Source: Azolla caroliniana (taxonomy: Eukaryota; Plantae; Polypodiophyta). From it: a DNA stretch of 64,000 nt. Both the position numbers and the translations under genes were made by a program. Of the stretch, positions 1 through 64,000 are shown piece after piece (the stretch's first letter is position 1; every line of letters begins with the position of its first letter). The stretch spans positions 2,418,001 through 2,482,000 of the forward strand of contig JBHGNT010000013.1 of the NCBI GenBank assembly GCA_043228905.1. Direction: 5' to 3'. Under the pieces are notes generated by a model. The model was not told the origin of the DNA. It did no database searches and worked only from the letters and a program-made list of their open reading frames with translations.

Positions 1-12959: not shown

Positions 12960-13786
12960 ACTTTTACTCCAAGAGTTGGCTCTGTCCCGCTTCGGTTACA
13001 ACATCCAATTTGTTAGCTAACTCTATTTTTCATCACACTAGTTTGGCCATGACATTTATTACTCTAGTGACGAAGGGTGCATATGTGTCTTTCCTTGATT
13101 CCATGAGGGTCGATGTGTACACGTGGTATTGACCACTCCCTATAATCATCCTACTTTTATTACGAGTGTAGTTACGTCATACTGAGTTGTTGTGGGTTAA
13201 TTCACGTTAGAAAGAGGGAGAGGATTGAAGACATTCAACTCTACGACTCCTAAAGAATACACTATTCTACACCGAGACTCTGTAGTGTGGCAACCTCTAG
13301 TTGACAATCTCTTGAGTCCTTTTGGCTACCAAGGTACAACCCTCATATGTCCGCCATGGTATAGGACACCAATGGGCAAGTGGGCCCATCTCTCACCATT
13401 GGTAGGGGATGGTTGGGCGAACGTACACTCTCTTTCTAACCTTCTCTTGAATTATTATTTTCATCTTTTACTTATATAGAATAAAAAATCGGTTAAACGT
13501 GCCATTCGATTAAAGTATGTCATTCAATTAAACGTGCTTTTTTTTGGAGGCCAAAATCTAGATAAAAAAATTGCATTGTTTCATGAAAAAATTACTTCAA
13601 TCCAAATCAAAACTATATTCCAAACATTCAATTTAATATATTCATTCTTCTCTTATCATTTCATTCCTCTCTTCTTGTGATCTCGTTATATCTTTCTTCT
13701 ATCACTCTGTCTTCTGTCTTGGTTCTGACCGTTAGATTCGAATTCCTCTCTCTCCTTTTATCCTCCTCTATAAACATCACGAAACC

Positions 13787-14865
13787 ATGGCTGCCATTAA
13801 CTCAGAAGAATATCTCACCCTTCTTGTTGAAATCGAGAAACTTAAATCCAAGTTCGCATCTCTTGAATTAGAGAATCAACGTCTTCTTGGAGATCTACAA
13901 AAGGTTACTGTGGAGAAGCAACAACAACAAGAGGAGTTTACGCGACGGGTGCAAGAACTAGAGACAACAATCGTAATTTTACAGCAACAAAGGGGCGGAG
14001 GTCAAGGAATTATCAAGGAGCCCAAAATCAGCCTTCTTGTTAAATTTGATTGTTCGAGGGCGCATTTCCGAGGTTTCTTGAATCAAGTGCGGTTCGTAAT
14101 TCAAATGCATCCCACGTGTTATCCGATAGATGCATCTCGAGTTGGGTTAGTGGGAACCTTATTGACTGGCATAGCGTTGTTGTGGTTTGCTCCATTATTA
14201 GAAACAAATTCTCTTCTACTCCATAATTTCGAAGAATTTGTCAAAGAATTTAAGGCTTGCTTTGGAGATACCGATGGGGCAAGAACCACGATCAACAAGA
14301 TTTGTACACTACGTCAAGGTGATCAGCCAACATCAACATATGCAACCAATTTTTGGCTCATCGCAAGCGATATTTCTTGGGACGAACAAGCCCTAATTGA
14401 GCAGTTTCGTTCCGGGGTTCTTAGCAATGTAAATGAATGACTTCTTACATTCCCCGAGGATCCACAATATCTTACTAAAGCTAGTAGTCGAGCAATACGG
14501 TGCGATAATCGTCTTTTTGAGCGTCGATGTGAACGACAACAAATAACAAGATCAAGATTCATACCAATTTATGCTCTGTCTCGATGATCATATCTCACAC
14601 TTCGGGGTGGAATTCCGGCCTTTGAGAATCAAAAGCAAATTATCCTAGGACCATCAAAGCCTCAAGCAACAACAGTTTATGTCACTCCGCTTGAATCAAG
14701 CCTTGTGGATATAATTCGGCAACGTCTTCACTCTGATGATTTCGCTCAGGATGTCTTACCCCACATTAGGCCAAGCCATGCATCTTGCTTGACTTTGCAA
14801 GGGTCATCTCAACACTATCAGGAATTCAAATACCATGATGTCTTACTCTTTTACAACAATCTCCT
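13787..14865 (+). pseudogene. Ty3/Gypsy gag plus pol remnant (copy 2 of 1709-2770)
   Basis: ORF 13787-14440 MAAINSEEYL...; near-identical to 1709-2770. Confidence 0.85.
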
Positions 14866-14878
14866 TGTGAAAGTTCCT

Positions 14879-17260
14879 TGTGAAAGTTAGTGTGCGGAAG
14901 CATATGCCAAACCGGCTCTGCTAGATAGTAACAGTAAAGAGAAGAATGTTTTATGGAAGCTTAACATAGAGAATAAGCATACACAAGAGAGAGAGAGAGA
15001 GAGAAACATAAAACTCTATTAAAAAATAACACTTTGTAACTATGTACATAGAATGTGCTCGAGAGAGCACTTTTATACAAGTCCATAAAGGACTGACGAA
15101 AATTCTGACGGGTATTTCGTCCAAGCATCGAATACAAGGTTCTTGGCGAGCTGTATGTTGCTTACGTTGTGACAATAAATCAAGATTGGGCTCGGCACCT
15201 CAATCAGGAGGTCTCACAGGAGTTGCCGAAGCCAGATTGATGCACAGGTGGCAATGGTATCACCCGGGTATTCAGCATCAGTGCTCGACAGAGCCACTGT
15301 TGGCTGCTTTTTGCTGCTCCACGCAACAACCACACTACCAAGAGAAAACATGTAACCGGAGGTGGATTGGTGATCCGATGCATCACCAGCCCAGTCGGCA
15401 TTGGTATATCCGACTAGCTTCCCAGCGATACCATGTCGGTATAATAGTCCCCGGTCCTTCGTGCCGCTAACATACAAGAGTATCTAGTGTGCGCACTAAA
15501 GGTGCTCGACGGTCGGCTTTTGCATGAACTGGTTGATTTCTCCGACCGGGTAATTGATGTTCGGTCGAGTGATTGGCAAGTATAAGAGGCTTCCGACAAT
15601 TGTTCGGAACTATTTCTCATCGCAAGCCGGACCGGAGTCGGGATAAAGCTTCAGGTTCCAGTCTAGGGGTGTGGAGATCTGTCAACATTCCGTCATGCCA
15701 AACTTGTACAACATATTCAACACATATTGTCTTTGTGAGAGCAATATGCCATCGGGGGGTTAGGATTACCTCAATACCAAGAAAATAATGAAGGTCTCCT
15801 AGGTCCTTCATTTCAAATGCGTCCGACAACTTGGACTTCACTGTGCCGATTTCATCTAGTCTGGGTCTAGTGATGACTAAATCATCAACATATAGCAGGA
15901 TATAGACCGGACCATTCGGAACTTTCCGGATGAATAGTGATGAGTTGGACTTTGAGGCTGCAAACTCCATCTTACGCAACCGGTGCGTGATCTTCGCATT
16001 CCAAGCTCGGTGGGCTTGCTTCAGACCGTAAAACAACTTCTTGAGTCAAAATACTGCCGACTTGTTCATCTCCGATTGGAATCCGAGGGGTTGGATCATA
16101 TAGACCCATTCTTCGATGCCACCTTGAAGAAAAACATTCTTCATGTCCATTTGGTGAAGACGCCATCCCCTTACCGCAACAACAACCAATACCACACGAT
16201 CTGTCGTCATCTTCGCTACCGGAGCAAAGGTCTCATCGTAGTTGATTCCGTGGGTCTATGCGTATCCCTTTGTCACTAACCAGGCCTTGCACCGGTTGAC
16301 TGAAGCATCAACATTGTACTTGACCTTATATACCCATTTGCAACCGATCGGTTTACACTGTTAGGGAGGGTCAACTAGGTCCCATGTATAGTATACATCA
16401 AGTACTCGGATTTCTTCCTCCATAGCAGCACGCCAATTGTCGTCTTGTGCTGCTTTTGTGTAGCTCTACAGCTCACGCACTTCCGCCACCTTGGTCATGT
16501 ACGCATAGTGATGCGCCATGTACTCATTGTACCCATACCTCATGACGGTCTTCTTTTGACGGGTTCACCATCGTAACTTCCTGTTACCTGGTTTGAGGCC
16601 CTTCTTGGCCGATTTAGAATTCCTTTTTGAAGATCCGCCTTCTTCCTTTCCGGGTTAAGATTTGTTCTGGTCCAACCCTTTAGTGCTAGTATCATATTTC
16701 GGCATCTTCTTCTTCCTCTTGTCTTTGCGCGTGAACCGTCTCCTCGGTTTCTTGCGCGGGGAGAGCACGACAAATTCTCCACTACTCGCTGGTTCTTCAT
16801 CCGACTGGTCATCCCGACTCAGCCACTTAGCCAGAATGAGATCAGACTCTCATCTAGAGTACCGAATCCTTCATATTCTTCTTGAACCCCTCTACGTTAA
16901 CAAGCTTCATCCTCCGGAATCGGGTCTTCGTCGGGACTTGGAGTTGGTAGGGAGTACCGTTATGCCGACTCATCGAACTCGACATCTCAACTTACTTGTA
17001 CCTATTTAGTCTGGGGGTTATAACACTTATACCTATTTTGCTCATGCAAGTAACCCACTAGGATTCACTTCTCTAACATCGGATCCAACTTCTTACGCTT
17101 CTCATCCGGTACATGCACATATGCTATGCTACCAAAGATCCGAAGATGTCTCAAATTCGGCTTTTGCCCGAAATACAACTCATGTGCCGACACCTCGTCC
17201 TGGATCCGGTTTTGGATGTAGAAACGCCTCAGCCTAGTAGAATTTGGGCATGCTCTTCTC
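14879..17260 (-). mobile_element. Deleted Ty1/Copia: partial LTR, RH/RT and integrase fragments (copy 2)
   Basis: Same LTR junction as 2787; YGLKQA, LLYVDD, AWSSKKQPTVALSS, FGSIAYVHVP motifs. Confidence 0.9.
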
Positions 17261-17289
17261 CTCCTACATTGCCCTTGCAGCGTCGACAA

Positions 17290-19380
17290 TTGATCGTTGC
17301 GTGACTCCGGTGGGAACCGTTGGGGTTTTGGACTAGGAAGAGAAAGAATTTGAGACGAGTTTATAGTTATGGATAGATTATTAGAAAGAGAGATAGAAAT
17401 TTCGTGAATCCCACGAGTGTATTGTATTTGATTGATCAATATTTAGATAAGAATATGTAGAAGATTGAAAGAAAAAGATTAAAAAGAACTTGTGAATCCC
17501 ACAAGTATAGATTATGTCGTGAATCCCACGAATATAGTTTGTTAATTGGTGTTTTAGGAAATATATCCAATTTCCAAATAATCCACACACTTATTACATT
17601 GTGCTCCCCATCCTTATATGGTGATGAGAGAGTCTTCACAATCCATGCTTAAACTTTATGCTTTTCCTATCAATAGACTATATGCTTTATTTAACATGCT
17701 TTTTCGAAAGTGATCATGCTTTTTCTAATATGTGCATTTTTTATTGACTATAGTGATGATGCACGCTACATGTGCATGTGTAGCCTTGCCCTGGAGGTGC
17801 AAGGTTCAAATCTTGCCTTGTGCATGTAATGCTTGTTTGATATTTTCTTCTTTTTTCTTCATATTTATTCAATCGGTTATTTTATATTATTTTCATGTAG
17901 TGTACTAAATACACTACGACACTCGCCCCCTCCAAACCCACACATCCTCCGGCATGTGCCGAAGTTGTCAGTGATTGTTAGCCTTCTCCGTCCGGTCTCC
18001 GCCTGGTTGGTTTCGTCAGTAGTCGTTTTCGTTTTCCGGCTCCGTCTGTTCGCCGGTTTTCAGTTGCGTGCTCAACCCGGTTTCCGGTTACTGGCCCTCG
18101 TAATTCTTCTTTACTTGTAGTACCCTCCATTTCTCTTGCTATGTCCACTTTGTCTCTCCATTTCGAGAACAACCATTCTTTCCACCCAACCCATTTTCAC
18201 CATCGGATCCACCATAGTCTTCGTTCACTCATTGCATAGCCATGGCTGATTGTCGCAACTCCTCGTGCTCTTCTTGAGCATAACCATTCATGTCTTGTCA
18301 AATTTGCTTGGCCTGCTTGGTCCTTCTTATCTGTGGTAGTGCCTTTACTTGGCCTTGTCCTTGTCTTTATCAATGTCGAATTCTTTTCGAATCTCCGGTT
18401 GAGTCGGATTGGCTTCTTTCCAAATTGGTGTCGTCCGATTGTCTTTCGGTTGGATCGGCTTCCGTTCCGATTTGGAGGTGGTTGATTGGTTTTTACCGAT
18501 TTGGCCCCCTTTCGGATCGGTTTAGACCAATCGGTTTCTATCAGTATTTGCTTCCTTTTCCTTGTTTTCACCGGCCTCGTCGACCTCCGGCATTTCTTTC
18601 CGGATCAGCTTCGTCTGGTTCGCTTTTGGTTGGAATGATTTCCGTCCGCATGGAACTCGACGAATTGGATTTTGTCCGAATCCACTTCCGCTTGCTTTAG
18701 CTTTCGTTTAGACCGGAATTCCGGTCGGATCATCTTCCGTCTGAACCCACTTTCAGCTTTATATTCTTTGCTCCCACCTCCCGTCTCTCTGGTCTCACGT
18801 TGGTTCTCGGACACAACCGCCAAAGTCTCTAGAATTAGTGGGTAGGAATCCTCAGTATTATCGTCCTCCGTCGTTTCACCCATAGCCACCTTCTCGGCTA
18901 TCTCTCCATCGTATGCATTGTCTTCGACCTTTGTTTTCTCTTCGTCACCTTCCGTCTCTTCGGTCTGACGTTGCCTTCTACATGCAACTGCCGGAGTCTC
19001 TGGAATTAGTGATGGGAAATTCTCGATATGGTCATCCGACATTGATTCGTCCATAGCCACCTCCGATTCGATGTAATGTTTTGTAGCGACCTCCTTAATC
19101 AAGTCCGCCTCGCACTCTTTATCTCCATCAATTATGAAAGCATCTATTATGCTTACCTCTTTCTCATCCAATGTCTTGAACACTCGTATCCCGAAATCTC
19201 CTTCTACACTTGAAGTGGTGTTCGCCACTCTTAGCTTATGAGTCTTATCCTTCGTCGTCGTTCTTTCGCAAGACAAGAGGGTAGCTTGTTCTACACCCTC
19301 TCCCGTGGTACCTTCGTATTGTATTTCGGCCTTCATGTCGGCTACATCGTTTATCCTCAATCGACCATCCTTCATGAGCC
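17290..19380 (-). mobile_element. 3' half of the Trp-primed gag-only LTR element: gag tail (18605-19375), 3' UTR, PPT (17922-17937), 3' LTR (~17290-17921)
   Basis: ORF matches the C-terminal half of 4916-6202; GTTTGGAGGGGGCGAG PPT abuts LTR start TGTCGTAG; no pol motifs between gag and PPT. Confidence 0.8.
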
Positions 19381-21415
19381 ATCCATTCCAGCTCCTGCTT
19401 TTCCTCTCAAGTGCGGCACGTTGAGATGCGAAATGCCGAGCATCTCCGAAAATGCTGCAACTTGTATGATCTGAGCGGCTTGGTGAAGATGTCCGCTACC
19501 TACTGATCCGTGTGACCATATCAAAATTCAACATCACCGCTCAGAACCCGCTCACGCACAAAGTGATAGTGCACTTCTATGTGCTTCGTCCGAGCATAGA
19601 GTACAGGGTTCTTGGCGAGCTGTAGGTTCCTTATGTTATCACCATAAATCAAGATTCGGCTCGGCACCTCGATCAGGAGATCTCACAGGAGTCGCCGAAG
19701 CCAGATGGCTTCACAGGTGGCAATGGTAGCGCCTGGGTATTCAGGCTCAGTGCTCCACAGAGCCACTGTTGGCTACTTTTTGCTGCTCCACGCAACAACC
19801 GCACTACCAAGTGAAAACATGTAACCAGAGGTGGATTGGAGATCTGATGCATCACCAACCCAATCATCATCGGTATATCCGACTAGCTTCCTAGCTCTAC
19901 CGTGTCAGTATAATAGTCCCCAATCCTTTGTGCCGCTAACATACCGAAGTATCTAGTGTGCGCACTAAAGCTGCTCGACGGTCGGCTTTTGCATGAACTG
20001 GCTGATCACTCCGATCGGGTAACTGATGTTGGGTCGAGTGATTGTCATGTATATGAGGCTTCCGACAATTGGACGGAACTATTTCTCATCGCAGGCCGGG
20101 ACGGAGTCGGGACAAAGCTTTAGGTTCAAGTCTAGGGGTGTGGAGATCGGTCGACATTCCGTCATCCCGAACTTGTAGAACATATTCAACACATACTGTC
20201 TTTGTGAGAGCAACATGCCATCGAGGGGTTCGAATAACCTCAATCCCATGAAAATAATAAAGGTCCCCTAGGTCCCCTAGGTCCGATAACTGGGACTTCA
20301 ATCTGCCGATTTCATCTAGTCCAGGTCCAGTGATGACTAAATCATCAACATATGGCAGGATACAGACCGGAACGTTCAGACCGTTCCGGATGAACAATGA
20401 CGAGTTGGACTTTGCGGCTGCAAACCCCATCTGACGGAACTGGTGCGTGATCTTCATATTCCAAGCTCGGTGGGCTTGCTTTAGACCGTAAAACGACTTC
20501 TTGAGTCAAAATACTGCCGACTTGTTCATCTCCGATTGGAATCTGAGGGGTTGGATCATATAGACCCGTTCTTCAAGGCCACCTTGAAGAAAAAAATTCT
20601 TCATGTCCATTTGGTGAAGACTCCATCCCCTTACCGCAACAACAACCAATACCACACGAACCGTCGTCATCTTCGCTACCGGAGCAAAGGTCTCATCGTA
20701 GTTGATTCCGTGGGTCTATGCATATCCCTTTGCTAATAACCGGGCCTTGTACCAGTTGACTGAAGCGTCAACATTATACTACACCTTATATACCCATTTG
20801 CAACTGATCGGTTTACACTATCAGGGAGGGTCAACTAGGTCGCATGTATCGTTGGCATCAAGTACCCGCATTTCTTCCTTCATTGCAGCATGCCAATTTG
20901 CATCTTTTGCTACTTCTGTGTAGCTCTCCGGCTCACGCACTTCCGCCAGCTTAGTCATGTACGCATAGTAATGCACCATGTACTCATTGTACCTGTACCT
21001 CATGACGGTTTTCTTTTGACGGGTTGACTTGCGTAACTTCCTGTTAACCGGTTTGAGGCCCTTCTTGGCTGATTCAGACTTCCATTCTAAAGATCCGCCT
21101 TCTTCGTTTCCGGGGTAAGATTAGTTTTGGTCCAACCCTTTAGTGCTGGTATCGTATTCCGACATCTTCTTCTTCCCCTTCTCTTTGCACATGAACCGTC
21201 TCCTCGGTTCCTTGCGCAAGGAGAGCACGACAGAGTTTCCACTACTCCCTGGTTCTTCATCGAACTGGTCATCTCGACTCATCCACATAGCCAGAATGAG
21301 ATCAGACTCTCATCTAGAGTACCGAATCCTTCATCTTCTTCTGGAACACCTCTAGGTTAACTAGCCTCATCCTCCGGAATCAAGTCTTTGTCGGGACCTG
21401 GAGTAGGTAGGGAGT
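19381..21415 (-). mobile_element. Copia RNase H/RT fragment
   Basis: EPESYTEVAKDANW, PYVDDLVITG and RH motifs; multiple stops. Confidence 0.88.
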
Positions 21416-21429
21416 TCGTACATGTGACA

Positions 21430-22400
21430 CCTGTTGTTGAGCCAAAATACCCAATCATTGTCTTGATGGCTTGTTACAACCATTACCGCCTCCAACTAAG
21501 CCGTGATAGTCTATTTCTATGGATTTCATTACGGATCTGCCACCTTCAAAAGGATTTAATACTATTTTAACAGTAGTCGATCAATTTACGAAGATGGCAC
21601 ATTTTTTACCATCTGTAAACAACATCAGTAGTCAGGAAACCATAGATCTCATTGTGCATGAAGTGTCATCCACAAACTAAGGGACAAATCAAACGCTCGA
21701 GCAATATCTTCATTGCTTCATCAATTATCAACAACATGATTGTAGTAATATTTTACATCTTGCTTGGTTTGCATATAATAACAAGGTACACTCTTCTACT
21801 AAGGTTACACCTTTCTTTGCCTACAGTAGCAACCATCCTCGATGGTGTATCCAAGATCTTCTTGAGGTCACACGAAACTGTAGTGCAAAGCATTAGCTTC
21901 ATCGACTACACCAAATCCAGTTAGTGTTATCTTCACATCTTCAAATATCGTAAGCACAACATAAGACTAATGCAAATCACCATCATCTTATGTCTCCATT
22001 TAAGGTTGGTGACCGAGTATGGTTGATTCGTCGTCACGTCAAGACTAACCGACCCTGTGAGATACTCGATTATCAGTGCTTAGGTCATTTTCTCATCACG
22101 GCGTGGATTAACGATGCAACCTTTCGTCTTAACCTTCCAGCACACATGCGGCTTCACCCAATCTTTCATAGCTCTCTTTTGGAACCTTGTCACACCTCTT
22201 CCATTCCTAATCGAGTCGTGCCACCTCCGCCCCCAATCCAACTTGTTGACGGCCCTGAATATGAGATAGCAACTATTCTCGATTCTAAGATTGTGCGTAA
22301 TAAGCTCTATTATTTGGTTGATTGGGTAGGCTATCGTCCAAGTGATCGCACTTGGGAACCCGTCAATAATGTTTCTAATGCTCAAGCTCTTGTCGACGAC
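21430..22400 (+). mobile_element. Gypsy integrase C-terminus and chromodomain fragment
   Basis: ORF 21990-22454: FKVGDRVWL...HPIFHSSLL, chromodomain YEIATILDS...YYLVDWVGY...TWEP. Confidence 0.9.
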
Positions 22401-22549
22401 TTCATGGACATAAACATCATGGCTTCACCTAGGCTTGAACCCAAGACCTTGTAATACATAATGAAGAACCCAACCATTAACATAGCCTATGATAATATGA
22501 GATGATAAAGGCTACTTCTTGTAATACACTGATTATTGTATATACTCAG

Positions 22550-22600
22550 GAACATTCTAGAACATTCTAGAATATCCTAGAACATCTTAGAATATTCTAG
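22550..22600. promoter_or_regulatory. Heat-shock-element-like array (alternating nGAAn/nTTCn) in LTR region
   Basis: GAAcaTTCtaGAAcaTTCtaGAAtaTCCtaGAAcaTCTtaGAAtaTTCta. Confidence 0.6.
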
Positions 22601-23475
22601 GTCTAGAACCTAATGGCTAGAGTTGAGTGGTCCTCTTTAGGAGGTCACGGGTTCGAGTCACCCTGAACCTCATGGGGTTTCATCTAATCGTCACACCATC
22701 TCCCTCCTTTGATTACGAGTTCTACGTGTCGTAATGCATGAATTGGGGCTTGGCTTATTTGGATATTGACGATGAAATTCAGCTACCAGATCAGAGGTGT
22801 TGTCAAGGTTCTCGGCTAGTTCCCAAGTACGATCATTAGGTGTATAACCTAACGAGTCGACTAGATAATAAAGCTTCTTATGTACTATCTTGGAGTCCAA
22901 AACAACTTTGACTTCAAGTTTTGGGCCGGAAACAAGTTGAACCGGAGGTGGGGGTAGAACAACCCTATTTAGAATGGAACTAGCATTGTAAGGTTCCAAC
23001 AATGAGACATGAAATACTGGGTGTAGATGCATGTGTGGGGGCAGATCAAGGCAAAATGCAACATCATTGATTTGATGAGAGATAATAAATGGACCAAGCC
23101 GTTGATAATAAGTGGACCAAGTGTAAAAAATCCACCCAATCATCCTGTTGATAATTGATGAAACATCGAAGATATTGTTCTAGAGTTTTATTTGTGCGTC
23201 TGTTTGACCGTCACTTTGTGGATGATAGGTTGAAGAAAGTTTACAAGAGACTTTGAGCATCTCAAGCAACTGTTTCCAGAATTTTGAGATGAATTGTGGG
23301 CCACAATCACTAATGATGTCATTTGGAAGACCATGAAGCTGAAATACTTCTTTCATAATGATGTCTGCAGTTTCTATACTATTGATAGTTTTCGTTCATG
23401 GAAGAAAATGCGCCATCTTTGTGAATCAATCTATTACAATGAGGATAGCATAGAAACTCTTTGAAAGTGGAAGAT

Positions 23476-23507
23476 TGTAAACGTGAGTGTTTGCGGAAGC
23501 GTAAAAC

Positions 23508-23540
<33 letters not shown>

Positions 23541-26500
23541 GCAGAACGTAATTTCAAAATTATATCAAGACTCTTTATACACACTGTGCTAAGTAGCACT
23601 ATTTATACAAGTCCTCTTGGGACTGACAGAAGTACCATGTACTTCAATGCTCACACGAGCATCTGACACTTACTACGAGACTATAGCTACCTATTAGTCT
23701 ATCCTATACTAGGCTTCCGATTGACTGCCAGTTACAGATTGCACCCGGCCTCCACTGCTTGCCGGTTCGGTTGCTCACCGTCATACCGATCCGTTTCGCC
23801 CGATCCGTCTCGTTTACCGGCTCCGGCTTATTCAGCCGATCCGGCTCCGGTTGAGCTTGCCGCTCAACACTCCCCCTCAAGCTCAACCTGAGGTGGGGTC
23901 ATAGTGTCGACCTCTGTGGCAGTCGGTTCTTCCAACCAACTTCTCCTGGCGTCACTCCGCCTTGCTTGCGCTCCTCGTCCAGTCCGGTCCCGTTTGCCAC
24001 GACCCCTTTGGTTCTGCGCGCCTCGACCCTCTCGGTCGGCATGTCTGCTGAATAGGCCCATCTCAGCACTCACGTTGCTGTGACTCCGGCACTTGCCGAT
24101 CTGTCGGTTCTCCCACGATGGCATCGACTTCCGCTGTGTCCGTGTCCCCTTGGCCTTCAGTCGATCCGACTCATCTGGATCCATCTGTTGATCCGAGTCA
24201 GCTGTCTCTGACTCGTTCCAGCTCTTGTCCGAATCGGTACACTCCGATTCGACTTCCGGCTTCAGGCCTCTCACCACATCGGACCACTTCCGTGTCTTGG
24301 CCTTCTCCATGCTTCCCTCGGCTTCTTCAGCCGGTGAACCGAAATCGAATTCTTCATTCGACTCTGTATCATGGTCAGTACCGTCGTGATGACCTCCGCA
24401 CAACATGCACTTCTCTTCCTGAGTGCACAACTCTTCTTCACAGCCGCTTGCTCCGACCTGTTCGGATGTGTCGACTTCCTTCGTCGACTCGGCTTCCTTC
24501 ATCTTCTTGTCTCCTCTTCTTCCAGCTCTCCTCTTATCGACGGGTTCAACAGTTTTTTTTTGGCCTTTGCCCGTTTCAATAGAGACTTTGCCCTTGCTTC
24601 TCACCCTCAAGTGCGGCACGTCGAGATGCTGAATACCAAGCATGTCGGTAAAGTGCTGCAACTTGTCCGATCCGAGCGGCTTGGTGAAGATGTCGGCAAC
24701 TTGCCGATCCGTATGAACATACCGTAGGTCAACTTCACTACTCAGGACCCGCTGACGCACGAAGTGGTAGTGCACCTCGATGTGCTTTGTGCAAGCATGG
24801 AACACAGGGTTCCTGGCGAGCTGCATGCTGCTCATGTTATCGCAGTAAATCGGGATCGGGGTCGGTACCTCGATCCGCAAGTCTTGCAGCAGTCGCTGAA
24901 GCCAGATGGCTACACAAGTGGCAACGGTAGCGGCCCGGTACTCAGCCTTAGTGCTTGACAAAGCCACTGTGGGCTGCTTCTTGCTGCTCCACGCAACGGC
25001 CGCACTACCTATGGAGAACATGTATCCGGAAGTGGAGCGGCGATCAGACCCATCGTCGGCCCAGTCAGCATCTGTGTAACTGACAAGCTCTTCGGGTATA
25101 CCTCGCCGGTATAGCAGTCCCCGGTCCTTAGTGTCGTTGACATACCGTAATATTCATTGCGCGCGCTGAAGGTGCTCCACGGTCGGCTTCTGCATGAACT
25201 GACTTACCATGCCGACCGGATAGCTGATGTCGGGTCGGGAGATGGTTAAGTAGATCAGGCTTCCGACAACCTGTCGGAACCGTTTCTCATTGTAGGCCGG
25301 TCCGGAGTTGGGACGGAGCTTCTGGTTCCGGTCTAGGGGTGTGGAGACAGGTCGGCAATCCGTCATGCCGAACTTATACAGCATATTCAACACGGAATGT
25401 CGTTGTGAGAGCAATATGCCGTCGGGGGTCCGGATCACTTCGATCCTAAGAAAATAATGAAGGTCCCCCAGGTCCTTCATTTCGAATGCGTCCGACAACT
25501 GGGACTTGACGCGGTTGATTTCGGGAAGACCTGGTCCGGTGATGACTAAATCATCCACATACAAGAGTATACATACCGGACCATCAAAGCCTTGCCGGAT
25601 GAACAACGAAGAGTCCGACTTAGAGACAACAAACCCCAGCTTACGCAACCGTTGCGTGATCTTCGCATTCCAAGCTTGGGGGGCTTGCTTCAAGCCGTAA
25701 AGCGACTTCTTCAGTCGGCATACCGCCGATTTGTTCATCTCCGATTGAAATCTGGGGGGCTGAGTCATAAAGACTTCTTCTTCAAGCTCTCCTTGAAGGA
25801 AGGCGTTCTTCACATCCATCTGGTGAAGATGCCACCCCCTTGTCATAGCAACCGCCAGTACCACACGAACCGTCGTCATCTTTGCCATAGGAGCAAAGGT
25901 CTCGTCGTAGTCAATTCCATGGGTCTACGTGTATCCCTTCGCCACTAACCAGGCTTTGTACCGGTTAACAGAACCGTCGGCGTTGTACTTGACCTTGTAC
26001 ACCCACTTGCATCCGATCGGTTTACAGTGACGGGGAGGATCGAGTGCCCACATTTCTTCGTCCATAGTGGCACGCCAATTTGCGTCCTTTGCCGCTTCTG
26101 CGTAGCTCTCCGGCTCACGCACTTCTGTCACCTTAGTCATGTACGCATAATGATGCGCCATGTATTCATTGTACCCGTACCGCATGACAGGATCCTTCTG
26201 ACGGGTTGATCGGCGCAACGCACCGTCACCTAATTTGAGGCCCTTCTTGGCCAGTTCGGTCTTCGTTGCCGAAGATCCACCTTTCTCCTTTCCGGAGTCG
26301 GATATGCACTAATCCGACTCATCGTTGCCGGTTTCGAATTCCGGCATCTTCCTCTTCCCTTTCTCTTTGCGCGTGAACCGTTTCCTTGGTTCCTTGCGCG
26401 GGGAGAGCATGAAAGAGTCTCCACCACTTGCCCTCTCTACATCCAACTGGTCCAACTGACTCAGTCGCTCGTTCGGTCCACTCAACCGTAACGATTCCAG

Positions 26501-29357
26501 ACTCTCATCTTGATTCCCGGCTTCATCATCCTCTGCCAGGGCTGATTCAGGCTCACTGGCCTGATCTTCCGACATTGGGTCGGGATCGGAAGTCGGAGTC
26601 GGTACGGAGTACCAGGATGCCGATTCGTCGAACTCGACATCCCGGCTAACTCGGACTTCCTTCATCCGAGGGTTATAGCACTTATACCCCTTTTGCTCTT
26701 GAGCATACCCGACTAGGATGCATTTTTCCGATTTTGCATCCAGCTTTCTCCGCTTCTGATCCGGCACATGCACATATGCTATGCTGTCGAATATCCGAAG
26801 GTGTCTTAAGTTCGGCTTGCGCCCGAAATACAGCTCATGAGCTGACACCTTGTCACCAATGCGGTTTTGTATGTAGACGGCCGTCCGGACCGCCTCCGCC
26901 CAGTAGAACCGGGGCATGCTATTCTCCTCCAGCATTGCCCTTGCCGCTTCGACGAGTGTCCGGTTGTTCCTTTCGGCCACACCGTTTTGCTCCGGTGTGT
27001 ATCTGCAGCTGAACTCTCGCCGAATTCCCTTCTGCTGCAGATAACTAGTGAATTGGCCGGAAAAATATTCCTTTCCACCATCCGACCGAAGGCATTTGAT
27101 CTTCCTCTCTGATTCCCGTTCCACCATCTTCTGGAGGCTCCGGAAATAGTCGAAGACTTCGCTCTTCCGCTCAATGAGGTAGATCCAAGTATGTCGAGTA
27201 TAGTCGTCGATGAAGGAGACGAAGTATCGGTTCCCGCCAAGGCTTACACTTTGTGCCGGTCCCCACACATCCGAATGGATGAGATCGAGCTTGTTACGGC
27301 TCCGGTTCCGTTCGGTGGGGAATGGAAGCCGGTGTTGCTTCCCAAGTTGGCAGGCTTCACAACTTTCGGCTCTCCAGCCATTGAACTTCGGCAAACCGAA
27401 AACGACTTGTTTCGTTTGCAGGTCTTGAAGCCTCCGGTAGTTGACGTGGCCTATCCGCTTGTGCCACAGGTCGATGTCCGACTCGACCTTCTGTCGTTTC
27501 GCGAACAGAGCGGTGCCAAAGTCATTGGTGTTGAGGATAAACATCCTCCCGTCTCTGCGACCTTGCGCAATGACTTCGCCCTCATCCTTAATGAGGCACC
27601 CGAGGTGCGTAAACCGCACCTACATCCCCTGGTCGACAATCTGACCGACAGACACCAGGTTCTTCGTGATTGTTGGAACGTGTAATACGTTCATCAGCTT
27701 CCCTTTCTGTCCGACGTGGCTTAGAGGGACTTCTTTGCCGTGCACGATTGGGTGAGGAGTGTCGTCTCCGGTTTCGACTACTCCTGGTTGATCCAGTTTC
27801 TCCAGAAAGGAGAACCACTCTTTGTGGCTCGTCATGTGGTTCGATGCACCGGAATCAACATACCACACTTCCTCCGTTTTGGAAGTGGTCTTCTTCATTG
27901 AGTTTGCCTTGTGATTCATCACTAAGGCTGGCCCCTTACCGGCCTTTCCGGTTCCGGATCCTCCTGATCCGTTTGCGTAGTGCGAGTTTTGCTGGTCATC
28001 CTTACTAGTCTTGCCGGATCCGGATTTGTCCGAATCGGCACGCTTTCCCTGTGGCCTTTTTTGCCACAGTACCAGCATTCCGTAGCGGATTTGTCTTGCT
28101 GGCCTCCGGCACCGCCTTGACTCCCCCTGCTTGTGGAAGTCCCGGAACTGCTGTCGGCACACTCATAGTGCCTCCGTTCCTGCTCTTGCCGGTCGCCTCC
28201 ATTACGTGCCGATCCACCTCTTCCACCACGCCCACAGAACCGATCCGTTCCCGTGTACAACATTCGGCTGTCCGGGGATGCACTGGTAGATGCACCGGCG
28301 TGGTTCCCCTCTACAAGGAGCATCGACTGTAAGTCGAAGAATGAGGGGGTATTCTCCCTTGTACACACCGCAGTCTGGAACGCTCCGAACTTGGACGGCA
28401 GGCCTCCGAGACATACCTGCACCATCTCATCTTCCTCTACGGTAACATTGATAGAGGCGAGCGAGTCGCAGATCTCCTTTATCCGGCCCGTGTAGTCTAC
28501 CACGGACATGTTCTTCTGTCGAACATTGCTCAACTCCTGTCTGAGTTGCAACTTCCGGGCAGTGGTGCTTGCGGCGAAAACCTTTTTCAGGTTCCCCCAA
28601 GCATCCTTCGGTGTCTTGGCGTCACGGATGTGGCTGAGCAGCTGATCGCCGACACTGGACGCGAAGCAGTACATCACCCTGCTTGCCGCCTGTTCCCATA
28701 CCGGGAATTCCTTGTGTGCCGAGTCGGGTGCCGCATCATTCGCTCCTTCGACATAACTCCAGTACCTGTGTCCAAGCAGGTACTAGTGCATCTTGTAAGA
28801 CCAGGATGCGTAGTTGCTCCTGTCGAGCTTCTCCACCGGGAGCGACGTAGCCATGCCTCTACCCATTACTTCTACTGTGTCTGTTTTCGACCTGTTAGGG
28901 TTTTCTTCTCAAGAGTAAATGTCTGCAGCAGAGGTTCTCAACCCTCGCGCTCTGATACCATGTAAACGTGAGTGTTTGTGGAAGCGTAAAACAAAGAACA
29001 ACACACAGAGAGACAGAGACAGAGAGAGCAGAACGTAATTTCAAAATTATATCAAGACTCTATATACACACTGTGCTAAGTAGCACTATTTATACAAGTC
29101 CTCTTGGGACTGACAGAAGTACCATGTACTTCAATGCTCACACAAGCATCTGACACTTACTACGAGACTATAGCTACCTAGTAGTCTATCCTATACTAGG
29201 CTTCTGATTGGACTGCCAATTACGGATTGCACCCGGCCTCCACTGCTTGCCGGTTCGGTTGCTCACTGTCATACCGATCCGTTTCGCCCGATCCGTCTCG
29301 CTTACCGGCTCCGGCTTATTCAGCCGATCCGGCTCCGGTTGAGCTTGCCGCTCAACA
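23476..29357 (-). mobile_element. Structurally complete Ty1/Copia LTR retrotransposon
   Basis: LTRs 28961-29357 and 23476-23869 (TG...CA), PBS-iMet TGGTATCAGAGC at 28949-28960, PPT at 23870-23882, 5-bp TSD AAGAT (23471-23475 / 29358-29362); empty site at ~51489. Confidence 0.97.
23864..28866 (-). pseudogene. Copia gag-pol polyprotein, disrupted by several stops and frameshifts
   Basis: gag CWYCGKKGH, PR WYVDSGASNHM, INT LWHKRIGH/HSDVWG/LRSDGGKEY/NGVAER, RT YGLKQAP/LLYVDD, RH KHIEVHYHF/ADIFTKPL. Confidence 0.95.
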
Positions 29358-30046
29358 AAGATCTATTATAAAGTCCACAGAGATGGATTTACACGGACTA
29401 GTAGAAATTGGCCATGGATGTAATAACCCATATGGTCGATGTCGCGGAATCTTTGATCGGCAACACACGGCACAAGTACGAACATAATCCTCAACAAACT
29501 CCCGAAGATGAGGCCACCAATAGTTTTGAGAAACTAGCTCCAAAGTTTTGTGGATTCCAAAGTGACCAACCATTGGGTTGTCATGACAATATTGCATTAC
29601 TTGTGGTCGAGATGAACCATTGGGGATATACAAAAGAGTGTTACGAAAAAGTAACCCATTTTTCCATTGAAATTGGTTATAATCTTTACAAGGATACTTG
29701 GATTTTGAAGAAGATGCACGATCTGAAATGATATGGTTCAATCCATCTTAAGGAAATTCATCAGAAATGATACCTATTTGGACTGAATCAAGGAGCCTAG
29801 AATCTTTAGGTGCTATAGAGGCATTAATAGTCAATAGTCGAAACCGATCAAGCCCGATGATGACTTGCTTTTGATGATCAAATGTGGGCTCACCTGGTTG
29901 TGGTGCTAAAGAAGATCATCATGATAGAGAGTCTGCCTTTCCTTGTTGTACTTCAGGGCAATATGTGATGAGGAAGTCAAAATGCGACAGGAATTGTTGG
30001 GAGACAGGTCCCTCCGGATGGGAAGAGAGAAGAAAAGTGCTGATGA

Positions 30047-31475
30047 ACCATACGTATGAATTGGTGGAGTTGCCGAAAGGAAAGCGGGCACTCCGAAACA
30101 AGTGGGTGTACAAGTTGAAACCGGGAGATGCCGGCAAACCCCCAAGATACAAAGCCAGGATCGTGGTGAAGGGGTTCCAGTACAAAAAGGGCGTGGACTT
30201 TGACGAGATATTTGCCCCGGTAGTAAAGATGACCTCCATCCGGACGGTGCTGAGTATAGCGGCAAGCATGGACCTTGAGGTAGAAAGCCTGGACGTGAAG
30301 ACGGCATTCCTTCATGGCGATCTCGAAGAGGAGATCTACATGCAGCAATCGGAGGGATTTGTGGAGAAAGGGAAGGAGCACCTGGTATGCTGGTTGAAGA
30401 TGAGCCTCTACGGGTTGAAGGGTACCACAAGACGCAGGCCGATCACTGCGTGTTTGTGAAGAAGTTCGAAGGAGGCGACTTCCTGATACTCCTTCTGTAC
30501 GTGGACGACATGTTGATCGTCGGACGGGACCAAGCCAAAATACGGATGCTAAAGAAGGCTCTCAACCGGACCTTCTCAATGAAAGACTTGGGTCCGGCAA
30601 GACAGATGCTGGGGATGCATATTATCCGGAACCGGTCAGTGAAGCAATTATGGCTATCACAAGAGAAGTACGTGAAAAAGGTGCTTCAGCGGTTCAAAAT
30701 GTCAGATGCGAAACCGGTCGGATCGACACTTCCGGCAAACTGCAGGTTATCCGGTAAGTATAGCCCGAAGACGAAAGCAGAGAAGGCGGATATGATGAAG
30801 ATTCCATATGCCTCTACCGTCGGGAGCTTAATGTACGCAATGGTGTGTACCCGACCGGATATAGGATACGCAGTCGGAGTGGTGTGCCGGTTCATGAGCA
30901 ATCCCGGCAAGGAGCACTGGAACGTGGTCAAATGGATATTCCGGTATTTGAAGGGCACTTCAAATATGTGTCTCCGATTCGGCTCCGGAAAACCTCAACT
31001 TCACGGTTTCACCGATTCGAACATGTCGGCTGATGTGGATACTAGCCAATCTACATCCGGGTATGTAATGACATATGCAGGGGTAGCTGTTTCATTGCAG
31101 TCGAGGCTGTAGAAGACGGTTGCGTTGTCAGCCACGGAGGCGGAGTACATGGCAGCTATGGAAGCCGGCAAGGAAATGTTATGGATGAAGGACTTCATCG
31201 GAGAGCTCGATATCCGGCAAGACAGATACCGGCTCTATTGAGACAGTCAAAGTGCCATCCACCTTGCTAAGAATGCGGCCTACCATTCCCGGACGAAGCA
31301 TATCCAGCGAAGGTATCACTGGATCTAGGAAAGAGTAGATGACCAGGAGTTCGCACTGACGAAGATCCACACGGCCGAGAACGGGTCAGATATGCTAACC
31401 AAAGTGCTGATACCCGACAAGCTGGATGCATGCCAGAAGAGGATCGGACTAGTAAGACACCCCATGCCGAAGTGA
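30047..31475 (+). pseudogene. Copia RT/RNase H of the first (5'-deleted) tandem unit
   Basis: NKWVYKLK, LDVKTAFLHGDL, LLYVDDML; near-identical to ~42378-43845. Confidence 0.9.
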
Positions 31476-31485
31476 AGGGAGAGTT

Positions 31486-31997
31486 TGTTGGGAGACAAGT
31501 CCCTCCGGAACGGAAGAGAGAAGAACAGTGCTGATGAACATACTCGGCCGAGGCCGAAACCGGATGAGGAGTACCCGACTATGGAGAGCCAGATGGTGCA
31601 AACCCGATGAGAACCGGATGAGGAGTACCCGGCTACGGAGAGCCGGATGGTGCAGACCCGGTGAGGAGTGCTCACCGGATGAAGAGACATATTCATAAAT
31701 ATGTTTTCTGAGAGTCCATTGTGGCTATATTTGTAAATAGCCGAAAAGTCATATTAGTATAAATATGACTTAGGGAAAACTTTTAGTTGTTGTTGTCATT
31801 CTTGTTTTGCACAAGATTATAGCGCATAACAGTGTACAGAGAGAGAGAGAGAGGAAGAGGTCGCTGCCTATATTGTAACCACCGCCTATGGCGAAGATCG
31901 TGAGCAGGAGGTCGTTGCCTCCGTGAACTCACTGTTGTATGATTCTATGCTCGGTTGTGGCCGAGCGTTGTGCATAGGGAGAGTTTAGTTCCCGTCA
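31486..31997 (+). mobile_element. Shared middle LTR (512 bp)
   Basis: TGTTGGG...CCGTCA, preceded by a PPT and followed by PBS tggtatcagagc. Confidence 0.92.
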
Positions 31998-32026
31998 AGT
32001 GGTATCAGAGCAAAACGACACAGAAA

Positions 32027-33006
32027 ATGGACGAATCGTTTGGCGGCATGTTCAAGCTCACCGGCTCCAACTTTTCAGTGTGGAAGTCGAAGATGAGGGA
32101 CATGCTCGTGGTTAAAGACCTCTGGCTGCCGGTTGAGTTCGGGGAAAAGAGATTGGTCAAAACTGACGCCGCGATATGGGAGGTGATGCACATGAAGACA
32201 ACGGCGTACATACGTTGCTTCATCGACAGGAGCCTGTACAACAACTTCAATGAAGAGAGCAAGGCTCATGAGCTCTGGGAGAAGATCGACATAATGTTTC
32301 AAAACCAAAATGTTGTGAATCAGGTTTCGGTATTCCGGAAGCTAGTAAGACTCCGGTACCAAGATGGCTCCAGGATGGCGAAGCACATGAATGCCTTCCA
32401 GGGGCTGATCCACCAGGCAACTTCATTGGAAGTACTCTCGCTGATGAGGTACTAGCGTTACTCCTGCTCGGTTCCCTCCCGGATAGCTGGGAGACGCTGG
32501 TTGTAACTTTGGGCAACGCCGGGCCGGAAGGAAAGCGGTTATCCCTAGCAAGAGTAACGTCGAGCTTGCTAGATGAGGAAGCGCGTCGGAAAGATAAAGA
32601 TACGAGCTCCGACTCCAAAGCGCTCCTTACCGAATCGGAACGCGGAAGACATAGAAACCGTAGTCCCCAGAACCGGGAGAAGTCGGGGACACGGTCAAAG
32701 TCAAGGGGAAGGCCTACTTGCTTCTATTGTGGCAAGCCGGGACACTTCCAAAAGAACTGTCGGCATTTCCGAAAAGACAAGGAAATCGACGGTACCGATT
32801 CGAAGCGGATACCGGACCGGAACAGTAAAGACCGGAGGGGACTAGACCGGAAGGGGACGACGGCAATCGCGACAAGTGAAGAAGAGTTGATGCTCATCAC
32901 CGAGGAGAGTGAGATAAACCTTGCCGGCGACGAGATGACCTGGGTGGTCGACTCCGGAGCGTTGTTCCACCTTACCCCGGACCGGAAATGCTTCTCATCC
33001 TACTTA
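32027..33006 (+). pseudogene. Copia gag and protease start, cut by the TIR element
   Basis: MFKLTGSNFSVWK, CFYCGKPGHFQKNC, WVVDSGA; frame ...KCFSSYL resumes as VGDHGCVQMGN at 40794. Confidence 0.92.
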
Positions 33007-34134
33007 AACACCGGGTCATTTGAAACAGGTAATATGTCGCATTCTCTTTTTCATATCTTAGTGAGATGTTAAAAAATGCCTTATTTAAGCAGAATTTCAA
33101 CAAGGCACGACGCATGTGTATGTGGTTTATGAAAACATAGCGAAAAAAAGAACTAACTAATATCACGTCAACAAAATCATCCGACGTATATTCTATCTAC
33201 CATGTTTTTGTCCAAATCTTAGACAGGGGTGTATTTGTCAACACAAGTATAATAGTAACACGGGTCCTTGTGCATATTCTAAAAAGCATGCCCCATTGAA
33301 TAAGTGACTTCTTCTAATTATGTGTGTATATTTAAATATAATACATCTTAAAGCAAATTGTGAACCTTGCAATTAAGAGATACTACTATGTCAAGAGAAA
33401 ATTTCCATTGACACATGATACATGACACTGTCAATGTATAAATAAACTAGTCTACAATAACATTCCAATCATACAAGTAAATGATAGAGTATAAACTTAT
33501 CTCCGATATACCCCAAATGATAAAGGAGAGTTTAGATAACATGTACACATACAAGTATACTTAATTTCTAAGTTCAATGATTGTTACACGAAAATTATAA
33601 GTAAGCTCAACTTATATATTACGTCAAAATTTAACAATTCATATTGTTCAAAATTTACAATAAGCCATAACCATTCAATCGAATAATAAGTCTGGTAAAG
33701 CCGTCTACTCAGGATTAGCTCTTTCATCAGGATTTTCCTCATTGGCTTCGTCAGTACGCTAAGTTGAATTGTTAGTATGTTCAGACTCTGAAACGTCTTC
33801 TAATTCAACAAGTTGACCTGTGTCTTCATCTATAGTTCCACAAGTTTTCTAAATGTCATCTGGAACATCTAAGTTTTATTGATATGCTTTGCCCCAACTT
33901 CTTGGTCTTGATCAGGACAACCCCAGATACCTTGGATCCTCATTTTGATGACATTAACTTGCTCAAGGTCCTTCTCTAATGCAATAGAGTTCCTGATAAT
34001 CTTTAAGGCGTATGTTTTAGTAGTACATGACAATAGAATGAAATTGCACAGGTAACATCAAACTGAAGAATAGAATATAACGTTAATCTAAATTGATGTA
34101 AGTTTTATATTATATACCTGTGTCAGAAAACTAA

Positions 34135-34790
34135 TCTAAAACCCATTGAAATTTTGAAACAATAAAATTTGAAAAAATAAAAAATCTTGGATTTTTAATT
34201 GGAATCCAATGCGATGCACTAGATTTCAGTTGAAAATCCAAGTTTTTTTTTTTTTTGTAATTTTTAAAATTTTTTCCATTAAAAAATAAAAAATGGATTT
34301 TCAGCTAAAATACTATGCACTACATTATATTTTAGTATATATAGCTAGAATCTAATGCAATGCGTTGGATTAGAGTCGAAAATCCATTTTTCTTTTTTCT
34401 TTTTCCAATGTTATTTATTTATTTATTTTCCATATAAAATAATAATAAACGGCTTTTCAACTAAAATCCGATAAACTACATCAGATCGTAGTCTATACAG
34501 CTAGACATTGATGCATTGCATCAGATTTTAGCTGGCAATCCTCTTTGTTTCCAATTGTTTTTCATTTTTTCAAAAAATAAATAAAAATATATTAAAAAAG
34601 TGGATTTCCAAATGAAATCTAATGCACTACATCGAATTTCAATTAAAAATCCAAATTTCTTTTAGGTTTTTCATAAAACAATGAGATAATAAAAAAATAT
34701 TACATTTTCAACAAGATCTGAACCATTGAGTCGGATTTCAATTGCAAATTAATGTTTTATGAAAAAACATAAGAAAAATATTGGACTTTC
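34135..34790. repeat. Left internal array of degenerate palindromic repeats
   Basis: Decayed copies of aaatccgatgca-tgcatcggattt (~34201, 34305, 34350, 34460, 34612) between A/T tracts. Confidence 0.7.
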
Positions 34791-35405
34791 ACAATACACA
34801 TTACACTATCTACTCCGTTATTCGAAATCCATATAATACATGTTTGATAGGAGATGATGTCTCATACGTGTATCAGGTCAATGCCTCAAACCTCATGTTT
34901 CATATACCCCTCCGGTCGCCGAGTGTCCGTAGAGCCCAAAGGCGTTTATTACGCGTCACGATTACATCGTCATTGGATTGCGTCTTTGTTTAAGATCCGT
35001 TTATGTATGCATATGGATGGGATCACGCGTATGCCTATGCGATGTTATACATGTCTTAGACATGTAGTGTGCATGTTCAGAATTTGTTATACGATATCAA
35101 TATCATATGCATGACGGGGTTTAGGGTCGCGGTGCCCATTCTCACATTTCTGTGGGGAAGGTGCGGTGACCATCCTTATTTAACGAAATTAGTGCTACTA
35201 CCCTCGGTCGCCCCGATTGTGCCATATGTAAAAATTGCGCAAAGCATGGCCACGGTCGGTGTATGTTGCCTTGGATCATGGTGCCTTGCCCATTCCCCGC
35301 CCATTTAAGGGGAATTAGGTTTAGACCCACTTCTCATTGGATCGCCCTTACGAATCCCGCATCGAGTCTCCCGCGTTCGTTACTTGATTAGGGGGGCGTC
35401 ACGAG
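34791..35405 (+). repeat. Direct repeat A (~615 bp), left of the snRNA cassette
   Basis: Near-identical to 38092-38718 (offset 3301 bp, 12-bp indel). Confidence 0.93.
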
Positions 35406-35968
35406 ACCATCATTGTGAAACGCGTTGGTCATGAGATAACCATGTGACGGGCCACACTAGCTTCAATGTGGAGAAGAGGGCGCGTGTCGCCGTGGCCATT
35501 AGGTTGCTCATTAGTGTGTGCCATTGTCATGACGAGACTCGAGGTTGGGTGACGTGAAAACATAGTTACCTAGATGCAACGATGCGGAACATATTTCCTT
35601 GAGGTTTACGCGCGCCGGTCGTTCAAGTAATTGTAAATTCTCTTTCCCTCGACATGCAGTGGGGGCTAATGATTTACTACGTGCAAACGGGTGGATCTCC
35701 ATTACAATTCTCGCTCGATTCGGGAAGCTCACACGATTTCGTGAAGGTTCGTTTGGTTCAGATATGGGGGCTTATAACCACCAATAACGAATCGCACCTA
35801 TAAGGTGCACTTGGCGATGGGAGAGTATCCCGACTTGGTATAGGGATGGATAATAGGGTGGCTACAACCAAACAACAACAAATGTGGTCCCCACGATCGG
35901 CTAAGGTGGTTTCGATGCAATGAGAGGACCAAAGTTTGTTTAAATGTTGAGATGATTATATAACGTAT

Positions 35969-36008
35969 ATCCCACATGGTGAGGCATGTTAGGGTGCAGC
36001 CTATAAGA
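35969..36008 (+). promoter_or_regulatory. U2 promoter: USE (ATCCCACATGG, 35969-35979) and TATA box (36002)
   Basis: Matches the plant snRNA USE RTCCCACATCG with 1 mismatch; TATA at -33. Confidence 0.85.
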
Positions 36009-36034
36009 AGCAAATCGGTTCTTCAAGAGAACTC

Positions 36035-36238
36035 ATACCTTTCTCGGCCTTTTGGCTAAGATCAAGTGTAGTATCTGTTCTTATCAGTTTAATATCTGAT
36101 ACGCGGCCTATTAGGCCGCACGATATTAACCTAATTTCTTTCATGGGGGCAGCTCTCGCTCAAGGCAGCTTGCTGCATTTGGGAGTTGCGTGCGTCGCCT
36201 CAACCTTGCACTGATGTTGAGGTCACATAGGCGCGCCC
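36035..36238 (+). ncRNA. U2: U2 spliceosomal snRNA
   Basis: ATACCTTTCTCGGCCTTTTGGCTAAGATCAAGTGTAGTATCTGTTCTTATCAGTTTAATATCTGATA is the canonical plant U2 5' end with branch-point pairing GTAGTA; SL IIb, SL III and SL IV (loop CTTGCACTGAT) present; Sm site atypical; 3' end approximate. Confidence 0.95.
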
Positions 36239-37053
36239 TCATTCTATAATGATAATAAAAATGAGGGTTGAGGTCACATAGGCGCGCCCTCATTCTACAA
36301 TGATAATAAAAATGAAGGAAGATGTTACATAGGCGCGTCCCGCTTCTAATGATAATCTAAAGGACGATGTCACGTGGATGAGCGTTCTAGATAAATGCAT
36401 CTATCTTTTCCCACATTTCTTTAGGTACTAGAACGGAAGGCTTTCAACGCATGGTGAACGTCCATGAATCGAGCAGAGAGACGAGCCAAACCGATGCCCG
36501 AGCTATAAAGAAGAACTATTGGAATGGGAGAGAAGATAAATGGAGGATGCGGCGGGCGTTCGCCTATGGTCGTTAGGCGTACGTATGTGGTCTCTCATGG
36601 TCCAAGGCAGAGAAGTGAACTAGATTTTACATCGACGCATGTGCAGCTCGTCGCGTGTATCCACTCAGAATTCTCTTCACTCTTACCATGGATACGCCAT
36701 GTGCCACCTCCGACCTATGACACGTGTATATCCTATACGTGTATATCCCCGCTCGATGGTTCTTTATACTCCTCTCGTTTCTTAGGGTACTGGAAATCGG
36801 TGTTGTGTTGGTGTCCGAAACCATATTGTGCTTCCGCCAAATCATTTTGCATAATATGCATGGCCGAGGGAAGCCACCAAAAAATAAGATGCTTCCGCCA
36901 AGCAAAATGCCGAGGGACTCTTAGCGCAACCGACGCTTCCGCCAAACATGGCCAACTTGACGATCAAGCATAAGCGCATGATTTGAGACGAATCTGCCAT
37001 GCGCGACCAATGCTTCCGCCAAAAGTGGACAACGTGATATCACTGGATTGAGA

Positions 37054-37216
37054 TGGGGGCCACGCGAACGCGAGCCCCTGCTGTCACAAATTATGACGTG
37101 CACTCTCCCGCTTGGGGAGATGCTAGGGCAAGCAGTCCCTCCGGTGGTGCAATGGAGGCACCGGCCCTAAGCCATCGGCCTTCTTGATCACCGATTGACC
37201 CCGCCCAGGTAAGTAT
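37054..37216 (-). ncRNA. U1: U1 spliceosomal snRNA
   Basis: Minus strand ATACTTACCTGGGCGGGGTCAATCGGTGATCAAGAAGGCCG...CCATTGCACC...ATAATTTGTG...GGGGCTCGCGTTCGCGTGGCCCC: 5' splice-site pairing region, U1-70K loop, U1A loop, Sm site and SL4 UUCG all present. Confidence 0.96.
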
Positions 37217-37241
37217 GTTTTGGCTTAGCGCAACGCTCTCG

Positions 37242-37281
37242 TTTTATAGCCCCCTTGCTCTCCATCCTCTCTATGTGGGAC
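37242..37281 (-). promoter_or_regulatory. U1 promoter: USE (GTCCCACATAG, 37271-37281) and TATAAAA (37242-37248)
   Basis: USE has 1 mismatch to consensus; TATA at -32; same 22-nt USE-TATA spacing as the U2 gene. Confidence 0.88.
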
Positions 37282-38091
37282 GTTCTTATCTTGCGTCTGT
37301 GTATTCACCATGACACACACGCACAGCCGTCATCGCGCCACCATCCTCTCACGTCAATCTACCCACTCACTATTGGTGGTTCACTTTAACCTCGTCCATG
37401 TTTAGCCCCTTCACGTTTCCGTTCATATCTATAGATCACACGTCACACGCTCCAACCTCGCCTACCTTCTCCTTCTTGTAATTAATTTAAGTACAACGGC
37501 TAGAGAGAAACCATGCGCGTCGTGACGTAGAACCGTGCGTCAATGGCCATGTGTTGCCGAAGCTGTAGAATAACAAACGAGGGAAACACCGATGCGATGT
37601 CCATGTACAACCAACACGCTCACACAATCCTTGAGCACTGGCCGAGACGTGAATCCACGCGTGCGTCGCTTGTGCAATCCCCGTCGATAGCTGAAGAACG
37701 TGAGGAGGATGAGGCGCATGTCTCACATCAGTCAATTTTGAGAATCACTTCCCGTCTCCCAAGCGCACAAATTGCGCGGATATGAGGAGGAGATACAACG
37801 CTTTCTAAAAGTTCGGAACGTCGGGAGCAAGAACTTCAAGTCGTGCGTTGCAAGCCCGGAGGAAACATAAGACGAAGCACGGAAATAGCAACAACGCAAC
37901 CCTTGAGCTACATCAAGGTTGTTCTTCTAAATCATGTGCTTTATCGTCTTCTACATTATTTCTTCTCCCTTGCGTGTACATGTTGAAGTCATTATTTTAA
38001 CGTATAGATCGTTAGATCATGTTGCCTTGGTCATACTTTATGCGTATAAATCGTATGCGTGTTAAATGTATTGCTTGTGAGGTTTACACCT

Positions 38092-38718
38092 ACATTACGC
38101 ATTACATTATCTAATCCGTTATTCGAAATCCATATAGTACATGTTTGATAGGAGATGTTGTCTCATACCTGTATCAGGTCAATGCCTCAAACCTCATGTT
38201 TCATATACCCCTCCGGTCGCCGAGTGTCCGTAGAGCCCAAAGGCGTTTATTACGCGTCTCGATTACATCGTCATTGGATTGCGTCTTTGTTTAAGATCCG
38301 TTTATGTATGCATATGGATGGGATCACGCGTATGCCTATGCGATGTTATACATGTCCTAGACATGTAGTGTGCATGTTCAGAATTTGTTATACGATATCG
38401 GTATCATATGCATGATGGTGTGTGTTTCGGGGTTTAGGGTCGCGGTGCCCATCCTCGCATTTCTGTGGGGAAGGTGCGGTGACCATCCTTATTTAACGAA
38501 ATTAGTGCTACTACCCTCGGTCGCCCCGATTGTGCCATATGTAAAAATTGCGCAAAGCATGGCCACGGTCGGTGTATGTTGCCTTGGATCATGGTGCCTT
38601 GCCCATTCCCCGCCCATTTAAGGGGAATTAGAGTTAGACCCACTTCTCATTGGGTCGCCCTTAGGAATCCCGCATCGAGTCTCCCGCGTTCGTTACTTGA
38701 TTAGGGGGGCGTCACGAG
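38092..38718 (+). repeat. Direct repeat B, right of the snRNA cassette
   Basis: Copy of 34791-35405; both end ...ggggggcgtcacgag. Confidence 0.93.
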
Positions 38719-39720
38719 TGATTTTGAACGGAAATCCGATGCAGTGCATCGGATTTCCATTGAAAATCCTGTTGAAAATGATCTGTTTTCAACGGGAATC
38801 CGATTCACGTTGAAAACACATCATTTTAAATGGAGAAAATCACAATTTGTTTATTTTTAACACTTTTTTAGAGAAAAATATAAACAAATAAGAAAATTTG
38901 TAAACAAACAAGAAAAAGTGGACTTTCAATGGAAATCCGATGCACTGCATCGGATTTCCGTTGAAAATCCATTTTTTTCAATTCCTATATATTTATTTAT
39001 GATAAAAACAAAAACAATTCAAAACAAATTCAAAATATCTGAAAAATTGGAAACAAATAAGAAAAAATGGATTTTCAATAGAAATCCGATGTAGTGCATC
39101 GGATTTCTGTTGAAAACCCATTTTTTGCAATTTTTATTTATTTATTTATGGGAAAAAATGAAAAACAATTTAAAAAATACAGAAAAATATTTTAAAATAT
39201 GAAAATTTGGTAACAAATAGCAAAAAGTGGACTTTCAATAGAAATCCGATGCAATGCATCGAATTTCCTTTGAAAATTCATTTTTTCAATTTCTATATAG
39301 TTATTTATGAGAAAATAGACAAAAAAAATACCAAAAAAATTCTAAAAACTATGAGAATTTTGAAAAAAATAAGAAAAAGTGGATTTTCTATGGAAATCCG
39401 ATGCAGTGCATCGGATTTCCATTGAAAATCTATTTTTTCAATATTTATTTATTTTTTATAGAAAAAATTCAAAAAAAAAAGCAAATTTGGAAAAAAATAC
39501 GTAAAAATGGACTTTCAAACCAAAATCCGATGCAGTGCATCGGATTTCCGTTGAAAATCCATTTTTTCAATTTTTATTTATTTTTTTATGGGAAAAATAA
39601 AAACAAATTCAAAAACAATTCAAAAAATAAGAAAATTTTCAAAAAAATAAGAGAAATTTGATTTTCAATTGAATCCGATGCACGTAATTGGATTTCCATT
39701 GAAATCTAATTTTTCAATTT
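38719..39720. repeat. Right internal array of palindromic repeats (GAAATCCGATGCA-N-TGCATCGGATTTC) about every 130-200 bp
   Basis: Cores at ~38731, 38932, 39081, 39241, 39393, 39522 and 39671, separated by A/T-tract spacers. Confidence 0.9.
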
Positions 39721-40793
39721 TTATTTATTTATTTACAAGTAAAATAAAAAATGTTTATTTATTTATTTATGGGAAAATGTTTTATTTTTTCAATTTGTAT
39801 TTATTTATGTATTTTCGGGAAATCCATGCAATGTATCATATTTTAGTCTATGTAGCTAGAATTCAATGCAATGCATTAAAATGCAAGAGTATTTTTTTAA
39901 TGGAAATTTTTAAAAAAATTCCAAGACTTACAAGAATCTGATGCATTATATCCAATTCTAGATGTATAGAGTAAAATTCGACATGTTGCGTCAAATCTAG
40001 ATGGAATGAATCGGATTTCTGTACGACATCAAAGGCTTACTATGAGAATCTAAGAAAAATGGAAAACATCTTTAAGACATTTTTTAGATTCTAATGATTT
40101 TGGTAGAAAGCTTCTCTCACATAATCTAATCTTGTAAATGGAAAGTACATAATGAAATATCATAACCAAAAAGTGAGGAGGAGAGATGCATCAAGCACAT
40201 CTACTCTTACATTGGATAATGTTTATATATTTGTGTATGACTTATCTTTGACCAAAACAAGTTATCTGTGACAGACCACAATGAAGATACTAAAAGAGGA
40301 TCTGTAATGTGGCTTCAGACACAACACAAAGACAAACAAGAAGCATGACTCATAAACTCGATGAGGTTGGATTGCAATTGGATCAACACAATGCATTAGT
40401 TGCCATTGATGATGAGGATGAGACCTCATAAACTCGTACTAGTTCATCTAATGGGTATGAAGATGATGACATAAACTTGAAAAATGATTGTCCTGATACG
40501 TTAACTATAAATATTGTATTGCACATCAAGATTTGGATTCAGAATTTCTATAAATATTGGGGTTAGTCATTTTGGACATTCATTTGTAAGTTTGGCATGT
40601 CCATTATTTAGGCATTTTTTTGAACACCTAAATTTCCGTACATGTTAAAAATCAATATATTTTTGGGTCATTTTTAAAATTCCTTTACGCATGTGGCACC
40701 CCTTTTTGTGAATCACCCTAATTTGTGTCATTTTTTGATGGACAGTTCTCAAAATGCGACATATTACCTGTTTCAAATGTCCCGGTGTTCTTA

Positions 40794-43700
40794 GTCGGTG
40801 ATCACGGCTGTGTTCAGATGGGGAATGAAGGAACATGCCGAATTGTCGGCATAGGAGACGTGTGGCTGACAACACCAACCGGATGCAAGTTGCAGTTGAA
40901 GGATGTCCGACACGTTCCGGAGGTTCGTCTGAACCTGGTATCAGCCGGTCGGCTAGATGATGAAGGCTACACGGGTAGCATCCGGAACGGTGTCATGAAG
41001 TTCAGCAAAGGGAGCCTGATTGTGGCTCGGGCCCGGAAGGTCAACACATTGTACCTGATGAATGCCCGGTTATGTCCAGAAGAAGTGAACGTGGCATCCG
41101 ACATTGCCGGTGAGTTGTGGCACAAGAGACTGTGTCATATGAGCGAGAAGGCGATGAAGAGGCTTCCAGACGACAACCTCATTCCAGTGAAGAACATGCA
41201 CTTGGAGAAGTGCACTGATTGTCTGGCCGGTAAGCAAAACCGAACCTCCTTCCGACCAAGGCCACCGATGAGACGTAATGCACCACTGGAGTTGGTGCAT
41301 ACGGGTGTGTGTCAAGTAGACATGAAGTCACATGCCGGAGCGCAGTACTTCGTGACGTTCATAGATGACCACAGCCGGAAGTTGTGGGCCACACCGTTGA
41401 AGACGAAGGATCAGGTGCTATCCATCTTCAAAAAGCTCCACGCGAGAGTGGAAAGAGAAACCGGCCGGAAGTTGAAGGCGGTTCGAGCAGATAACGGAGG
41501 AGAATATTGGGGGCAGTTCGAGGAGTACTACCGCTCAAAGGGAATCTGGCTCGAATTCACCGTGCCGAAGACGCCGGAACTAAACGGACTGGTTGAGAGG
41601 ATGAACCGGACCATAATGGAGAGGGTTCAGAGTATGCTAGCGCATGCAAAACTACCCAAGAAGTTTTGGGCTGAGGCATTGTCGACAACGACATATGTGA
41701 TAAATAGATCACCCTCAGTGCCCTTGGATGGAGACACGCCACAGAGAGTATGGACCGGTAAGGAAGTATCCTACCGGCGTCTGAAGGTGTTCGGGTGCCT
41801 CGCGTACGTGCATGTAGCTAAGGACCGGAGAGGAAAGTTAGATCCAAAGACCCAGCCATGCATATTCCTCGGTTACGGTGACGATGAGTTCGGTTACCGA
41901 GTGTGGGACCTGGTCGACAGGAAGGTATTCCGGAGTCGAGATATTATCTTCATGGAGGACAAGACGCTCGCCGACTGGGAGTCGGAGAAGAAGATAATGA
42001 ACTCTGAGTCGATCGGTAAGGATCGACTCTACGATGAGCAGACCCAACCGGCAAGAGACCGGTTAGTACTCGAGGGACCAACCGATTACAATGAGGATAC
42101 CGAACAGGTTTAAGAAGAAGTAGAGGAAGCTGAAACCGGTACTGGCCAAGACCCCAAATCGGATTCAGATGAAGAGCAAATGGAGGAGCCGGTAACCGAA
42201 GCCCGAAGACGGAGATATCCTCTTAGAGAGAGAAGGGCGCCCCAGAGATTTCCGGATGCAGAGCATGTTCTGCTGACCGATGAGGGGGAGCCGGCAAGCT
42301 TCGAAGAAGCGAAGGATGACACCCACATCCGCAAATGGTTAAGTGCCATGCAGGATGAGATGGATTCCCTGCATGAGAACCATACGTACGAATTCGTGGA
42401 GTTGCCGAAAGGAAAGCGGGCACTCCGAAACAAGTGGGTGTACAAGTTGAAACCGGGAGATGCCGACAACCCCCCAAGATACAAAGCCAGGATCGTGGTG
42501 AAGGGGTTCCAGCAGAAAAAGGGTGTGGACTTTGATGAGATATTTGCCCCGGTAGTAAAGATGACCTCCATCCGGACGGTGCTGAGTATAGCGGCAAGCA
42601 TGGACCTTGAGGTAGAAAGCCTGGATGTGAAGACGACATTCCTTCACGGCGACCTCGAAGAGGAGATCTACATGTAGCAACCGAAGGGATTTGTGGAGAA
42701 AGGGAAGGAGCACCTGGTATGCCGGTTGAAGAAGAGCCTCTATGGGTTGAAGCAGACCCCCCGGCAATGGTACTGGAAGTTCGACTCCTTCATGACTGAT
42801 CAAGGGTACCACAAGACACAGGACGATCACTGCGTGTTTGTGAAGAAGTTCGAAGGAGGCGACTTCCTGATACTCCTTCTGTACGTGGACGACATGTTGA
42901 TCACCGGAGGGGACTAAGCCAAAATACGAATGCTAAAGAAGGCTCTCAACCGGACCTTCTCAATGAAAGACTTGGGTTCGGCAAGACAGATGTTGGGGAT
43001 GTATATTATCCGGAACCGATCAGTGAAGCAATTATGGCTGTCACAAGAGAAGTACGTGAAAAAGGTGCTTCAGCGGTTCAACATGTCAGATGCGAAACCG
43101 ATCGGATCGACACTTCCGGCAAACTACAGGTTATCCGGTAAGCATAGCCCGAAGACGAAAGCAGAGAAGGCGGATATGATGAAGATTCCATATGCCTCTG
43201 CCGTCGGGAGCTTAATGTACGCAATGGTGTGTACCCGACCAGATATAGGATACGCAGTCGGAGTGCTGAGCCGGTTCATGAGCAATCCCGGCAAGGAGCA
43301 CTGGAACGCGGTCAAATGGATACTCCGGTATTTGAAGGGCACTTCAAATATGTGTCTCCGATTCGGCTCCGGAAAACCTCAACTTGACGGTTTCACCGAT
43401 TCGGACATGTCGGCTCATGTGGATACCACCGGTCTACATCCGGGTATGTAATGATAGCTATTTCGTGGCAGTCGAGGCTGCACAAGACAGTTGCGTTGTC
43501 AACCACAGAGGCAGAGTACATGGCGGCTGTGGAAGCCGGCAAGGAAATGTTATGGATGAAGGACTTCATCGGAGAGCTCGGTATCCGGCAAGACGGATAC
43601 CGGCTCTATTGAAACAGTCAAAGTGCCATCCACCTTGCTAAGAATGCGGCCTACCATTCCCGGACGAAGCATATCCAGCGAAGGTATCACTGGATCCGGG

Positions 43701-43845
43701 AAAGAGTAGATGACCAGGAGTTCGCACTGACAAAGATCCACACGGCCGAGAACGGGTCAGATATGTTGACCAAAGTGCTGATACCCGACAAGCTAGATGC
43801 ATGCCGGAAGAGGATCGGACTAGTAAGACACCCCATGCCGGAGTG
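40794..43845 (+). pseudogene. Copia PR/INT/RT/RH of the second tandem unit
   Basis: LWHKRLCH..CTDC, VRADNGGEY, NGLVERMNRT, YGLKQTPRQW, LLYVDDML; in-frame stops. Confidence 0.93.
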
Positions 43846-43957
43846 AAGGGAGAGTTTGTTGGGAGACAGGTCCCTCCGGAACGGAAGAGAGAAGAACAGT
43901 GCTGATGAACATATCCTACTACGGATAGATAATCTGACTACTACGGATAGATAATCT

Positions 43958-44207
43958 TGTGTACACTGTTATGCGCTATAATCTTGTGCAAAACAAGAAT
44001 GACAACAACAACTAAAAGTTTGCCCTAAGTCATATTTATACTAATATGACTTTTCGGCTATTTACAAATATAGCCACAATGGACTCTCGGAAAATATATT
44101 TATGAATATGTCTCTTCATCTGGTAAGCACTCCTCCCTGGGTCTGCACCATCCGGCTCTCCGAAGCCGGGTACTCCTCATCCGGTTCTCACCGTGTCTGC
44201 ACCATCC
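43958..44207 (-). mobile_element. Inverted fragment of the Tork-like LTR
   Basis: Reverse complement of ~31590-31838. Confidence 0.9.
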
Positions 44208-44913
44208 GTAGTAGGACTACTACGGATAGATAATCTAACTGGGGAATTGGAATTAAGTTTCTCACTAGTACTTACTTGATTTACATATCCTTTTGGCCTA
44301 TGCGGGCAGGTGATTGCTATGTGTCCTGGACCACCACAATAGAAACATAGATGGTTTGCTCGACATCGTTGCTTCTTAGTTTTAGATGAACGCCATCTTG
44401 TATCCATTCTCATTCTAATTTAATACATTCATTCTTCTCTTATCATTTCATTCCTCTCTTTTCGTGATCTCTTTATATCGTTCTTCAATAGCTCTATCCT
44501 CTGTCTTGGTTCTGACACATAGAGCCTTTCCAAGAAGCCAACAATTTAGAGCCATTTCAATAAATTGCTCCTCCTTCACTATACAATCTCATTGTATTCA
44601 AACATTGGTGATGACAAAATTTCCTAAACCAACTCCAAGTTTCTTTGAAATCATTATCAGAAATATTCATTTCTGCAACCAAACATCGAGCCTTGTTTGA
44701 AGACTGTAATACTTGATGGAGGCAATGCAATTAACAATCCATGAGATGACTAAATTCAAGCATAAAAACATTCCTCAAGTACAGGAACATGAAATATTAA
44801 AGGTTTTTGCCTTTGTGAAATTTAAAAGCAAGGAAGGACCTACCGTTGTTGATATTATTAAAAAACCTTCAAGCATAATGAGGTGAATAAACCTCAACAA
44901 AATTGGCCAAATT

Positions 44914-44985
44914 GGGGCGTTGCGAGAATCAAACTCGCGGCCTCTCGCACCCAAAGCGAGAATCATACCACTAGACCAAACACCC
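44914..44985 (-). tRNA. tRNA-Pro(TGG), probably a pseudogene copy
   Basis: Duplicate of 11491-11562 with T-loop GTTCGA>GTTTGA (invariant C56 lost) and a C4>T change in the acceptor stem. Confidence 0.85.
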
Positions 44986-46999
44986 ATTGATGATAATGTG
45001 ATAATGATTTTGTTTAATATTTATGTCTTTATACATCACTTTACTCTAAACTCCTTTCTACGTATTAATTTCAAAAGAGCCCCTTTTCTACGTTCTACAT
45101 TTATTGCATACATTGATAGAGATTTATATAAATCCTATTTTACATTACAGCTTGATGAACAACCAATAATACATCTAGGCTATGTAAGATTTAGTTTTGG
45201 CTGACTAAGGACCTTACGGTTTGGTAAGGTTAAGTTTTACACATTTTAAGACATACTAGAACCTTGCTAATGATTAGACAATGTAAGAAATAGTGAGTAT
45301 TTCCTTCCGATTGAAATTTGCAGGAAAAGAATTTATTTGTCATTGCGTATTTAGGATTGATACACAAGATAAACCCAATCACTACTCTCCAAATAAAGAT
45401 ATTTGCTTGAAATTCTAGAACTTACACTATAGGATATTCCCCCACCCATGGTGAGTTTTGATTACATGCCAAATTTCATTCAACCTTGAAGTGATCCCAT
45501 GGAGTAACAATGCCAAATAAATATTAGCGGTTACTTGAAATTTTGAGCTCTTCCTTGTAAACACCAATCTAAGCACTATTGCTCTTCTATCCACATATTT
45601 AAGTGGCCCTACCTTAATGATAGAGTTTGCAACTTCAATCAATTAAACGTACATGTTGGTGTAATGCACAATAAACATATTGCATCATGTAACTAGGAGT
45701 TACGTTTCACTTTACGAGATGGGAATACCCACTTGGATAAAGAAAGGACTTCTTGCCAATACCTTATCAATGATTAAGGGTATGTAGAGCAGGGAACTTT
45801 ACGGGGATTAGTTCTATTGAGTATTGACCTTTACACCACCCCTTAATTATAATACTCAATCAAATGTTGTAGAAGAATACACAAGAATTCTGATTGCAAA
45901 CACATGTCTTGCTACAACGAAAATTGATAAACCATCAACCTCGCTTGCTTGGTGATTAGTTTTCTCTCTACACCATCTTATTATCCTTTGATCACCTTGG
46001 ATTGAATCACACAACCCGATGATAGATGGCAAATGTAGTCCATTATGCTCTCATCAACATGTTGTCAGTTTGTAACTAATTCCTCTCATCTAGGAGTCGA
46101 TGCCCTTCCTTATATAGGCCTAGTATGAGAAACTTCAATGTCTACTCCAGTGTTCATTCTTGCTCCAACCACAACTTTTACTCCAAGAGTTGGCTCTGTC
46201 CCGCTTCGGTTACAACATCCAATTTGTTAGCTAACTCTATCTTTCATCACACTAGTTCGGCCATGAATTTTATTACTCTAGTGACGAAGGGTGCATATGT
46301 GTCTATCCTTGATTCCATGAGGGTCGATGTGTACACGTGGTATTGACCACTCCCTATAATCATCCTACTTTTATTACGAGTGTAGTTACCTCATACTGAG
46401 TTGTTGTGGGTTAATTCACATTAGAAAGAGGGAGAGGATTGAAGACATTCAACTCTACGACTCCTAAGGGATACACTATTCTACACCGAGACTCTGTAGT
46501 GTGGCAACCTCTAGTTGACAATCTCTTGAGTCCTTTTGGCTACCAAGGTACAACCCTCATATGTCCGCCATTGTATAGGACACCAATGGGCATGTGGACC
46601 CATCTCTCACCATTGGTAGGGGATGGTTGGGCGAACGTACACTCTCTTTCTAACCTTCTCTTGAATTATTATTTTCATCTTTTACTTATATAGAATAAAA
46701 ATTCGGTTAAACGTGCCATTCTATTAAAGTACGCCATTCAATTAAACGTGCTTTATTTTGGAGGCCAAAATCTAGATAAAAAAATTACATTGTTTCATGA
46801 AAAAATAACTTCAATCCAAATCAAAACTATATTCCAAACATTCAATTTAATATATTCATTCTTCTCTTATCATTTCATTCCTCTCTTCTTGTGATCTCGT
46901 TATATCTTTCTTCTATCACTTTGTCTTTTGTCTTGGTTCTGACCGTTTGATTCGAATTCCTCTCTCTCCTTTATCCTCCTCTATAAACATCACGAAACC

Positions 47000-47630
47000 A
47001 TGGCTGCCATTAACTCAAAAGAATATCTCACCCTTGTTGTTGAAATGGAGAATCTTAAATCCAAGTTCGCATCTCTTGAATTAGAGAATCAACGTCTTCT
47101 TGGAGATCTACAAAAGGTTACTGTGGAGAAGCAACAACAACAAGAGGAGTTTACGTGACGGGTGCAAGAACTAGATACAACAATCGTAATTTTACAGCAA
47201 CAAAGGGGCGGAGGTCAAGGAATTATCAAGGAGCCCAAAATCAGCCTTCCCGTTAAATTTGATGGTTCGAGGGCGCATTTCCGAGGTTTCTTGAATCAAG
47301 TGCGGTTCGTAATTCAAATGCATCCCACGTGTTATCCGACAGATGCATCTCGAGTTGGGTTAGTGGGAACCTTATTGACTGGCATAGCGTTGTTGTGGTT
47401 TGCTCCATTATTAGAAACAAATTCTCTGCTATTCCATAATTTCGAAGAATTTGTCAAAGAATTTAAGGCTTGCTTTGGAGATACAGAAGGGGCAAGAACC
47501 ACGATCAACAAGATTCGTACACTACGTCAAGGTGATCAGCCAACATCAACATATGTAGCCAATTTTTGTCTCATTGCAAGCGATATTTCTTGGGACGACA
47601 AGCCCTAATTGAGCAGTTTCATTCCGGTCT
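47000..47630 (+). pseudogene. Ty3/Gypsy gag (copy 3), internal stop, truncated
   Basis: Homologous to 1709 and 13787; CGA>TGA stop at ~47156. Confidence 0.85.
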
Positions 47631-47631
47631 T

Positions 47632-48807
47632 CTTATGCCAAGTATTGATGTTCGATTCAATTTTCTGTCCTTTGGTAAACATGGCGGTGCCGACGTCATT
47701 TGTATTGAGGATGAACATCCTCCCTTCTCTGTGCCGTTGCACTATTATCCACCCTTCTTCGTCGATGAAGTAGCTGAGGTGCGTAAACCGCACTTGCATT
47801 CCCTGGTCGACTATTTGTCCGACCGATACCAGGTTCTTTGTCATAGTTGGAACGTGTAATACGTTCATCAACTTTCCCTTTTGTCCGATATGGCTTAAAG
47901 GGACTTCTCCGATATGCACAATCGGGTGAGGGGTGTCGTCTCCGGTTTCGACGATTCCTTGTTGTTCCAGTTTCTCCAAAATGGAGAACTACTCTTTGAG
48001 GCCGCCTTCGTGGACAACATCCGGCTGCCCGATTAAGTGGTCCTCGATCCACTTGCGTGTTTTTCTTCGACCATCAACATTGATTGTAAGTCGAAGAAGG
48101 AAATTGGTTTCTCCGGGTGCAAATTGCCATCCGGATTGGCCTGTACCGTTGTGCTAGACCACCGAGACAAATTTGGACCATCTCGTCTTCGTCCACCGTC
48201 ACATTGATGGACCCGAGCGCGTCACAAATCTCCTTTATCTTAGTGGTATAGTCCGTAACCGACATATCTCTTAGCCAGATGTTGTTCAGGTCTTGTCGGA
48301 GGTGCAACTTATGGGCTGTGGTATTCGTGGCAAAAATCTTCCAAAGATTTTCCCAGGCCTCCTTTAGCATTTTTGCATCCTTGATGTCGCCGAGCATCTG
48401 ATCATGCACATCGGACGCGAGGCATTACAATACTCGGGTCGCTCCTTGCTCCCGAGACGGGAAATCTTTGTGTGCCGGCTCCCGTGCTACCTCATTGGTT
48501 CTTTCCACATAGCTCCAATATCCATGCCCCAGCAGGTACAGGTGCATTTTATATTTCCAACATGCATAGTTGCTCCGGTCGAGCTTTTTTGTCGGAAGTG
48601 AGCTTGCCATTCCTTTGTCCATCTTAGGTTCTCTTCTGTTCTTCACCGGGTGTTAGGGTTTTTCTTCACTAGTCGCTAGTCGGCTGAAGAGGTTCTCAAC
48701 CCTTGCGCTATGATACCATGTAAAAGTTTGCGTGCGGAAGCGTATGCAAAACCGTCTCTACTGGATAGTAACAGTAAAGAGAAGAAGGTTTAATGGAAGC
48801 TTAACAC

Positions 48808-48838
<31 letters not shown>

Positions 48839-48845
48839 CAGAACA
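47632..48845 (-). mobile_element. Copia 5' fragment: partial LTR, degenerate PBS-iMet, gag and protease region
   Basis: gctatgatacca next to tgtaaaag at ~48707-48719; LDRSNYACWKYKM, DEMVQICLGGL, NVLHVPTMTKNLVSVGQ. Confidence 0.88.
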
Positions 48846-48876
48846 TCTAGGAGACAGTGTAGGTGAAAGTTAGCGT

Positions 48877-49570
48877 TGTCGTGCCTTTCAGCGCCCGATC
48901 GTTACATGACTCGGGTGGGAACCATTGGGGTTTTGGACTAGGAAGAGGAAGAATTTGAGACGAGTTTATAGTTATGGATAGATTATTAGAAAGAGAGATA
49001 GAAATTTCGTGAATCCCACGAGTGTATTGTATTCCATTAATCAATATTTAGATAAGAATATGTATTTAGATTGAAAGAAAGAGATTAGAAAGAACTTGTG
49101 AATCCCACACGTATAGATTATGTCGTGAATCCCACGAATATAGTTTGTTAATTGGTGTTTTAGGAAATATATCCAATTTCCAAATAATCCACACACTTAT
49201 TATATTGTGCTCCCCATCCTTATATGGTGATGAGAGAGTCTTCACAATCCATGCTTAAACTTTATGCTTTTCCTATCAATAGACTATATGCTTTATTTAA
49301 CATGCTTTTTCTAAAGTGAACATGCTTTTTCTAATTTGTGCGTTTTTTATTGACTATAGTGATGATGCACGCTACATGTGCATGTGTAGCCTTTTCTTTT
49401 ATCATGCGTTTTTGTAAATTTTATCCTAGCGTGAACTTACGTTTTTATGTGGGACATCTACTTTTTAACACTAATGAAATGCTAGTGAAATGGTAAGACA
49501 TTACATTATTAACATGGAGGTGCAAGGTTTGAATCTTGCCCTATGCATGTAATTCTTATTTTAATATTTT
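48877..49570 (-). mobile_element. LTR of the Trp-primed family inserted just inside a Copia LTR terminus
   Basis: gtgaaagttagcgt joined to tgtcgtgcc; near-identical to 6172-6860. Confidence 0.82.
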
Positions 49571-50748
49571 CTTCTCCGAATCTTGAACCAAATCAGCTTC
49601 CTCCGATTTATTCCAGGTTTTGTCCGAGTTGGTAGTCTCCAACTTGTCTTCCATTTTTAGGCCCTTCACCACATCAGATCACGTCCGTGTCTTGGCCTTC
49701 TTCCGGTCGGCTAGACTGTCCTGCTTGACTCTGCCTCCGTCGCGGCTTGCTCCGACATGTTCGGATGTGGTGACTCCTTCGGTCGGCTCGGGTTCCTTTA
49801 TATGCTCATCTCCCCCCTTGGTTCTTTCTTCCTCTCTGGCTCCTTGTCCGGTGCCATCCATTCCAGTTCCTGCTCTTCCCCTCAAGTGCAGCACATTGAG
49901 ATGTGGAATGCCGAGCAACTTGTTTGATCTGAGCGGCTTGGTGAAGATGTTGGCTACTTACAGATCCGTGTGAACATATCAAAGTCAAACATCACCGCTC
50001 AAAATCGCTCACGCACAAAGTGATCGTGCACTTCTATGTGCTTCGTCCGAGGATAGAGTACAAGGTTCTTGGCGAGCTATATGTTGTTTACGTTGTCACA
50101 ATAAATCAAGATTGGGCTCGGCACCTTGATCAGGAAATCTCACATGAGTCGCCGAAGCCAGATAGCTTCACAGGTGGCAATGGTAGCGCTCGGGTATTCA
50201 AGCTCAGCGCTCGATAGAGCCACTGTTGGCTGCTTTTTGCTGCTCCACGGAACAACCGCACTACCAAGAGAAAACATGTAACCGGAGGTGGATTGGCGAT
50301 CCGATGCATCACCAACCCAATCGGCATCGGTATATCCGACTAGCTTTTTAGCTATACCGTGTCGGTGTAATAGTCCCCAATCCTTCGTGCCGCTAACATA
50401 CCGAAGTATCCAGTGTGCGCAGTAAAGCTGCTCTATGGTCGGCTTTTGCATGAAATAGTTGATCACTTCGACCGGGTAACTGATGTTGGGTCGAGTGATT
50501 GTCAAGTATATGAGGCTTCCAACAATTGGTCGAAACTATTTCTCATCACAGGCAGGGCCGGAGTCGGGACGTAGCTTCAGGTTCCGATCAAGGGTGTGGA
50601 GATCAGTCGACATTCCGTCCTGCCAAACTTGTACAACATATTCAAGACATATTGTCTTCGTGAGAGCAATATGCCATCGGGGGGATCGGATCAGCTCAAT
50701 CCCAAGAAAATAATGACGGTCCCCCAGGTCCGATAACTGTGACTTCAC
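49571..50748 (-). mobile_element. Copia RH/RT fragment
   Basis: YTDADWVGD...STSGYMF...WSSKKQPTVALSS. Confidence 0.88.
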
Positions 50749-50749
50749 T

Positions 50750-53700
50750 CTACCGATTTCGTCCCCGAGTCGTATTGCATGAATTGGGGCTCGACTTATT
50801 TGGATATTGATGATGAACTTCAGCTACCAGATCAGAGGTGTTGTCAAGGTTCTCGGCTAGTTCCCAAGTACGACCATTAGGTGTATAACCTAACCAGTCG
50901 ACGAGATAATAAAGCTTCTTACATACTATCATGGAGTCTAGAACAACTTTGACTTTAAATTTTGGACCGGAAACAAGTTGAACCGGAGGTGGGGGTAGAA
51001 CAACCCGATCTAGAATGGAACTAGCATTGTAAGGTTCCAACAATGAGACAGGAAATACTGGGTGTAGATGCATGTGTGGGGGCAGATCAAGGCAAAATGC
51101 AACATCATTGATTTGATGAGAGATAATAAATGGACCAAGTGTAAAAAATCCACCCAATCATCCTGTTGATAATTGATGAAACATCGAAGATATTGTTCTA
51201 GAGTTTGATTTGTGCGTCTGTTTGACCGTCACTTTGTGGATGATAGCTTGAAGAAAGTTTACAAGAGACTTTGAGCATTTCAAGCAACTGTTTCCAGAAT
51301 TTTGAGATGAATTGTGAGCCCCGATCACTAATGATGTCATTTGGAAGACCATGAAGCTGAAATACTTCTTTCATAATGATGTCTGCAGTTTCTATACTAT
51401 TGATAGTTTTTGTGCATGGAAGAAAATGCGCCATCTTTGTGAATCAATCTATTACAATGAGGATAGCATCGAAACTCTTTGAAAGTGGAAGATTTGTTAT
51501 AAAGTCCACAAAGATGGATTTCCTCGGACCAGTAGAAATTGGCCATGGATGTAATAACCCATATGGTCGATGTCGTGGAATCTTTGATCGGCAACACACG
51601 GCACAAGTACGAACATAATCCTCAACAAACTCCCGAAGATGAGGCCACCAATAGTTTCGAGAAACTAGCTCCAAAGTTTTGTGGATTCCAAAGTGATCAA
51701 CCATTGGGTTGTCATGACAATATTGCATTCCTTGGAGTCAAGATGAACCATTGGGGATATACAAAAGAGTGTTACGAAAAAGTAACCCATTTTTCCATTG
51801 AAATTGGCTATAATCTTTACAAGGATACTTGGATTTTGAAGAAGATGCACGATCTGAAATGATATGATTCAATCCATCTTGAGGAAAGTCATCAGAAATG
51901 ATACCTATTTGGATTGAATCAAGGAGCCAAGAATCTTCATGTGCTTTAGAGGCATTAATAGTCAATAGTCGAAACCGATCAGGCCCGAGGATGACTTGCT
52001 TTTGATGATCAAATGTGGGCTCACCTGGTTGTGGTGCTAAATAAGATCGTCGTGATAGAGAGTCTGCCTTTCCTTGTTGTACTCCAGGGAAATATGTGAT
52101 GAGGAAGTCAAAATGCGTCAGGAATTGTGTCCAACGAGCTTGGCGTCGACTCAAGACTCTAGCATTTTGAAAGTATGTGAGGTTTTTATGATCATTGTAA
52201 ACAATGATTTGGTGGGGAGAACCTTCTAAGAGATGCCTCCATTGTTCAAACAAATCTATAATGGCCAGGAGCTCTTTGTCGTGAATCTCATAATTGATCT
52301 CTGCAGCTTCGAATTTGCCTCATCTCCAACCTGCGACAAGATAGTTCCTAGTGCAAAATCAGACGCATCCGCCTCGATGATTAAGGGTTTTTCTAGGTCA
52401 GCTTGATGTAGAATAGGAGCAGAAGTGAATGCTCTCTTTAGGTTTTCAAAAGCTTTGGCCGCATTCGAACTCAAATGTGAACGACTTGTTCTTTCATGAA
52501 AGCTCCGTGAGAGGCATCACGATGTTCGAGTAGTTCTTAATAAAATTGCGGTAAAACTGTGCAAATCCTAAGAAACACTGAACCTCACGCACTGGGCGAG
52601 GTGTTTCCCAATTTAGAACTGTCTGCACCTTGAAGGGATCCATAGATATACCTTGTTGTGAAACCACATACCCTAGAAACTCCACGTGGTTTTGATCAAT
52701 GCTATATTTCTCGAGTTTGGCATAGAGCCCGTATTCTCGTAAGCATTGGAGGACTTGGCGGACATGTGTGTCATGCTCTTCTTGACTTTTTGAGTAGATC
52801 AAGATGTCATCAAGATATACTATGGTAAATGAATCCAAGAAGTCGCAAAAAATATCATTCACCATGTGTTGAAAAACTATGGACACATTCGTGAGACCAA
52901 AAGGCATAATCGTACTCGAAATGTTTGTATTGAGTACGGAATGCTATCTTCCATTCGTCTCCTGGACCTATCCGAACAAGGTTATATGTGCCTCGAAGGT
53001 CTAGCTTTGTGAAAACTTTAGCTCCACAAAGACGCTCTAGTAAACTCGATATCAAGGGTAGAGCATATCTATTTTGAAATATCATTTTGTTTAAACCTCG
53101 ATAATCTACGACGAATCGTAATGACCCATCTTTCTTCTTGACAAAGAATATGGGTGCACCAACAGGGCTTTTAGAATGTCGAAGGAATCCATTTGCTAGG
53201 TGCTCATCTATATACTCTCGGAGGGTCTTGAGTTCAGAAGGTGATAGATTATATATTTGGCCCCATGGTGGCTCTTTCCCAGGTTGTAGATCGATCGGAC
53301 AATCATAAGGACGATGGCCTGGAAGAGAACTAGCTTTAGTTTTGTTGAAGATGTTCTCAAAATTCAAGTACTTAGTAGGGAGGTGAGTACATGCCCCTTG
53401 TGAACTAGAGGATGGATTTGCCGTTACTGCAAAAACAAACATTTCATTTTTCCGCCCGTCTTCTCGTAAGTTTTGTAGAGATATGAGCAAGATTTGGTGA
53501 GGTTTTGAATCTTGGTTGGTAGTAACAAAGCTATTGGCCTCAGGTTTCTGGTGGAAATAATTTATTGATGTTTTTCTATAGTCAATGTCAGGATTATGAA
53601 GCTCAAACCAAGGCAAACCAAGGATAACCGGATGCTCAGGGCTACTAATTCTATTGAAGGAAATCACACAAGCAAAGTTACCACGGACTACTCGAATCGG

Positions 53701-54929
53701 ATCGTATTCTTCGACTATATCCCCAAATGCAATAGGGAGATCATCAATAACTACAACGGATGCAGGACAAGGGAGGTTTCTCAATAGGATTTTTTGGGAT
53801 AAAGCAAATTCTTTGTCCATAAAACAAGAGTTGGCTCCTGAATCTAAGAGAGCAGATGCAAGAACTCGATGACCCCTAGAAGTGCTAAGCTCAACTTGTG
53901 CTGAAAAAACTCAGCTAACATGATTTGATAAAATGGAACCGCTACTTGGGGATGACTTTACATAGTCTGGTTTGTCCAACCAAATGGCTCCGATTTTGAT
54001 TGGTCTTATTCGTTTAATATTTCATCAAGTTGACTCAAGACCTCAAAACTATTGGATTGGCCTAGACATGTCGGACTACTATGGATAGATAATCTAACTG
54101 GGGAATTGAAATTAAGTTTCTCACTAGTACTTACTTGATTTACTTGTCCTTTTGCCTATGTGGGCAGGTGATTGCTATGTGTCCCGGACCACCACAATAC
54201 AAACATAGACGGTCGTGACATTAGTTGACGTTCTGAACATCACTCGAATAAACGATTGTCACATCGCACCGCACGACTTATTGCTTCTGTAAGAGATCTT
54301 GGATCTTCGTAGAAAGTTAATAACAAATCATTTACATCATTTTGTAGTCAATGGAGAAACTGATCCATTAATGCTTCTTCATCCCATGGAATATCACAAG
54401 TTAGGAGGCGGAAATGATGTTAATTATCCCCTTGACACAGTCTTCGAATTTTATTGATTGCCGTTCTGACACTATCAGTGGTGCAAACCATGCTAATGTT
54501 GTTCCTGTTAAGAGGATTCCTACTAGTCCAACTCGAGTTGTATCGGTTGGATATCCATTAGGATGCATATGAACTACTAGACGCACCCGATTTAGAAATC
54601 CTTGAAATTGTGATCAATTACCATCGAACTTCCTAGGCAAACAAATATTTGGTTCTTTGGGAGAGCTTTGTTGCATCAAAGCTTGTTGACAAAGAGACCG
54701 CAATGTTGTTTGGAGTTGCAATACACGTGTTGATAACTCGTCATATTGTTGCGCCTTTTCTAGGCTTACTTGTTGTAAATCTCCAAGCAATCGTTGATTC
54801 TCTTGCTCTAGAGCCAAAAACTTATTTGTGAGATGCTCGAGCTCAGAGACAACTCAAACATACTCTTGTTTGCTAACGGACTCCATGGTGACGATAACAC
54901 TTGATAGGATTCTCAAGAAAAAGAAGGAA

Positions 54930-54989
<60 letters not shown>

Positions 54990-55232
54990 GAGAGAAGATA
55001 TTCTGCTTCAAACTGTCAAGGCCTTAGCTTGACAAAAAAAGATTGAACAAGAGAGGAAAAGAAAGAGAAAACAATGGCTATATTTTTATTATAATAGGAA
55101 AATATATGTTGTAAATTATAATATCTTTACGTAAAACATATATAACCAAATTGTTAGAGTTGAGTGCTCCTCTTTTGGAGGTCATGACTTCGACTCACCC
55201 TAAACCTCATGGGGTTTCATCTACTCATGACA
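50750..55232 (-). mobile_element. Chromovirus (Tcn1-like) Gypsy, decayed: 5' LTR (~54902-55232), gag, PR, RT, RH, INT, chromodomain
   Basis: PR LLDSGA, RT VKKKDGSLRFVVDYRGLN / YLDDILIYS, RH EADASDFALG, INT DHFG..CAVC, chromodomain YYLVDWLGY; domain order PR-RT-RH-INT. Confidence 0.95.
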
Positions 55233-56453
55233 TCTTGTATCCATTCTCATTCTAATTTAATACATTCATTCTTCTCTTATCATTTCATTCCTCTCTTTTC
55301 GTGATCTCTTTATATCGTTCTTCAGTAGCTCTATCCTCTGTCTTGGTTCTGACACATAGAGCCTTTCCAAGAAGCCAACAATTTAGAGCCATTTCAATAA
55401 ATTGCTCCTCCTTCACTATACAATCTCATTGTATTCAAACATTGGTGATGACAAAATTTCCTAAACCAACTCCAAGTTTCTTTGAAATCATTATCAAAAA
55501 TATTCATTTCTGCAACCAATCATCGAGCCTTGTTTGTAGACTGTAATACCTGATGGAGGCAATGCAATTAACAATCGATGAGATGAATAAATTCAAGCAT
55601 AAAAACATTCCTTTAATTTAGGGTATCTCTAATTTAAGCATAAAAATAGGTTTTAGAGGATTCTCTAAAAACTATTTTTATTATATTTTCATCTTTGTTG
55701 AGCACATATTCATACCTCATCCTTCTTCTTTATCAAACTTCTAATGATTGATTAAATTATACCAAATTTCTACCTTGCTGCGAAGACGAGATGATGGTTG
55801 TTCTATTAACTCCAAAATTTGTAGGTTTGGTTCATTATTCAAATGAGGTCGAAGACCTCGCTTGTGGGTTGAATTCATCTTTGTAATGTTAATTAACTGA
55901 TTTTAGATTGACTTAATTAGGAGTAAGGTTTTGACATGATTAAAATTTCAAATTCCATCAAAAAACACCAATTTAAGGAAGAAAAAGAAGGAGAAGGAGA
56001 AGGAGAAAGATGGAAAGGGGAAGAAGAAGACAATGGTGACCACCACCACCATAATGGACAGAGGGCATATTGGAAGAGAAGAATCAAATGAAAGAATGAA
56101 AGAAGAGGAAAGCAGAACCACGACAACAAAGAGGAGAGAAAGAAGAAGAACGAAGGGAACAAGAAGCTATGGTGTAATGCGTAAGGTGTGTAATGTGTAA
56201 CATGAAATGTTAATGTGTGAATGTGAGGAAGAGTGTGTACACATGCACATTTGGCTATTTGTGTGCATGTGTACAAATGTGAGAGACAAGGGTAAGTAGG
56301 TGTAACTACCCCCATTTGGCTTTTTGTACTATATATAAACCCCCACCCATGGGGCATGAAAAGGAGAAATATAGTGAAGTTACCCCTGAACTTGTGCTTG
56401 TCTTGATTTTCCCTCAACCCTTTTTCTTTCTTTTGCTTCTTCATCTTTTCTAC

Positions 56454-56501
<48 letters not shown>

Positions 56502-57586
56502 TCTCGTTGTTCCTCTCTCTCTGCAACGGTCATGCTGCCTCTCTCTGCAACAGTCGTGCTGTTGTTGCCATGCTGTTGTCGTTGTTGTTTGCGACGTCTG
56601 TCACCGCCTACTACCGTGCTGCACTTTCTCTCTCCCCCCCATCGTGTTGTCGTCTGTTGCCACGCGGCCGCCTCTGACGTTTGCTGCCGTCTATTGCCGT
56701 GCTGCCGTCTGTCGCCGTCTATTGCCATCTGCGTGTTGGACGACTTGCTGCCGTTCGTCATTGACCATCATAGTCACTGTTGCCATTGCCGTGTTCTTCT
56801 CCTTCTTGTTCTTGACGTTGCTGAGTGCCGTGTTTCTTTTCTTGGCGGCGCATTCTTGTTCTTTTAGCGTGCTCGGCGCGTGCAAAATGCCGAGGTGACT
56901 GCGACATACACACAAACTTGGCTAAGTTTCGAACCCATTTATTTTATGTTTTTTTCTTATTGACACTACAATGTCTAAACGATAGGAACATAAGGATACA
57001 CAAGACGAGGCTATAAGTAAGGAGGACTTTTTAGATATGTTTAACCATTTAACAAAAATAGAGATGGATATGAAAAAATGGGTGAAAGACGCCGAAACCC
57101 ACAAGAAAAAAGATAGAGAGGAAAAATACGCCCTCAAGGCCGAAATAGAAAAACTTAAAGAGGAAAACACAAACCTCAAACAACAACTTAATGACATCGA
57201 GGTATCCCGAGAGGATGGTGAAATATCCTCCATAGAGGATATAAAAGATGAGATCAAAATAGTTAAAGAGGAGGTTAAAAATAACATAGAGTTAGCAAAA
57301 CGGGTTGGGTAGATGTGGTTAAAAGAAACATTAAAAAAGAAATAAAGCATGAAAATATTGTTAATACCACCCTCGAAGAGGAGAAAATGCGTTAGGCCCG
57401 ACGCCTAAATGTGCATGTCACTGGGCTCAAGGAAGGTGCATCCCCGGACGAGGATGCACAAACACTCGGGAAAATGTTAGGGTACACAACGACCCTACCT
57501 ATCACCAAAGCTTGAAGGGACGGACGCGCCACAACTAGGAAGAGAGCCTTAGTTCTTCAATTTAAGGACTTAGACTCGAGAATCAC

Positions 57587-57970
57587 TGTAGAAAGTAGCG
57601 TGCGGAAGTAGGTATGAAGACCGAACAGAAGGAAGAAAACTCAGGTTTAATGGAGAGCTTGAGCTTACGCAGTATGCGCGGGAGAGACAGAGAGAGAACA
57701 CAAGAAAATATATTCAACAATAATACTCAGTCTGTACATAAGACGTGCTCAGTGAACACTTTTATACAAGCCCTAGAAGGACTGACCGAAGTACTGACAG
57801 TACTTCAATGCTCATCAAGAGCTCCTACACTAACTCCCAAATATATTCCTCACAGAATATCTTTCCTAACGACCTCCCGGTTTACGCACTCGGCCTAACC
57901 GTCGGTCCCAACCGATCCGGTCCTCGGCTTCTTCAGCCGAACCGGCCGATGTTGAGCTTGTCTCTCAACA
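57587..57970. mobile_element. Solo LTR (Copia, related to the 23476 LTR) inserted in LINE ORF1
   Basis: TGTAGAAAG...CTCAACA, 384 bp, 5-bp TSD ATCAC (57582-57586 / 57971-57975). Confidence 0.93.
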
Positions 57971-58171
57971 ATCACTTTCTTTAAGAAGAGACCAATTCTT
58001 CGAGGATTGGGTGGGGACCCTATCTATCTCGATGAAGACCTCACCAAGATGCAAATTGAGCATCACAAGAGTTGTATGCCAAAGGTTATGCAAGCTCATA
58101 AAGAAGGCCATCGTGCCTTTTATCGAGATGGGCGAGTGATCATAAATGATCGCACTACTAATTGACGGCAT

Positions 58172-61100
58172 GTGGCCCATGTGACAGAAAACACACTTAG
58201 GATAACCTTATGGAATTGTAACGGCGCACTCTGGACACACCCCGGCCGACTAGAGGAGATATTAAAGGAATCAGATATAGTTTTCCTAGTAGAAACACAC
58301 CAAAACCCAAATAGGGGACTCCCAAGAGTCGAAGGATTTCGTTGGGAGTTGGCTTTTAGACAAACCTCATGTCGATGCACTACCAGGGGACCTGGAGGTG
58401 TCGCAATATTGTTTCGGAGGGAGCTACATAATAGGATAGAAATACTGAGCACAGACCCAGAAGCTCGTTTTATGTGGGTGAAAGTCTCCACAAGCAAGGA
58501 CAAGGCAGTATTTTTCGCCATTTGTTACTTCCCCCCGAAAGGCTCTCGTTATAATCTGGCTGACGAGGCGAGATTAGTTGATGAAGGAGTGCCACATGGG
58601 CCTTCCCCATATGAACCTCTATTGGATGACATAATCCGATATTCTTCCCAAGGAGAAGTATTCCTTGTAGGAGACTTTAATGCGAGAACCCAATCCCGAC
58701 AATGCACAATATTTCAAATGAATAGAAACCTAGAAATGGTAAATGTCGATCCTTTAGACATAGACACCACACGTAGATCAAAGGATCAAGGTGCGGACGC
58801 CACGAGCTTTGGCCATCATTTGCTTGAACTTGGCAGTCGGCACCAGATGGTCATATATAATGGTTTAGCCAAGTGGCCAGGTTCGGAAGAGCTCACATGT
58901 TTCCCACATGGAGGAGGGGAAAGCACAATTGATTATCTAATAGCATGCCCTGAAGCTACCCACATGATTAACTCCTTCCGAGTGGCCCCATGTCTTATTG
59001 GCGCGGACCATAGTTTCTTATACTTCGAGCTAAAATGTGATATCTCTAACGTCACCAACTCTAGTCAACCACACCATGACATCACAATACATTTCACACA
59101 TGAGCTCTCTGACATATATACTCGACATGTTCAAGCCCATCTCTCCTCCCTTGATCCCTCCCTAGCTTTAGAGAGCCTTAGTACGAAACTCACACACATC
59201 CTTCACTCTGCAACAGTTAGCAGTTTCCCATACACGAAACACTCCAATCAAGCTAAAGTAGGATCTATGCCACAAAATAGATGGTATGATGAGGATTGTA
59301 GGTGCTTACATAGACAACTTACAATATCACAACTCAGTGGTAGTATTACCTCAGTACAAGCTCATAAAGAAATGCGCAAGATGACACGTTGTAAGAGACA
59401 AGCATGGGAGGCATCCCAATATTGGGAACTCTACCATATGCTCATGAGTAACGATTGTGCCACTGCATGGAAGAGATTATGAGAACCAAGACCACAAACA
59501 CCCATCAAAGATCCCGAAACTTGGCACACTTATACAGAGAGACTTTGCCAAATCCCAAACCAACCACCCATTCCAATGCCTTCTACACCGTGACCTACTG
59601 TGGGGACACTCTTCACGACCTCTAGGGTCACGAAGGTCATAAAGAAATTACAACATAGGAAGTCCATGGACCACACAGGATTGCGAGCAGAACACATCAT
59701 ATATGCGAGAGAGTGCCTAGCTCCCTTGCTAACTCTAATCTTCAATCGTGCCCTCACAGAGGGTTTTCTACCACAATGGACCATGAACACAGTGGCCCCC
59801 ATACATAAAGGGGGGGATCCCATGGACCCAAATACTTATAGGACCATTATGATAGGTCATACCCTTGCTAAATTATATGGTGCAATAATGGAGGCAGAGC
59901 TTAGCGATTATATGGAGACCTTAAATCTTCGTTCACCTGAACAAGTTGGCTTTAGACGAGCCTTCTCCACTATTGATCATATCTTCACACTTAGATGCTT
60001 AATTGACCAGACTAAGGCTCGCAAGAAGAAACTATATTGTTGTTTTGTGGACTTCCGCAAAGCCTTTGACACAGTCCCTAGAGAGCGGTTGTTTGATAGG
60101 CTTAAGAGCTTGAGGATACCATATGACTTCGTTTGGGCCATCTATGCACTATATGAACAAGTGTCCGGGTGTGTTCGATGCCCAGGTGGCATATCCAATA
60201 GTTTCATTAGCAGTATTGGTGTAAAACAAGGTTGCCCCTTATCTCTGACTCTTTTTGGGATCTACATTGATGAGATCACAGATTTTATTGCTCGTAAGGG
60301 AGGCAATGGAGTAGTCCTTGGGGATACACAGGTGCGTATCTTGCTTTATGCAGACGACATAGTTTTGCTCTCTGAATCCGAACACGACCTACAAAGGCAC
60401 CTTAATGCCTTAGATGTCTTTTGCACACAACGAGGATTGGTAGTGAATCTAGGAAAAACTAAAGTCCTTATCTTCCACACGTTGGCCCAAGTTAGACCTA
60501 GGTGTCACCTAACTATCTTCCATAGCCCAGTTGAGGTGGTTGGATCATATGTTTATCTCGGAGTCACTTTCAGTGCCCGCTCAAGTAAATTTTCGATGAC
60601 ACAAGCAACGAAGGATAGACTTACAAGAGGACATGCATCCATCTCACTCCTCGAGAGACAATGCCACCAAGCATACTTCCAAGAGCCACGAACTAAAGGG
60701 TGGCTCTTTGACTCATTAGTGACTCCCTCTCTCATGTATGCATCAGCGGTTTGGGCTCCAAGACTACCATCTTTCATGTGGACGCAATTAGAGAGACCAT
60801 TGGTGATGATGTTATCACGCCAACTCCGAAGCAAATCATCGGTCCCACATGACATTATTAGGGCTGAGTTCACTCTACCCCCTATGTTAGTAGAAGCACT
60901 TTTTCAACTTGTAGTCTTTATCCACAAGATACATAACCAACCACTTGATAGAATATCCCATCAAGCCTTTAAGGCTTCTTGAGCACTGTATGAGTCCGGC
61001 TATACTACCTCATGGTATGGCATGATGGTGAGTTGGCTTCTTGCCAACGGTCTAGACATTAATAACCTCCCCCCCCTTAAGTACGACCACACGTCTGATA

Positions 61101-61915
61101 ACACTTTAATCTCTCATGAGGACCGTAATAAAGTAATATGCCAAGAAATATGGCAAATTTATACTCGGTATAAATGGATCACCCCACTAGAGCCACTCCC
61201 ATATAAAATGTCGTACTATAAGGAACACTTTATGCACTTCTCTAAGTTAGGTTTTATCACACGGCCAAGATATCTAGATGTATTCTTACCACATGCACTA
61301 AGGGTTGCCATTGGTCAACTTAGAATATCATCTCACCAACTTGAGATTGAGAATGGACGTACTAATCGAGTCCCTATGGAGGAAAGGATATGTAGGTTAT
61401 GCCACATAGAGATAGAGGATGAGTACCATTTTACATGCAAATGCCCCACCTATGCTGAGATAAGGGCAAAATACCAAGACATACTTGGTTCCTCTCCCAC
61501 CCTCCCTAAACTATTAGATACACTAGATATAACGAAATTAGGTAGATACATCTTATAATTGAAACAACACAGAGAGAATAAGTTACAAAATGTTGATAAT
61601 AATGTTGCTAATGTTTACCAACATGTAACAAATGAAGTTTTCCAAGAACAGGGGGAGACAATGAATGTCGACACACCTGCACCACTCAGGCTTTTCTTTG
61701 ATGAAGCAGAAAATCAAAGAAGAACCAAACGCCCTTGGATGCCGGGTTTCAAAGCAACTCGACAAGATGTAGAAGCAATAAAGAAAATAAGGGAACGTGA
61801 ACTACACCACCTAGAAGCCATGGCTAGGGCACTCTATGCATCGGGACCATGGGTCACACCCACACCAAAAACTTTTGACCTCCCACTTCTTTTTGAGAGA
61901 CTTGGGTGGAAATGA
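58172..61915 (+). pseudogene. LINE ORF2: AP endonuclease, reverse transcriptase and C-terminal zinc-finger region, with a frameshift and stops
   Basis: LWNCNG, LVETH, VGDFNAR, STIDY, ADH (APE); FVDFRKAFD, GVKQGCPLS, LYADDIVL, YLG (RT); RICRLC..EDEYHF..C. Confidence 0.93.
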
Positions 61916-62096
61916 GATTAGGCTTAGTGCAAAGTTTTGTACACTACTAGAACTCTCTTAGCTTAAGCTATTTTCTTTTATTTTAGTTTTGATGATTGGA
62001 TAAACACTCATTTTTGTTGTAAACAAATTGTCTCATGGACCAAATTTGGCCTTAGAAGATGTTAATATATCTTTCTTTCTATCCTCTCACATTCCA

Positions 62097-62745
62097 ACCC
62101 ATCAACAATATTCCTCTTACCATAGCGATAAAATTTGGAGTTTGAGGACTCCCGTGGTTTTTCCCTTTCCGTGTTTTCCACATTAAATCTTGGCTCCACC
62201 CCCACCCATCAATAATATTCCTCCTACCATAGTGATCAAGTTCAGAGTTTGTGGACTCCCGTGGTTTTTCCCTTTCAGGTTTTTCTACGTTAAATTTTGT
62301 CTCTGGCTACCATAGTGATAAAGTTCGGAGTTTGAGGACTCTCGTGGTTTTTCCCTTTCCGTGTTTTCCACGTTAAATCTTGGCTCCACCCCCACCCATC
62401 AACAATATTCCTCCTACCATAGCGATAAAGTTCGGAGTTTGAGGACTCCCGTGGTTTTTCCCTTTCTGTGTTTTCTACGTTAAATCTTGGCTCCACCCCC
62501 ACCCATCAATAATATTCCTCCTACCATAGTGATCAAGTTCAGAGTTTGTGGACTCCCGTGGTTTTTCCCTTTCAGGTTTTTCTACGTTAAATTTTGTCTT
62601 TGGCTCCACCCCCCACCCATCAACAATATTCCTCCTACCATATGATAAAGTTAGGAGTTTGTGGACTCCCGTGGTTTTCCCTTTCCGGGTTTTCCACATT
62701 AAATCTTGTGTCTCTGTACTTGTGTTTTCTGCCATTTCAATCTTT
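62097..62745 (+). repeat. ~110-bp tandem repeat, about 6 units
   Basis: Same unit as 10430-10785. Confidence 0.92.
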
Positions 62746-63165
62746 GCCCCCGCATACGCATTGCCGAGGTCCGGCTGTGGCTGGTTGCATATTGTCATAA
62801 ACATCGGCTCAAATTTTAGCCTTAGGTCCTTGTATATATATATTTCTCTTAGACAAACTTTATCTGACTTTAAACCTTTGTATAAAGCGTGGTATGTAAG
62901 ACTCAGTATGTAAGACTTGGCATGCAAGAATTAGTATGCTTGATTTTATTGTATACATAAGACTTGGCATGAGCATGCTTATCATGCATCACTACATGTA
63001 TAAAAAGGGTTGATCTCCCTTGTTAACATCAAGGACATCAACACTAGTCATGGAATAGTTATTCTCACTCATTTTCATCAACTTCCCCATTCTCCTATCT
63101 TCCAACTATTCATCTGTGACAAATTGATCTCCTTCCTTCTTTTTCTTCTTTCTCAATACCCTATT

Positions 63166-64000
63166 ATGTTAGAATCATTTAGTAGCCTTGACCAAATATT
63201 GGCGGCCCTGCAACAACTCCAACATGAGAATGCAAACTTGCGAAACTCCGTCCAAGAACTTCAGGCGGCCACAACAGTCATACCTTACCCAATTATTGAC
63301 CCTTTTTGCCACGGAACCCAATGTTAGCTTGCCAGATAAATTCGATGGAACGAGTTCACAATTAAGAGGCTTCATCAACTAGATCCGCCTTATTATTCGC
63401 CTTCAGCCCTGACGCTATTTTGATGACTTTCGACGATTCAGGCTCATCGGCACATTGCTGACAGGACAAGCCCAAGCTTGGTTTGCCCCTCTAGTGGAGA
63501 CCTCTTCGCCCCTCTTGAGCAATTTCCAAGCATTTGTTACCGAATTTGAAGCAACTTTCAAGGAGACTGACAAACGACAAGCCGCACTAAACAAACTATA
63601 TGCATTACAACAAGGAGAAGGTGCAACATCAATCTATGCATCTGAATTTCATCAGCTCGCGTGCGATGTCGAATGGGATGGACAAGCCCTCCTTGATCAA
63701 TTCCATTGAGGATTACGAGGTGAGATAAAAAATCTTTGGCTTAACTTTCTTGAGCCCACATCCTTGAATGAGGCTATTTCCCAAGATGTGTGGTGCGATA
63801 ACCGTCTCTTTGAGTTCGGACAAGAGGAATGTCCTCACTGGATCCATCCACCTTGGCTAGCCGCGACACGAAGTCACCTACCGTGGTTGAAGCCCCCAAC
63901 ACCCATGTCATCCTCCACTTAATCTTCAACTCCCGCCATAGATTCTAGCTCCCCAATGGAGATCAATCAAATTCGCTTCCGACCATTGACGAATGTGCTA
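63166..64000 (+). pseudogene. Chromovirus-type Gypsy gag, decayed, runs off the window
   Basis: EPNVSLPDKFDG, AQAWFAPLVE, LQQGE; stops and a frameshift. Confidence 0.85.

Follow-up and report, generated by a model that had tools for sequence, protein, structure and literature searches.

A non-autonomous TIR transposon in the Copia protease region of a fern genome carries a piece of the host U2-U1 snRNA gene repeat

DNA transposons are well known to capture fragments of protein-coding genes. Pack-MULEs, for example, have TIRs of the MULE type and target-site duplications of 9-11 bp. Cytogenetic papers frequently attribute the dispersal of U1 and U2 snDNA clusters to transposons. DNA transposons of the Sola superfamily have 4-bp duplications (PMC3627910), and Sola1 has been reported in Physcomitrella (PMC9033089). 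Dada transposons occur with U1 and U6 snRNA genes (PMC3706591), and their insertions are located at a fixed position within snRNA or tRNA genes, with duplications of 6-7 bp (PMC3706591), while Cassandra TRIMs carry sequences of the 5S RNA (reviewed in PMC10946416).

Here, we describe an insert of 7,783 bp at positions 33007-40789 of the window, which is the whole stretch of 64,000 nucleotides of Azolla caroliniana DNA that was analysed. Similar to the Pack-type elements (Pack-MULEs, Pack-CACTAs and the captures by hAT and PIF elements), it is non-autonomous, is bordered by TIRs and a duplication, lacks a transposase and contains internal host DNA, the parent locus of which persists elsewhere, here in contigs L001, L013 and L014. 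The best explanation, to which we assign a probability of about 0.7, is that a derivative of a DUF7869 transposon family acquired a piece of a U2-U1 array by Pack-type repair capture. The boundaries of the insert and the interrupted host frame are the following:

32509-33006, plus strand: host Copia gag/protease frame to the left of the insert (frame restoration, Pfam)
33003-33006, no strand: left CTTA target-site duplication, 4 bp, directly outside the left TIR
33007-33043, plus strand: left TIR, 37 bp (repeat search; related TIRs in L007 and L010)
40753-40789, minus strand: right TIR (repeat search)
40790-40793, no strand: right CTTA duplication, directly outside the right TIR
40794-42113, plus strand: host Copia protease-integrase frame to the right of the insert (frame restoration, Pfam)

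The two 37-bp TIRs are complementary at 36 of 37 positions, and their sequences have only these two matches within the 64-kb window, with a chance expectation of 0. The TIR pattern has no match among the viral contigs searched. A target-site duplication of at most 4 bp is possible at the ends of the insert. When positions 33007-40793, i.e. the insert and one CTTA, are excised, 166 and 440 codons are joined in a single frame that reads FSSYL followed by VGDH. The left piece contains a zf-CCHC domain according to Pfam, and the right piece contains Pol_BBD from profile position 26, followed by gag_pre-integrs, rve and SH3_retrovirus; the insert thus interrupts a Copia pol within its protease barrel. 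An earlier note on this DNA had described TIRs of 37 bp with one mismatch, a CTTA duplication and a Copia protease frame split between SSYL and VGDH; the repeat comparison bears out the first two, and the restored frame with its Pfam domains bears out the third. Two 1.1-kb repeats (30418-31542 and 42802-43913) were considered as the LTRs of the Copia element and rejected, as they are RT-coding (RVT_2) segments.

Judged by its sequence, the insert derives by deletion from a high-copy TIR transposon family in the fern and is non-autonomous. Its two arms contain remnants of two genes and arrays of palindromes:

33836-34024, minus strand: remnant of the last exon of a methyltransferase-like gene, frameshifted (tblastn, 71% to the L010 exon)
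34170-34790, no strand: left family-palindrome array, its units degenerate (repeat search)
38719-40022, no strand: right family-palindrome array with a period of ~150 bp and at least seven good units (repeat search)
40164-40488, plus strand: remnant of a DUF7869 gene, last ~110 codons (tblastn, L010 residues 457-565, 55-60%)

The closest family contig, L008, has a coverage of 75.5 and matches the left arm (window positions 34359-33009) with an identity of 95.6%, the match ending 2 bp short of the element tip. It has the frameshift in the methyltransferase-like remnant in common with the window copy and ends within the palindrome array, leaving the centre of other members uncovered. A TIR that matches the window TIR at 33 of 37 positions is present in L007, and both TIRs are present in a full-length relative, L010, where they are located 6.45 kb apart. 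L010 encodes a DUF7869 protein (3.4e-52), which is presumably the transposase of the family, and a second, divergent gene that is ParB/N6-N4-methyltransferase-like (N6_N4_Mtase match, 2.3e-6), the two genes being separated by palindromes. The flanks of L010 show no matching duplication (CGAT versus CCTT), and the U2-U1 cargo is absent from it. In tblastn searches with both L010 proteins, only C-terminal remnants were obtained from the insert, in agreement with the statement in the earlier note that it holds no intact transposase; the window copy retains the 3' stubs alone of both L010-type genes. The earlier note had suggested a look for an autonomous partner with the same TIRs; L010 has related TIRs and a presumed transposase. 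The DNA of the DUF7869 remnant region is 76% identical to L010, and a 54-amino-acid piece of the methyltransferase-like remnant has 43 homologues. A protein search with P0001 gave no homologue beyond itself. For DUF7869, the literature search returned no paper, and the protein has no sequence match in the PDB, weak leads only in an Atlas search and a single-sequence AlphaFold model with a pLDDT of 36. The palindrome core also has three single bacterial matches among the genome contigs, which were taken as unrelated.

The central part of the element, embedded in its palindrome array, is a cargo of 3,928 bp with the following structure:

34791-38718, plus strand: cargo, 1.19 units (A-B-A') of a 3.3-kb U2-U1 tandem repeat (self-comparison, array contigs)
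34791-35405, plus strand: repeat arm A, 615 bp (self-comparison)
38092-38718, plus strand: repeat arm A', 627 bp (self-comparison)

The arms A and A' differ by 17 substitutions and one 12-bp indel and recur with a period of 3301-3313 bp. L001 contains the segments in the order B-tail, A, B, A-like, and, through exact self-overlaps of 119 bp and 96 bp, L013 and L014 form cycles of 3,316 bp and 3,265 bp, respectively. Such closed-cycle contigs are equally compatible with extrachromosomal circles and with arrays. In all of these three and nine similar contigs, the unit is arranged in tandem or as a closed cycle, and the 13 other contigs known to contain it are of the tandem or cycle type or collapsed with such contigs. 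No junction between palindrome and cargo was found among the other fetched contigs with the unit, and in the metagenome collection the end of A has a single exact match, which continues into B rather than into the palindrome. The 31-mer share reaches 0.47-0.52 in runs of only 71-82 million letters, which is approximately explained by L001 (0.34) and L008 (0.09), and thus indicates that the cargo unit and the carrier family are each multi-copy on their own. An interpretation of A and A' as the ends of an LTR or TRIM element was rejected, as there are no TG..CA ends and no duplication, and their period is that of the array.

Microhomology at the joins between cargo and palindromes is 1-2 nt, and positions 34791-38718 are not flanked by a target duplication, which points to repair-mediated capture. 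We suggest that a non-autonomous derivative of a two-gene DUF7869/methyltransferase-like element inserted into the Copia protease region with a 4-bp duplication, and that 3,928 bp of the 3.3-kb host repeat were copied into its central palindrome array. The cargo would be filler DNA from the repair of a double-strand break or an excision gap, i.e. a Pack-type capture, and the cassette is probably a silent, methylated passenger.

The cargo contains two complete snRNA genes with their promoters, and two short repeats that adjoin them:

35969-36008, plus strand: U2 promoter, with a USE-like 11-mer at 35969-35979 and a TATA at 36002 (read from the sequence)
36035-36241, plus strand: full-length U2 snRNA gene (RF00004, 146.9 bits against a threshold of 46, model positions 1-192)
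36216-36348, plus strand: 51-bp tandem repeat, ~2.6 copies, over the U2 3' end and its flank (repeat search)
36830-37022, no strand: GCTTCCGCCAA, four exact copies downstream of U1, retained in all array contigs
37053-37216, minus strand: full-length U1 snRNA gene (RF00003, 131.4 bits against a threshold of 69.5, model positions 1-166)
37243-37281, minus strand: U1 promoter, with a USE-like 11-mer at 37281-37271 and a TATA at 37249-37243 (read from the sequence)

The two genes are convergent, their 3' ends lie 811 bp apart, and the 5' splice-site-pairing end of U1 is intact in the covariance-model alignment. Each USE-like 11-mer has one mismatch to RTCCCACATCG and is placed at -66 in U2 and -65 in U1, the TATA is at -33 in both, and the starts of USE and TATA are 33 bp apart in U2 and U1 alike. 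Both genes thereby have the arrangement of plant Pol II snRNA promoters, with a USE at about -70 to -60 and a TATA at about -30. The earlier note had read here a complete U2 (36035, plus strand) and a complete U1 (37216, minus strand), convergent at ~0.8 kb and each with USE and TATA; the full-model Rfam matches and the promoter positions agree with this. The U2 promoter is identical to that in L001. Compared to the array contigs, U2 has private transitions at 36112 (plus-strand T in the window, C in the arrays) and 36203 (A versus G), and U1 has one at 37062 (A versus G, likewise on the plus strand).

The plant snRNA 3' box, CA(N)3-10AGTNNAA, is located downstream of the genes (PMC5079582). 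No strict match to this angiosperm consensus is present within ~70-90 nt of the U2 and U1 3' ends, and a match with one mismatch is found downstream of U1; the 3' flanks of both genes are common to the window copy and the array copies. The 51-bp repeat is present in L001 and L013, and L014 has one copy fewer. A 149-amino-acid ORF between U2 and U1 has no homologue in a protein search, none of ten ORFs from the cargo and the array is present in the protein collection, and none of the sequencing runs on record as RNA contains the stretch.

The cargo in the window has 60 private substitutions (1.8%), compared to one each in L013 and L014, and C>T or G>A changes of the deamination type account for 35 of these 60, which identifies it as an old passenger. 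The private changes are less frequent in the genes and promoters (4/501) than in the spacers (56/2673; p = 0.049), a difference that gives a weak indication of constraint and, with it, of use of the genes.

An assembly chimera, in which repeats were misjoined and no such molecule exists, is extremely improbable. Cargo and carrier are each multi-copy, and assembly is difficult in palindrome arrays, but two false joins would be needed that rebuild one element in the correct orientation on both sides, and the 60 private changes, which are absent from the array contigs, indicate a distinct old locus and not misplaced array reads. Alternatively, the cassette may have arrived after the element had landed, by ligation of an array circle or fragment into a break in the palindrome array, which is fragile, and was then never transposed. 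This is unlikely, although the unit assembles as closed cycles and the junctions show no duplication and microhomology of 1-2 nt only, since a circular monomer would provide 1.0 unit and not 1.19. The arms are also more diverged from the family consensus than the cargo is from the array, both for transitions at GC sites (3.98% versus 2.49%, p = 0.13) and for other substitutions (1.73% versus 0.90%, p = 0.03), but the comparison of ages is weak in that L008 may not be the direct ancestor of the window copy. The structure expected from such late entry is, moreover, indistinguishable from that of gap-repair capture.

The earlier note had proposed that the family amplifies and disperses functional or variant U1 and U2 genes. 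The part of this proposal that stands is a real, high-copy TIR element with whole, promoter-bearing genes; dispersal is unsupported, as the cargo is an excerpt of a host repeat, L010 is without it, and the cassette is old and decayed by deamination. Mobilisation of the loaded element in trans, with spread of such genes by the family, is accordingly distinctly unlikely. Intact TIRs and an intact duplication, in a high-copy family, make a source of transposase plausible, both genes and promoters are intact, and private changes are slightly rarer in the genes than in the spacers. However, there is no second composite among the other contigs with the unit, the sole metagenome match to the end of A runs into B, and the deamination-biased private decay of 1.8% speaks against a recently active master.

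Under the preferred reading of a Pack-type capture, the loaded copy is one old, decaying, dead-end element, and its importance is therefore modest. Two whole snRNA genes are nevertheless a rare kind of transposon cargo. The captured Pol II pair is self-contained and predicted to need nothing from its surroundings for expression, so that a single later transposition would yield a new working locus. The transposon explanations for the movement of U1/U2 clusters in cytogenetics are without sequence evidence, and the locus in the window demonstrates the first step of such a movement, in which a mobile element is loaded with an array unit. It is very unlikely that a loaded element mobilised by the DUF7869 protein, then or now, seeds U1/U2 loci or arrays that express slightly variant snRNAs; if true, it would be a sequence-level example of snRNA clusters being dispersed by transposons, a route that has long been assumed. 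The bases at 36112, 36203 and 37062 are diagnostic and distinguish the transposon-borne copies.

The literature search identified no TIR element that carries two whole, promoter-bearing Pol II snRNA genes. The element differs from the Pack-MULEs in that its duplication is 4 bp and its partner encodes a DUF7869 protein, the carrier thus not being a MULE, and from Pack-type elements in general in that the cargo consists of two entire Pol II snRNA genes, promoters included, from a tandem repeat, rather than protein-gene fragments. It resembles the Sola transposons in the 4-bp duplication (CTTA) and the TIRs, whereas the published description of Sola includes neither a methyltransferase-like gene nor palindrome arrays. 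Unlike the situation for Dada, the transposon in the window contains the snRNA genes, and it inserted into a Copia coding region with a 4-bp duplication. Cassandra likewise combines a small-RNA gene and its promoter with a mobile element, but it is an LTR retrotransposon with the 5S sequence in its LTRs across the whole family, whereas a single loaded copy is known here and A and A' reflect the periodicity of the array and are not LTRs. Finally, the parent of the cargo is itself a tandem U1/U2 snRNA array with a period of 3.3 kb, in which every unit contains a single U2 and a single U1 gene; the locus in the window differs from it in being an excerpt of 1.19 units within a transposon.

The composite structure is real and its cargo unusual: a 7,783-bp TIR element with whole U2 and U1 snRNA genes interrupts a Copia reading frame. 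The features that define it in the window are as follows.

Features of the insert in the window
33007-33043, left TIR, 37 bp, inverted repeat, 36/37 complementary to the right TIR
34791-38718, cargo block, A (615 bp) - B (2,686 bp) - A' (627 bp), contains both snRNA genes
36035-36241, + strand, full U2 snRNA, Rfam 146.9 bits
37216-37053, - strand, full U1 snRNA, Rfam 131.4 bits
40753-40789, right TIR, 37 bp, inverted repeat, 36/37 complementary to the left TIR

The TIR sequence has only two matches in 64 kb, both at the ends of the insert, where none is expected by chance. The CTTA motif lies directly outside each end, and the duplication is at most 4 bp, because the bases adjoining CTTA on either side differ. 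Removal of positions 33007-40793 fuses 166 and 440 codons in a single frame, and Pfam identifies a zinc knuckle in the left piece and Pol_BBD (from profile position 26), gag_pre-integrs, rve and SH3_retrovirus in the right piece. The restored frame and the domains on either piece therefore place the break in a Copia pol, inside the protease barrel. The earlier note had claimed these TIRs, the CTTA duplication and the split protease frame, and all of them are borne out.

The Copia host is tandem or rearranged (RT-gag-PR-INT-RT) and not a simple LTR-bounded element. RVT_2-coding segments at 29884-31542 and 42180-43913, which are 94.4% identical over 1.1 kb, flank the interrupted gag-PR-INT portion. 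Direct repeats of 1.1 kb (30418-31542 and 42802-43913, 94.4% identical) were rejected as LTRs since they code for RT, and no LTR date is given. The window also contains large segmental repeats (389-13507, 44778-47635 and further), with blocks of 97-99% identity at offsets of ~11.75 kb and 33.4 kb and a tRNA-Pro(TGG) gene in each (11491-11562 and 44914-44985). The Copia/transposon nest sits between the second and third copies.

The cargo derives from a tandem repeat. Between its two end segments, A and A', there are 17 substitutions and a single 12-bp indel, and the segments recur with a period of 3,301-3,313 bp; they represent array periodicity rather than LTRs, since TG..CA ends are absent. 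Probing with 28 nt taken from the end of A identified one metagenome contig, L001 (4,220 bp, coverage 16.8), in which the order is B-tail, A, B and a degraded A-like copy, and U2 and U1 occupy the same positions as in the window. Two contigs from another study, L013 and L014, were reached via an ORF called on L001. The first 119 bases of L013 (3,435 bp) are identical to its last 119, giving a closed cycle of 3,316 bp, while L014 (3,361 bp) has a 96-base end overlap and a closed cycle of 3,265 bp; the cycles differ by one 51-bp repeat. In total, 13 contigs contained either ORF of the unit, of which these three kinds were resolved and the others collapsed as similar. The three forms indicate that the parent of the cargo is a 3.3-kb tandem repeat whose units each contain one U2 and one U1, or else circles that arose from such a repeat, and the window cargo comprises 1.19 units. 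In L001, the unit at 3324-4210, which adjoins the good U2-U1 unit, is degraded (79-86% identity, with numerous changes of the C>T type) and may be a degenerate array edge.

The genes are convergent, with 811 bp separating their 3' ends. The Rfam check thus agrees with the two full, convergent genes that had been described from the sequence, and the promoters described with them were also recovered: each gene has a USE with one mismatch ~65 nt upstream and a TATA box at ~-33, with their starts 33 bp apart and 22 bp of sequence separating them (35969-36008 and 37243-37281). In its strict form, the 3' box of angiosperms, CA(N)3-10AGTNNAA (PMC5079582), is missing from both genes, while U1 has a variant with one mismatch. 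The motif GCTTCCGCCAA occurs four times without mismatch at 36830-37022, at spacings of 44-77 bp and 31-223 nt past the 3' end of U1. It has no copy elsewhere in the window (0.01 expected), all four copies are kept in L001, L013 and L014, and they may act in termination or factor binding at the U1 gene. A 51-bp tandem repeat (~2.6 copies, 36216-36348) duplicates the last ~26 nt of U2 and its 3' flank; it belongs to the array unit and varies in copy number, with one copy fewer in L014 than in L013.

The carrier belongs to a family with a full-length relative on contig L010 (9,440 bp, coverage 14.4), in which a TIR pair 6.45 kb apart encloses two divergent genes. Both left C-terminal remnants in the window.

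Genes of the full-length relative and their remnants
L010:1737-8190 (ERZ1034431 NODE_345), full-length element with both TIRs
L010:2036-3745, - strand, DUF7869 protein, 569 aa, Pfam 3.4e-52
L010:4156 to ~7345, head-to-head with the DUF7869 gene, multi-exon methyltransferase-like gene, N6_N4_Mtase 2.3e-6, weak DUF6551
Window 40164-40488, + strand, last ~110 codons of the DUF7869 gene (tblastn with L010 protein)
Window 34024-33836, - strand, last exon of the methyltransferase-like gene (tblastn with L010 protein)

These remnants are the only matches to the L010 proteins in the whole window, in agreement with the reported lack of an intact transposase. The DUF7869 protein has no PDB relative, and its AlphaFold model (pLDDT 36) is too low in confidence for use. 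The L010 element is itself a DNA transposon that includes a methyltransferase-like gene. In the left arm of the window element, an open stretch of 54 aa (33872-34033, - strand) has 43 homologues in a set of 1.84 billion representative proteins, and the family is described here from the contigs encoding them. Among named proteins, the closest homologue of the remnant exon is a hypothetical protein from Ceratopteris richardii (54% identity). A second relative, L008 (1,334 bp), aligns colinearly with window 34359-33009 (95.6%) and ends 2 bp short of the element tip. Its assembly coverage of 75.5, together with the frameshift that its ORF has in common with the window copy, marks a high-copy subfamily that is already defective. 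L007 contains a related element end (TIR 33/37). The remainder of the window element's own sequence consists of arrays in which a 29-bp palindrome recurs every ~150 bp, and L010 has short palindromes between the 5' ends of its two genes. Three bacterial contigs (L002, L003 and L004; one from a Ruminococcus MAG, two from Pseudoalteromonas) each contain one exact match to the 23-nt palindrome core, against ~0.02 expected by chance. They contain no arrays, and kinship with the transposon was set aside: they were taken as unrelated hairpins.

The cargo unit and the carrier arm are each multi-copy by themselves. Runs of only 71-82 million letters held 0.49-0.52 of the 31-mers of window 32950-38949, those of three further studies (including a second organism label and a leaf metagenome) 0.47-0.50, and those of two other organism labels 0.16-0.17; none of the runs on record for this stretch is an RNA run. 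L001 alone accounts for 0.34, wholly in the cargo, and L008 for 0.09, wholly in the arm, so generic array units and generic family arms suffice for the run contents, and the shares are uninformative on the composite.

The cargo is embedded in the palindrome array, the units of which reach both junctions. No target duplication flanks 34791-38718, and the joins have just 1-2 nt in common with the donor sequence. Features of this kind are left by break repair with template switching, to which Pack-type captures, and the filler DNA of deletion derivatives, are generally attributed; they suggest the same origin for the cargo. Since capture can occur where an element already sits, the intact CTTA gives no proof that the loaded element moved. 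The exciting claim of the earlier note, that the family spreads snRNA genes, has no support so far; one old loaded copy is known. Divergence is somewhat greater in the arms than in the cargo, which leans weakly towards capture after landing.

Divergence of arms and cargo
GC-site transitions: arms vs L008 3.98%, cargo spacers vs array 2.49%, p = 0.13
Other substitutions: arms vs L008 1.73%, cargo spacers vs array 0.90%, p = 0.03

Counted against L001, L013 and L014, the window cargo has 60 private substitutions in 3.3 kb (1.8%), compared with a single one in each of L013 and L014. G>A or C>T changes make up 35 of the 60, the pattern of methylated DNA, and the arms are likewise biased relative to L008 (17 of 40 changes). 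Private changes affect 4 of 501 sites in genes and promoters versus 56 of 2,673 in spacers (p = 0.049), a faint hint of possible constraint on the former. Three are located in the snRNA coding parts (a U2 loop, a U2 stem G-U to A-U, and C-G to U-G in U1 stem-loop 4), and none inactivates its RNA.

No description of a TIR element whose cargo includes complete spliceosomal snRNA genes was found in the open-access literature. The element is not of the Cassandra type (PMC10946416), nor is it a Dada transposon: Dada targets snRNA genes and makes 6-7 bp duplications (PMC3706591), whereas here the genes lie inside the element. The 4-bp duplication fits the Sola superfamily (PMC3627910) and distinguishes the element from Pack-MULEs, while in its manner of working it resembles Pack-type capture.
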